DNA of 56,694 nucleotides from assembly GCA_937880125.1 (NCBI GenBank), contig CALFLU010000093.1, positions 1 through 56,694 on the forward strand. Direction: 5' to 3'. The number at the start of each line of letters is the position of its first letter. The first letter of the stretch is position 1. The translations under genes were made by a program, and so were the position numbers. This DNA is from an uncultured Eubacteriaceae bacterium. Its GTDB lineage: Bacteria; Bacillota; Clostridia; Eubacteriales; UBA1433. Under the pieces are notes generated by a model. It was not told the origin of the DNA and ran no database searches. It was given only the letters and a program-made list of their open reading frames with translations. This document shows positions 1 to 56,694 of the stretch, one piece after another.

Positions 1-17
1 TCTTTGGGAGCCCTACT

Positions 18-46
18 AATATAACAACTATTCCCTCCCTTGTCAA
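18..46 (-). promoter_or_regulatory. Sigma-70-like promoter firing leftwards out of the window
   Basis: The minus strand reads TTGACA (46..41), a 17-nt spacer, then TATATT (23..18). The gene it would serve lies outside the window. Confidence 0.35.
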
Positions 47-108
47 CACCTTTTTTACTTTTTCTTTACTTTATTTTGAAATTCGATTGTTTATTTCAAA
101 TATCTTCT

Positions 109-150
109 GAAAAACAAAAACACTGCGCAAGCGCAGTGTTTTTGTTTTTC
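109..150. terminator. Bidirectional intrinsic terminator
   Basis: Perfect palindrome gaaaaacaaaaacactgcgc-aa-gcgcagtgtttttgtttttc. The GC core hairpin is flanked by an A-run and a T-run. It lies 37 nt downstream of the stop of the 187..1389 gene. Confidence 0.75.
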
Positions 151-186
151 AGGAATATTATATTTTAAGCAAACATTAAACGTTGA

Positions 187-1389
187 TTAAACGGCTGCGC
201 TTTCTTTTGCAGCTCTGTCTCTGGCAGCAATGTTTCTGAAGCCAAGAATCCAAAGCGGAAGAATAATCGCGAACCAGTTATAAATACCGAGGTATTTATA
301 CGCTACTTGAACAACCCACATCAGTCCGAGGGAAGATACTGCCCAGATAACAACCAATACAACAGCAGCGATGATCCCTTTGCGAACTTTTTCGTTTGCC
401 AAGTTTTTCAAGACATAAGGATTCAGTCTTTCAACCAAAGCAAATGTCAAGCCTACTGCGGTGGTTACCAAAGCGAGGAACAGCAAAATCGGATACAATA
501 CCGACAAAATCGGCATGTCGAGCTGTCCTACCATGTACAATGTCGGCAGAACTTTTGCTTCCGGATTTGTGTACACTTCGGGCATTCCTGCGAAAATCAA
601 CAGAACAACACCGGCCAGCATCAGCGAGTTCAGAATATATCCGAAAATTACTGCGCCTTTGGTTTCGCTCTTTGTTTTTCCGCCTTTGAATGAGTTGGCG
701 AATGCACCGATAATACCCATTTGGAAGCCCGCATAGGTCAGCGCCCATAAGAACGCATTACCAAAGCTTGCCGGGGTGGTTGCAGCTGCAGCACCTACCA
801 CGCTCCATTTGGTTGCTTCGGGGTTAACATATTTTTGCGCATACAATTGTTTAATTTCCGGCGCAAATTTAACCAACCCTGCTACCAAAACAATGATAAC
901 AATGGAGATAATTGCTACTGTCATGATCATCGCGTTGTTTCGAACAACTTTTTCTCCGAAAATCGACAAGAACAAAACGATGAGGAACATCAGCAGCGAG
1001 CCCAAAAACGGCGGCCAGCCAAATTGTTGTTGACCCAATGTAGCACCTGCTGCGATACACGCTGCAGACGCTGCAATTGTCGTAATAACAATCGCGATTT
1101 CGATCAAAATCGATCCCAACAATCCGATGGGTTTGTAGGCTTCCATCGCCCAGTCATGATAAGTCCATTTGTCAGTTTGTCTTGCAGTTTCTGCGCCAAC
1201 GTAGTATGTGATTGCAATGATAAAAATTGTCAGAAACGGCAATAACGGCCCATACCAGCCATGGTTTGCAAAGTATTGGAGTTCTTGTGTACCGGACGCA
1301 AAACCGGCGCCGCAGTGTGTGGAAAACCAAACTGTTGCCGCACCAATGCTTACGGGCGTAAACATCTTACCTTTTTTTACAGTTTCCAT
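187..1389 (-). CDS. Multi-pass membrane transporter, YkvI/COG3949-like (tentative family call)
   Basis: 400-aa ORF, hydrophobic throughout with about 11-12 predicted TM segments. The RBS AAGGAGAGAG precedes the ATG. The N-terminus (GAATVWFSTHCGAGFASGTQELQYF) resembles YkvI-type permeases as I recall them. Confidence 0.6.
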   Translation of the reverse strand: METVKKGKMFTPVSIGAATVWFSTHCGAGFASGTQELQYFANHGWYGPLLPFLTIFIIAITYYVGAETARQTDKWTYHDWAMEAYKPIGLLGSILIEIAIVITTIAASAACIAAGATLGQQQFGWPPFLGSLLMFLIVLFLSIFGEKVVRNNAMIMTVAIISIVIIVLVAGLVKFAPEIKQLYAQKYVNPEATKWSVVGAAAATTPASFGNAFLWALTYAGFQMGIIGAFANSFKGGKTKSETKGAVIFGYILNSLMLAGVVLLIFAGMPEVYTNPEAKVLPTLYMVGQLDMPILSVLYPILLFLALVTTAVGLTFALVERLNPYVLKNLANEKVRKGIIAAVVLVVIWAVSSLGLMWVVQVAYKYLGIYNWFAIILPLWILGFRNIAARDRAAKESAAV

Positions 1390-1505
1390 TTCTCTCTCCT
1401 TATAATTTTACAAAGTTTGTTTTCTCAACCTCTCCCGTCCCTGCCCCCTACTTCGAATTTAATAATAAAACAATTTCGTCGATTGCTTAAAATATATCCT
1501 AAATA

Positions 1506-2453
1506 TTATTTGTTCGTGCCGAATTGCACGTCGTATGTGTCTTGCAAAATATGAGAAAGTTTCACAATTACGTCATTGACGGGTGTAGGAACTCCTGTTT
1601 CGAGGCCGCCTCTTACCACAGCGCCGTTGAGGAAATCAACTTCCGTCTTTCTCTTATTCATAATGTCTTGTGTTGCCGACGGATAATGGTCTCTTGTTTT
1701 GGGGAGCAATCCGTTGACATAAGCATCCCATGCATCTTCAAAGGTAATGTTGATGCCTTTCGCTTGTGCTACTGCTACGAGTTCTCTGGCAATGGCTTCT
1801 TCCAACGCTGAGCCGTCGGGATGATCCCAAAACTGTCCCATGTTGACTCTGGCAATGCCGCAAGTGAGGTTTACGCAAGAATTAACGAGAAGCTTTTTCC
1901 AAATAAATTCATTGGTCGCATCCGAAAATTCTGTTACGAGACCGCCTTTGTTCAGCACGTCTTCGATTTCTTGCCAAATAGGTGTCTTTGTTTTTGTTTC
2001 GTTGCAGAAATGAATGGCAACTCCCAATCCGGGGTTACCGTAGATGGATCCCGGCTCTCTGAGAAAGCTGGAAATGTTGAGTGTGCCGTATCCGATTTTT
2101 TCATCCGGCAAAAACTCTTTCATGATGTCCACGTTTCCAACGCCGTTTTGCAGAGAAATTGCCACGGTTTCCGGACCAAACAACGCTGTTGCGCCTTCCA
2201 GCGCGCTCTTTGTGTAAAGTCCTTTTACCAATACTACCACTACGTCTACTTCTCCTGCCTCTTGCGGTGTCAACACAGCTTTCATTTTGATAACTTCTGT
2301 GTTTTCACCCACTTGCATTGTCAATCCTTCTTGTGCGATTTTTTCCATATGCGCTTGGAAAGGGTCGACTAGTACAACGTCTGCACCTCCCTTTTGCATA
2401 TGTGCGCCAATAAAGCTACCCATTGCTCCTGCGCCTAAAATTGCTACTTTCAT
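1506..2453 (-). CDS. 2-dehydropantoate 2-reductase family oxidoreductase (ApbA/PanE-like)
   Basis: N-terminal Rossmann motif MKVAILGAGAMGSFIG. Length 315 aa. The C-terminal region (PSATQDIMNKRKTEVDFLNG) is typical of ketopantoate reductase. The RBS AAGGAGGTAGAG lies upstream. Confidence 0.75.
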   Translation of the reverse strand: MKVAILGAGAMGSFIGAHMQKGGADVVLVDPFQAHMEKIAQEGLTMQVGENTEVIKMKAVLTPQEAGEVDVVVVLVKGLYTKSALEGATALFGPETVAISLQNGVGNVDIMKEFLPDEKIGYGTLNISSFLREPGSIYGNPGLGVAIHFCNETKTKTPIWQEIEDVLNKGGLVTEFSDATNEFIWKKLLVNSCVNLTCGIARVNMGQFWDHPDGSALEEAIARELVAVAQAKGINITFEDAWDAYVNGLLPKTRDHYPSATQDIMNKRKTEVDFLNGAVVRGGLETGVPTPVNDVIVKLSHILQDTYDVQFGTNK

Positions 2454-2477
2454 AAAACACTCTACCTCCTTATATTT

Positions 2478-2510
2478 ATTACCAACATATACGAAGTATA
2501 TGTTGGTAAT
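2478..2510. repeat. Perfect 15-bp inverted repeat with a 3-nt spacer, just upstream of the reductase start
   Basis: attaccaacatatac-gaa-gtatatgttggtaat. The repeat ends 25 nt upstream of the ATG at 2453 on the minus strand. Confidence 0.8.
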
Positions 2511-2681
2511 TTAAAACGTTTACGGGAGAATTTTATCACAGTTATTTGTTTATGTCAATCTTCGAATTGAAAGAAAAATACGGTTTTTTGTCTTTAAATG
2601 CATGCTGAAATTTGCAGCTGCCGCACATTTTGTCTTTTATCAAATACTGTGTGTTTTCAATATATTTTTTTATAAACCGCT

Positions 2682-3083
2682 TTAAATTTCTTTTTTTTCT
2701 TTCAGCAAATCCCTGATTTCCGTCAAAAGTTTTTGATCTTTTGTATCTTCTTCCTCTTTTTCTTCTTCCTTCTTTTTAAATTTACTCAAAAGGCGCACAG
2801 CCACAAAAATGAAGAAAGCAATAATAACAAAATCGATGATGTTTTGAAGAAAAAGTCCATACTTCACAACAACAGGGTCCGCCCCCGCATTGGACTGCAC
2901 CGTCCATGCCAATTCGGCAATATTGGTTTTGCCGAAGAGCAGGCCCACCAAGGGCATAATCACATCCGCAACGAGCGAAGTGACAATTTTGCCGAAGGCA
3001 CCGCCGATTACAACGGCTACCGCCAAATCAATAACATTGCCCTTTACTGCAAATTCTTTGAATTCTTTAAAAAACTTTTTCAT
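2682..3083 (-). CDS. mscL: Large-conductance mechanosensitive channel MscL
   Basis: 133 aa. N-terminus KEFKEFAVKGNVIDLAVAVVIGGAFGKIV, two TM segments and a charged C-terminal tail (KKKEEEKEEED). Confidence 0.92.
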   Translation of the reverse strand: MKKFFKEFKEFAVKGNVIDLAVAVVIGGAFGKIVTSLVADVIMPLVGLLFGKTNIAELAWTVQSNAGADPVVVKYGLFLQNIIDFVIIAFFIFVAVRLLSKFKKKEEEKEEEDTKDQKLLTEIRDLLKEKKEI

Positions 3084-3136
3084 TTCTACCTCCTGTTTCT
3101 ACTCTCTGCTTGTAAAAAATATTTATACATCCGTCG

Positions 3137-4636
3137 TCAAACGGTAGGTTTCATCGTGGGAAACAAAATTACATCGCGAATCGAATGTTGATCGGTAAAA
3201 AGCATGACCATTCTGTCAATGCCGATACCCACACCGCCCGTGGGCGGAAGTGCCGTTTCCAGGGCGTTGATGAAATCTTTATCAAAGGGGTGTGTTTCAT
3301 CGTCGCCTTGTTCTTTTTTCGTCATCTGTGCAAGAAATCTTTCCTTTTGGTCTATGGGGTCGTTTAACTCGCTGAAACCGTTGGAATATTCTTTTCCGCC
3401 GATAAACAATTCAAACCGCTGCGTATAACGCTCATCAAGTGGGTCTTTTTTCGCAAGGGGAGAAATTTCCACCGGGTGATGTGTCACAAAGGTCGGCTGC
3501 ACCAGATGTTCTTCGACGTAATTGTCAAAAGCTTCTTCAATAATCTTTCCGATTCCCCAACCTTCTTTGGCTTCCATGTTCAACTGCTTCGCCGCTTGCA
3601 CGGCTTGGCTTACTTCCGTCATCGCATCGAAATCCACATTTGTATATTGTTTTACCAAATCAACCATTCTGGCACGTGCAAAAGGCGCTGTCAATTCTAT
3701 CGTCTTACCTTGATAGACAACGCTTTGTGCTCCCAGCAATTCCTCACCCACATAGGCAAACAATTCTTCGATCATTTTCATGACATCCTGGTAATCCACG
3801 TAAGCCTCATAGCTTTCCAACATCGTAAATTCAGGGTTGTGTGTGGCGTCCATCCCCTCATTGCGAAACACACGGCCGATTTCGTAGACTTTGTCAAATC
3901 CGCCGACAATCAAACGCTTCAAAGGCAGCTCCAGGGCGATGCGCATATACATGGCAATATCCAACGTGTTATGGTGCGTCACAAAAGGACGCGCATTGGC
4001 ACCGCCCGCCAGTGTTGCCAACACCGGCGTTTCCACTTCAATAAATCCGCGTCGGTCCATGAAGTTTCGAACCGATTGAATCAGTTTCGAGCGCGTCAAA
4101 AAAATATTCTTCACCTCGGGATTGACAATCAAATCCACATAACGTTGCCGATAGCGCAAATCCGGGTCTTTAAGCCCGTGAAACTTCTCCGGAAGAATTG
4201 TTAACGACTTGGATAACAGCTTGGTTGTCTGCACGCGAATCGAAATTTGTCCCATCTTTGTTTTGAAGACTTCGCCGCTTGCGCCGACAATATCACCGAT
4301 ATCATAATTTTTAATTTCTTCGTAGGCTTCCTCACCCACGGTGTCTTTGCGAATAAATAATTGAATGCGCCCTGTAGAGTCCAATAAATCATAAAAAGAC
4401 ACTTTCCCTTGCCCGCGCTTTGCCATGATGCGACCCGCAAGATGAACAGGCTTTTCTTCCCATTCTTCAAAGTTTTCATTGATTGCCCCCGCATGGGCGT
4501 CTGTGGCAAAATGGGTTTGTTGGTAGGGATCATTTCCCTCGGCGCGCAATTTTTTCAACTTTTCGTGTCGAACTTGAATCATCTCGGAAAGATTTTCTTC
4601 GGAAATGTTGTTTTTTTCTTGATCTTCTTGTAGCAT
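3137..4636 (-). CDS. lysS: Lysine--tRNA ligase (class II)
   Basis: 499 aa with an N-terminal OB-fold region. Class II motifs are present (FRNEGMDATHNPEFTMLE and GGVGIGIDRMVMLF). Confidence 0.96.
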   Translation of the reverse strand: MLQEDQEKNNISEENLSEMIQVRHEKLKKLRAEGNDPYQQTHFATDAHAGAINENFEEWEEKPVHLAGRIMAKRGQGKVSFYDLLDSTGRIQLFIRKDTVGEEAYEEIKNYDIGDIVGASGEVFKTKMGQISIRVQTTKLLSKSLTILPEKFHGLKDPDLRYRQRYVDLIVNPEVKNIFLTRSKLIQSVRNFMDRRGFIEVETPVLATLAGGANARPFVTHHNTLDIAMYMRIALELPLKRLIVGGFDKVYEIGRVFRNEGMDATHNPEFTMLESYEAYVDYQDVMKMIEELFAYVGEELLGAQSVVYQGKTIELTAPFARARMVDLVKQYTNVDFDAMTEVSQAVQAAKQLNMEAKEGWGIGKIIEEAFDNYVEEHLVQPTFVTHHPVEISPLAKKDPLDERYTQRFELFIGGKEYSNGFSELNDPIDQKERFLAQMTKKEQGDDETHPFDKDFINALETALPPTGGVGIGIDRMVMLFTDQHSIRDVILFPTMKPTV

Positions 4637-4645
4637 GCTATCCTC

Positions 4646-5122
4646 TTATTCTGCAGAAATTACTTTAAACGTCACCTGACCACCCGGTGTCATCAATTCA
4701 ACAATATCGCCTTCACGCTTGCCGATCAGTGCACTGCCCAAGGGTGATTCATTAGACAATTTTCCGTTATCGGGATCTCCCTCACCACTGCCCAAGAGCG
4801 TATAGGTTAACGTTTCATCATATTTGGTATCATATACGGTAACTTTATCGCCGATATTGATAATTCCGTCACGTTTTGATTTTTTTGCAACCTTTGCGTT
4901 GCTGAGTTTTCGCTCGAGCTCCAAAATTTTGCCTTCCAAAAAAGCCTGCTCATTTTTGGCTTCCTCGTACTCGGCATTCTCGCTCAAGTCGCCGTATTCG
5001 CGGGCTGCCTTGATTTTTTCGGCGATATCATTTCTCGCTTCGCCGCGCAAATAGTCGAGCTCTTTTTTAATTTCATTATAGCCTTCTTCGGTTAAAATAA
5101 TATCTTTATTTGCTGTGCTCAC
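4646..5122 (-). CDS. greA: Transcription elongation factor GreA
   Basis: 158 aa with a coiled-coil N-terminus (LRGEARNDIAEKIKAAREYGDLSENAEYEEAK) and a C-terminal FKBP-like domain. GTG start with AAAGGA about 11 nt upstream. Confidence 0.95.
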   Translation of the reverse strand: MSTANKDIILTEEGYNEIKKELDYLRGEARNDIAEKIKAAREYGDLSENAEYEEAKNEQAFLEGKILELERKLSNAKVAKKSKRDGIINIGDKVTVYDTKYDETLTYTLLGSGEGDPDNGKLSNESPLGSALIGKREGDIVELMTPGGQVTFKVISAE

Positions 5123-5171
5123 ATCATTTGTATCCTTTCGCTTTTTGAAAAAGATTCAATCCAATCATTTT

Positions 5172-5200
5172 ATTATAATAAAGTGATTTTTTTCTGTCAA
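5172..5200 (-). promoter_or_regulatory. Consensus sigma-70 promoter for greA-lysS
   Basis: The minus strand reads TTGACA (5200..5195), a 17-nt spacer, then TATAAT (5177..5172), about 50 nt upstream of the greA start. Confidence 0.65.
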
Positions 5201-5461
5201 GACAATGTTATCCGATTCATGGAGAATTGGCTGATAATCATCGTTTTACAGGCAATAATCCCTTCAACGCTTTGTTTATGCGAGTATTTTCACATATCAT
5301 TAAACAAAAATATCTTTTTCTTTTACCCATGTTATAAAAACCGTGTGCGACGCAAAATTCCAGCATCACCGCAGCATTGTTTTGAAGTACTGCCCTGTTT
5401 CATTTGCTTACACAGGTTTACACTGTTTTTTCAACTGCGCACAACATTATTATATGTAAAT

Positions 5462-5503
5462 AAAAAATCCCCTTGGACATCATTGTTCAAGGGGATTTTT
5501 ATT
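5462..5503 (-). terminator. Intrinsic terminator of the V-ATPase operon
   Basis: Hairpin aatcccctt...aaggggatt flanked by A and T runs, directly after the subunit D stop at 5514. Confidence 0.75.
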
Positions 5504-5513
5504 TCAGCTGTTT

Positions 5514-6170
5514 TTAATACGCATTACTCTTGCGTGCTTCTTGCACCATCATGTCTTTTACTTTCATCAGTCGGCTCAAATTGCCGCGCTCATTTTCGTC
5601 CAGTTTCATGACAATATAGCGAATGGTTTCTTCCAGCTGTGGAATCATAACATATTCCAACGCATTTACTCTTCGTCTTGTCTTTTCAATTTCTCTTGAA
5701 AGCAGCTGCACAGATTTTTCCACCTGCGCCAGTTGCAGCAAATCCGGAAGTATTTGCGAAAGCGACAACACGGCATCGTCTAATTCTCCTGAAGTGGTTG
5801 CAAAACCATAGGGGAAAATTTCGGAAGGGTCTTCGTTGGAAGTTTTGAATTCATACATCGGCACAGATACCGACATAATGTTTTTGTATTCAAAATCCAA
5901 AGATACGCTTTGTTTGGGATACAGCAGCGCTTCTTCCAAAAACTCCGGAGACATTGCCGCAGAAGCCACGGTAAAACTTTGGTTCGCTTTGATTAGTGCA
6001 TCTTCGACCTTCAGACGCAACGCACGGTTGTGGCGAACAATTTCCAAAAATTGTTTCATCAACTCGTCACGTTTGTCTTTGAGCAATTTGTGACCGCGCA
6101 TAGCGGTTCTCAGTCGAATCTTTAAGCGAGTCAGCTCCATTCGGGTAGGATTGACTGCCAATCTTGCCAT
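5514..6170 (-). CDS. ntpD: V-type ATP synthase subunit D
   Basis: 218 aa. The N-terminus [37 protein letters not shown] is typical of V/A-ATPase subunit D. It is the last gene of the operon. Confidence 0.93.
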
Positions 6171-6189
6171 ATCAATTTCCTCCCTTCGT

Positions 6190-7596
6190 TTACTGTTCTA
6201 CAAAAGCTGCATTGTCTGCCAAATCGGCTTCTTGATAATACAAGTCAATGTGTTCTTCTTTAATACGCTTCAGCTCGTTTTTAGGCAGAATCGCAAGAAG
6301 TTCCCATCCCAAGTTCAATGTTTCTTCAATCGTGCGATCTGTTTCATATCCTTGAGATACGTAACGTTTTTCAAACTCGTCTGCAAATTTTGCATACAAT
6401 TTATCAATATCGGTCAATGCGGCTTCACCCAAAATGGTCATGAGCTCTTTGGCATCTTTACCACGGGCATAGGCCGCAAACAATTGGTTCATCGTGCCTG
6501 CATGGTCATCACGTGTTTTGCCTTTACCAATCCCTTTGTCTTTCAAACGGGACAGCGACGGCAACACGTCGATGGGCGGACGAAGACCTTTACGATATAA
6601 TTCACGGGACAAAATGATCTGTCCTTCTGTGATGTAGCCCGTCAAATCGGGAATCGGATGGGTTTTATCATCCTCAGGCATGGACAGAATCGGTATCATC
6701 GTAATGGAACCTTCGCTGTCAAGCTTTCTTCCTGCACGTTCATACATCGTTGCAAGGTCAGTATAGAGGTATCCGGGATATCCGCGACGTCCGGGAACTT
6801 CTTTTCGTGCAGCGGATACTTCACGAAGGGCTTCAGCATAGTTGGTGATGTCGGTGATGATAACCAAAACCTGCATGCCCATATCAAATGCCAAATATTC
6901 TGCGGCTGTCAGCGCCATACGAGGTGTTGAAATACGCTCGATAGCGGGGTCATTTGCCAAGTTCATAAACAAAACGGTTCTGTCAATGGCACCGGTGCGT
7001 CTGAAGTCGGAAACAAAGAAGTCTGCTTCCTCAAACGTGATACCAACCGCCGCAAATACAACGGCAAATTTGGAATCAGTACCCAATACTTTCGCCTGAC
7101 GAGCGATTTGTGCCGCCAGCTGCGCGTGGGGAAGACCTGAGCCGGAGAAGATAGGAAGTTTTTGTCCTCGAACCAGCGTGTTCAGTCCGTCAATGGCTGA
7201 TACACCTGTTTGAATAAACTCGGAAGGATAGTCACGCGCTGCGGGATTCATCGGAACACCGTTGATGTCCAATCTTTTATCCGGCAAAATTTCGGGACCG
7301 CCGTCGATGGGTCTGCCAAGGCCGTCAAAGACACGACCGAGCATATCTTCCGATACACCGAGTTCAATACCATGACCCAAGAAGCGTACCTTGGAGTCTG
7401 CAAGGTTGATACCGGCAGAGGCTTCAAACAATTGAACAAGCACGTTGGTTCCGTTCAATTCCAAAACACGGCATCGGCGAAGTTCACCGTTTTGCAGTTC
7501 AATTTCGCCCAATTCGTCGTAGCCTACATCCGATACATCCGAAACCAGCATCAGAGGACCAGCTACTTCACGTATTGTCCTATACTCTTTAATCAT
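6190..7596 (-). CDS. ntpB: V-type ATP synthase subunit B
   Basis: 468 aa with a non-catalytic nucleotide-binding fold ([14 protein letters not shown] and [15 protein letters not shown]). Confidence 0.96.
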
Positions 7597-9365
7597 TATC
7601 TTTCACCTCCCTCTTCAGCGATTTTCGCAATTTCTTCATCTATGTTCTTCAAAATTTTTGCATATTCCTCTTTGTGTGCTTCCTGACTTACGTCTTTTGC
7701 ACGACCAATCAAGTCTCTGGCGGGAATGGTGAAGATTTTTTCCATGTCCGCACCGCCTACAATGGCACTGCGTGCGACTTTGGAATAATGCAAAATGACT
7801 TCCATCAAGCCCATCTGTTTTTCCAATGATGTGTAAGAGTCTGTGTCAGAAAAAGCATTTTGTTGCAGGAAGTCTTCACGGAGCATACGCGCCACTTCCA
7901 TGGTCAGTCTGTCTGCCGGTGACAAGGCGTCAATACCTACCAAGCGAACAATTTCATTCAATTCGCTCTCGGTTTGCAGAATCTGCATTGCCGTTTCACG
8001 GTTTGACATAAATTCTCGGCCCATGTTCTCGTTATACCAAGAACCCAATCTGTCTTCATACAGCGAATAGCTGTTGAGCCAGTTGATTGCCGGGAAGTGA
8101 CGGGCATAGGCCAGCGCACTGTCCAAGCCCCAGAATACTTTAACAATACGCAGTGTTGCCTGGGATACCGGCTCGGAAATGTCACCTCCGGGAGGAGACA
8201 CCGCACCAATTGCCGACAGTGCTGCGCTGCGATTGTCAGAACCCAAACAAACCACACGACCGGCACGCTCATAAAACTGTGCCAAACGAGATGTCAGGTA
8301 TGCAGGATAACCTTCTTCACCGGGCATTTCCTCGAGACGTCCGGACATTTCACGAAGTGCTTCCGCCCAACGGGATGTGGAGTCTGCAATCAGTGCCACG
8401 GCATAACCCATGTCTCTGAAGTACTCTGCAATGGTGATACCTGTATAAACCGATGCCTCACGTGCCGCAACGGGCATGTCAGAGGTATTGGCAATCAAAA
8501 CCGTACGTTGCATCAAGCTTTCGCCGGTTCTGGGGTCTTTGAGTTCGGGGAACTCCATCAAAACGTCTGTCATTTCGTTTCCGCGCTCGCCGCAGCCAAC
8601 ATAAATAACAATGTCCACGTCGCTCCATTTTGCCAGCTGATGCTGTACAACGGTTTTGCCGCTTCCAAAGGGTCCGGGCACTGCTGCCGTTCCGCCTTTG
8701 GCCATGGGGAAGAACGTATCAATAATACGCTGACCCGTAATCATGGGTATATCGGGCGGCAATTTTTCTTTATAGGGGCGTTCAACACGCACCGGCCATT
8801 TTTGCATCATGGTCAATTCTTTTTTACCTTTTTCGGTATCCACGACGCAAACAACCTCTTCAACGTTAAATTCTCCGCCTTTGATTTCTGCGATTTGACC
8901 TTCCACACCGTAAGGTACCATGATTTTATGCTCAACTACATTGGTTTCTTGAACAACGCCGATGATGTCTCCTGCGATGACTTTGTCACCTACACTTACT
9001 TTCGGTTCAAACTTCCATTTTGCATCTCTGGAAATTGAGGGCACGCTGATGCCTCTTGCAATATTCGAACCGACTTTTGCTCTGATTTCTTCAAGCGGAC
9101 GTTGAATTCCGTCATAAATGGTACTGATAAGCCCGGGTCCAAGTTCCACTGAAAGCGGGGAACCCAGTGTTACGACTTCATCGCCAACTCTGATGCCGGC
9201 GGTTTCTTCGTAAACCTGGATAGAAGCGTTTCCGCCGCGCATTTCTATGATTTCACCGATCAAACGCTGTTTGCCCACATGCACAACGTCAAACATATTT
9301 GCACTTGTCATTCCTTCTGCGACAACCAGCGGGCCGGCTACTTTGACAATTTTTCCGTTTTCCAT
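7596..9365 (-). CDS. ntpA: V-type ATP synthase catalytic subunit A
   Basis: 589 aa. Walker A motif GPFGSGKTV and the non-homologous insert typical of A subunits. Its stop overlaps the subunit B start by 1 nt. Confidence 0.97.
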
Positions 9366-9389
9366 ATTATTTCACCTTTCGTTAGATTT

Positions 9390-9704
9390 TTACTCACCGA
9401 GTATATCTGCGCCAACGGCGCGTTCAACTGCTTCTTTGACTGCTCTAAGCCCAATACCCAAACTTTCACCTTGACCCGGCATTAAGATAATGGCCGGTGT
9501 TACACGTTCGGCATATATGGCCAGCTCATGTTTGAGATCTGCAGCCATTTGCTCGGTAAGGTATATCACTGCATAATCTTCTTCAGCCATGCGATGAAGT
9601 TGTTCTTTCGCTTCCGCAGCGTCGTTTACCGCAACGGTTTCAATGCCAAGGGCCTTAAAACTCAGGACACTTTCCCTGTCACCTATTACTGCTATCTTAT
9701 ACAT
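9390..9704 (-). CDS. V-type ATP synthase subunit F
   Basis: 104 aa. MYKIAVIGDRESVLSFKALGIE is typical of subunit F. It overlaps the upstream subunit C gene by 8 nt. Confidence 0.88.
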   Translation of the reverse strand: MYKIAVIGDRESVLSFKALGIETVAVNDAAEAKEQLHRMAEEDYAVIYLTEQMAADLKHELAIYAERVTPAIILMPGQGESLGIGLRAVKEAVERAVGADILGE

Positions 9705-10725
9705 AAGTTTCCCTCAGCCTTTCCATAATTTCTTCCGGAGAAAGCCCTGCTTTTCTCGCTGCGAGCACCATGTTGATTGCCGTAAACTCTGTCTCCCTCG
9801 CCGCAATATAAGCAATGATATGCATTTCGCCGAAAGGCATATATTTTGCATTTTTCAAATAGTTCAAAAGCGCATTTTCAACCTGTGTGTCCACCAGAGC
9901 CAACCCTCTTCCTTCGCGCAATGCATCTGCCGCACTGTGCGCCGCTTCTTTGAGCGGAGAGGTCTCGAAAATGCTGATCAAACTTTCCGGTGTAATTTCA
10001 ACGCGCAAGCTGGACAGCGGAATATTACCGCCTTCGATAAAATATTTGCTGATCAGTGCACTGTCCTGATTCATCCTTTTTAGTCTGACTGCCGTTCGCA
10101 TGTTGATGCTGTCAATTTGTAATTTAACATACTCGATCAAGAAGTCGTTTTTTGCCTTATGTCCACGCTGTGATTCTTGAGCAAGCTCCATCATCTCCGC
10201 AAAGGCCGCTCTGTCCAAAACCGTATCCGAAAGTCGCGGATCTCCCGTTCGGGCAAGCACTTCTCTCGCTTCGTTTGCAGCATGCTTCATCGTAACAGTC
10301 AATTCGCCGTCAAGACCGATTACCGCACTGCTCACGGAGGCAATCATTTTTTTCAAGGGAATGCGACCGCCTTCCATCAACGTCGATTCATATTCCGTCT
10401 TTGCGGCTTCTCCCTTTAAAATAGCCTTCAGATTGTGATAATCATACTTTAAAAGAAATATCTGCACGACCGTTTTATCGGGCGCCATTTTTAACATGTC
10501 GTCCAATATTTCGGCACGCTTTTGTGCGACGGCAGCAGGTACTTGTGACAGACTACCAATTTCGCCATAGCCGCACTCTTCCAGCACTTTGAGCAATTCA
10601 TCGTCCGTTTTGGCTTCCGCCATGCGTCTGAGTCTCTCTGTTGTCATCAACGAACGCTCCAAAGAGCGAATTCTGGTGCTGGCGTACAGATAATCTATAT
10701 CTTGAATTTCCTGAAATCTTTCCAA
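9697..10725 (-). CDS. ntpC: V-type ATP synthase subunit C (d-like)
   Basis: 342 aa, helical, positioned between E and F as in Enterococcus-type ntp operons. TTG start with AAGGAG 9 nt upstream. Confidence 0.85.
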   Translation of the reverse strand: MERFQEIQDIDYLYASTRIRSLERSLMTTERLRRMAEAKTDDELLKVLEECGYGEIGSLSQVPAAVAQKRAEILDDMLKMAPDKTVVQIFLLKYDYHNLKAILKGEAAKTEYESTLMEGGRIPLKKMIASVSSAVIGLDGELTVTMKHAANEAREVLARTGDPRLSDTVLDRAAFAEMMELAQESQRGHKAKNDFLIEYVKLQIDSINMRTAVRLKRMNQDSALISKYFIEGGNIPLSSLRVEITPESLISIFETSPLKEAAHSAADALREGRGLALVDTQVENALLNYLKNAKYMPFGEMHIIAYIAARETEFTAINMVLAARKAGLSPEEIMERLRETYV

Positions 10726-10809
10726 GAGTCAGTACTCCTTTCTGTTCTTTGTCCTAAGCTTTTATTGTTTTATCAGGCAGGACAAACAACATAATTCATG
10801 ATCGTGCTG

Positions 10810-11409
10810 TTATTGAAACAACACTTCCGCAACTTTTGTGGAAAGCGCGTCACGCTGCATGCGAACCAATTCGTCCAGCGCCGCATTCACTTCGACATCG
10901 CCGCGAACAAGTACAATGCCACCTGCCATAGGTCGCGTTTTTTCTGATATGGTCAATTGACCATTTTTGCCTTTTTCTTTCAGCATTTCGTTTGCGGCAG
11001 CAATAATTTGCTGACCGTGTTTTTCTTTATCTTCCGGAGAAAAAATCACTTGTTCCGCTCCGTTTTCCGATGCGTTTGCCGCAAGTCGGGCAAGAAGAGC
11101 AACGTATTGCTCTGCCGGAAGCGAACGAAGGTTGTTTAACGCAGTGTCAAATGCCTGTGCAATCAACTCTTGTTTTTTCTGTAAAAGCGTTTTGCGCGCT
11201 TCTAGTCCGGCGTTGGATTCGTACTTTCTTTCTTGTGCAATCGCCTGTCTGCCGCCCAGTTCTTCGAGTTCAGCGGCGGCAACTGTTGCTTTGTTCTTAT
11301 AGGTTTCTAAAATTTTTCCTGCTTCTGCTTTTGCCTGTTCTATTATTTTTTGCGCATCCGCATTTGCTTCTTCTAAAATTTTTCCTGTTATTTTTTCAAT
11401 ACCATTCAT
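10810..11409 (-). CDS. ntpE: V-type ATP synthase subunit E
   Basis: About 199 aa with an Ala/Glu/Lys-rich coiled-coil N-terminus (ILEEANADAQKIIEQAKAEAGKILE). I chose the ATG at 11409, which has AGGTG 7 nt upstream. The ORF track extends to a GTG at 11418. Confidence 0.85.
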   Translation of the reverse strand: MNGIEKITGKILEEANADAQKIIEQAKAEAGKILETYKNKATVAAAELEELGGRQAIAQERKYESNAGLEARKTLLQKKQELIAQAFDTALNNLRSLPAEQYVALLARLAANASENGAEQVIFSPEDKEKHGQQIIAAANEMLKEKGKNGQLTISEKTRPMAGGIVLVRGDVEVNAALDELVRMQRDALSTKVAEVLFQ

Positions 11410-11435
11410 AATTTGCACCTGTTTCTCATTCGCAA

Positions 11436-13866
<2,431 letters not shown>

Positions 13867-13876
<10 letters not shown>

Positions 13877-14184
13877 GATAAAATCCTTTCGGTAATGACG
13901 GATACAGCCTTGTCCATTGCTGCCTGCCCGGTTTGACCCAGGGCGTCAGCATTGCTCTTGGCTGTTTGCTCAATTTTTTGAGCTTCGGCAGTGCCTGCAC
14001 GATCTGCGTCGGCATAAAGATTCGAAATGCGTACATTCGCTTCTTCCTTTGCTTTTGCCACCAACGCCTCACCATCTGCTTCCGCCTGGGCAAGGATGCG
14101 TTTTGCCTCGGAAGCGGCCTCTGCGCGAATCTTTTCCGCTTGGCTTTCGGCCGCGGAAATGGTTTTAATTGCGTCAAAGTTCAT
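13867..14184 (-). CDS. V-type ATP synthase subunit G/H-like (peripheral stalk)
   Basis: 105 aa, Ala/Glu/Lys-rich coiled coil (SAAESQAEKIRAEAASEAKRILAQAEADGEALVAKAKEEA). It is the first gene of the operon and overlaps subunit I by 10 nt. Confidence 0.8.
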
Positions 14185-14273
14185 GAGTAATACCGCCTTT
14201 TAAAGTGTTTTTTAGAAACAAAATATCTTAATTTCTGAAAATATTCTTCAGAAAATAAAATACTGTACGATGA

Positions 14274-14302
14274 ATTTTAACATATTGCTTTTTGATTGTC
14301 AA
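14274..14302 (-). promoter_or_regulatory. Sigma-70-like promoter of the V-ATPase operon
   Basis: The minus strand reads TTGACA (14302..14297), a 17-nt spacer, then TAAAAT (14279..14274). The roughly 85-nt leader contains a small hairpin, tttctgaa-N7-ttcagaaa. Confidence 0.55.
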
Positions 14303-14380
14303 AAGAATAACATAATTCTTGCACAATTTTTTTATATTTGCCTAAAAACGTGCTCAAAACCCAGTTTTTCCCACATGAAA

Positions 14381-14851
14381 TCAGGATTTTACATATCTCT
14401 CCGTCGCAATCTGCGCCTCGTCCAGCAACTGTTTTGCCAAGTCGTCAGGATAGTCTCCCGAATACACAATTCGCTTGATTCCGGCATTGATAATCATCTT
14501 TGCACATTGCACACAGGGATTGTGTGTAATGTAGATGGTTGCCCCGTCAATACTCACCCCATAGGTCGCCGCTTGAATAATCGCATTTTGTTCCGCATGA
14601 ATGCCTCTGCAAAGTTCGTGATGCTGCCCGCTGGGAATGTTGAGCTTCTCCCGCAAGCATCCCACTTCATAGCAATGTTTGAGCCCCGAGGGCGCACCGT
14701 TGTAGCCTGTGGCAATGATTCTCTTATCTTTGACGATGATGGCACCTACTTTTCTGCGATAGCAGGTGGAACGCTCTTTCACCGTCTGCAATATGCTCAT
14801 AAAATAATCATCCCAGGAAGGTCTTTGTTCGATTTTATTTTCGTTTGTCAT
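14381..14851 (-). CDS. comEB: dCMP deaminase (ComEB-type)
   Basis: Zinc motifs HAEQNA and PCVQCAKMI, plus the typical N-terminus [10 protein letters not shown] chose the ATG at 14851, which has AGAGGG 9 nt upstream. The ORF track starts at a GTG at 14860. Confidence 0.92.
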
Positions 14852-14881
14852 CACATACACCCTCTTTCATCGTTGGACTTT

Positions 14882-15328
14882 CTATTTATTTTTGTCTTCG
14901 TACTCGGTAATAATGCGAATTCTGTTTTCGTGCCGTTGCCCTTCAAATTCTGTTTCCAAAAAAACTTTGACCATTTCCAGTGCCGCCCGCTCTGCGGTAA
15001 AGCGCGCGCCGATGGCCAGCACATTTGCATCGTTGTGCTGCCTGGCAAGAACCGCACGTTCTTTGTCGCAGGCAAGGGCTGCACGAATTCCGCGTACTTT
15101 GTTTGCCGCAATCGACATGCCAATTCCGCTGCCGCAAAGAGCAATGCCGTAATTGACCGTTTTTGCCGCCACCGCCTCAGCCAATGCCAACGCGTAATTT
15201 GGATAATCCACGCTTTGCGCAGAGTAAGCACCTACATCCAACACTTCGTGCCCTTCTTCTTTCAACATCTTTTTAATGCTTTCTTTCAATTCATAGGCAG
15301 CATGGTCACTGCCGATTGCTATTTTCAT
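14882..15328 (-). CDS. rpiB: Ribose-5-phosphate isomerase B
   Basis: MKIAIGSDHAAYELK and GIALCGSGIGMSIAANK are RpiB/LacAB hallmarks. I chose the ATG at 15328 because of AAAGGGA spacing. The ORF track starts at 15337. Confidence 0.93.
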   Translation of the reverse strand: MKIAIGSDHAAYELKESIKKMLKEEGHEVLDVGAYSAQSVDYPNYALALAEAVAAKTVNYGIALCGSGIGMSIAANKVRGIRAALACDKERAVLARQHNDANVLAIGARFTAERAALEMVKVFLETEFEGQRHENRIRIITEYEDKNK

Positions 15329-15785
15329 TTTTTTCATTCCCTTTCAATTTTTCGATAACACTGTCGATATATGTCTCCAACTGCCGTGCTGTTTGCTCAT
15401 ATCGTTCTTCGTTTGCGCCATAGGGATCTTCAACATCCCTCTCTTCTCCGACGTAGCTGCTCAAACGATGGATTTTGTCCGCATAGGCACAGTAGTGTTC
15501 TTTTAAGTTCTCCGCATGGGTTCGCCCCATGCACAAAACCAGCTCCGCTTCGTGCATATTTTTTTCCTCAACGCGTTTTGCCACATGGTTTTGCATATTT
15601 AAATTTCTTTTTTTCATCACGCTTTGCGCCTGTGTGCTGGCCGGCGCCGGCATGGCGTAAATCCCTGCAGAATGAGCCGCAAATCGCCTGCGTAAATCGG
15701 TTTTTTCGATTTTGTCATTAAAAATGTATTCTGCCATTGGGCTGCGGCATGTATTGCCTGTGCAAACAAAGAGTATTTTTTTCAC
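15306..15785 (-). CDS. Low-molecular-weight protein phosphatase (YwlE-like arginine/tyrosine phosphatase)
   Basis: P-loop motif LFVCTGNTCRSPMAE at the N-terminus and a later DP motif (VEDPYG). GTG start. The sua5-ptp-rpiB order matches Bacillus ywlC-ywlE-ywlF. Confidence 0.9.
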   Translation of the reverse strand: MKKILFVCTGNTCRSPMAEYIFNDKIEKTDLRRRFAAHSAGIYAMPAPASTQAQSVMKKRNLNMQNHVAKRVEEKNMHEAELVLCMGRTHAENLKEHYCAYADKIHRLSSYVGEERDVEDPYGANEERYEQTARQLETYIDSVIEKLKGNEKNENSNRQ

Positions 15786-15879
15786 GATTAATTTTTACCA
15801 TTCAACAAGTGTGGTTTCCTTTATTATATTAATCATTGCCTATTTAACATTATTATAATCATTATGCTTTACCGCTTTA

Positions 15880-16824
15880 TCAAAGATAGCATTTTACAGC
15901 GGCTTTTTCCATGCGGTTTGCCAATGCAGTGCCAATTTCTTTTTTCTCAACTTCTTCACAGAGAATGACTTTGCAGCCTTTCTCACATGACATTGGCTTC
16001 CGGAATGAAGGAATTTGCCCAGTAGCCATTGTAGGCTGCCCCGTCATGGGCTCTTTTTTTAAAAAGCGTTTTATTTTTTCAATTTTTTTATCGAAGGCAC
16101 CCGCAACAATCATCACTTTTGCGCGGGGCTGATAATGCCCATATTTCATGCCGGGTGCCAAGGGCACCTCAACGGTTTGTGCAGCCAGCGTGGCTTTGCC
16201 CACATCGTTAATAAGCATCTCCTGCGTAATGCCGCCTGTGCGAAGAATAATCGGATAACTTCCTCTTGCATCTATAACGGTGGACTCGATGCCCACGCGC
16301 ACATTGTCTTGCGCTAATATGACATCAATTCTCTGCCCCATATCCGCCACCACGTGCTTTGCCTTTGTGGGGCTGGGACGACCGGAAAGGTTGGCACTGG
16401 GCGCGGCGATATATTTCCCGCTTTTTTTAATCAATGCCAGCGCCGTTTGATTATCGGGCATACGCACCGCCACGGTAGACAGCCCCGCCGATACGGCGGA
16501 ACCAAAATTATCTTGCCTGTTGAGTACCACGCTCAGCGGTCCCGGCCAATATTTTTCCGTTAGAAAAAAGACCCAATCGGCAATGTCTTTGGCAATGTGC
16601 GTCAAATCTTCTTTGTCGGCAATATGCACAATGAGCGGGTTGTCGGCAGGGCGTCCTTTTGCGGCATAGATCTTTTGAACCGCTTGCGCGTTTTGCGCGT
16701 CCGCACCCAATCCATAGACCGTTTCCGTCGGAAAAGCCACAAGCCCCCCCTCGCGGATGACTTGCGCGGCCTCTTCTATCGCATGATCCCAATTTTCGAC
16801 CTTGTCTTTATCGTAAAATTTCAT
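15880..16824 (-). CDS. tsaC: L-threonylcarbamoyladenylate synthase (Sua5/YwlC type, with C-terminal Sua5 domain)
   Basis: Motif GGLVAFPTETVYGLGADA. I chose the ATG at 16824 (MKFYDKD...). The longer ORF-track start at 16911 would overlap prfA by 56 nt. Confidence 0.9.
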   Translation of the reverse strand: MKFYDKDKVENWDHAIEEAAQVIREGGLVAFPTETVYGLGADAQNAQAVQKIYAAKGRPADNPLIVHIADKEDLTHIAKDIADWVFFLTEKYWPGPLSVVLNRQDNFGSAVSAGLSTVAVRMPDNQTALALIKKSGKYIAAPSANLSGRPSPTKAKHVVADMGQRIDVILAQDNVRVGIESTVIDARGSYPIILRTGGITQEMLINDVGKATLAAQTVEVPLAPGMKYGHYQPRAKVMIVAGAFDKKIEKIKRFLKKEPMTGQPTMATGQIPSFRKPMSCEKGCKVILCEEVEKKEIGTALANRMEKAAVKCYL

Positions 16825-16855
16825 AATTCCTCGACAAATATCGGTTGAACCGATA

Positions 16856-17926
16856 TTACTCTTCGCTGCTCTTGAGCAATTCCGCTTGATTTGCCAGCTG
16901 CAGCGCGTCAATCATCTCGTCCATTTCACCGTTTAAAAATGCCTCCAGTTTATACAGCGTCAACCCGATACGGTGGTCGGTTACTCTGCCCTGCGGAAAG
17001 TTATAGGTGCGAATGCGCTCGCTTCTATCCCCGCTGCCCACCTGGCTTTTTCTGTTTTGCGCCATTTCGTCCTGCGCTTTTTTCAACTCTGCATCATAGA
17101 GTCTGGCCTTGAGCACTTTCATCGCCTTTTCTTTATTTTTCAACTGCGATTTTTCGTCTTGGCAGGTCACTACAATGCCCGTGGGCAAATGCGTAATGCG
17201 CACTGCGGAGTCTGTGGTGTTCACGCTTTGTCCGCCGTGTCCGCCGGAGCGAAACACGTCTACGCGCAAATCGTTGGGATTAATCTCTATTTCCACATCT
17301 TCCGCCTCGGGCAATACCGCCACGGTGGAGGCCGACGTATGGATGCGCCCGCTGGATTCGGTCAGCGGAATGCGCTGAACGCGATGCACACCGCTTTCGT
17401 ACTTGAGTTTGCTGTAAGCACCTTTGCCCTGCACGGCAAAAATCACTTCCTTATAGCCCCCTACACCGATTTCATTGGTGCTGAGCAGCTCGGTTTTATA
17501 ATTCACCCGTTCCGCATAGCGAAAATACATGCGCAGCAAATCACCTGCAAACAGCGCCGCCTCATCACCGCCCGTTCCCGCACGAATTTCTATAATAACG
17601 TTCTTCTCGTCGTTTTCGTCCCTTGGCAACAATAAAATCTTGAGTTCTTCTTCAAGTTCTTGAGCCACAGTGCTCAACTCTTCGATGTCGTCTTCAATCA
17701 TTTTTTTGAAATCTTTGTCCACTTTTTCGTTCAAAAGCTCTTTGTTGCTGTCCAAATCTTCTTTTGTCTTTTTATATTCCGAATATTTGGCAACAATCGG
17801 ATCCAGTCTGGCGTGCTCCTTTGCCAACTCGCGAAATTTATTTTGTTCCGCAATGACCGCCGCATCGCTCAGCTGTTCATTTAACTCTTCATATCTCTCT
17901 AATATAAAATCCAGTTTCCCAAACAT
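16856..17926 (-). CDS. prfA: Peptide chain release factor 1
   Basis: 356 aa. GGQ motif ([17 protein letters not shown]) and an RF1-type tripeptide region ([15 protein letters not shown]). Confidence 0.96.
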
Positions 17927-18004
17927 ATCTCCTCCAAAATGGTTATGTCGTTATGATTACGATTTTTTATTTTACCATAGCCCTTTTTATTTTACACCCA
18001 CTAT

Positions 18005-18634
18005 TCATATTTTTTTATTGCAAAAGGCGGCAAATCCGCACTCGGCGGGGTGATCCAAAAACAAACAATTTTTGTATTTTCGCATCATCCATACCACAGT
18101 GCTGTCTCCGCCCGCTGCCAGTACGTTAAAAATTCCCAATAGAAACCACCCGATATGAGATAGTACAATTCCCGCCACGCTCAAGCCGATTCCCAATACG
18201 AAAAGCGGCATCAGCGCACCCAGCAAATACGCACCGAATCGCAGAGGTTCTTGGCAGTGACAGTAAGGCGTCAAATACTCTTTTATTATGCCGAAATGAA
18301 TACTTTTCCATTTTTCTTTGCAAAAAAAATGCCAGGTGAAACCATGCAAAAATTCGTGCAGCGGAATGCAGATAAGAAACACAATGAAAAATAATAAAAC
18401 CTTTATAAACGAAAACTCAAAGGAGCCCCCTTGATGAAACAAAATATACAGCACAATCAAAACCAGCCCAATCGGTCCCGCCGTCACCAACGCCATGGCG
18501 CCGGCTTTGGCAATCGAAATCGTCTCAATATGCTCTTTATAGCCTTGAGCCATTAAGCGTTGCCTTTGTGCCGCAAAATTTGCAATACGCTGCTGTTTTT
18601 CTTGTTCTGATTTGTCTTCTTTTTGATTTTGCAC
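18005..18634 (-). CDS. Membrane protein with a zincin-like HExxH motif (DUF3267-like)
   Basis: 209 aa with about 4 TM segments. HEFLHG lies at the edge of a TM segment. The charged N-terminus is followed by hydrophobic helices. Confidence 0.6.
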   Translation of the reverse strand: MQNQKEDKSEQEKQQRIANFAAQRQRLMAQGYKEHIETISIAKAGAMALVTAGPIGLVLIVLYILFHQGGSFEFSFIKVLLFFIVFLICIPLHEFLHGFTWHFFCKEKWKSIHFGIIKEYLTPYCHCQEPLRFGAYLLGALMPLFVLGIGLSVAGIVLSHIGWFLLGIFNVLAAGGDSTVVWMMRKYKNCLFLDHPAECGFAAFCNKKI

Positions 18635-18682
18635 GTTCGTTTTTTCCTTTTGCTTACATCATTTCCTCAAGACTTTCGCACT

Positions 18683-20149
18683 CTATTCTTCCTCTTCCAA
18701 CACCACATTATCCTGCACCCAACACGAGATGCTGCGACCCGTCACGAGAAATTCACCAAATCCTTCGCCGTCAATAAGTACTTTTTCTGTGTGGTTTCCC
18801 AAATAGTCGGCAAAGGTGGCATTTGCAAATTGCTCGCCCACAAACATGCGAATGGTACCTTCTTCATGATTGCTCATCAGCGTAGCGCTGGGATAAGGGT
18901 GCTCTTCATCACCCAAGCGTACCCAGCCGATGCAGTTGGACGTCTCAAAATAATCATTTTGCTCACCATAGGCAAAGCTCTTGCGACAAAGCAGCAGTTT
19001 TTCAATAATGTCTTTCTTGTCCTCCACAAGATAATCTCCGCCGATTCCGTAATAGTCTCCAAAGAAAATACAAGGATAGCCGTCTTTGCGCAGTAAAATG
19101 GCACCGTAGGCCAAGGGTTTAAACCAATCCTCCACCCAGGAAGAAAGCGCCTGATCGGGCTGTGAATCATGATTGTCCACAAAGGTAACGGCCAGCAACG
19201 GCTTTTTTTGTACCAGCGAATTGTCAAACAGCGTTCGCAAATCATAATGTTCGTTTTCTTGCGCGGCACGGTAAAAATTAAAATGCAGTGCCACATCCAG
19301 CAAATCTATTTCATATTCTGTTTGTTCCGCATAATTGTGCACCATGTCCCCGTCTGCTGCCCAATATTCACCAAAAACATAAAAATCTTCTTTGTCTTTG
19401 CGGCTATGACGCGTAAAGTCGCGCATAAAAAAATCGTTAATGTGTTTTAGTGCATCCAGTCGGTATCCGTCTACTTTGGTCTCCTGACAAAACCAATCCG
19501 ACCAGGCAAACAATTCTTCGACAACATCAGGATGGCGATGATCAATGTCCGCAAACATCAAATAATCAAAGTTGCCATATTCCATTGACACGCCTTGCGC
19601 CCAATCTTTACCCTCCCCGAGAATTTTGAAAATGCTTGTTTTCCCTGTTTTTCCGTCAAAGTCCACACCGGTAAAATGGTTGTAATTCCAAATAAAATCC
19701 GAATACTTTCCGTCCCTTGCCGAAAAATCAAATCCTGTCCACCCGTCAATATCATAGGGCTCCGAAATGGTTTCCAATCTGTTTTGTGCCGAAACTTCCA
19801 CCGCTTGAAACGTCTGTGCATAATCTGCACCCGCCTTGTGATTGAGCACCACGTCCGCATAGACGCAAAACCCCTTTTCCTGTGCGGTTGCAATCAAGTC
19901 CAACAACTCTTCTTTTGTGCCGTATTTGGTGCGCACTGCGCCCTTTTGGTCAAATTCCCCCAAATCATACAAATCATAAATTCCATAACCCACATCGTTG
20001 GTACCTGTCGCTTTGCAGGCCGGAGGCAGCCAAAGGGCATTGATTCCTATCGAATACAAGTGGTCCAATTGATCTTTCAGCCAGCGATAAAATCCGCCGT
20101 CGCTGTAAGCATACCACTCAAAACATTGCATCATGATTCCGTTTTTCAT
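18683..20149 (-). CDS. Cytoplasmic alpha-amylase, GH13 (Bacillus licheniformis/E. coli AmyA-like)
   Basis: Motifs MQCFEWY, DVVLNHK, GYRLDALKHI, FGEYW and FVDNHDSQP. No signal peptide. I chose the ATG at 20149, which has AAAGGA about 10 nt upstream. The ORF track starts at 20179. Confidence 0.9.
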   Translation of the reverse strand: MKNGIMMQCFEWYAYSDGGFYRWLKDQLDHLYSIGINALWLPPACKATGTNDVGYGIYDLYDLGEFDQKGAVRTKYGTKEELLDLIATAQEKGFCVYADVVLNHKAGADYAQTFQAVEVSAQNRLETISEPYDIDGWTGFDFSARDGKYSDFIWNYNHFTGVDFDGKTGKTSIFKILGEGKDWAQGVSMEYGNFDYLMFADIDHRHPDVVEELFAWSDWFCQETKVDGYRLDALKHINDFFMRDFTRHSRKDKEDFYVFGEYWAADGDMVHNYAEQTEYEIDLLDVALHFNFYRAAQENEHYDLRTLFDNSLVQKKPLLAVTFVDNHDSQPDQALSSWVEDWFKPLAYGAILLRKDGYPCIFFGDYYGIGGDYLVEDKKDIIEKLLLCRKSFAYGEQNDYFETSNCIGWVRLGDEEHPYPSATLMSNHEEGTIRMFVGEQFANATFADYLGNHTEKVLIDGEGFGEFLVTGRSISCWVQDNVVLEEEE

Positions 20150-20232
20150 TTTTGTTCCGTCCTTTATTGTTATTGACATTTCTTGCTATCTCACTCTATC
20201 TTCATCTGTAAGCAAAGTCTTTTCTCCTTGCC

Positions 20233-21120
20233 TTATCCGCCACTGCTCATTGCTTTTAGCGTAACGACAACAATCTCCGGCGGGTTAAACAATCGAATGG
20301 GAATAAAACTGTTGCCCAGTCCACGGCTCACCACCATGCGCGAAGTAGCCAGTGAGTACATGCCTGAGGTGTATTTGGGAAAAATCCCCTGATTTGGCGC
20401 CATCAGAGCTTTGTTGATTATGGGCAGCCTCACCTGCCCGCCGTGGGCATGGCCGCAAAAGATGATATCTGCTCCCCAATCGGCATACATTTTAAACCGT
20501 TCCGGTCTGTGTGCCAGCAAAATCGTTAAGCCATTTTCGTCTGCCGCATGAATGTTTTTGCCCAACGCTTCTTCATACTTCTCTTTGTTTTCACTGCGTG
20601 TTCTTATTTCATCATAGCCAAAGAGCATCATCGTTGCGCCGTCTTTTGTAATACTCGCCGTATCCCTTGCCAACATGCCCACCCCTGCGGCACACATCAT
20701 TTTTTCAAGATTGCCATATTGCTCTTGCGCCTGCGCTTCGTGATTGCCCGTGACATAATATATCGGCGCAATCGTTGCCGCCTGCAAAATCAATGCCATT
20801 GCATTTTCTGTGCCCCCATCATTTTTATCAATGATGTCTCCGGTAATCACAATAATATCTGCGCGGCTGTCTTTGAGTGCCGATAACAATATTTCTTGAT
20901 CTTCGCCAAATGCATCATTGTGTAAATCTGACAATTGCACAATGCGCAGGCCGTCAAAAGCCTGTGGCACTTTGGCATCGATAAATTCTATTTCCGTTAT
21001 GGCAACCTGGTTGTTTTGCCAAACAGCAAAATAACCGATTAGTATCAGCAGGGTCGCTATGGCTATCTGTATATATTTTTTTCTGTTTCTATCGTCTTTT
21101 TTGCTTCGATTGATGTTCAT
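20233..21120 (-). CDS. Membrane-anchored calcineurin-like metallophosphoesterase (YkuE/YaeI-like)
   Basis: One N-terminal TM segment, followed by the motifs DLHND, GDIID, GNHE and GHAHGG. Confidence 0.85.
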   Translation of the reverse strand: MNINRSKKDDRNRKKYIQIAIATLLILIGYFAVWQNNQVAITEIEFIDAKVPQAFDGLRIVQLSDLHNDAFGEDQEILLSALKDSRADIIVITGDIIDKNDGGTENAMALILQAATIAPIYYVTGNHEAQAQEQYGNLEKMMCAAGVGMLARDTASITKDGATMMLFGYDEIRTRSENKEKYEEALGKNIHAADENGLTILLAHRPERFKMYADWGADIIFCGHAHGGQVRLPIINKALMAPNQGIFPKYTSGMYSLATSRMVVSRGLGNSFIPIRLFNPPEIVVVTLKAMSSGG

Positions 21121-21653
21121 TCTCTTGCCATTTGCAAAAATTCATATCCCTGCGCACTTACCCATGCGTTTTGCGGGTAGTTCGCTTTTTTTCGATTTTC
21201 CCAAATCAGATTTTCTTTCTTCAAATATGAAAAATAGCCCTCTATCGTCGGCATAAAAGTCTCTGCTCCCATGGATGCAAACAGTTTTTTCACATCCTGC
21301 AGCTCTATTTTGTTCTTCGTATCATCGATATAACAAAGCAGACCGCAAATAACCTTTCGCCTCGTGTGCACGCCTTTTCCTTTGACTGCACCACTGCTGC
21401 GCTGAAAGGCGTAGCCCGCCTTGCTCACCCAAAGACTCTCCTTTTCATGGTACTGAGCAATATCGATTAACCAACCTTGCTGTTTCATAAAATCTATATA
21501 TTGCGCCGCATCTTTTATTTCAAGATCGGGCACAGATTTTATCACGGCTTGCAAAGCAGCCGCAGCGGTATTTTCGCTGTTTGCGTCGTCAAAAAACGCA
21601 ATGATTTCGCCGATGATTTTTTCTCGTTTCATCTTTTTCTCCGTTTTTGTCAT
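21117..21653 (-). CDS. Hypothetical protein with an internal two-fold repeat (possible tandem winged-helix-like modules)
   Basis: 178 aa. Its stop overlaps the metallophosphoesterase start (ATGA). Residues about 8-84 and about 97-176 align with each other, for example AQYIDFMKQQGWL...WVSKAGYAF against EGYFSYLKKENLI...WVSAQGYEF. Confidence 0.55.
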   Translation of the reverse strand: MTKTEKKMKREKIIGEIIAFFDDANSENTAAAALQAVIKSVPDLEIKDAAQYIDFMKQQGWLIDIAQYHEKESLWVSKAGYAFQRSSGAVKGKGVHTRRKVICGLLCYIDDTKNKIELQDVKKLFASMGAETFMPTIEGYFSYLKKENLIWENRKKANYPQNAWVSAQGYEFLQMARE

Positions 21654-21905
21654 AGTGCCCCCGTTGTTATAATCTGTCTTTTATCATGTGCCGTCTGTTT
21701 CATGACCTTGGGCAATCCAGGCTATACATCACACTCAGTATAACATATTTTTTTATTTTTATGATATTGCCGCGAGCAGTTGTCGCCTATAAAAAAACAA
21801 TTGTTTTTATGTAATTACAAAATTATCTCGCATGTTCACGCAAAAAATGATATGATATTTTGTATCTTTATTTACTCGTTCAATGATTTTAAACAAAAGG
21901 AGATT

Positions 21906-23111
21906 ATGACTATGCCTGCCTATGCAAATCGTGTGAAAAACATGCAAGACAGTGCCCTGTATATGCGCGGCCTGTTCGGCGGAATGACCAATCCCGACAT
22001 CATTTCTTTTGGCGGAGGCGCGCCCGCTCCGCAGGCGTTGCCTGCAGATATTCTTCATTCCATCGCAAACGAGGTTTTAAAAAGCGATGCCCGCGGATGC
22101 GAAGCCTTGCAATACAGCAACACCATGGGTCTTAAAGACCTTCGTCAAGCCGTGGTCAGCGAGTTGCTTGCTCCCTCCGGTGTCGAGGCCGATGTTGACA
22201 ACGTGCTCATCGTCACAGGCGGCTTGGAGACCATGAACCTGCTTTGCCAGGTCTATATCAATCCCGGCGATGTCATTTTGGTGGAAAGCCCCGCTTTTAT
22301 TCACTGTATTGATATTTTTAACATGTTTGAGGCCAAGTCCATTCCCTGCGAGTGCGACGATATTGGCCTTGTCATGGAAGACGTGGAAGCAAAGATCAAA
22401 CAATATCAGCCAAAAATCATCTATACCGTACCAACCTTTCACAACCCCACAGGCAAAACCTTAACGACCGAGCGGCGCAAACGCCTTGCCGAGTTGGGCA
22501 GTGAGTATGATGTGATTATTTTGGAAGACGACCCTTACCGTGACATTCGATACAGCGGCGAGACGCTGCCTACCATTAAATCCTTCGATAAAACCGGTCA
22601 CACCGTTATGGCCAACAGCTTTTCGAAAATGTTTTCCCCCGGCAGCCGACTGGGCTATGCCGTTGCGCGAAAAGATTTGATTTTGCTGTTGATGGATGCC
22701 AAAATTGCCACAAATTCACACACTTCCTCTCTGGATCAAGTGCTGTGCGCCGAATTTTTCAAAAGAGGCTATTACCGCGATCATCATCAAAAAATCTGCG
22801 ATTTATACCGCCAACGCCGCGACATCATGCTCGAATGCATCGATAAATATTTTCCGCAAGGCACAAAACGCACTTACCCTGACGGCGGATTTTATATTTG
22901 GGTGGAGTTGCCCGGCGGACTCGACAGTGGACAGCTGCTCGCTGAGGCCGAAAAGAAAAACATCTCTTATCTGGCGGGCGAAAGCTGGTTTGTCGGAGAA
23001 AAAAATGTCGGCAGCAACACGATGCGGCTCAACTTTGCCAATGCCAAAGAAGAAAACATTCGCTATGGCATCAAAACACTGGGTCAGTTGTTCACGGAAA
23101 AGCTGAAGTAA
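21906..23111 (+). CDS. PLP-dependent aminotransferase, class I/II fold (2-aminoadipate/aromatic aminotransferase-like)
   Basis: PLP-lysine motif SFSKMFSPGSRLGY. I chose the ATG at 21906, which has AAAGGAG upstream. The ORF-track N-terminal extension looks non-coding. Confidence 0.85.
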   Translation: MTMPAYANRVKNMQDSALYMRGLFGGMTNPDIISFGGGAPAPQALPADILHSIANEVLKSDARGCEALQYSNTMGLKDLRQAVVSELLAPSGVEADVDNVLIVTGGLETMNLLCQVYINPGDVILVESPAFIHCIDIFNMFEAKSIPCECDDIGLVMEDVEAKIKQYQPKIIYTVPTFHNPTGKTLTTERRKRLAELGSEYDVIILEDDPYRDIRYSGETLPTIKSFDKTGHTVMANSFSKMFSPGSRLGYAVARKDLILLLMDAKIATNSHTSSLDQVLCAEFFKRGYYRDHHQKICDLYRQRRDIMLECIDKYFPQGTKRTYPDGGFYIWVELPGGLDSGQLLAEAEKKNISYLAGESWFVGEKNVGSNTMRLNFANAKEENIRYGIKTLGQLFTEKLK

Positions 23112-23117
23112 ATATTT

Positions 23118-23146
23118 AAAAAAAGAAGACTATAGTCTTCTTTTTT
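23118..23146. terminator. Bidirectional intrinsic terminator
   Basis: aaaaaagaagacta-tagtcttctttttt, lying between the convergent aminotransferase and flavodoxin genes. Confidence 0.75.
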
Positions 23147-23156
23147 ATGCCGCAAA

Positions 23157-23723
23157 TCACTTGATTGCCATCGGTGAGTGAAGAGTATTCTTTATTTCTT
23201 TCTCAACGGCTTGTATCAGTGGTGCGATGTTTCTTTTATCTGTAAAATCAGCAGGCTTTTCAAAGGCGTTGAGCATCCCCGCTTCATCTTCCGACAAACT
23301 TTTTTTATATTTCAGACGCATCTTTAAGAGCGACATGAGCGCTTTGTCTGTTGCAGGCAATTTTTCATAGCAAAACCCTCCGCGAAAATAATAAAATCGA
23401 ACTCGCTTTTGCTCTTCGTGTGTAAAATTCGCACGAAAGATTTTATCCATATCTTCCTGTCGCGGCGGCGTAGCACCGCAGGCAAAGATGTGCACATGTT
23501 TACCCCGCAACCAGCCTTTGTTTTTTGTGATCGCCTTTAGTCCGTTGATGTGCAAAGCATAGACACCCCCGCCAAATATCACCGTTTCATAATACATCAG
23601 ATAATCCGTATCAAACATATCCGCTCGGGCAATGCGACAATCCAGCTCATCGGCAATCCACCGGGCATATTTTTTACTGTAACCGGTTTTGGATGCATAC
23701 AAAACGAGAATTTTTTCATTCAT
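23157..23723 (-). CDS. Flavodoxin-domain protein (HemG-like long flavodoxin)
   Basis: MNEKILVLYASKTGYSKKYA is a flavodoxin FMN-loop-like N-terminus. I chose the ATG at 23723, which has AAAGGA upstream. The ORF track starts at a GTG at 23744. Confidence 0.75.
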   Translation of the reverse strand: MNEKILVLYASKTGYSKKYARWIADELDCRIARADMFDTDYLMYYETVIFGGGVYALHINGLKAITKNKGWLRGKHVHIFACGATPPRQEDMDKIFRANFTHEEQKRVRFYYFRGGFCYEKLPATDKALMSLLKMRLKYKKSLSEDEAGMLNAFEKPADFTDKRNIAPLIQAVEKEIKNTLHSPMAIK

Positions 23724-23900
23724 TACGCAATTTTTTCCTTTCACATTGATCGGCCGACTTTTGTGTTCTTGTATTTGATTTCAGTCTATCCTTGCTTTTT
23801 TTGCAGGTCAAGTAAACTTCTTGTAAATGAAAAAGACGCCCTTGAAAAAGGTCGCCTTCTCTATATCATTTCCACATACATTCTATCCAATCCATCCTTT

Positions 23901-24938
23901 TTATGGCTGCTTTTTTTCGTCGCGGCGCATGATATACCTGGGCTTGATGCGAATTGTTTTTCTGTCTGCCCAATGCCCTTGTTCAAGGCTGCTGCCTGCC
24001 ATTGTCGATTTGTTTGTCGAGACTCCATGCAGCGCTTGTGTTGACGCACCTGCGTATCGGCACCTTCCTTTTTTATACACACTTCTGTATGTTGCGATGA
24101 CTTCCGCGCCCACCATAATGAGCACGGCACTGATAAACAGCCACAGCAACAAAACAATAATTGCGCCGATGGAACCGTAGGTGTTGGCATAATTGCTGAA
24201 ATTAGCAACGTAAATTTTAAACAATTTTGAGAGTCCCACCCAACCCAATGCGGCAACGATACTGCCTAAAAATGCTTGCCGTACGGTGATTTTTTCTCCC
24301 TTTCGAAACTTCGGAGCAAATTTATAAAACAGCGCAAAGCCAATCAGCATGGAGCCCAGGGGCAAAATCAATTTTACGCTGTTCCATATGCTTTCAACCC
24401 ATTGATTATAGCCCAGCCATTCAAAAATTTTCGATAAAAGAAAATCTCCGAACACTTGCCCCAAAAGCGTAATAATAATCAACGCCGCCAGCAAAATCGT
24501 GTAAAAAACCGAAATCATACGTCCGATGATCAAATTGCGCCCTTCTTCAATGTCAAAGGCGCGATGAATCGCTTTAATTAAGTTTGCCGTTCCGCTTGAG
24601 CCTGCCCATAAAGCAAGCACCAAAGAAAGCGAAAGCACCGTTCCGCTTCGCAGCGAAACAATATCCATAATCACAGGATAGACCATATTACTCGCCTGTG
24701 CAGGCAGCACAGACAACAGCGTTGTGAGCACATCTTCTTGCCCGAGGCTTGTAAAGGTCAAAAGCGAAAGCAGAAAAATAAGGAACGGAAAAAAACTCAT
24801 AATCAGATAATAGGCCAACTGCGCACCCGTTGCCGCCACATTGTCTTCGCCAAAACGCCTGAAAAATTCTTTCAAAAATAAATAACTTTTTTTATCGCCG
24901 TATTTTTGTGCTATTTTGCTTCGTGTTTTTTGAATCAT
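23901..24938 (-). CDS. YihY/BrkB family membrane protein
   Basis: GAQLAYYLIMSFFPFLIFL follows a basic N-terminus. About 6 TM segments. 345 aa with a basic C-terminal tail. Confidence 0.85.
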   Translation of the reverse strand: MIQKTRSKIAQKYGDKKSYLFLKEFFRRFGEDNVAATGAQLAYYLIMSFFPFLIFLLSLLTFTSLGQEDVLTTLLSVLPAQASNMVYPVIMDIVSLRSGTVLSLSLVLALWAGSSGTANLIKAIHRAFDIEEGRNLIIGRMISVFYTILLAALIIITLLGQVFGDFLLSKIFEWLGYNQWVESIWNSVKLILPLGSMLIGFALFYKFAPKFRKGEKITVRQAFLGSIVAALGWVGLSKLFKIYVANFSNYANTYGSIGAIIVLLLWLFISAVLIMVGAEVIATYRSVYKKGRCRYAGASTQALHGVSTNKSTMAGSSLEQGHWADRKTIRIKPRYIMRRDEKKQP

Positions 24939-24997
24939 TTCGCATCCTTTCTTGCATATTTTTTACACTTCATGCATCTTTGATATTGTGAGGCGTT

Positions 24998-25882
24998 TTA
25001 TTTCGTTTCTTTCATTTTTTTAATGCTTTCAATGTCAAAGGTATACTTTTTATTGCAAAAGTGACATTGAATTTCCACATCCTTTTTTTCTTTTGCAATT
25101 TCTTCGATTTCCTTTTCATCCAGTGCCATTAACATACTCTCCACACGTTGCCTGCTGCAATCACAGTAATAGCGCGGTTGCAGTCTGCGGTTGATGTCGT
25201 AATCATATGCCCCGTCTGCAAAAATAGTGTGGATGATGTCTTCGGGTTGCATTTTCTTTTTTAACAATTCCGTCACGTTGGGCATTTGTCGTGTTTTTTT
25301 CTCCAAATAGTCAATCATCTCTTCCGGGCAATTGGGCATCAACTGCAAAATATATCCCCCCGCATGCTCAACCACCCCTTGTGTGTCCACATACACCCCC
25401 AGGGCACAAACCGTAGGCACCTGCTCGCTTAAGGCGTAATAATAAGCAATGTCTTCTGCGATTTCCGAGCTGACCAATTTGACCGTGCTGTTATAGGGCT
25501 CGCTGTAACCCGTATCCTTAATCACCGTAAGGCTGCCTTCTCCCACAGCTTTTGCCACATCCAGCTTGCCCGCAACATTAATAAGCACCTCAATACCCGG
25601 ATTCAATATATCGCATTTTGCCTGTCCGCTGTTGCCTGCGGTCACAACCATCTGGCCAATGGGTCCATCTCCTTTTGCAATCAGCGTCAGGCGATCCGTC
25701 TCATTCTTCATCATTGCACCCATCAAAACAGCCGCTGTAATGAGTCGGCCTCCGGCTGCTGCCGCAGTGGGTGTCGCCAAGTGAATGCGGCGAAACTCCT
25801 CCACCATGGCAGAGCTGTCCGCACACAAAAACCGTACGGGAAAATCTTTTAATTGTCCGTGTATTAATGTATCTTTTTTCAT
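24998..25882 (-). CDS. hslO: Redox-regulated chaperone Hsp33
   Basis: 294 aa with the C-terminal zinc centre CDCSRQRV ... CHFCNKKY. Confidence 0.93.
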   Translation of the reverse strand: MKKDTLIHGQLKDFPVRFLCADSSAMVEEFRRIHLATPTAAAAGGRLITAAVLMGAMMKNETDRLTLIAKGDGPIGQMVVTAGNSGQAKCDILNPGIEVLINVAGKLDVAKAVGEGSLTVIKDTGYSEPYNSTVKLVSSEIAEDIAYYYALSEQVPTVCALGVYVDTQGVVEHAGGYILQLMPNCPEEMIDYLEKKTRQMPNVTELLKKKMQPEDIIHTIFADGAYDYDINRRLQPRYYCDCSRQRVESMLMALDEKEIEEIAKEKKDVEIQCHFCNKKYTFDIESIKKMKETK

Positions 25883-26202
25883 ATCTTCTCCTTTGTGATT
25901 TGAATCAGCTTAACGGGAGCGCTTTTGCCCGATAAAATGCTGACGTCTGTTTTTTTTACATCAAACTCCTTTGCCAAAAAAGCACAAATAGCTGTATTGG
26001 CTTTGCCCTTTTCCGCCACTTGCGCCACTGCCAATTTGATGGTATTGTCCGACATCAAATCTTTAAAAGCCGTTTTTTCGGCTTTGGCAATGACCTTAAT
26101 TTTAAAAATAACCTTGCCGTTTTTTTGCAATTCACTTTTATATTTTTCCAGTAATTCTTTCATTATACCTGCCCCAATCGCTGTCTCAGTCTTTTTTTTC
26201 AA
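25879..26202 (-). CDS. DUF167 (YggU-like) protein
   Basis: The core KIKVIAKAEKTAF...LAVAQVAEKGKANTAICAFLAKEF...VSILSGKSAPVKLIQI fits the YggU fold family. The start is uncertain: TTG at 26202 or ATG at 26163. Its stop overlaps the hslO start. Confidence 0.7.
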   Translation of the reverse strand: MKKKTETAIGAGIMKELLEKYKSELQKNGKVIFKIKVIAKAEKTAFKDLMSDNTIKLAVAQVAEKGKANTAICAFLAKEFDVKKTDVSILSGKSAPVKLIQITKEKI

Positions 26203-26285
26203 ATATCACCCGATATTGGGATTGCTTTTCTTTCATTTATGCATTATATAATTATCAATAAGAAAAATAAAGGAGGACCTCGTCC

Positions 26286-27158
26286 ATGCCTGTTAAAATT
26301 CTCGCAGACAGCGCAGCAGATCTCACAAAAGAAATTATCAAACAACACAATATTACGGTTGTGCCGCTTGTCATTTTGAGCGACTCCCATGAATATTTGG
26401 ACGGAATTGATATTTCGCCGAAAAAAGTTTTTGATGAAATGCGTGCAGGAAAAATATTCACCACAGCGCAAGTGCCCGTCAGCAAATTTTTGGAAATATT
26501 TACCGAAATGGCGAAAAACAACGAAGAGTGTTTTTATCCCGCTTTTTCTTCCCAACTTTCCGGCACTTATAATGCCGCCGTTACCGCATTGCAAGAAGTT
26601 AAGCAGACCTATCCCGATGTGAAAATCGAAATCATTGACACACTCTGTGCCTCGGTAGGACTTGGTCACGTGGTGGAAAAAGCCGCGGAATTAGCCGAGC
26701 GCGGCATGAGTGCCAAAGAAATGGTTCCCTTCATGACGGCATATGCTCACGAAATGGTGCATGTGTTCTCCGTAGAAAAATTAGAATCCCTCTATCGCGG
26801 GGGACGCGTATCCAAAGCCGCCGCTTTCATCGGAGACACCTTGGGCATTCGACCTATTCTTACCGTCATCGACGGCAAATTAATCCCCGTGCAAAAGATT
26901 CGCGGTGAAAAGAAATTGTTTCAAGCCATGCTGGATTTGATCGAAGAAAAAGCAGGCAACGACCTCACCCATAAGCTCATCAGCGTTATGCACGCAGACA
27001 ACCTGGAGGGTGCAAAAAAATTAAAAGCGCTTCTCGAAGCGCGATTCGGCTGCAAAAATATTCGCTTTATGTGGCTCGGTGCCATGATTGGCGCCCATGC
27101 CGGCCCCGGTACGCTATCCATCTTTGTAGAAGGCAAAAACGCTCCGCAACTTCCTTAA
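26286..27158 (+). CDS. DegV family fatty-acid-binding protein
   Basis: MPVKILADSAADL...ITVVPL...TAQV...SSQLSGTYN are DegV hallmarks. 290 aa. Confidence 0.9.
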   Translation: MPVKILADSAADLTKEIIKQHNITVVPLVILSDSHEYLDGIDISPKKVFDEMRAGKIFTTAQVPVSKFLEIFTEMAKNNEECFYPAFSSQLSGTYNAAVTALQEVKQTYPDVKIEIIDTLCASVGLGHVVEKAAELAERGMSAKEMVPFMTAYAHEMVHVFSVEKLESLYRGGRVSKAAAFIGDTLGIRPILTVIDGKLIPVQKIRGEKKLFQAMLDLIEEKAGNDLTHKLISVMHADNLEGAKKLKALLEARFGCKNIRFMWLGAMIGAHAGPGTLSIFVEGKNAPQLP

Positions 27159-27303
27159 TGCTGTTTGAAAATGATTTGATTGCAGCGTAAATTTTTTACA
27201 GATTTTATATTATTTGTAAATCATTTACGCTGTTTTTATGTATAATAGATTCATATTCAACCTGTTTTTGTCAGCATATGTGTCGAAAAAAGGAGTCCAT
27301 AAC

Positions 27304-28446
27304 ATGAATACCCTCGATAACAACCGCACCTCCCCTCAAAAAAAGCGACCTTTCCGCAATTTTATCTTGCTGCTTATTTTTGCTGTTTTTGTCAGTGCTT
27401 CAACTTTATTTGGTCTGTTTTTTCTCACCGGCAAAGGCATCATCTCCATGCCCGCACAATACACACAGCAAAATAAGGTAACGGTTTTGCAAAACGAACC
27501 CGCCGCTGCCCAAAATACCTCACAGGTGGTTTTGGGCCAGCAGTTGTCGTTGCAGGCCACAGCCAAGAAAGTCATTCCTTCCGTTGTGGGCGTGTTAACT
27601 TATTATGACACCTCCATCATCGGAGAAGGCTCAGGCGTCGTGCTCACCGCAGACGGCTACATCATCACCAACACACACGTCATCTCAAACGGCAACTACT
27701 TTGAAGTGGTGCTCTATGACGGCAAGTCTTATTCTGCCCGACTGATTGGCTCAGACATCGCCACCGACATCGCGCTACTTAAAGTGGGTGATGCGCACAA
27801 TTTTATCGCCGCTGAGTTTGCCAGCGGCACCGAAACCACCGTAGGCGACATTGTCTTGGCGATCGGCAACCCCGGCGGCGTTGCTTTTAACAGCAGCACC
27901 ACCATGGGCATTATCTCCGCAACCAATCGCTCCATTACCACACCCGGCGGATATATCATCTCCTGCATTCAAACCGATGCCGCCATCAGCCCCGGCAACT
28001 CCGGCGGTGCATTGGTCAACACCTACGGCCAAGTCATTGGCATCAACTCCTCAAAAATCGTGTCCCAGGGCTTTGAAGGACTGGGCTTTGCCATCACCAG
28101 CCAAGAGGCACTGACCATTGCCAAAGACTTGCAAGAATACGGCTATGTACAAAACCGAGCCGCTCTTGGCATCACCTATCAAATGATTGATCAGGCCACT
28201 TCTTCATTCTACAAGCTGCCCACAGGCGTCTACATTCAAACCATCTCCAACAAAAGCCTGGACAACGCAGGCATCAAACCGGGAGATATTATCACGCATA
28301 TCGATAAAATTAAAATCGCACAAGTGACCGATTTAACCTCTCTGTTGATGAAGAAAAAACCGGGTGATACCATTGAACTTGAAATTTATCGCAGTGACGA
28401 CGACACCACGTTTTCCGCAGCGGTTACGTTGATAGAAAGTAAATAA
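27304..28446 (+). CDS. htrA: HtrA/DegP-family serine protease with a C-terminal PDZ domain and an N-terminal TM anchor
   Basis: Catalytic triad contexts ITNTHVI, DIALLKV and GNSGGALVN, followed by a PDZ region. I chose the ATG at 27304, which has AAGGAG upstream. Confidence 0.9.
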   Translation: MNTLDNNRTSPQKKRPFRNFILLLIFAVFVSASTLFGLFFLTGKGIISMPAQYTQQNKVTVLQNEPAAAQNTSQVVLGQQLSLQATAKKVIPSVVGVLTYYDTSIIGEGSGVVLTADGYIITNTHVISNGNYFEVVLYDGKSYSARLIGSDIATDIALLKVGDAHNFIAAEFASGTETTVGDIVLAIGNPGGVAFNSSTTMGIISATNRSITTPGGYIISCIQTDAAISPGNSGGALVNTYGQVIGINSSKIVSQGFEGLGFAITSQEALTIAKDLQEYGYVQNRAALGITYQMIDQATSSFYKLPTGVYIQTISNKSLDNAGIKPGDIITHIDKIKIAQVTDLTSLLMKKKPGDTIELEIYRSDDDTTFSAAVTLIESK

Positions 28447-28646
28447 ACCAATGTATGCTCCATGAATTTTTGTAAAAACATGCCTTTTGCGCAGAATAAA
28501 ACGGGTATTGCATATTCGTTGTATTTGCGCTAAATTACCGCACCCTTTGGACACGCAGATAAAATATAGCCGGTCGGGAAAGTTTGAATGATGCGGTAGG
28601 CAGTAATCTTTTACGATTCATTAATAAAAATCAACATACACACCCA

Positions 28647-28679
28647 AGGGCGGCACAATATGCGCCGCTCTTGCTTTTT
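28647..28679 (+). terminator. Intrinsic terminator, probably the distal htrA terminator
   Basis: 8-bp GC-rich stem (agggcggc / gccgctct, with one G-U pair), a 9-nt loop, then tgcttttt. It lies 200 nt after the htrA stop. Confidence 0.5.
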
Positions 28680-28834
28680 CATCGGCAGATGCAAACATCT
28701 TTGCCCGTTATTGCATTCTTTCGGCAATTGCGCTAAGATAGCACTGTGACTATCCGATTAAAAACGATATCGGCATCGGATTTTGTTTCATCCTCTCACA
28801 AAAAAATTTATATCCCAAAAAAGGAAATTGATTG

Positions 28835-29080
28835 ATGAAGAAGTTCTTTACAGGCATTTTGACTTATTTAAAAGATTGGCGCAACTGGCTGAGCCACGGC
28901 TTGATGGGAATTGCTCTATTGATTTTAGCCATTTGGGTGCCTGTCGCCCTTTGGATTAAACTGATTTTCATCGGTTGCTTGATTTGTTTTAATATCCTGC
29001 GTATGCGCCATGCTGCCATGCGCAAAAAAAGAGTGCCTTCCAACGAAAACAACACCGAGGTTGCTTTGAAACAACAATAA
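28835..29080 (+). CDS. Small hypothetical membrane protein (2 TM)
   Basis: 81 aa with two hydrophobic helices (GLMGIALLILAIWVPVALWIKLIFIGCLICF) and a basic tail. AAAGGAAA lies upstream. I recognise no homology. Confidence 0.45.
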   Translation: MKKFFTGILTYLKDWRNWLSHGLMGIALLILAIWVPVALWIKLIFIGCLICFNILRMRHAAMRKKRVPSNENNTEVALKQQ

Positions 29081-29102
29081 GAATATATTTCGTTTCATTA
29101 TA

Positions 29103-29130
29103 AGAGCCCCGTAAAAAATTACGGGGCTCT
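29103..29130. terminator. Hairpin terminator between convergent genes
   Basis: agagccccgta-aaaaat-tacggggctct. The flanking T-runs are weak. Confidence 0.6.
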
Positions 29131-29151
29131 TTGTATCAGTAAAGTAATGTG

Positions 29152-29424
29152 TTATTTTACTATGTCTTTCAAATTTTTCGCAACGCGGAATGCCGGAATG
29201 TTTGCTGCGGGGATCATCATTTTTTCTCCGGTTCGAGGATTTCTTCCTTCCTTCGCTTTTCTTTCTCTTACCTGGAATGTTCCCAATGCGGGAATCGTCA
29301 GTTTTTCACCCTTTTTCAATTCTTCGCCTACTACTTCAATCAATGCATTCAGCATTCTTTCTGCGTCAACCTTTTTCACGTTGGATTTTTCTGCAATCGC
29401 AGCAATCAACTCATTTTTTTTCAT
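29152..29424 (-). CDS. hup: DNA-binding protein HU
   Basis: 90 aa, MKKNELIAAIAEK...GTFQVRERKAKEGRNPRTGEKMMIPA...AFRVAKNLKD, the canonical HU fold sequence. Confidence 0.96.
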   Translation of the reverse strand: MKKNELIAAIAEKSNVKKVDAERMLNALIEVVGEELKKGEKLTIPALGTFQVRERKAKEGRNPRTGEKMMIPAANIPAFRVAKNLKDIVK

Positions 29425-30892
29425 CTTTGGTTTTCTCCTTTAGTATTTTTTTAGCTTTTTCCCAATATAAATCCGCTTTTTCCATATTTAATGCTTTCAA
29501 ATCATATCCGTCGGATAGTGCCAGCTGTTCAACAACAGAAAAGCGGTTAAGAAACTTTTGTGACGTTCTTTTTAATGCGTCTTCGCTGTCAATTTTCAAA
29601 AATCTCGCTATATTGACAATCGAAAACAGCAAGTCTCCGATTTCTTCCGTTCGTCTTGCCTTTTCTTCTTGCTGTTGAACGGATGAAATAAATTCTTCGG
29701 TCTCTTCTCTTAATTTAGCATATATTTGTTCCACACAGTCAAAGTCAAATCCTGCTCTGCCTGCCTTGTCTTGCAAGCGGTTTGCATAGAGCAGTGCCGG
29801 CAAGGCCTTGGGTATCGCCTCCAGGCTTTGGCTCACGTTTTGCTGACCTTTTTCCTTGCGCTTAATTTCTTCCCAAGCATCTTTGACTTCTTCGGCCTCA
29901 AGATCTCTTTTGTCTCCAAATATATGCGGATGTCTCGTCATCATTTTTTTGTTGATGCCTTCATGCACATCCCGAATGTCAAAGAACTCTTCTTCTCTGG
30001 CGATATTTGCATGAAAATAAATCTGCAGCAGCACATCGCCCAACTCTTCGCACAATGCCTCAAAATCCTGCGCATCAATGGCGTCAATTACTTCATAGCA
30101 TTCTTCGATCAAATATTTTTTTAAACTTTGATGGTCTTGTGCTCGGTCCCAATTGCAGCCACCTTCTCCGCGCAGCGCCTTCATAATATGCGCCAAACTG
30201 CGGCAGTCACGCAAATTTATATCCTCTGTGGGCAAAATGAAAAGGCTGGTCATATGGTCATATTCAAAGATGCGATCCATCTCTTGCACGTTTGTCCAAA
30301 CAACCTGTGCCTGTGCCTCGCCGCCTTCTTTAATGATGCACACGGGCTGCTTTGCGGTATAATATTCCAACAATTTCAGCTTTACTTCAGAGGCAATAAA
30401 TCGGTCGTATACCTGAGAAATAAGCAGGGTGCTTTTGGCATCCAAATCATCTGTCTCAAAAGTCAGTGCATCCAAAAGTTTCACATTTTCCGCCGCGTTT
30501 TTTTGCATCGTTGCAAAAATAGCATCCACGAAGCTCACCGAGGGCAAAATTTCAACGGAAATATTCTTTTGCCGTGCTTTTTGAACAATGAGCTCCACAC
30601 TTTTCTCTGCGAAAACAGCGCTGCCCGATACGAGATACATTATAGCATGTTTCTCTGCGCATGCAATTATTTCGTCGGAAATTTTTTCGTACACGTCTTC
30701 AAAATACGCATATTCTTGATAAAATGCATCAAAACTGACCAAATCGGGACGCAGTTTTCGTATTTCTGTAGCACTCTTGTGTATTTCGGTGCGCAAAAAT
30801 ACCTTCTCCGCCGCCAACAGCGCCTTATATGTCTTTAGTGTCATATGGTCAATGGAGGCCGTTCCCATGCCGCCGATGATGATGTTTTTCAT
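29411..30892 (-). CDS. mazG: YabN-type fusion: tetrapyrrole-methylase-like domain plus MazG nucleoside triphosphate pyrophosphohydrolase
   Basis: 493 aa. The N-terminal TP-methylase-like half is followed by two MazG repeats (ECYEVIDAI...EELGDVLLQ and EETEEF...EEIGDLLFS). It overlaps the hup start by 14 nt. Confidence 0.88.
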   Translation of the reverse strand: MKNIIIGGMGTASIDHMTLKTYKALLAAEKVFLRTEIHKSATEIRKLRPDLVSFDAFYQEYAYFEDVYEKISDEIIACAEKHAIMYLVSGSAVFAEKSVELIVQKARQKNISVEILPSVSFVDAIFATMQKNAAENVKLLDALTFETDDLDAKSTLLISQVYDRFIASEVKLKLLEYYTAKQPVCIIKEGGEAQAQVVWTNVQEMDRIFEYDHMTSLFILPTEDINLRDCRSLAHIMKALRGEGGCNWDRAQDHQSLKKYLIEECYEVIDAIDAQDFEALCEELGDVLLQIYFHANIAREEEFFDIRDVHEGINKKMMTRHPHIFGDKRDLEAEEVKDAWEEIKRKEKGQQNVSQSLEAIPKALPALLYANRLQDKAGRAGFDFDCVEQIYAKLREETEEFISSVQQQEEKARRTEEIGDLLFSIVNIARFLKIDSEDALKRTSQKFLNRFSVVEQLALSDGYDLKALNMEKADLYWEKAKKILKEKTKDEKK

Positions 30893-32470
30893 TTATTTAC
30901 GCCTCCTGCGCAGCAAGCTGCGCATCTCTTCTTTGCTCAGTGCTCCCGTCAATACAATAGCTGCAAGATATATCACAACGCCTAAGGCAATGGCTGCAAG
31001 CACCGCAAAATTACTGCCCAGCAACGGACGCAAAAATCCATAGGTTACATAAGCGAATACACCCATAATCAAGCTTGCCAGGGCGGGTTTGATGATCGCA
31101 TTTTTTTTGTCCATTTTAAAACGAATATATTTTTTTACTGAGGCATAGTTCAAAGCGACAATGACAATTTCCGCCACATAGGTGGCAATGATCAAGCCGT
31201 AAATATGAAGGGACGGTTTGGAAATCAGCGTGATGTTGAGTATCAATTTAATAACGCCGCCAATCGCAAGGTTGCGAATGGGCAAGACCATTCTGCCAAG
31301 GCCTTGCAGCACCGCCTGCAGCACGATAAACAGCACGGTGGTAATACAGGTAAATGACAAATACATCATCAATTCGCCGCCGCCGGAAGTGGCACCGAAA
31401 AGCAGTTGAATAATCGGCGTGGCAAGCACAAAGAGACCCACCGCTGCGGGAAACGTCACAATCGATACCGTTCGCAGCGCTGAAGAGGTTTTTTCTCCCA
31501 GCTCGCCTTCGTTTTTCGTGGCAAGCGATTCGCTGATAGCCGGAACCAGCGCTGCGGCAAGCCCCACACCCAAAAGCATCGGTACATTGATAACGGTCTG
31601 CACCTTTTGAGAAAGCTGTCCCCATATTTCTGTTGCCGTCACAATATCAATACCCGCATTTTGCAGACTGCGCGCCACGGTCACCGAGTTAATCATATTC
31701 ATCAGCGACACCACTATCGAAGCAAAGGATGCGGGTATGGCAATGACAAACAGCGTCTTAATCGTCTCTTGCACTCTCTCGCTGTATCCGCTGCCCAAGC
31801 GAGCCGGAATAACGATGTTTTTCTTTTTATAATAAGCGTATATTGCACTGACCAACAGACTACCGCCCACTGCCCCGGCCACAGCGCCAAAGGCTGCGCC
31901 CCCCGCCGCCCAGGCCACCCCTTTTGTCTTTAAAAAATAGACCGCCAAAACCAATCCCACCACGACGCGGAAAACCGATTCCACAATTTGCGAAAGTGCC
32001 GTGGGCACCATGGTTTGCAGTCCCTGAAAATAGCCGCGATAGGTAGCCATATACGAGACAAACAACGGCGTCAACGACAAACCGATAATCGAATAATAGG
32101 TCTCTTCGGGCCAACCCAAGGCATGAATCAACGGTTTTGCAAAAACAATAAGCAACAGACTGCAAAGTAACCCCACGCCAATAAGAACCACCAAGGACAC
32201 GCGAAATATTTGATGCGTGTGGTCACTGCGCCCAAGACTTACGCTTTCACTGGTCATTTTTGAAATTGCCAAGGGCAAGCCGATAACGGACAGCGACACA
32301 AAGAAAGAATAAATCGGATAGGGATAGCCATAAAGCCCCATGCCATAATCGCCGATGATGCGAGCAAGGGGAATTTTGAAAAAGATTCCCAAAAACCTGG
32401 CAAAGATGCTGCAGGCGGTTAATATGAGAGCGCCTCTGATATAAGAAGGCCTCTGCTTTGTCTCATTCAT
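30893..32470 (-). CDS. MOP-superfamily flippase (SpoVB / polysaccharide-biosynthesis-protein type)
   Basis: About 525 aa with about 14 TM segments. It sits immediately upstream of mazG, as in the Bacillus yabM-yabN arrangement. I chose the ATG at 32470 (MNETKQRPSY...). The ORF track starts at 32530. Confidence 0.8.
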   Translation of the reverse strand: MNETKQRPSYIRGALILTACSIFARFLGIFFKIPLARIIGDYGMGLYGYPYPIYSFFVSLSVIGLPLAISKMTSESVSLGRSDHTHQIFRVSLVVLIGVGLLCSLLLIVFAKPLIHALGWPEETYYSIIGLSLTPLFVSYMATYRGYFQGLQTMVPTALSQIVESVFRVVVGLVLAVYFLKTKGVAWAAGGAAFGAVAGAVGGSLLVSAIYAYYKKKNIVIPARLGSGYSERVQETIKTLFVIAIPASFASIVVSLMNMINSVTVARSLQNAGIDIVTATEIWGQLSQKVQTVINVPMLLGVGLAAALVPAISESLATKNEGELGEKTSSALRTVSIVTFPAAVGLFVLATPIIQLLFGATSGGGELMMYLSFTCITTVLFIVLQAVLQGLGRMVLPIRNLAIGGVIKLILNITLISKPSLHIYGLIIATYVAEIVIVALNYASVKKYIRFKMDKKNAIIKPALASLIMGVFAYVTYGFLRPLLGSNFAVLAAIALGVVIYLAAIVLTGALSKEEMRSLLRRRRK

Positions 32471-32672
32471 ATTGATTTCCTTATATAAAAAAGCCATTTG
32501 CGATCGTATTCTTTGGCAAAATGTTCGCATAATATCATATCACAATTTTGATATATTCCAACGCAATTTTTCATTTTATGCTAAATCCCACGCACCGCAA
32601 AATCAAAATCGCATTGAATACGCAATTTTTTTTCGTTATAATGCTTCATAGTCTATATCACGGGGCGCTGAT

Positions 32673-33794
32673 ATGAAACTTAGCCTACCACTTGTTTTTT
32701 CGGACATTTTTCATCAATTAAAACAACACGGTCTGTCTTGCTATCTGACAGGGTCTAACTTACTGCGCGCAGCCTATGGCATGCCTGTTAAGCCACCTTT
32801 TCAAATAATCACCGCATCCCCGATTGATTCGGTGAAAAAAGCACTCTCGCAGCAAGACTATTGCTTTATTGCAGACAACAAACGCTCCCCAATGCAGGCA
32901 GACGCCCTTGATTTTTTGTATGTTTCCGACATTGAAAGCTACTTGCAACATCAGCCTTTTGGCGTTTTGGGACTTGCTGTCGATATAAGCGGAGAGATAC
33001 TCTCCTCCAAACAGTGTCTGACCGACCTTGAACAAAACACCATTCGTTGCCAAATCGACCCGCAAACATGCCTTGAACTTCACCCGCTCAGCAAACTCAC
33101 ATCGCTGCGCCTTGTTGCACAATTTGAAAACTTGTCTCTGGACGAATCTCTCTATGAGGCTATCCGAAAAAACCCTTCCCTCAGCGGCTGCGCCAAAGCC
33201 GACATTGCCTGGGAAATAAACCAACTGTTGGTCGGCAACAATGCCTCCGCAGCCCTGATGCTCATGGCGCAGTTGCACCTGCTGGATGAGATTTTTCCCG
33301 ATTTGGCGGCCTGTGTCGGCATCACTCAAAACGAATACCACAGCAAAGATGTCTACGGGCACACCGTTGATGTCGTTGACCAAATGCCTCAAGAACACCT
33401 GGCGCTGCGCATGGCGGCGCTGTTTCACGATGTGTGCAAGCCCCAATGCAAACAAATCCTTGACGGCAAAATCCGTTTTCCGCGCCATGCCTTGTTTTCG
33501 GCTGATTTGTGCGCCAAAACACTGCATGAATACGGATATGCTGGCGCATTTTCCGATAAAGTGCATCAACTGATCCGCTATCACATGAAAAAACAAATTT
33601 TAAGCGACGACGAGCTCATTGCCATTTTGCACACCTGCGGCCCGCAAACCGCAAGAGAGATTTTTTTGCTGCAATTGGGCGATAATGCCACCACAACCTA
33701 CGCATACCGTGAAGGCATGTATCACAATCAGCAGCGCACCAATGAACTCATCGCAAAAATGTATCCGCAATCTTTACCCGATAACAAAAAATAA
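32673..33794 (+). CDS. CCA-adding enzyme / poly(A) polymerase family homolog with an HD domain; the nucleotidyltransferase head appears degenerate
   Basis: HD motifs HSKDVYGHTVDV and LFHDVCKP are present. The N-terminal region aligns with the class II NTase head but reads YLTGSNLLRAAYG...PFQIIT where GGxVRD...DxD is expected. Confidence 0.7.
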   Translation: MKLSLPLVFSDIFHQLKQHGLSCYLTGSNLLRAAYGMPVKPPFQIITASPIDSVKKALSQQDYCFIADNKRSPMQADALDFLYVSDIESYLQHQPFGVLGLAVDISGEILSSKQCLTDLEQNTIRCQIDPQTCLELHPLSKLTSLRLVAQFENLSLDESLYEAIRKNPSLSGCAKADIAWEINQLLVGNNASAALMLMAQLHLLDEIFPDLAACVGITQNEYHSKDVYGHTVDVVDQMPQEHLALRMAALFHDVCKPQCKQILDGKIRFPRHALFSADLCAKTLHEYGYAGAFSDKVHQLIRYHMKKQILSDDELIAILHTCGPQTAREIFLLQLGDNATTTYAYREGMYHNQQRTNELIAKMYPQSLPDNKK

Positions 33795-33812
33795 ATTTTC
33801 GCAGGAGTCACT

Positions 33813-34682
33813 ATGCCCACCAAACCTACTTCTCATCGATATATCAGAGAAAATATCGCCCGCTATGACTTTCATTTCAAAAAAGAGCTGGGGCAAAATT
33901 TTTTAACCGACGACAATATCATTCGCAATATTATTGCCGCATCCAATATCACCGCCGAAGATGTCGTGCTTGAAATCGGGCCGGGTATGGGCAGTCTCAC
34001 TTATTTTTTACTCGAATCCTGCAAAAGGTTAGCGGTTGTGGAAAAAGACCGCATTTTGGTTAAAATATTGCAAGATAACTTTTGCGATATCTCTCAGCTG
34101 ACCATTATCAATGACGATATTTTAACCTTTGATTTTGACCGTCTTGCCGATATTTTTCAAACGAAACAAAAAATCAAAGTCATCTCCAACCTCCCCTACA
34201 GCATCACCAGCGCTGCCATCATGAGGCTGCTTACCCACAGCAGTGCCTTTGACACCTTGACACTGATGATGCAAAAGGAGGTCGCCCATCGTTTGCTGGC
34301 TCTGCCTTCCACCAAGGACTACGGCTCTCTAACACTTGCTGTTGGATATTATGCGGAGTGCAGCGCCCTTTTTCAAGTTCCCTCTCAGGTGTTTTTTCCT
34401 CGACCTACGGTGGATTCCACCGTGGTGCTGCTCAAGTTGCGCACCAAGCCGCCTGTAGAAACCATAGATGAAGCAAGCATGTTTGCCTTGATTCGCGCAG
34501 CTTTTTCCACACGGCGCAAAACCCTTGTCAATGCGCTCTCCAATCAGTTGCAACTGGATAAAGAAGCCATCGCAGGTGCCTTAAACGCGTTAAATATCGA
34601 TACGCGCATTCGCGGCGAGGCATTGACGCTGGCACAGTTTGCCGCTTTAAATGACCTTTTATATGACAAAATAAAAAAATAA
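33813..34682 (+). CDS. rsmA: 16S rRNA (adenine1518/1519-N6)-dimethyltransferase
   Basis: KKELGQNFLTDDNI plus the SAM motif VLEIGPGMGSLT and NLPYSI. Confidence 0.95.
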   Translation: MPTKPTSHRYIRENIARYDFHFKKELGQNFLTDDNIIRNIIAASNITAEDVVLEIGPGMGSLTYFLLESCKRLAVVEKDRILVKILQDNFCDISQLTIINDDILTFDFDRLADIFQTKQKIKVISNLPYSITSAAIMRLLTHSSAFDTLTLMMQKEVAHRLLALPSTKDYGSLTLAVGYYAECSALFQVPSQVFFPRPTVDSTVVLLKLRTKPPVETIDEASMFALIRAAFSTRRKTLVNALSNQLQLDKEAIAGALNALNIDTRIRGEALTLAQFAALNDLLYDKIKK

Positions 34683-34691
34683 GATAATTTC

Positions 34692-34719
34692 TTTACAAAT
34701 ACCAAAAATATAGTATAAT
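34692..34719 (+). promoter_or_regulatory. Sigma-70-like promoter for tRNA-Leu
   Basis: TTTACA (34692..34697), a 16-nt spacer, then TATAAT (34714..34719), 10 nt before the tRNA 5' end. Confidence 0.6.
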
Positions 34720-34728
34720 AAATTTTAC

Positions 34729-34817
34729 GCGAGAGTGGCGGAACTGGCAGACGCGCAGGATTCAGGTTCCTGTGAGCAATTTAGCTTGTGTGGGTTCAAA
34801 TCCCGTCTCTCGCACCA
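34729..34817 (+). tRNA. tRNA-Leu (anticodon CAG), CCA encoded
   Basis: Acceptor stem GCGAGAG/CTCTCGC. Anticodon arm CAGGA-TTCAGGT-TCCTG. Long variable arm. T-arm GGGTTCAAATCCC. 3' ACCA. Confidence 0.9.
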
Positions 34818-34821
34818 ATAT

Positions 34822-34866
34822 GAATGCACTTTTCTGATTCGGAAAGGTGCATTCGCCTTTTTTACG
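34822..34866 (+). terminator. Intrinsic terminator after tRNA-Leu
   Basis: Stem gaatgcacttttc / gaaaggtgcattc (one mismatch), followed by gcctttttta. Confidence 0.65.
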
Positions 34867-34923
34867 GTAGCTTTTTCAACGGTAGTTCTTTTATTTTTGT
34901 ACTGCCAAAAATTAAATTTCTTC

Positions 34924-34960
34924 AAAAAAAAGAAACACCGCATGGCGCGGTGTTTCTTTG
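34924..34960. terminator. Bidirectional terminator that also serves the first usp gene on the minus strand
   Basis: aaaaaaaa-gaaacaccgc-atggc-gcggtgtttc-tttgg. Read on the minus strand it is followed by T8. Confidence 0.8.
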
Positions 34961-34978
34961 GTTCAACCATTTGTTACT

Positions 34979-35395
34979 TTAGCTTTTTACGATGTAGACA
35001 GAGCACTCAGAGTGGTTTAACACCCTCGAAGATACGGATCCCAGGAAAATTTTTGAAAATGTTCCCAAACCTCTATGACCCATAATAATCAGATCCGCTC
35101 CGATTTCTGATGCATAGTGGAGTATTTCCGTGCCGGGATCTCCCTTGCGGGTCACCGCCACAACGTTCGGATAATCTGCCAACAATGCTTTTGCGTCCGT
35201 CAATGTTTCTTCGGCCAACTGTTGATTGGTATCGTCCACGTGGGGGCTGAGAATATAGCCTTCCACAGGCACAATACCGGGAACCACGGTTATAATGTGA
35301 ATTTCTTTTCCCTCAAGCAGACCTTCTTCGATCCCTTTTAGAATCGCATTTTTTGATGGTTCTGAACCGTCAACAGGCAGCAATACTTTCATCAT
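34979..35395 (-). CDS. Universal stress protein (UspA family), paralog 1
   Basis: MMKVLLPVDGSE...ADLIIMGHRGLGTFSKIFLGSVSSRVLNHSECSVYIV. AGGAGGAGGG lies upstream of the ATG at 35395. Confidence 0.9.
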   Translation of the reverse strand: MMKVLLPVDGSEPSKNAILKGIEEGLLEGKEIHIITVVPGIVPVEGYILSPHVDDTNQQLAEETLTDAKALLADYPNVVAVTRKGDPGTEILHYASEIGADLIIMGHRGLGTFSKIFLGSVSSRVLNHSECSVYIVKS

Positions 35396-35447
35396 AACTT
35401 CCCTCCTCCTATTGTCCGAAAACAATATTTTATTTTTACTTATCTTA

Positions 35448-35476
35448 AGTATATCTTAGATAACAAGGCGTGTCAA
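35448..35476 (-). promoter_or_regulatory. Sigma-70-like promoter for usp paralog 1
   Basis: The minus strand reads TTGACA (35476..35471), a 17-nt spacer, then TATACT (35453..35448). It overlaps the short repeats atcttaag / atcttag. Confidence 0.55.
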
Positions 35477-35533
35477 ATCAGCTCCTGTCCACACAAGTGT
35501 GCCCATTGGCTGCATTGCAGGCTACAGAGTTTG

Positions 35534-35968
35534 TTATTCTCCCTCTTTAACGATCAATACGGAGCTTTTGGCTTGAGACAACACTTTGGATGAGACCGAA
35601 CCCAGCAGCGTTTTGCTGAAAGCACCCAGTCCTCTGTTGCCCATGATAATCAAATCCGCTTTGATTTTATCCGCATATTCCAAAATTTCTTTTGCCGCAT
35701 CACCCTTTGCGCAGTCTGTGGTTACTTCAACATTGTATCTTTTAAAAATACCTTTAGCTTCTTCCAGTGTTTGTTTTGCATGCTTTTCAAAGCTTTCGTC
35801 CACGTGCTCAATGACATCGGGATTGATGTGATAGCCGCGTCCCGTTATTTTATCGGGAATGGCAACAAAGACATGCACGTCGTTACCCGTGAGCAATCCT
35901 CTCTCCAAACTTCTGATCATCGCATTTTTTGATGAATTCGAACCGTCTATCGGCATTAATATTTTCAT
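35534..35968 (-). CDS. Universal stress protein (UspA family), paralog 2
   Basis: MKILMPIDGSNSS...ADLIIMGNRGLGAFSKTLLGSVSSKVLSQAKSSVLIV. GGAGGAG lies upstream of the ATG at 35968. Confidence 0.9.
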   Translation of the reverse strand: MKILMPIDGSNSSKNAMIRSLERGLLTGNDVHVFVAIPDKITGRGYHINPDVIEHVDESFEKHAKQTLEEAKGIFKRYNVEVTTDCAKGDAAKEILEYADKIKADLIIMGNRGLGAFSKTLLGSVSSKVLSQAKSSVLIVKEGE

Positions 35969-36061
35969 GCTTTCTCCTCCAGTTTTTAATAAAAACAGTG
36001 CTTTTGCTAATGATAATGTGATTTCCAATAAAAGTCAATTTATTTTCCGCATTCAAGCCGA

Positions 36062-36088
36062 CAAAAAACCGCCGAAAATCGGCGGCAA
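36062..36088 (-). terminator. Intrinsic terminator after usp paralog 3
   Basis: The minus strand reads ttgccgccga-ttt-tcggcgg-ttttttg, immediately after the stop at 36093. Confidence 0.8.
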
Positions 36089-36092
36089 TGCA

Positions 36093-36527
36093 TTAATAAT
36101 TTTTCTTTTTCATAATCAGCACAGGACACTGTGCGTGCTGCAAAATTTTGATGGATACCGAGCCCAACAGCATACTGCCCAAAGCGCCTCTGCCCCTGGT
36201 GCCCATCATAATAAAGTCTGCCTCTATCGTTTTGGCATAGTCCAATATGTTTTCCGCCGCGTCCCCTACCCTAAACACCCCGCTTATTTGCCTATTCGGG
36301 TCAAACAGTCCCTTTGCCTGCTCCAAAATCTCGCTGCCCGCCTTGGCTTGTGCATCTAATATTTGTTGCACCACGTCATCACTCAAGTAACTGTCCCGCC
36401 CTGCGGCAGTGCCTTCCACCACTGTGATGAGGTGCACTTCTTTCTCCTCCAAAAATCCTTCCTCAAGCGCTGTAACAATCGCTTCCTTTGCATATGTCGA
36501 ACCGTCCACGGGTATTAATACTTTCAT
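36093..36527 (-). CDS. Universal stress protein (UspA family), paralog 3
   Basis: MKVLIPVDGSTYAKE...ADFIMMGTRGRGALGSMLLGSVSIKILQHAQCPVLIM. AAAAGGAGGAAGG lies upstream of the ATG at 36527. Confidence 0.9.
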   Translation of the reverse strand: MKVLIPVDGSTYAKEAIVTALEEGFLEEKEVHLITVVEGTAAGRDSYLSDDVVQQILDAQAKAGSEILEQAKGLFDPNRQISGVFRVGDAAENILDYAKTIEADFIMMGTRGRGALGSMLLGSVSIKILQHAQCPVLIMKKKNY

Positions 36528-36821
36528 GACGCCTTCCTCCTTTTCTGTTGACACTATCATACGCCCAACGGCAATTTCTGTCAACCAACCGCAAAAGTAT
36601 AAAATTTTTATCCTTTTTGTCCCTTCCCTGCAAACCCTCCGCACCTCATGCATCAAGCAACAAAACCGTTTTTTATTGTCTCTCCATGCCACACAGCTCC
36701 GTTCAGCTCTGTCATGCCCTCCATTGAAGGTTCCTGCAAGGCAAATACCATTGTTTTAGCTTCAACATAGGTTTTTATGGTATACTATAAGCAAATATCA
36801 TATCACTATTAGGAGGTAGCT

Positions 36822-37325
36822 ATGAACAAATACAAAAAAATAACAGTGATATTGTTGGTGCTGTTAATGGCCTTGTCGGTGGTGGGCTGTTCTTCCGGCA
36901 AATCCGAGGTCTATGATAACGGCGTCATCTCCGTTACCGTACCCAAGGGCTGGATGGTCTATGAGTCTAAAAACAGCAATAACGAGGTCGTAAAAACCAA
37001 TTTATCTGTTGTCAAAACCACCGATAAATCTAAAATTATGGACTCGCCCATGGTCACCATTTCCTATGCAGGGGCCGATAAAACATTATACCCTGTTACC
37101 AAAGACTTTTACGAAGATACCGAAGATCTCGCCGTCTGGGAAATTGGCGGCAAAAAATTTGAAGGTTTCAAAGGCACGTCCTTCGGTGCAGAGATGCTTT
37201 ATTATTTTGCCGTGGACGGTGATAAAGAGTACCAAGTTGTGGTTTGGCCCAATATGAAAAACGGCACGATCTCCCTTGAAGACGAAGATGTAAAAACGAT
37301 CGTTGAAAGCTTGACAGGCAAATAA
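36822..37325 (+). CDS. Hypothetical lipoprotein
   Basis: Signal peptide with the lipobox LSVVGC|SSG. AGGAGG RBS. 167 aa. I recognise no family. Confidence 0.7.
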   Translation: MNKYKKITVILLVLLMALSVVGCSSGKSEVYDNGVISVTVPKGWMVYESKNSNNEVVKTNLSVVKTTDKSKIMDSPMVTISYAGADKTLYPVTKDFYEDTEDLAVWEIGGKKFEGFKGTSFGAEMLYYFAVDGDKEYQVVVWPNMKNGTISLEDEDVKTIVESLTGK

Positions 37326-37409
37326 ACCCTTGTATATTTTGTGCAAGAATTCGCCTTGCAACGCACACGTATGAACGAAACGATTCATCCTAATTCCTCA
37401 AGCAGTCAC

Positions 37410-37453
37410 AACCCCCATGCAACATAGTATGTTGCCTTGGGGGTTCTTTTTTT
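37410..37453 (+). terminator. Intrinsic terminator after the lipoprotein gene
   Basis: Stem aacccccatgcaacat / atgttgccttgggggtt (one bulge), followed by cttttttt. Confidence 0.75.
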
Positions 37454-37641
37454 ATTCTTTACAGCTGTTCATTTTTGTTTTTTCGCTCTCCCATTTTTTC
37501 TGTTTCAATAAAGGATAATTGCGCGAGATATTTTGATGTAATCTGTTTTTGAACCCTAATTTTATAGATACCCTCAAAACTCTCTTTTATTCACACCGCC
37601 CTCGTTGTCATTTTTTACACGCTCAAAAAAATCTTCTACCC

Positions 37642-37670
37642 TTGACACCTATTTAAAAATAGTATATGTT
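37642..37670 (+). promoter_or_regulatory. Candidate promoter of the thi cluster
   Basis: TTGACA (37642..37647), a 17-nt spacer, then TATGTT (37665..37670). This predicts a leader of only about 85 nt before thiS. Confidence 0.45.
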
Positions 37671-37679
37671 TATATGCAG

Positions 37680-37740
37680 AGTGCAAACGCACGAAGGGGT
37701 ATACCACCACGGGTATAAATTTCCTTCGTGCGTTTTTTGT
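37680..37740 (+). promoter_or_regulatory. Candidate HMP-PP riboswitch (thiS motif): terminator-embedded aptamer
   Basis: Perfect 10-bp outer stem cgcacgaagg (37688..37697) / ccttcgtgcg (37723..37732). It encloses an inner hairpin tatacc-accacg-ggtata and is followed by T6 (37733..37738). The element ends 24 nt before the thiS TTG start. No THI-box sequence is present upstream. Confidence 0.6.
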
Positions 37741-37761
37741 TATCAAAGGCAGGTGAACAGC

Positions 37762-37959
37762 TTGATTATTGTCAACGGAAACAAACGCGTCTATGAAGAA
37801 AATCTCTCTTTTGCCGACTATTTGCAAAACGAGGGCTATAGGCTTTCCAAAATTGCAGTGGAGTGCAACGGAGAAATTGTCCCAAGATCTCATTATGCGC
37901 AAAGGCTTATACAGCGCGGAGACTGCATTGAAATCGTGCACTTTGTGGGCGGGGGCTGA
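37762..37959 (+). CDS. thiS: Sulfur carrier protein ThiS
   Basis: 65 aa from a TTG start (AAAGGCAGGTG upstream). The sequence LIIVNGNKR...ECNGEIVPRSHYAQRLIQRGDCIEIVHFVGGG ends in the C-terminal GG. The longer ORF-track form would include the leader hairpin. Confidence 0.85.
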   Translation: MIIVNGNKRVYEENLSFADYLQNEGYRLSKIAVECNGEIVPRSHYAQRLIQRGDCIEIVHFVGGG

Positions 37960-37961
37960 GC

Positions 37962-38777
37962 GTGTATATCAAAGTAAACAACCACGTTCGTCCACTGTCT
38001 GAGACAAACACCACCCTTGCGGATATTATGGGCGATTTTTGTGTCAACGGTTCTGACTTCATCGCCCTTGTCAACGGCACTGCCGCCAAAGCTCATCGAT
38101 TGCTGAAACCCGGCGACGAAATTTTTTTCGTTCCCAAAACCGACTTTGTCGACAAAGAAACTTGGCAAGCCATGATGCGTACGCGCTACACGCCTGCGGT
38201 TTATGAAAAAATTGCCGCCGCACGGGTGGGCATTGCAGGCTTGGGCGGATTGGGTTCCAATATCGCCATCATGCTTGGGCGCGCAGGCGTGGGTCATTTG
38301 CATTTAATCGATTTTGACAAAGTGGATGTCAGCAACTTAAACCGCCAACACTATAGCATTGCGCAATTGGGTATGTATAAAACCGCTGCCACGGCGCAAA
38401 ATATCCGTGCCGTTAATCCCTATATTGCACTGAGGGAAGACACAGCAACGGTAGATGCGACCAACATCGACACGCTGTTTTTAGAGGACGATATCATCTG
38501 CGAAGCTTTTGACGATGCCCAAAGCAAAGCACTGCTCGTCAACACGCTGTTGGAAAAACAACCGCAAAAAAAAATAATTGCCGCCTCGGGCATGGCCGGC
38601 TATGAAAGCAGCAATGCCATTCAAACAAACAAAATCACCGACCATTTCTACCTGTGCGGTGACAAAATTACCGAAGCAAAAGAAGGCTGCAGTCTCATGG
38701 CCCCACGAGTTATGATTTGTGCCGCACACCAAGCCAATATGGCGTTGCGACTGATATTAGACAAAAAAGAAACATGA
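37962..38777 (+). CDS. thiF: ThiS adenylyltransferase ThiF (short clostridial type) with an N-terminal ThiS-like beta-grasp extension
   Basis: E1-like motif [40 protein letters not shown]. The first 60 or so residues, [12 protein letters not shown]...[23 protein letters not shown], resemble ThiS but lack the terminal GG. GTG start. Confidence 0.85.
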
Positions 38778-38793
38778 AAAGGAGTGTATTGTT

Positions 38794-39594
38794 ATGAACC
38801 GACACGAAGACAAACTGATTTTGGGCGGTAAGGAATTTACTTCCCGCTTTATTTTAGGCTCCGGCAAATTTGACATGGAGCTCATAAAGGCCGCCATCAC
38901 CCACGCAGATGCTCAAATTATCACACTGGCCCTGCGCCGTGCCAACAACGCAAAGGGTGCCAGTATTTTGGACTATATCCCCGAGGGCATCACCTTGCTG
39001 CCCAACACCTCCGGCGCACGCAATGCACAGGAAGCTGTGCGCATTGCGCGCCTTGCGCGCGAAATGGGGTGCGGCGACTTTGTTAAAATCGAAGTCATCC
39101 GCGATTCCAAATATCTATTTCCCGACAACCATGAAACCATCAAGGCCACGGAAATCTTGGCAAACGAAGGCTTTATTGTCCTGCCCTATATGTATCCCGA
39201 CTTAAATGCGGCAAGGGATATGGCCCTGGCAGGCGCTGCGGCCATCATGCCTCTGGGCTCGCCCATCGGCTCCAATAAAGGGCTTTGCACAAAGGAGTTC
39301 ATTCAAATTTTAATCGACGAAATTGACCTGCCCATTATCGTCGATGCAGGTATCGGCAGACCCTCACAGGCTTGCGAAGCCATGGAAATGGGCGCAGCGG
39401 CCATCATGGCCAATACGGCCATTGCCACAGCGGGCGATATTGCGCAAATGGCCAAAGCCTTTTGTCTTGCCATTGACGCCGGCAGAAAGGCCTACTTGTC
39501 GGGCCTTGGACGCATCATCCACAAAGGCGCCAGCGCCTCTTCGCCGCACAGGGTTTTTAGAACAACAACCGGAGGCGAAATAATATGTCCTTAA
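38794..39594 (+). CDS. thiG: Thiazole synthase ThiG
   Basis: [19 protein letters not shown], then VKIEVI...LPYM and GSPIGSNKG...IVDAGIG, typical of the ThiG TIM barrel. Confidence 0.95.
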
Positions 39595-40754
39595 AAGAAA
39601 CACGCATCAACCACATGCAGTATATGGAGGGCATGGAAATTCTTCACGATTCCACCATCATGCATGAAGTTATTGACGGCATGAATCGAATTGATTTTTC
39701 TTCTTACACAGAAAATGATGTCAAGGCCGCGCTGTCCAAACAAGTCCTCAAACCGTTTGATTTCGGCGCCCTATTATCACCGGCGGCAGGAGATTTTCTC
39801 GAAGAAATGGCCCTGCGCGCCCAAGAGGAAACACGCAGACATTTCGGCAACTCCATTTATTTGTTTACCCCGCTCTACATTTCTAATTATTGTGAAAATT
39901 ATTGCATTTACTGTGGATTCAATTCACATAACAAAATCAAACGCGCAAAATTGAATATGGAAGAAATCGAAAAAGAATTGGCGGCCATTGCCAAGGACGG
40001 TCTGGAAGATATTCTCATTTTGACCGGAGAAAGCCGAAAGCAATCCGACGTGAACTATATCGGTCAAGCCGCAAAGTTGGCGAGCAAATATTTTAAAACC
40101 GTCGGTATTGAAGTATACCCGATGAACACCGACGAATATGCACACTTGCATCAATGCGGCGTGGACTATGTGACGGTTTTTCAGGAAACATATAACGCCG
40201 ATAAATATGAAACACTGCACTTGGCCGGCCACAAACGCATCTTTCCCTATCGTTTCAACGCCCAGGAGAGAGCGCTGCGCGGTGGCATGCGCGGTGTGTC
40301 TTTTGCAGCGCTTTTGGGGCTGGACGATTTTCGCAAAGATGCCTATGCCACGGGGCTGCATGCCTATTTGCTGCAGCGAAATTATCCCCATGCGGAAATT
40401 TCCTTTTCCTGCCCGCGTCTGAGACCGATTATCAACAACGACACCATCAATCCCAAAGATGTGCATGAAAAAGAATTGGTGCAAATTATTTGCGCCTATC
40501 GTCTGTTTATGCCCTATGCGGGCATTACCGTTTCCACGCGCGAAAGTGCCCATTTTCGAAATCACATTATCCACATTGCGGCAACCAAAATATCCGCAGG
40601 CGTCAGCACGGGCATCGGTGAACACCAAGAAGACAGCGAAAAACAGGGCGACGAGCAGTTTGAAATCGCAGATAACCGCAATGTCAAAGAGGTGCTGGCA
40701 GCCATTTATGATGCCGGCATGCAGCCTGTTATGAACGACCATGTCTTCCTTTGA
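39585..40754 (+). CDS. thiH: 2-iminoacetate synthase ThiH (radical SAM tyrosine lyase)
   Basis: Radical-SAM cluster motif [10 protein letters not shown]. 389 aa. It overlaps thiG by 10 nt and the downstream gene by 14 nt. Confidence 0.92.
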
Positions 40755-41357
40755 TATTGTTGTCGTCACCAATCGTCATTTGTGTTGCGAAGATTTTTTA
40801 ACCCACATACAACGCCTGGCCGCAGCAGGCATTGACGGACTGATTTTGCGGGAGAAGGACTTGGATAAAGACGCCTATGGGCTCCTTGCAAGGCGTGTTA
40901 TGGCAATTTGTCTGCAATATGATGTATCCTGTTTTTTACATACACATATCGACGTTGCCCAACAATTGCACTGCCCCAATATCCATCTGCCTCTTGCGTT
41001 GTTTGAAAGCAACGCCTCCGATTTGTCGGCATTTTCGCAAATCAGCGTATCTGTACACGCCCCACATGAAGCAAAAAAAGCCGAGCGACTCGGCGCTTCT
41101 CGCGTGGTGGCGGGACATGTTTTTGAAACAGACTGCAAAAAAACATCCCCGGACGCGGAATAGATTTTCTTCGTGAAGTATGTGAAAATACTTCCCTGCC
41201 CGTTTATGCCATCGGCGGCATTACGCCCCAAAATGCACCGCTGATTGCCGACGCAGGCGCAGACGGACTGTGTTTGATGTCGAGTATGATGCTGTCTGCA
41301 GCACCGCAAGACATTCTTCGTCTATTGCGTCAAACCATCAACACCCCAAACCACTGA
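40741..41357 (+). pseudogene. ThiE/TenI-family gene (TenI-like features) interrupted by a -1 frameshift in an A7 run
   Basis: The reading frame stops at 41163 after ...GHVFETDCKKTSPDAE*. The frame that would be restored by inserting one base continues as GRGIDFLREVCENTSLPVYAIGGITPQNAPLIADAGADGLCLMSSMM... to the TGA at 41357. Adding one A to the run at 41137..41143 gives a continuous ...DCKKNIPGRGIDFL... Confidence 0.8.
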
Positions 41358-41376
41358 TTATTTTATCCTTTTTTGA

Positions 41377-41420
41377 AAGAACAAAACAGATCACACGAGG
41401 TCTGTTTTGTTCTTTCTTTT
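41377..41420 (+). terminator. Intrinsic terminator of the thi cluster
   Basis: Stem aagaacaaaacaga / tctgttttgttctt, followed by tctttt. Confidence 0.8.
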
Positions 41421-41523
41421 CGTGCCGTCCATCGCTATAATAGTGGAGAGTTAATAAAATCTTAATCATTTAATCTCTTTTATCTTAATATCCGTTTTCT
41501 TACAATGACAATGGAGGAAGTTT

Positions 41524-42207
41524 ATGTATCATATTTTAGTCTGTGATGATGAAAAAGATATTGTTTCGGCCTTAAATATTTATTTGACCGCAGAAGGCTA
41601 CCACGTTTTGGAGGCCTACGACGGCAGGCAGGCGCTTGCTCTTTTGGAGGAGCACGACATACACCTGATATTGATGGATATTATGATGCCCAACATGAGC
41701 GGCATTGCCGCCATCGCCAGGCTGCGTCAAACATGCAACATCCCGGTTATTTTTCTCACGGCCAAAAGCGAAGATACCGACAAAGTTTTGGGACTCAACA
41801 TCGGCGCAGACGACTATATTACCAAACCCTTTAACCCCGTGGAGCTCATTGCCCGCGTAAAGGCACAGCTCCGCCGCTATACACATTTGGGCGGTCTTGC
41901 CAAGGGCGAAAATGTCTTGCGCATCAACGAAATCGAACTCAACGACGAAACCAAAGTCGTTACCATCAGCGGCCAGGCAGTTTTGCTCACGCCCACAGAA
42001 TACGAGATTTTAAAGCTGCTCATGACCAGCCCGGGCAAAGTTTTTTCTTCTTCTCAGATTTATGCCGATGTATGGAACGACACGGCCTATCGCGCCGAGG
42101 GCACCGTTGCGGTGCATATTCGTCATCTGCGCGAAAAAATAGAAATCGACCCCGCCAACCCACGCTATCTCAAGGTGGTATGGGGCCAAGGATATAAAAT
42201 AGAATAA
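41524..42207 (+). CDS. OmpR-family response regulator
   Basis: Receiver domain (ILVCDDEKDI, LILMDIMMPNMSG, LTAK) plus a winged-helix output domain (LTPTEYEILKLL...VWGQGYK). Confidence 0.93.
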   Translation: MYHILVCDDEKDIVSALNIYLTAEGYHVLEAYDGRQALALLEEHDIHLILMDIMMPNMSGIAAIARLRQTCNIPVIFLTAKSEDTDKVLGLNIGADDYITKPFNPVELIARVKAQLRRYTHLGGLAKGENVLRINEIELNDETKVVTISGQAVLLTPTEYEILKLLMTSPGKVFSSSQIYADVWNDTAYRAEGTVAVHIRHLREKIEIDPANPRYLKVVWGQGYKIE

Positions 42208-42211
42208 CGAG

Positions 42212-44122
42212 GTGAATGTCTTGATTCGACCTGTCAACAAAAAAATGCGACCCCTTGCGGTTATTGCCTTTGTACTCTTTTTCTTTTTTGCCGTCTCCAG
42301 CGCACTCGGCGTTCTTTATGCGGAGTCCGGCGACTATTACAGCGACCGCCCCATTTCTTATTACAATTCACCGCTGTGCTATTCGGTAACGGACCAATAC
42401 AGCAATATGGTGTTTGAGCAATATTTTCAAGCAGCGAAAAGCGCTGAGCAGAGCATTCAAAAGCAAAACCTTGTCAAGGATTATGAAAAGATGTTTTCCC
42501 CTGAAAACACGAATTTTTTCTTCACGATCACCGACCGCAGCGGCACGGTTGTTTTGTCCAACTATATCGAGCAAACCTATGGCATGAGCCATACAAAAAA
42601 CTACGGTTTCTTTGCCGAGGACAAATCCGAATATACCCTGCACGCCTTTGTCAAAGACCCCATCAGTGCCGAGGACAACTATGTTGCCTCCCTTGCGACA
42701 TTTAACTTTTTATATAACATGCGCTACAGCTTCATCGTTCTTCTCATTTTATCGGGTATTGCTTCTGTTTTCTTTTTTGTATACCTCGTTCGCACGGCAG
42801 GCTATAGCAAAGATGCACAAGCACCCTCTCTTTCTGCCATAGACCGCATTCCGCTGGATATTTTTATCCTCGGTACAATCGGCTTGTTTTCATTCTTCAT
42901 CGCTGTCGTCAGCTCTCTGATGCGCTACAACGTCAGTCCGCTTATAGAAGCTGTCGTTTCCGCCTTGGCTTTACTCATTTTTTCATTGTTGTTCCTCGCC
43001 ATTTGCATGACGCTTTCCGTGCGCATCAAAACAGGCAAATGGTGGAGAAATACTTTGACTTTTTACATTTTAAGATGGATAAAAAGAGTTTTCATGTGGT
43101 TAATAAATGCTATAAAGCTCCTTTTGATTGCCATTCCCCTCATATGGAAGGTCGTCTTGGGTACTTCTTTGTTTCTCATCATCGATTTTGTGCTTATTAA
43201 TATATCCTTTCACAGCATCACAGCCCTGCTCTTATTTGCCCTGTTTAACGGTGCCGTTTTTATTCTTGTCTTAAAAATTGCCTTGCAAATTTATAGACTC
43301 AAAGAAGCAAGCAATCACCTCGCCCAAGGGGACTACGACAAAAAAGTGCAATTGTCGCCCATGTTTGCTGCACTGACACAAATCGGCAACAACCTCAACA
43401 ACATTTCACTGGGCATGCAGCGCGCCGTGGAACAACAACTTAAAGGCGAGCGCCTAAAGGCGGAGCTCATCACTAACGTGTCCCACGATATCAAGACACC
43501 CCTTACGTCCATTGTCAATTATGTTGACCTGCTAAAAAAAGAAAATATACAAACCCAACCCGTCGCAGAATATATCGCCGTGCTTGATCGCCAGTCTGCG
43601 CGGCTCAAAAAGCTCACGGAAGATGTGCTGGAAGCCTCCAAGGTCTCAACAGGCAATGTTTCGCTCTCCCCCACCAGGCTCAATGTCATCGAACTGCTAA
43701 GCCAGTCTTTGGGTGAATACAGCGAAAAGTTCAAAGAAAGTGACCTGACGCTGATCAGCCATTTTCCGTCGACTTCTCCTTATATTTTTGCCGACGGGCG
43801 CCTGCTGTGGCGAACCTTTGACAATTTGCTCAACAACATCTGCAAATATGCACAGCCCAAAACCCGTGTCTATGTAGAAGCCGATGCAGATGAACAACAT
43901 GTGTTGATTACTTTTAAAAACATCTCCACCCAGGCTCTTAACATCAGTTCTGACGAATTGATTGAGCGCTTTGTTCGCGGAGACAGCGCACGCACCACAG
44001 AGGGCAGCGGGCTGGGTCTGTCTATCGCCAAAAGCCTTGTCGAGTTGCAGAAGGGAACAATGCAGATACAAATTGACGGTGACTTGTTTAAAGTGCAGCT
44101 GTCCTTTGCACTTGTTTGTTAA
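42212..44122 (+). CDS. Sensor histidine kinase with a roughly 135-aa extracytoplasmic domain and multiple TM segments
   Basis: H-box NVSHDIKTPLTSI, N-box LLNNICKYA and G-boxes GSGLGLSIAKSL. About 6-7 TM segments precede a HAMP-like linker. The start is either GTG at 42212 or ATG at 42245. Confidence 0.9.
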   Translation: MNVLIRPVNKKMRPLAVIAFVLFFFFAVSSALGVLYAESGDYYSDRPISYYNSPLCYSVTDQYSNMVFEQYFQAAKSAEQSIQKQNLVKDYEKMFSPENTNFFFTITDRSGTVVLSNYIEQTYGMSHTKNYGFFAEDKSEYTLHAFVKDPISAEDNYVASLATFNFLYNMRYSFIVLLILSGIASVFFFVYLVRTAGYSKDAQAPSLSAIDRIPLDIFILGTIGLFSFFIAVVSSLMRYNVSPLIEAVVSALALLIFSLLFLAICMTLSVRIKTGKWWRNTLTFYILRWIKRVFMWLINAIKLLLIAIPLIWKVVLGTSLFLIIDFVLINISFHSITALLLFALFNGAVFILVLKIALQIYRLKEASNHLAQGDYDKKVQLSPMFAALTQIGNNLNNISLGMQRAVEQQLKGERLKAELITNVSHDIKTPLTSIVNYVDLLKKENIQTQPVAEYIAVLDRQSARLKKLTEDVLEASKVSTGNVSLSPTRLNVIELLSQSLGEYSEKFKESDLTLISHFPSTSPYIFADGRLLWRTFDNLLNNICKYAQPKTRVYVEADADEQHVLITFKNISTQALNISSDELIERFVRGDSARTTEGSGLGLSIAKSLVELQKGTMQIQIDGDLFKVQLSFALVC

Positions 44123-44162
44123 CCGGCTGCAAAGACCGACTGATTTATGACATATCTCAATG

Positions 44163-44205
44163 AACGCCTTGAACTATCTCAAAAGTTAGCTCAAGGCGTT
44201 TTATT
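44163..44205 (+). terminator. Intrinsic terminator after the kinase gene
   Basis: Stem acgccttga / tcaaggcgt with an 18-nt loop, followed by tttatt. Confidence 0.55.
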
Positions 44206-44367
44206 AAACCCTGTGTTGAATCACCTTTCATCGCGACAGCTTCACCGAATTGCCCGAAACATTCAACGGCGGATTATTTTCTTCTATGCATCAAAAAACG
44301 GCGGTCAAATTTTGCCGCCGTCCGTCGTTGTTCATTATAGCATTAAAACAATCCGCACAAGCTTTTT

Positions 44368-45219
44368 CTATTTGGGTACATGGCGGATATGGCCGCATTT
44401 TTTACAGATTTGTCGTTGGACATTCTCTGATCCGGGCACATTGACCCTGCCTTCTTGCGCGCCGCTTTGCTCATGATAGTCGTGATGAAACCTAGCGTCT
44501 TCTATTTTGTCGCTGCTGGGAAAATATTCACACAGCGGTGAGAAGGTTTCTTCATCCAAGGATACGGTTTGCAAATTGTCCAAATCTCCAAATACCACAG
44601 GGTGTTTGACACTATCGGCAATAACCAAATGTTCTATCAAACGACATTTTGCAAAGGCCCGTGGGCGAATTCGCTCTGTGCCTTGTGCAATGACCACCGT
44701 ACCTCTTTTTTTCGGTGGACAGTGCAACAATTTTTTCATGGACTTGTCATATAAAACGCCATCCACCGCCGCATAAATCTCATTGCCTTCTTCTACGACA
44801 ATTTCTTCCAGCTCCATCTGATCATTTGCGGGAATCATCAAATCCTCTCTGTCAAAGTCCGCGCGCAAAACAAGGCACTGCCCCAAAATATCCTGCGGAA
44901 TTAAGTTGGAGGTGATGATTTTTTTCACCTTGGGAATGCGAAAAGCCCCCGAATGATACCCTTCAACACTTTTGGGTATCGTCAAAGACTCAATATTGCT
45001 GTCCTCAAAGGCAATATAGGCAATGTCCGTTACCCCATCGGGAATATGCACCACGCCGCCGCTGCCGTTATACTTTTCCAAAACCGTTCCGTTTAACAAA
45101 AATTCAGGCTGCTGCAATTTGTCCTTCGAGGACTCTGCCGCATCCTTTTTTTTATCTTCAATAAAACGTTCTTCGTTTGCACCGGATTTGTTTTTCTTGC
45201 CAAAACCAAATAATTTCAC
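44368..45219 (-). CDS. BspA-type leucine-rich-repeat (LRR_5-like) protein without a signal peptide
   Basis: Repeats of the form IPDGVTDIAYIAFEDSNIESLTIPKSV... and VIAQGTERIRPRAFAKCRLIEHLVIADSV. The N-terminus is charged and non-hydrophobic. The C-terminal tail is His/Cys-containing (CKKCGHIRH). Confidence 0.65.
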   Translation of the reverse strand: MKLFGFGKKNKSGANEERFIEDKKKDAAESSKDKLQQPEFLLNGTVLEKYNGSGGVVHIPDGVTDIAYIAFEDSNIESLTIPKSVEGYHSGAFRIPKVKKIITSNLIPQDILGQCLVLRADFDREDLMIPANDQMELEEIVVEEGNEIYAAVDGVLYDKSMKKLLHCPPKKRGTVVIAQGTERIRPRAFAKCRLIEHLVIADSVKHPVVFGDLDNLQTVSLDEETFSPLCEYFPSSDKIEDARFHHDYHEQSGAQEGRVNVPGSENVQRQICKKCGHIRHVPK

Positions 45220-45449
45220 TTTTTTCTCCCAAATCGATACAGGTTGTCTGTGCTGTTTTCAAAGGCTCCACAAGAACTTTTTGATATACACCGTCGGTGA
45301 ATTAAAAACAGCATTGCATTTATTATATCCCTACCGGCGTCAGAAAGGTAAGTTTTTTTATGATTTCCTAAAAAAAGGCACCTCGTTATAGGCGAAAGCA
45401 AAAAAATGCGTTATAATGGAAAAAATATCAAAACGAACGGAATCTCATC

Positions 45450-46682
45450 ATGAATACACCCTTTCAGATCAATATCACCAGCGAAATCGGAAAATTAAAG
45501 CATGTGATTTTGCATCGTCCGGATGAAGAAATCAACCATATTGTCCCGCAAAATTTAGGCTTTTCTCTTTTTGACGACACGCCCTATCTAAGCGATATGC
45601 AAAAGGAGCATGACGCCTTTGCCGATTTGTTACGACAACACGGTGCAGCGGTACATTATCTTACCGACTTGCTGGGAGATATTTTGAAAAGTCCCGCAAC
45701 AAAAAAAGAAATTTTAACGTACATTCTCGGCAAAGACATCACAGGCTGCAACTACATCGAAGCCTGCATTTTTGAATACTTGATGAACCTGGACGCGGCT
45801 GGCACCGCTCGCTGCTTGATTAAAGGCCTTAGCGTAACCGATGTGGCAAAATTTAAAACACAACCTGTCATCAGCGACTACATGCCCGAAAAATATATGT
45901 TTTATCTGTTGCCGCTGCCCAATGCATACTTTATGCGTGACGCTGCCGCCATCATCGGCAACGGCATTTCCGTTCACACCATGAAAAATACCGTGCGCAT
46001 GCGCGAAAGCCGCATTGCGCGTGCCATTTATGAACATCATCCCCTTTTTAGCGGCAACGTCCCGCTGTGGTATGACAACAACCTGCAAAGCAGCAGCATT
46101 GAAGGCGGCGATATCCTCGTGATCAATGACTCTTCTGTTGTCGTGGGGTGCAGTCAGCGAACCGATGCCGCCGCCGTGCAGATTCTTGCGGAAAACCTGT
46201 TTTCGCAAAACGACGACATGCGCGCCGTCTACGCCGTTGAACTGCCGAAAATACGCGCATTTATGCATTTGGATACGGTGTTTACGATGATTGACTATGA
46301 CCAGTTTACCATCTATCCCCTTTTGGATCAAAATATGAACGTGGTAAAAATCATGCGCAGTGCCGGAGGTTGCCCGCAGTTTCAGCGCATGGACAGCCTC
46401 AAAGTCGCGCTGTGCGATGCACTGGGTGTGACACACCTGAATTTTATCCAAAGCGGCGGCAATGACCCCGTGGTTGCCGCGCGAGAGCAGTGGAACGACA
46501 GCACCAATACCTTTGTCATTGCCCCGGGCGAAGTAATAGCCTATAACCGCAACGAAATCTCCAACGAAATTTTGGCAAAAAATAATATTAAAGTACACAC
46601 CATCAGAGGTTCTGAGCTGGTTCGCGGCAGGGGCGGCCCCCGCTGCATGACCATGCCCTTGTGCCGTGAAAAAATAAACTAA
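45450..46682 (+). CDS. arcA: Arginine deiminase
   Basis: 410 aa. FQINITSEIGKLKHVILHRP... at the N-terminus and GGPRCMTMPL (catalytic Cys) at the C-terminus. Confidence 0.95.
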   Translation: MNTPFQINITSEIGKLKHVILHRPDEEINHIVPQNLGFSLFDDTPYLSDMQKEHDAFADLLRQHGAAVHYLTDLLGDILKSPATKKEILTYILGKDITGCNYIEACIFEYLMNLDAAGTARCLIKGLSVTDVAKFKTQPVISDYMPEKYMFYLLPLPNAYFMRDAAAIIGNGISVHTMKNTVRMRESRIARAIYEHHPLFSGNVPLWYDNNLQSSSIEGGDILVINDSSVVVGCSQRTDAAAVQILAENLFSQNDDMRAVYAVELPKIRAFMHLDTVFTMIDYDQFTIYPLLDQNMNVVKIMRSAGGCPQFQRMDSLKVALCDALGVTHLNFIQSGGNDPVVAAREQWNDSTNTFVIAPGEVIAYNRNEISNEILAKNNIKVHTIRGSELVRGRGGPRCMTMPLCREKIN

Positions 46683-46696
46683 GGAGTGACAAATTT

Positions 46697-47683
46697 ATGG
46701 CATCATCTTTAAAAGGACGCAACCTGTTGACATTGCGAGACTATACCGGCGAAGAAATTCACTACCTGCTTACCTATGCCGAAGAATTAAAAGAAAAGAA
46801 AAAACAAGGAATGATAGGCAACACGCTTCAAGGTAAAAATATTGTGTTGCTGTTTGAAAAAACCTCCACGCGCACCCGATGCGCCTTTGAGGTTGCCGCC
46901 TATGATGAAGGGGCAAACGTTACGTTTTTATCCAACAGCCAAATGGGCAAAAAAGAATCCCTGCGCGATACGGCAAACGTATTGGGCAGGTTCTATGACG
47001 GCATCGAATTTCGCGGCTTTAAGCAAGAAACTGTCGAGGCGCTTGCCAAATACTCAGGTGTTCCCGTTTGGAACGGCCTGACCGATTTGTATCATCCCAC
47101 CCAGGCATTGGCGGATTTTTTGACGATGAAAGAACACATCGACAAACCTTTTGAAGAAATGAAACTCGTCTACTCCGGAGACGGCCGCAACAACGTCGCC
47201 AACTCTTTGTTGATTGCCAGCGCCAAGCTGGGCACGGATTTTGTGGCGCTCTCGCCGCCGGAGTTGATGCCTGATCCCATTTTGGTCGAAGAGATGCAAA
47301 AGATTGCAAAGCAGACGGGCAGCACCCTTACGCTGACCAGCGACATAACCGAAGCGATGCTGCACGCCGATGCCGTTTACACCGATATTTGGGTATCCAT
47401 GGGCGAAGAGGCACAAATCGAAGAGCGCATCAAGCTGCTTGCGCCCTATCAGGTCAATGGGGACATGCTGGCAAAGGCAAAAAACGAGCACATCATTTTT
47501 CTGCACTGCCTGCCCGCATTTCATGACCTCAATACGGAATTCGGGCAAATGGTTTATGAAAAATTCGGTCTTAAAGAAATGGAAGTCACCGATGAGGTGT
47601 TCTACAGCAGCTGTTCCAAGGTCTTTGATCAGGCGGAAAATCGCATGCATACCATTAAAGCAGTGATGTGCGCCACACTATAA
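46697..47683 (+). CDS. Ornithine carbamoyltransferase (catabolic versus anabolic role not resolvable from sequence)
   Basis: Motifs STRTRCAFE, HPTQALAD and HCLPAFH. 328 aa. It starts 14 nt after arcA. Confidence 0.95.
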   Translation: MASSLKGRNLLTLRDYTGEEIHYLLTYAEELKEKKKQGMIGNTLQGKNIVLLFEKTSTRTRCAFEVAAYDEGANVTFLSNSQMGKKESLRDTANVLGRFYDGIEFRGFKQETVEALAKYSGVPVWNGLTDLYHPTQALADFLTMKEHIDKPFEEMKLVYSGDGRNNVANSLLIASAKLGTDFVALSPPELMPDPILVEEMQKIAKQTGSTLTLTSDITEAMLHADAVYTDIWVSMGEEAQIEERIKLLAPYQVNGDMLAKAKNEHIIFLHCLPAFHDLNTEFGQMVYEKFGLKEMEVTDEVFYSSCSKVFDQAENRMHTIKAVMCATL

Positions 47684-47703
47684 CGAAAAAGAGAGGCTAG
47701 ATT

Positions 47704-48648
47704 ATGCCTGTTTTCGGCATTCGAAAGCCTGAGCGCAGTGTTGTGCTGCGCACGGGCGCATACGGCATTGTCACCAACATCAGCGGCAAGGTGATGATCA
47801 TCAAAAACAAACTGGGCAAGTTTTTGCCCGGCGGAGGGCTCAACCCCGGCGAGGGGTATGAAGAAGCGCTGCGCCGCGAATTTTTGGAAGAAACGGGATA
47901 TGAAATTACCATCAAGCGCAGGCTTGAGACGATGTCTTGGTATATTGACACGCCCGCCGAGTGGAACCTGCAAGTCTTTAATACGGGTATTTTTTATGAA
48001 GTGGAGCTGGAAAAGCGCGTTCATGCCGACATTGAAGAGGGCCACGAGGTTCTCTTTATCGATGGTGAAAGCGCAACAGACATGCACTCCGACGCACAAA
48101 TGTGGGCCATTTACAAATACATCTTATCCGAGCAATACCCGCCCATCATCAAAACCAATATTTCCGCAGCACAAGACCGCATCTATCCCTTGCGGCTGGC
48201 TGCACGCTGCATTGTGCAAACCGAGGGCGACAAAATCATTTTGCTGAAAAGCGAAAAGCTGGATATCTGCGGTCTGCCCGGCGGCGGCATACTACGCGGC
48301 GAAGACATCCGCGCAGCGGCAATGCGCGAAGCAAAGGAAGAAACCGGTCGCAGCATCGACCAATTAAAACCTTTGGGCGCGAGCATTGAGTTTAGCAGCA
48401 TGCTGCAGCTAACCTACTACTTCACCGCCGTGGCAACAGCGGCTTTACATGGTGTACATTTGACTGAGTTGGAATCCGATTGGGGCATTTATCCCATTGA
48501 GGTGGATATAGCCACTGCCGAAGAAATGATTGCTCAAAGCAAGGGCATTATCATGCACGAAGGCTTTGAAGTCGCCTCCATGTCACGCGCGCGCAACCTC
48601 GCTGCGCTAAAGGCTTACAAGCTGTCTGATAGGTCAGCTGCGCCTTAA
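47704..48648 (+). CDS. Tandem Nudix hydrolase (two Nudix domains)
   Basis: Two Nudix boxes: GGGLNPGEGYEEALRREFLEETG and GGGILRGEDIRAAAMREAKEETG. It starts 20 nt after the OTC stop, preceded by the RBS GAGAGG. Confidence 0.85.
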   Translation: MPVFGIRKPERSVVLRTGAYGIVTNISGKVMIIKNKLGKFLPGGGLNPGEGYEEALRREFLEETGYEITIKRRLETMSWYIDTPAEWNLQVFNTGIFYEVELEKRVHADIEEGHEVLFIDGESATDMHSDAQMWAIYKYILSEQYPPIIKTNISAAQDRIYPLRLAARCIVQTEGDKIILLKSEKLDICGLPGGGILRGEDIRAAAMREAKEETGRSIDQLKPLGASIEFSSMLQLTYYFTAVATAALHGVHLTELESDWGIYPIEVDIATAEEMIAQSKGIIMHEGFEVASMSRARNLAALKAYKLSDRSAAP

Positions 48649-48705
48649 GCATAGTGTTGTTATCGTAAAACCGACAAATGGCAACTTTGCTGTTTGAATA
48701 TAATT

Positions 48706-48742
48706 ATAAAAGCACACTATATACCGTGTGCTTTTTCTTTTC
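48706..48742. terminator. Bidirectional terminator between the Nudix gene and prs
   Basis: aaagcacac-tatatacc-gtgtgcttt, flanked by A/T runs. Confidence 0.7.
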
Positions 48743-48778
48743 TATCATCAATTCGTTTGATCTTTGGTTTCTTTGCTT

Positions 48779-49735
48779 TTAATCAAAGAGCATGCTCACA
48801 CTTTGTCCTTTGTGCACCCTATCAATGGCTTTTGCAATGATCGGCGCAACAGAAATAACCTCTATTTTGTCGATTTCTTTTTCTTTCGGCAGATGAATGG
48901 TGTCGGTGACAAATACTTTTTTTACCGGGGCTTCCGACAGATTTTTAATCGCCTTGCCCGAGAGCACACCATGGGTGGCAGCGGCATAAATGTCATTGGC
49001 ACCCAGATTTTTTAATTCGTTGATAGAGTTGGTCATCGTGCCTGCCGTATCAATCATGTCATCGATCAACAAAAGATTTTTGCCTGCCACGTCCCCAATC
49101 ACCGTCATAATCTCCGTGGTATTTTTCGCATAGCGGCGTTTGTCGATAATGGCCATGGGCGCACCAAACATTTCCGCTACTTTTCTTGTGCGTTTGACCG
49201 ACCCCACATCAGGAGAAACCACAACCAAATCGTGATTTTTGTGCAAGCCGTAGGCCATTAATTTTTCTACAATGACATTAATTGCCGTCAAATGGTCTAA
49301 GGGAATATTGAAAAATCCTTGAATTTGATCGGCGTGCAAATCCATCGTCATGACACGGCTTGCCCCTGCTGCGGTAATTAAGTCCGCCACCAGCTTTGCC
49401 GTAATCGGCGCCCTTGGAAGCACTTTTCGATCCTGTCTGGCATAGCCGTAATAGGGAATCACCGCCGTAATGCGCCCTGCCGAAGCTCTTTTCAGTGCAT
49501 CAATGTAGATTAATAATTCCATCAAGTTGTCATTTACGGGCTCGGATACACTTTGAATGACAAAAATATCGCACCCCCTGATGGATTCATTGATATTGAC
49601 ATAGGTTTCCCCGTCACTAAAGCGCTCCGTGTTGGTATCGCACAGCGGCACGTTCAAAATTTCGGAAATTTTCCGTGCTACCTCCATGTTTGAACTTCCC
49701 GCCATAATCTTGATGTTATTTGCTGCCCAATTCAT
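48779..49735 (-). CDS. prs: Ribose-phosphate pyrophosphokinase
   Basis: Motifs DLHADQIQGFF, VSPDVGSVKR and LLIDDMIDTAGT. I chose the ATG at 49735, which overlaps the glmU stop (ATGA). Confidence 0.95.
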   Translation of the reverse strand: MNWAANNIKIMAGSSNMEVARKISEILNVPLCDTNTERFSDGETYVNINESIRGCDIFVIQSVSEPVNDNLMELLIYIDALKRASAGRITAVIPYYGYARQDRKVLPRAPITAKLVADLITAAGASRVMTMDLHADQIQGFFNIPLDHLTAINVIVEKLMAYGLHKNHDLVVVSPDVGSVKRTRKVAEMFGAPMAIIDKRRYAKNTTEIMTVIGDVAGKNLLLIDDMIDTAGTMTNSINELKNLGANDIYAAATHGVLSGKAIKNLSEAPVKKVFVTDTIHLPKEKEIDKIEVISVAPIIAKAIDRVHKGQSVSMLFD

Positions 49736-51114
49736 CTTTTGTCTCCCTCCGATGTTTCGCTCGGTCTCAAAACCCAATTTTCTTTATTTGTTTGTCTGCT
49801 GCGTGCAATGGCCAGACTGTATTCATCCACATCTTCGGTAATCGTGGAGCCTGCCGCAATGTAGGCACCCTTTTTCACCGTCACCGGCGCAATCAAGTTT
49901 ACATTGCACCCTACAAAGCAATCGTCTTCCACCACGGTAAGGTTTTTGGCCTTGCCGTCGTAGTTTACAAAGACCACACCGCACCCCAGGTTGACATTTT
50001 CGCCGACTTTGGCATCTCCGATATAGGTAAGATGCGAAGATTTGGAATTGTCCCCCATGGTGGAGGCTTTGACTTCGACAAAGTTTCCTATTTTTACATG
50101 TTCACCCAAAATGCTCTTGGGTCGCAGGTGCGCAAAGGGACCGATTTTTGCATGATTGCCCACAACGCTGTCCGTAATCACAGAGCTGTTGATGGTGCAA
50201 TGCTCGCCGATGACGCTGTTGCGTATCATGGAACTCGTGGTAATTACCGTTCCTTTTTTGATGATGCTGCGCCCTTCAATGACCACATTGGGATAGAGCA
50301 ACACATCCGGTGCAACCACCGCATCATAGGAAATGTAGGTATTTTCAGGGTCTATCATTGTCACGCCCTGTGCAAGCCATTTGCTGTTAATCATTTGGCG
50401 CATCATTTTTTCAAGCTGCGCCAACTGCTTTTTATCGTTGACGGCTTTGATGATATCGCTGTCTTGCTCAATGAGTACATCCACATCATACCCGCCGGCC
50501 AGCAGCTGCTCGATGCTGTCGGTAAGATAATATTCTTTTGCCGCATTTTCGGGCGTCAAGCCTTTTAATGCTTTTTTCAGCGCACTGCCCAAGAAGCAAT
50601 ATACGCCGGAATTAATTTCTTTCACGGCTTGCTGCGCGCTGTCTGCATCCTTTTGTTCTACAATTTTTTTGATTCTGCCGTTTTCGTCGCGAATAATTCT
50701 TCCGTAACCGTAAGGATTATCCAATATCGTCGACAGCACCACCGCGTCTTTTTTGCCTGCATAGGCGCATTCAAATATTTCTTCGATGACTCTGGCATTT
50801 ACCAACGGTGCATCTCCGCACAGCACCACCACATAAGCATTATCATCAATAAAAGAGGCGGCCTGCATCACCGCATGGCCGGTACCGAGCTGCTCATGTT
50901 GAACAAACGCACAAACATCTCCCACCAATGACGCTTTAACCTCATCTGCTTTATATCCCACAATAACGGCAATTTCTTCTACCTTTGCCTGACGAACATT
51001 GTCTATCACATAAGAAAGCATACTTTTTCCGCACAATTCATGGAGAACCTTCGGTTTTTCGCTCTTCATGCGCGTGCCTTTTCCGGCCGCAAGTATCACA
51101 GCTTGCATATGCAT
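49732..51114 (-). CDS. glmU: Bifunctional UDP-N-acetylglucosamine pyrophosphorylase / glucosamine-1-phosphate N-acetyltransferase
   Basis: ILAAGKGTRMKS at the N-terminus and left-handed beta-helix hexapeptide repeats at the C-terminus. I chose the ATG at 51114, downstream of GGGAGG. Confidence 0.95.
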   Translation of the reverse strand: MHMQAVILAAGKGTRMKSEKPKVLHELCGKSMLSYVIDNVRQAKVEEIAVIVGYKADEVKASLVGDVCAFVQHEQLGTGHAVMQAASFIDDNAYVVVLCGDAPLVNARVIEEIFECAYAGKKDAVVLSTILDNPYGYGRIIRDENGRIKKIVEQKDADSAQQAVKEINSGVYCFLGSALKKALKGLTPENAAKEYYLTDSIEQLLAGGYDVDVLIEQDSDIIKAVNDKKQLAQLEKMMRQMINSKWLAQGVTMIDPENTYISYDAVVAPDVLLYPNVVIEGRSIIKKGTVITTSSMIRNSVIGEHCTINSSVITDSVVGNHAKIGPFAHLRPKSILGEHVKIGNFVEVKASTMGDNSKSSHLTYIGDAKVGENVNLGCGVVFVNYDGKAKNLTVVEDDCFVGCNVNLIAPVTVKKGAYIAAGSTITEDVDEYSLAIARSRQTNKENWVLRPSETSEGDKR

Positions 51115-51198
51115 TTTGCACACCTCCCGCCACTTTTTTTTGCGTAATTATGATTATATACCAAAGATGGTAAATATACTATATTTCTGCGCATAAAA

Positions 51199-51226
51199 AT
51201 AAAAAAGGGATTTCTCCCTTTTTTAA
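51199..51226 (-). terminator. Terminator after spoVG
   Basis: aaaaaaggga-tttc-tccctttttt. The stem is short and is extended by A-T pairs. Confidence 0.55.
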
Positions 51227-51246
51227 AATCGACCGCCGACTACACC

Positions 51247-51522
51247 CTATTCAGCGGGCTGTTCGTTTGCCGACTCTTCCTCATATTTCTCTAAAATCGC
51301 TTGCTGCATTTTTTTACGTGCTTCAATGTTGATCGGATGCGCAATATCTTTAAATTCTCCATCGGGAGTGCGTCGGCTGGGCATTGCGATAAACATACCG
51401 CTTTGACCTTCAATAATCTTGATGTCATGAATCACGAGTTCGTCATCAAATGTCACCGAAACAATGGCCTTCATCTTGCCTTCAGTATAGATTTTTCTAA
51501 TTCTGATGTCTGTAATTTGCAT
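51247..51522 (-). CDS. spoVG: Septation protein SpoVG
   Basis: [11 protein letters not shown]...[22 protein letters not shown]...[21 protein letters not shown], the canonical SpoVG sequence. Confidence 0.96.
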
Positions 51523-51695
51523 TGTGAAGCTCCTTCCACCATGACGCCATGCGCTTTAGTATTTCAATGTACTCTTTTGTATGGTATATTATATCTGATT
51601 TAAATGAAAAAAAACATCTTTTTTTACGATATTTCGGGCTTATTTGTGTTTTTTTACATCACGAATCATTTTTTTTGTAAATTTCAGGGAAATAA

Positions 51696-51723
51696 TTGCA
51701 TCCCTGCCAAATTGATGTATAAT
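51696..51723 (+). promoter_or_regulatory. Sigma-70-like promoter for murC
   Basis: TTGCAT (51696..51701), a 16-nt spacer, then TATAAT (51718..51723), 28 nt upstream of the murC ATG. Confidence 0.55.
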
Positions 51724-51750
51724 AATAAGGCGAATTTGAGAGGATTTTGA

Positions 51751-53166
51751 ATGAATAAAGTTGATTACAGCAAGATAAAAAAGATCCATTTTATCGGTAT
51801 CGGCGGCACCAGCATGAGCGGACTTGCCCATATTGCCAACCATAAAGGTTTACAGATTACAGGCTCTGACATGCGCGCCTGCCCCTATACGGACAAGCTA
51901 ATCGAAGAAGGTTTTGACATCCAAATCGGGCACGACGCCGCAAACATTCCTTTGGATTGTGACTTGGTGGTCTATACGGCCGCCATCAATAAAAACAATG
52001 CCGAACTAAAAGAAGCACACCGGCGCAACATTCCCACCGTGCAGCGCTCAGAATTTTTGGGCTACCTCACAAGCCTGTATCCCACAACCATTGCGGCCGC
52101 AGGCACCCATGGCAAAACCACCACCTCTTCCATGCTTTCGTTGATGTTGTTGGATGCAGGGCTCGATCCCAGCGCCAGCATCGGCGGTACCCTCAAAGAG
52201 TTGGGCGGCAACTATCGCATCGGCAACAGCGACTATTTTGTCACCGAGGCCTGCGAATATGTGGACAGCTTTTTAAAATCTCATCACCGCATTGCCATTA
52301 TTTCCAATGTGGAGCCCGATCATTTGGATTATTTTACCGGCGGCATCGAACAAATCCGTCAATCATTTTTAGAATTTGCAAAAATTTTGCCTGCCGACGG
52401 TCTGTTGATTTTAAACGGCGATGACAAAGATTTATCCTTTATCGCCGATCATTCAAAGGCACCTGTGCACAGATTCGGTCTAAACGATGACAACGACTAT
52501 TATGCTGCCAATATTGTCTATTCGCCCCTGGGCATTCCCGAATTTGATGTGATGAAATTCGGCGAATTTTTCGGTCATTTTCAACTGCAAATTCCCGGCG
52601 AGCACAATGTTCTCAACGCGCTTTCCATGATTGTTTGCGGAGATTTTTTAAATATTACTTTAGAAAGCATGCAAAAAACCCTTCAGCGCTTTGGCGGCAC
52701 CAAGCGCAGGTTTGAATTTCGCGGCGAAGTCAACAACATCAAAGTCTACGAAGACTACGCCCACCACCCCACCGAGGTCAAAGTCACCATCGAGGCTTGC
52801 CACAACTATGAGCAAAAACGGCTCTGGGTTGTTTTTCAACCCCACACCTTTTCACGAACCTACGACTTTTTTGACGAATTTTCCGAAGCGCTCAGCAATT
52901 GTGATTTTCTCATTATGAATGACATCTACTCCGACAGAGAGGTCAATCTTTGGGATATCAGCAGCGAAATGGTCGCAGAAGAAGTGCAAAAAACCTACGG
53001 CACCCCTGCTGTATGTATCAAAAAATTTACGGATATCGTGGATTACCTGGCAGAGCGCTTACAACCCGGAGATTTTGTGCTTGTTGCCGGCTCACAAAGC
53101 ATTAATCAAGTGGCCTTTATGCTGGTCGACAAACTCAACGAACTCTATAACCCTTCTCAGCCATAA
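51751..53166 (+). CDS. murC: UDP-N-acetylmuramate--L-alanine ligase
   Basis: HFIGIGGTSMSGLA and GTHGKTTTSSM (P-loop). 471 aa. Confidence 0.95.
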   Translation: MNKVDYSKIKKIHFIGIGGTSMSGLAHIANHKGLQITGSDMRACPYTDKLIEEGFDIQIGHDAANIPLDCDLVVYTAAINKNNAELKEAHRRNIPTVQRSEFLGYLTSLYPTTIAAAGTHGKTTTSSMLSLMLLDAGLDPSASIGGTLKELGGNYRIGNSDYFVTEACEYVDSFLKSHHRIAIISNVEPDHLDYFTGGIEQIRQSFLEFAKILPADGLLILNGDDKDLSFIADHSKAPVHRFGLNDDNDYYAANIVYSPLGIPEFDVMKFGEFFGHFQLQIPGEHNVLNALSMIVCGDFLNITLESMQKTLQRFGGTKRRFEFRGEVNNIKVYEDYAHHPTEVKVTIEACHNYEQKRLWVVFQPHTFSRTYDFFDEFSEALSNCDFLIMNDIYSDREVNLWDISSEMVAEEVQKTYGTPAVCIKKFTDIVDYLAERLQPGDFVLVAGSQSINQVAFMLVDKLNELYNPSQP

Positions 53167-53191
53167 AAAAGACCCCAAAGGGTCTTTTTTT
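53165..53191. terminator. Bidirectional terminator
   Basis: aaaaaagaccc-caaa-gggtcttttttt, lying between the convergent murC and BFD-like genes. Confidence 0.8.
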
Positions 53192-53251
53192 AATGTTTTT
53201 TTCATATTTTATTCTTGCTTGTCGATTGATGCTTTTGACCAACATTGCGCC

Positions 53252-53428
53252 TTATTCGACATTTTTTTTGACGAATTTTTTCACCTGTTCTTTACATTTT
53301 CCGCATTTGCTTGCCGCTTTCGTCATTTTTTTCACTTCCTTATAACTTGTCGCTCCCTGCTTAATAGCTTTAAGCACATCTGCTTCGGTTGTTTTTTTGC
53401 ATTTACATAATATTTTATCTTTACTCAT
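53252..53428 (-). CDS. Small BFD-like [2Fe-2S]-binding protein
   Basis: 58 aa, MSKDKILCKCKKTTEADVLKAIKQGATSYKEVKKMTKAASKCGKCKE, with the pattern CxC...CxxC. AGGTGA RBS. The longer ORF-track form overlaps the upstream gene. Confidence 0.7.
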   Translation of the reverse strand: MSKDKILCKCKKTTEADVLKAIKQGATSYKEVKKMTKAASKCGKCKEQVKKFVKKNVE

Positions 53429-53451
53429 GCTTTTTTCACCTGTTTTTATGT

Positions 53452-54234
53452 TTAAACAAAATATTCGTTTTCGCGCCTTTGCGCCAACTGCTTCGAAAAT
53501 TTTTCCGCAAAAGCCAAATATTCGGGTGTTTCCATACACTTTGCATGGACTGGACAATATTTGATACAGGCAAAACACGAAATGCAGCGTGAAGCATCCA
53601 CTGCATATCCGTTCTCTGCATCAACAGCCTGCTGCGGACAAACCTCTGCACAAAGTCCGCAGGCAATGCAAGTATCCTTTGTTTGCGGTATAAAGGAGCC
53701 GCCTCCGCCACCCTCTTTATACGGGGTGTTGCCGGGCACTTGCTCAAGAACTTTTTTTCCCGCAATCAGCTCTTTTGCCGCGCCCAAAGCAAACTCTCTG
53801 TTTTCCTTCAAATCCCTTTCATTGGGGCGACCTTTTTGAATATCGCCAAAGGTGTGCTGTGCCACAAGAGCCGCTGCCGCAAAGGGCACAAATCCCTGCT
53901 TTTTAGCCAGCTCATACATCTCCAACAATGCATCGTCGTAGTGGCGATTGCCATAGGTCACCGTCACAACACAAGGGGTATTTTCCGCCGAAAATTCTGC
54001 AAGGCGCTGTGCCGCACCCCTATAGAGCCTGCCGCTGTAAACCGGCGCGCCAAAGACCACCATATCCTCTGCGCAAAAGGTTTCGGGCTGCACTTTTTTA
54101 TTCAAAATCGTAATATCGACTTCATGCACCTTTGCACCCCATTGACTTGCCAAGCTATGCGCGATGCTCAACGCACCCTTCTTTGAAGAACTTGTGGGTG
54201 AAAAATACAGCGCATATACATTTTTTATTTTCAT
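53452..54234 (-). CDS. Flavodoxin-like domain fused to a 2x[4Fe-4S] ferredoxin domain
   Basis: The N-terminus YALYFSPTSSSKKGA...VFGAPVYSGRL is flavodoxin-like. The C-terminus has CIACGLCAEVCP and CISCFACIKYCP. I chose the ATG at 54234, which has AAAGGAGGAG upstream. Confidence 0.8.
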   Translation of the reverse strand: MKIKNVYALYFSPTSSSKKGALSIAHSLASQWGAKVHEVDITILNKKVQPETFCAEDMVVFGAPVYSGRLYRGAAQRLAEFSAENTPCVVTVTYGNRHYDDALLEMYELAKKQGFVPFAAAALVAQHTFGDIQKGRPNERDLKENREFALGAAKELIAGKKVLEQVPGNTPYKEGGGGGSFIPQTKDTCIACGLCAEVCPQQAVDAENGYAVDASRCISCFACIKYCPVHAKCMETPEYLAFAEKFSKQLAQRRENEYFV

Positions 54235-54267
54235 TGTTGTCTCCTCCTTTTTCAATATGGTTCGGTG

Positions 54268-54297
54268 AAAAAAGCAGCTGCTTAAAGCAGCTGCCCC
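54268..54297 (-). terminator. Hairpin terminator after argD
   Basis: The minus strand reads ggggcagctgc-tttaa-gcagctgc-tttttt, immediately after the argD stop at 54305. Confidence 0.65.
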
Positions 54298-54304
54298 ATG
54301 ACGA

Positions 54305-55477
54305 TTACATATCGCTTAACACCTTGTTCAAAATATCCAAACCTGCCCGCGCCTCTTCGATGGTGATGGTCAAGGGAGGCAGCAGCCTCAACTTATCTTT
54401 TGCCGTCAGCACCAACAAACCTGCCTGAATACACTTTTGTGCCACGACTTTGTTGTCGATATCCATCTCCACGCCTATCATCAACCCTTGCCCGTTCACA
54501 GAGATTACATGGGGCATTTTTGCAATTTCCACACGCATATAAATCCCCTTTTGCATAATGTCCAACAGCAACTCTTGGTTTAACCTGTCCAACACCGCCT
54601 CTGCCGCCGAGCACACAATGGGATTTGCGCCAAAGGTTGTGGCATGGCTTCCCGGACTCAACACATCTGCGGTTTTTTCATCAAAGAGTGTTGCCCCCAA
54701 AGGCAGCCCTCCCGCCAGGCCCTTTGCACAAGACAAGATGTTGGGCACAAACTGAAATCCCTGATAGCCAAACAGCGTGCCGCATCTGCCGATGCCGGTT
54801 TGCACTTCGTCTGCAATAATTAAAATATCTTTTTTCTGTGCCACTTCGGCAATTTCATCCAAAAATCCCGGCATCAGTTCTAACACGCCGCCTTCTCCCT
54901 GGATGACTTCCAACATAATTGCACAGGTTTTGTCGGTTATTTTTGAAAGCAAATCTTCGGTATCATTTGCCTTGGCATAGACAAATCCTTCAACAAAGGG
55001 ATCAAAAAACTTGTGAAACACACTTTGCCCCGTTGCCGACAGTGTTGCTATCGTGCGCCCGTGAAAGGAGTTTTGCAGTGTAATGATTTCGTAGCGGTCC
55101 GCTCCGTATTTGTCAAAACTGTATTTGCGTGCGGCTTTGATGGCACATTCGTTTGCCTCTGCGCCGGAATTGGAAAAAAACACTTTTTTCATACCGGTTC
55201 TCAAACATAATTTTTCCGCGAGTCTTGCGCCGGGCAGTGTGTAGTACAAGTTGGACGTATGGTTGAGCGTTCTGGCTTGGCGAGCAATGGCATCTATCCA
55301 CTTGTTATCGCAAAACCCCAGCGAGTTTACGCCGATTCCGCTGGTAAAGTCAATATATTCTTTGCCGTCAAAATCTTTGCAAAAAACCCCTTTGCCGCTT
55401 TCGATTGCCACATCAAAACGACTGTAGGTGTTTGCAATAAATTCACCGCTCAGTTTTTTTACATCTTCGTTGGTCAT
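54305..55477 (-). CDS. argD: Acetylornithine aminotransferase (class III)
   Basis: 390 aa. Motifs SGAEANECAIKAARK, DEVQTGIGRCG and the PLP-Lys region SCAKGLAGG. It sits next to argB and argJ. Confidence 0.9.
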   Translation of the reverse strand: MTNEDVKKLSGEFIANTYSRFDVAIESGKGVFCKDFDGKEYIDFTSGIGVNSLGFCDNKWIDAIARQARTLNHTSNLYYTLPGARLAEKLCLRTGMKKVFFSNSGAEANECAIKAARKYSFDKYGADRYEIITLQNSFHGRTIATLSATGQSVFHKFFDPFVEGFVYAKANDTEDLLSKITDKTCAIMLEVIQGEGGVLELMPGFLDEIAEVAQKKDILIIADEVQTGIGRCGTLFGYQGFQFVPNILSCAKGLAGGLPLGATLFDEKTADVLSPGSHATTFGANPIVCSAAEAVLDRLNQELLLDIMQKGIYMRVEIAKMPHVISVNGQGLMIGVEMDIDNKVVAQKCIQAGLLVLTAKDKLRLLPPLTITIEEARAGLDILNKVLSDM

Positions 55478-55492
55478 ATCATCACCCGTTTT

Positions 55493-56335
55493 TTACATAT
55501 TTTCTACAAATAGTGTACCGCATCCCTCTTGCTCTAGCAAGCACGAAATAAAAATATTTTCTGCGCGGCCATCGGCAATATAGGCAGATTCCACGCCGCT
55601 GCCAACAGCTTTTATGCAGCACTTTGCTTTTGGAATCATCCCGCCGTCAATAATTTTTTCATCCATATATTTTTTTGCCTGTCGCACATCGATTTTGTCT
55701 ATCAAGCTTAATACATCTTCTTTGTCTTTTAATATCCCCGCCACATCTGTCAGCAAAACAAAAGCCGCCGCTTGCATTTGAGCTGCAATGGCACCTGCTG
55801 CCGCATCGGCGTTGATGTTATAGACTTTCCCCTCTTTGTCGCTGCCCAAGGTGGCCACAACAGGAATATAGCCCAGCGACAACACATCATACAGCGGCTC
55901 GGCATAAATAGCTGTCACTTGTCCCACAAAGCCCAAATCTGCCCCGGTATTCATTTTTTCCGCGGTGATGATGCCGCTGTCCAGTCCGCAGACACCCAGG
56001 GCTTTGCCGCCGCGCTGTGAAATGAGCAGGCTCAATTCTTTATTGACTTTGCCTGCAAGCACCATTTGCACAATTTCAATGCTTTCGCTGTCGGTATAGC
56101 GCAGTCCCTCTACAAAACGACTTTCAATGCCCGTTTTTTTCAACATTGCATTGATTTCGGGTCCGCCGCCATGAACAAGCACCACCCGTGCACCCAGCGA
56201 CTGTAAAAGCAATATATCATCCATCAGCGAAGCGGCGGCATTTTTACCTGTCATGGCGTTGCCGCCGTATTTTACCACAATGACTTTGCCGTCGTAGCGC
56301 TTTTTCAGCTCAATCAGTTTTTTTTCTTCATACAT
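55493..56335 (-). CDS. argB: Acetylglutamate kinase
   Basis: IVVKYGGNAM and LVHGGGPEI. 280 aa. Confidence 0.95.
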   Translation of the reverse strand: MYEEKKLIELKKRYDGKVIVVKYGGNAMTGKNAAASLMDDILLLQSLGARVVLVHGGGPEINAMLKKTGIESRFVEGLRYTDSESIEIVQMVLAGKVNKELSLLISQRGGKALGVCGLDSGIITAEKMNTGADLGFVGQVTAIYAEPLYDVLSLGYIPVVATLGSDKEGKVYNINADAAAGAIAAQMQAAAFVLLTDVAGILKDKEDVLSLIDKIDVRQAKKYMDEKIIDGGMIPKAKCCIKAVGSGVESAYIADGRAENIFISCLLEQEGCGTLFVENM

Positions 56336-56349
56336 CCTTTTGCCTCATT

Positions 56350-56694
56350 TTATGTGCGGTAAGACGCATTGATATTCACATATTCACAGGTCAAATCACA
56401 ACCCCACGCCGTGGCTTGACACTCGCCCTCATGCAGCGTGATATGAATGGTAATTTCATCTTCCGACAAAATTTTCTTTGCAATATCTTCATCAAAATCA
56501 AGACCCATGCTTTTTTTACAGGTATCAATGGTGCCGGCTTTGGACGTAAGGGCAATGTCCACATCGTCCTCATTAAACTCAGCGCCCGAGTACCCCACGG
56601 CACAAAGCACCCTGCCCCAGTTGGCATCCGCCCCGGCCATCGCCGTTTTAAACAGCGAGGACGTAATGACGGTTTTTGCTATTTTTTTTGCGTC
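56350..56694 (-). CDS. argJ: Ornithine acetyltransferase / N-acetylglutamate synthase ArgJ, 3' part (truncated by the window edge)
   Basis: C-terminal sequence GADANWGRVLCAVGYSG...WGCDLTCEYVNINASYRT is the typical ArgJ beta-chain end. The ORF stays open to the window end. Confidence 0.88.
   Translation of the reverse strand, partial: DAKKIAKTVITSSLFKTAMAGADANWGRVLCAVGYSGAEFNEDDVDIALTSKAGTIDTCKKSMGLDFDEDIAKKILSEDEITIHITLHEGECQATAWGCDLTCEYVNINASYRT

Follow-up and report, generated by a model that had tools for sequence, protein, structure and literature searches.

The thi genes and their transcription unit

The DNA analysed here, called the window throughout, is a stretch of 56,694 nucleotides with a cluster of thi genes on its forward strand. 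The first gene is thiS (37762..37959, 65 aa), which matches PF02597 with an E value of 4e-11, the profile covering residues 4-65. It is followed by thiF (37962..38777, 271 aa; PF00899, E 7.5e-35), thiG (38794..39594, 266 aa; PF05690, E 1.6e-99), thiH (39585..40754, 389 aa), which has radical SAM and BATS domains (PF04055 and PF06968), and a thiE/tenI-like gene (40741..41294) that is split by a -1 frame change and matches PF02581 on its 140-aa N-terminal ORF. With Pfam matches for all five genes, the thiazole-branch cluster named in the initial annotation is confirmed. Downstream of the thi genes, Pfam identified a two-component system. In front of its PF00899 domain, ThiF is extended by about 75 N-terminal residues (37962-38192), and many relatives align only from about residue 60. 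This extension was considered as a second ThiS-like domain, which was rejected since BLASTP showed no similarity between it and the adjacent ThiS and Pfam gave no match.

The frame change in thiE lies near an A7 run at about 41134-41140. The N-terminal 140 residues are read in one frame and the C-terminal part of about 60 residues (…GRGIDFLREV…NTPNH*) in the -1 frame. Homologues of thiE with about 190 residues align over both frames, and one added A (A8) restores a single ORF. The split may stem from an assembly error or from slippage, or the gene may be a true pseudogene; as thiE is frameshifted in the assembly, the operon is possibly less than fully functional. Over the thi region, the window has 100% identity with contig DCDT01000039.1 (L121), which belongs to the MAG GCA_002316555.1, and with two contigs from metagenomes, of which one is labelled fermentation metagenome. 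DCDT01000039.1 has a run of 161 N inside thiE at 4587-4747 where the window has 10 bases, and is otherwise identical. It was discarded as evidence on the frameshift, because the N run lies immediately upstream and the A7 run is the same, so that the contig is not independent. On a third identical contig (L122), thiS was left uncalled by the gene callers.

The gene preceding the cluster (36822-37325) is an uncharacterised ORF of 167 residues. It has its own intrinsic terminator at 37410..37453 (+), a hairpin at 37410-37445 (-22.2 kcal/mol, z -5.9) followed by C and U7, and the thi genes are therefore a separate transcription unit. A simple terminator scan missed this terminator, probably because its stem is interrupted. 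A candidate sigma-70-type promoter, recognised purely by its match to the consensus, is found at 37642..37670 (+), between the terminator and the leader element described below. Its -35 box TTGACA (37642-47) and -10 box TATGTT (37665-70) are separated by a 17-nt spacer, agree with the consensus in 10/12 positions and form the only such match adjoining the element, as had been proposed before. The start of transcription would then be at about 37677-78, and the leader would have about 84 nt, in line with the earlier estimate of about 85.

The leader element and its parts

Directly upstream of thiS, the covariance models described below matched an HMP-PP (thiS-motif) element at 37678-37741 (+). 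The riboswitch proper, including the U6 tract, spans 37678-37738 (+). Read by eye, the element is AGA-GUGC-AAAC-GCAC-GAA-GGGG-UAU-ACCACC-A-CG-GGU-AUA-AAU-UUCC-UU-CGUGCG-UUUUUU, which agrees with the family pattern at each base. The initial annotation had described a perfect 10-bp outer stem (cgcacgaagg 37688-37697 with ccttcgtgcg 37723-37732), an inner 6-bp hairpin (tatacc 37700-37705, loop accacg 37706-11, ggtata 37712-17) and a T6 tract at 37733-38 directly after the outer stem. All three are seen in the sequence. The hairpin region was thus placed correctly, but the element begins 2 bases earlier than noted, with a conserved unpaired AGA (37678..37680, +). This trinucleotide comes first in most of the published rows and corresponds to the model positions 1-3.

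The AGA is followed by a short helix, P1 (37681..37692, +), that was missing from the initial annotation and belongs to the aptamer (ON) configuration. It is formed by GUGC 37681-84 and GCAC 37689-92 around the loop AAAC 37685-88, with 4/4 pairs canonical in the covariance-model alignment, and its 3' arm is common to the base of the terminator. The second helix, P2 (37693..37727, +), is present in both configurations and has 13 canonical pairs between 37693-37705 and 37712-27. Its 5' arm GAAGGGGUAUACC (37693-37705) leads into the conserved loop ACCACG (37706-11). The 3' arm consists of GGUAUA (37712-17), the bulge AAU (37718-20) and UUCCUUC (37721-27). The purine-rich joints had been described as unpaired. 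This holds for AAU alone, whereas GG 37698-99 forms G-U wobbles with UU 37721-22 in the family model. P2 also contains G37698 and C37707, which are candidates for the ligand pocket and a pseudoknot.

In the terminator (OFF) configuration (37685..37738, +), the base CGCAC 37688-92 / GUGCG 37728-32 stacks on P2, U6 (37733-38) comes next, and an A-U extension to 37685/37735 is optional. This gives a stem of about 20 bp that is contiguous save for one 3-nt bulge. The ribosome-binding site AGGTGA (37751-56) and the thiS start codon TTG (37762) lie at 37751..37764 (+), with 23 nt between the T-run and the TTG.

The element matches the thiS-motif (HMP-PP) class

The initial annotation had proposed a thiS-motif riboswitch for this leader, to be checked with a covariance model. 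The reference for this check was the alignment given in Stockholm format in supplementary file 2 of Atilho et al. 2019 (PMC6478431), and the window sequence was left out of all profiles. When all 64 published rows were aligned with MAFFT, the arm of P1 and the variable linker came out scrambled, and the alignment was unusable for a structure line; a homogeneous subset of 18 published rows was taken instead. Two covariance models were built from these rows, one with the published aptamer structure and one with the terminator structure. Both matched 37678-37741, the aptamer model with 53.9 bits (E 1.7e-13) and the terminator model with 56.2 bits (E 4.4e-11), and neither alignment contained a non-canonical pair, which bears out the proposal. 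With nhmmer, a profile of the 64 published rows matched 37679-37737 (+) with 48.3 bits and E 2.3e-14, and the second-best match within the 56.7 kb had an E value of 0.79. The element was the sole match of such strength in the window; the next-best covariance-model matches were ordinary terminators of 14-17 bits.

The invariant nucleotides were checked in the 64 published rows. The element has the expected base in 12/12 invariant and in 8/8 near-invariant (>=90%) columns, which sit at 37694-99, 37703-08, 37711-14 and in the U-tract. The class-defining bases GAA, the G-run, ACCACC, CG-GGU and UU are all present. Among the matches listed in the family search described below, the score of the element ranks 85/100, in the lower quarter, the 99 other members having 43-81 bits. 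Its main departures from the model are the 4-nt P1 loop, where 8 model positions are deleted, and the inserted 3-nt bulge. In the same listed members, 23/23 columns that are >=97% conserved among the other 99 are matched, 18 of which were fixed by the retrieval pattern. The element is thus ordinary for its class and fits the consensus at every defining point. Its exact sequence was absent from the alignment published in 2019. From its sequence, it is very probably a clear stand-alone HMP-PP ON riboswitch, an added member of an already known class. The ligand response would be that of the experimentally studied members, by homology.

The initial annotation had found no THI-box and considered the leader too short for a TPP aptamer. 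In agreement with this, the TPP model found no aptamer in the whole window at the gathering threshold and none in 37400-37800 at E<=10. As a control, TPP aptamers of related loci were detected with the same model at 54-69 bits, which makes the negative result for the window a valid one. With Rfam 15, the scan of the whole window returned only a tRNA and the scan of the leader at E<=10 nothing relevant. We then consider 16 GTDB loci with an unmistakable thiS motif (L001, L003, L005, L007, L009, L014, L021, L034, L037, L038, L044, L053, L056, L063, L068, L076), in which Rfam 15 found TPP aptamers in 5 loci and one tRNA, and no thiS-motif family. Since 16 clear members went undetected, the class has no model in the supplied library, and the silence of Rfam at the element is uninformative. 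The tRNA of the window is a tRNA-Leu (anticodon CAG) at 34729-34817, the only RNA gene found by Rfam or ARAGORN.

Covariation and gene context in the family

The initial annotation had called for an alignment of orthologous leaders. A metagenome search based on ThiF returned relatives of at most 59% identity, and family-wide covariation was used in place of the leaders of close relatives. For the thi coding region, the best nucleotide identity among the matches listed was 67-72%, to Clostridia MAGs, which suggests a Clostridia-like source. A pattern scan of GTDB genomes gave at least 120 loci, of which 116 of those listed match the published profile. The retrieval pattern fixed 18 core bases, so these loci carry no independent information on the conservation of the core. 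P1, the tip of P2 and the terminator base were free to vary, and it is there that covariation is informative. The family alignment made with the covariance model at E<=1e-8 contains 100 members with 96 distinct rows, after 9 antisense matches to the symmetric hairpin had been left out; alignments made in this way are biased toward the modelled structure.

Among the 96 distinct members from the matches listed, double-sided changes were observed in 4/4 pairs of P1 and in three pairs of P2. In the alignment to the aptamer structure 93% of the cells are paired, the observed score was reached in 0/500 shuffles, and slid registers all scored far below. In the alignment to the terminator structure (about 95 distinct members listed), 8/12 pairs of the lower helix, that is the terminator base and lower P2, covary, and 94.5% of the cells are paired. 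Covariation is thus seen in P1, P2 and the terminator base. Two strong matches are from neither of the two phyla in which the class has been reported, one of 59 bits on a contig of a MAG labelled Desulfovibrionaceae (L080, 966-1048, -) and one of 45 bits on a contig of a MAG labelled Duodenibacillus (L054, 6925-6980, -). These could be due to binning contamination or horizontal transfer.

The gene context is also that of the family. Members of the class are associated with genes for the synthesis or use of HET-P and typically lie immediately before thiS, as here. Among the matches listed, thiS is the first downstream gene in 95/111 motif-bearing GTDB loci, and the order thiS-thiF-thiG-thiH-thiE found in the window is the commonest one (38/111). 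When metagenome loci were retrieved via ThiF alone, which is unbiased for the RNA, the motif was found upstream on the same strand in 27/80 of them.

These data bear on the specificity of the element. The same fold could recognise another effector, for example HMP-P, HMP, TPP or a thiazole intermediate, and the tip of P2 (UAUACC/GGUAUA) and the AAU bulge are indeed unlike those of the tested RNA from Clostridium sp. Maddingley. However, the differing positions vary and covary freely within the family, every strictly conserved position is unchanged, and the gene context is canonical. In addition, HMP alone gave no activation in vitro in the published work (Atilho et al. 2019, PMC6478431). We regard a change of specificity as very unlikely and HMP-PP as the probable ligand.

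Folding of the leader and the two competing structures

The 96-nt leader folds with -34.3 kcal/mol (z = -4.7), and 0/200 shuffled sequences were equally stable. When RNAs of increasing length were folded, P1 and P2 were predicted for the transcript to 37727 (50 nt, -17.0 kcal/mol) and to 37729 (52 nt, -18.2 kcal/mol). For the transcript to 37732 (55 nt, -24.7 kcal/mol) and to 37741 (64 nt, -28.3 kcal/mol, z -5.8), the contiguous terminator was predicted. An extension of 3-5 nt beyond 50-52 nt is therefore predicted to suffice for the flip from P1 and P2 to the terminator. P1 and the terminator are mutually exclusive in these predictions, as the GUGC/GCAC helix is present at 50 and 52 nt and replaced from 55 nt on. 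A narrow, length-dependent interval for the folding decision has been published for the thiS constructs 52, 53, 54 and 66 (Atilho et al., eLife 2019, PMC6478431). The behaviour of the construct 52 thiS versus 54 and 66 thiS is mirrored in silico by the window RNAs, the 50-nt RNA corresponding to '52 thiS'.

As the fold favoured thermodynamically is that of a classic terminator, with about 20 bp and U6, the element could be read as a plain constitutive terminator or a leaky attenuator that senses no ligand and resembles the thiS motif only in its hairpin shape. The ordinary terminators elsewhere in the window do give weak matches to the same models, but the element scores about 40 bits above them. 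The loop and the G-run have no role in termination and agree with the family in each of the invariant positions, and a competing P1 helix is present that covaries across the family. Moreover, a constitutive stop between the promoter and a biosynthetic operon would leave the operon silenced. A terminator of this kind is extremely unlikely here.

In a further reading, the region would be coding, as the first 32 codons of a ThiS of 97 aa that begins with ATG 37666, and the hairpin would be incidental. The frame 37666-37959 is open, and the 97-aa protein is called on two identical public contigs (L121 1161-1454 and L123 1154-1447). However, this ATG is located within the -10 box and is not preceded by a ribosome-binding site, in contrast to TTG 37762 with its AGGTGA at a distance of 5 nt. 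The 65-aa version fully covers the Pfam ThiS profile, and in 95 family loci among the matches listed the median distance from the motif to the start of the ThiS match is 43 nt. A hairpin of about 20 bp with -28 kcal/mol and a U6 tail is also implausible within a coding sequence. The probability of this reading is negligible.

Proposed mechanism

As an HMP-PP riboswitch, the element would control thiS-thiF-thiG-thiH-thiE by transcription antitermination. The promoter at 37642-70 would start RNA synthesis at about 37677-78. According to the predicted folding and the family covariation, the nascent RNA would first form P1 (37681-84 / 37689-92) and P2 (37693-37705 / 37712-27). In the absence of the ligand, the emerging GUGCG (37728-32) would oust the 5' arm of P1, and P2 would grow into the terminator of about 20 bp with U6, so that transcription stops before thiS. 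When HMP-PP is abundant, it would occupy the P1/P2 aptamer, as judged by homology with the elements of Maddingley and C. lundense, which have been tested, and would probably be contacted by the conserved G-run (G37697-99) together with the loop cytosines (C37707-08). The bound HMP-PP would delay the invasion of P1 by GUGCG 37728-32 until the RNA polymerase has cleared the U-tract, which would allow read-through into thiS. The thiazole moiety and the coupling enzyme would then be made only when the pyrimidine partner is available. Since no TPP aptamer precedes the element, it is a single-input form.

If the frame change in thiE is real and no assembly error, there is a small chance of two further readings. 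The coupling of HET-P and HMP-PP could depend on programmed -1 frameshifting or transcriptional slippage, or the operon could now be a thiazole-only one in an organism of a precursor-sharing community. If true, programmed frameshifting or slippage would be a second regulatory layer, and under either reading the HMP-PP switch would sense imported, not self-made, pyrimidine.

Significance of the element

The class was already published in 2019 together with its ligand and mechanism, and the biological surprise is small. The element is an unannotated addition to a known riboswitch class and has no unusual features; its value is for annotation. Since Rfam 15 has no model of the class, standard pipelines are silent at such elements, and the public gene calls lengthen thiS by 32 codons straight across the riboswitch. 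A "missing THI-box" before a thiazole operon is a cue to look for the thiS motif of about 60 nt. With its 4-nt P1 loop and the adjoining promoter, the element is a compact natural example and a candidate for structural or synthetic-biology use.

Comparison with known systems

The closest tested counterpart is the thiS leader of Clostridium sp. Maddingley. The two leaders have in common the 5' AGA, P1, the pattern GAA-GGGG-NNN-ACCACC-N-CG-GGU-NNN...UU-CGUG and the U6 run. In both, the aptamer lies inside the terminator, P1 and the terminator base compete, and the element is found directly 5' of thiS in a thiS-F-G-H-E operon. In contrast to the Maddingley RNA, the element of the window has a P1 loop of only 4 nt (AAAC) and a 3-nt AAU bulge after P2. 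Its G-run pairs with UUCC, forming two G-C and two G-U pairs, whereas in Maddingley it pairs with UUUU. The tip of P2 is UAUACC/GGUAUA in the window and UACACC/GGUGUA in Maddingley, a covarying change from C-G to U-A that also occurs in other members. When the Maddingley construct was mapped onto the window, G24-27 corresponded to G37696-99 and C35 to C37707, U46-49 to U37721, U37722, C37723 and C37724, and C52 to C37727. In the Maddingley RNA, the mutations M1 (G26C) and M2 (C35G) led to a loss of the HMP-dependent reporter activation and of the HMP-PP-dependent read-through (PMC6478431). The counterparts of G26 and C35, G37698 and C37707, are both present in the window.

About 30% of the class are tandem TPP and HMP-PP logic gates, for example in Clostridium lundense, and about 70% are HMP-PP-only (PMC6478431). 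The tandem gates have the same HMP-PP unit and the same regulated genes as the window, but in these a TPP aptamer and a first terminator precede the motif, and neither is found before the element of the window. Among its relatives, a TPP aptamer was found immediately 5' of the motif in L001, L005, L009, L044 and L053, and also in L131. The window is therefore the HMP-PP-only, single-input form of the class.

The TPP riboswitch (THI element, RF00059) responds to the end product as an OFF switch, often through transcription termination, and its aptamer is a three-way junction of about 100 nt. It controls the same type of thiS/thiF operon in many relatives. No match to it was found in the window, where the leader of about 84 nt is too short to hold one. 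Of the 18 sampled ThiF loci without the thiS motif, 15 had a same-strand TPP riboswitch 5' of the thiF match (L124-L128, L130, L135-L138, L141, L144, L172, L174, L176). The sampled ThiF loci with the motif were the tandem L131 and L139, where the motif stands alone. This suggests that TPP and HMP-PP leaders are interchangeable across lineages. In conclusion, the thi operon is under the control of TPP, HMP-PP or both, depending on the lineage.
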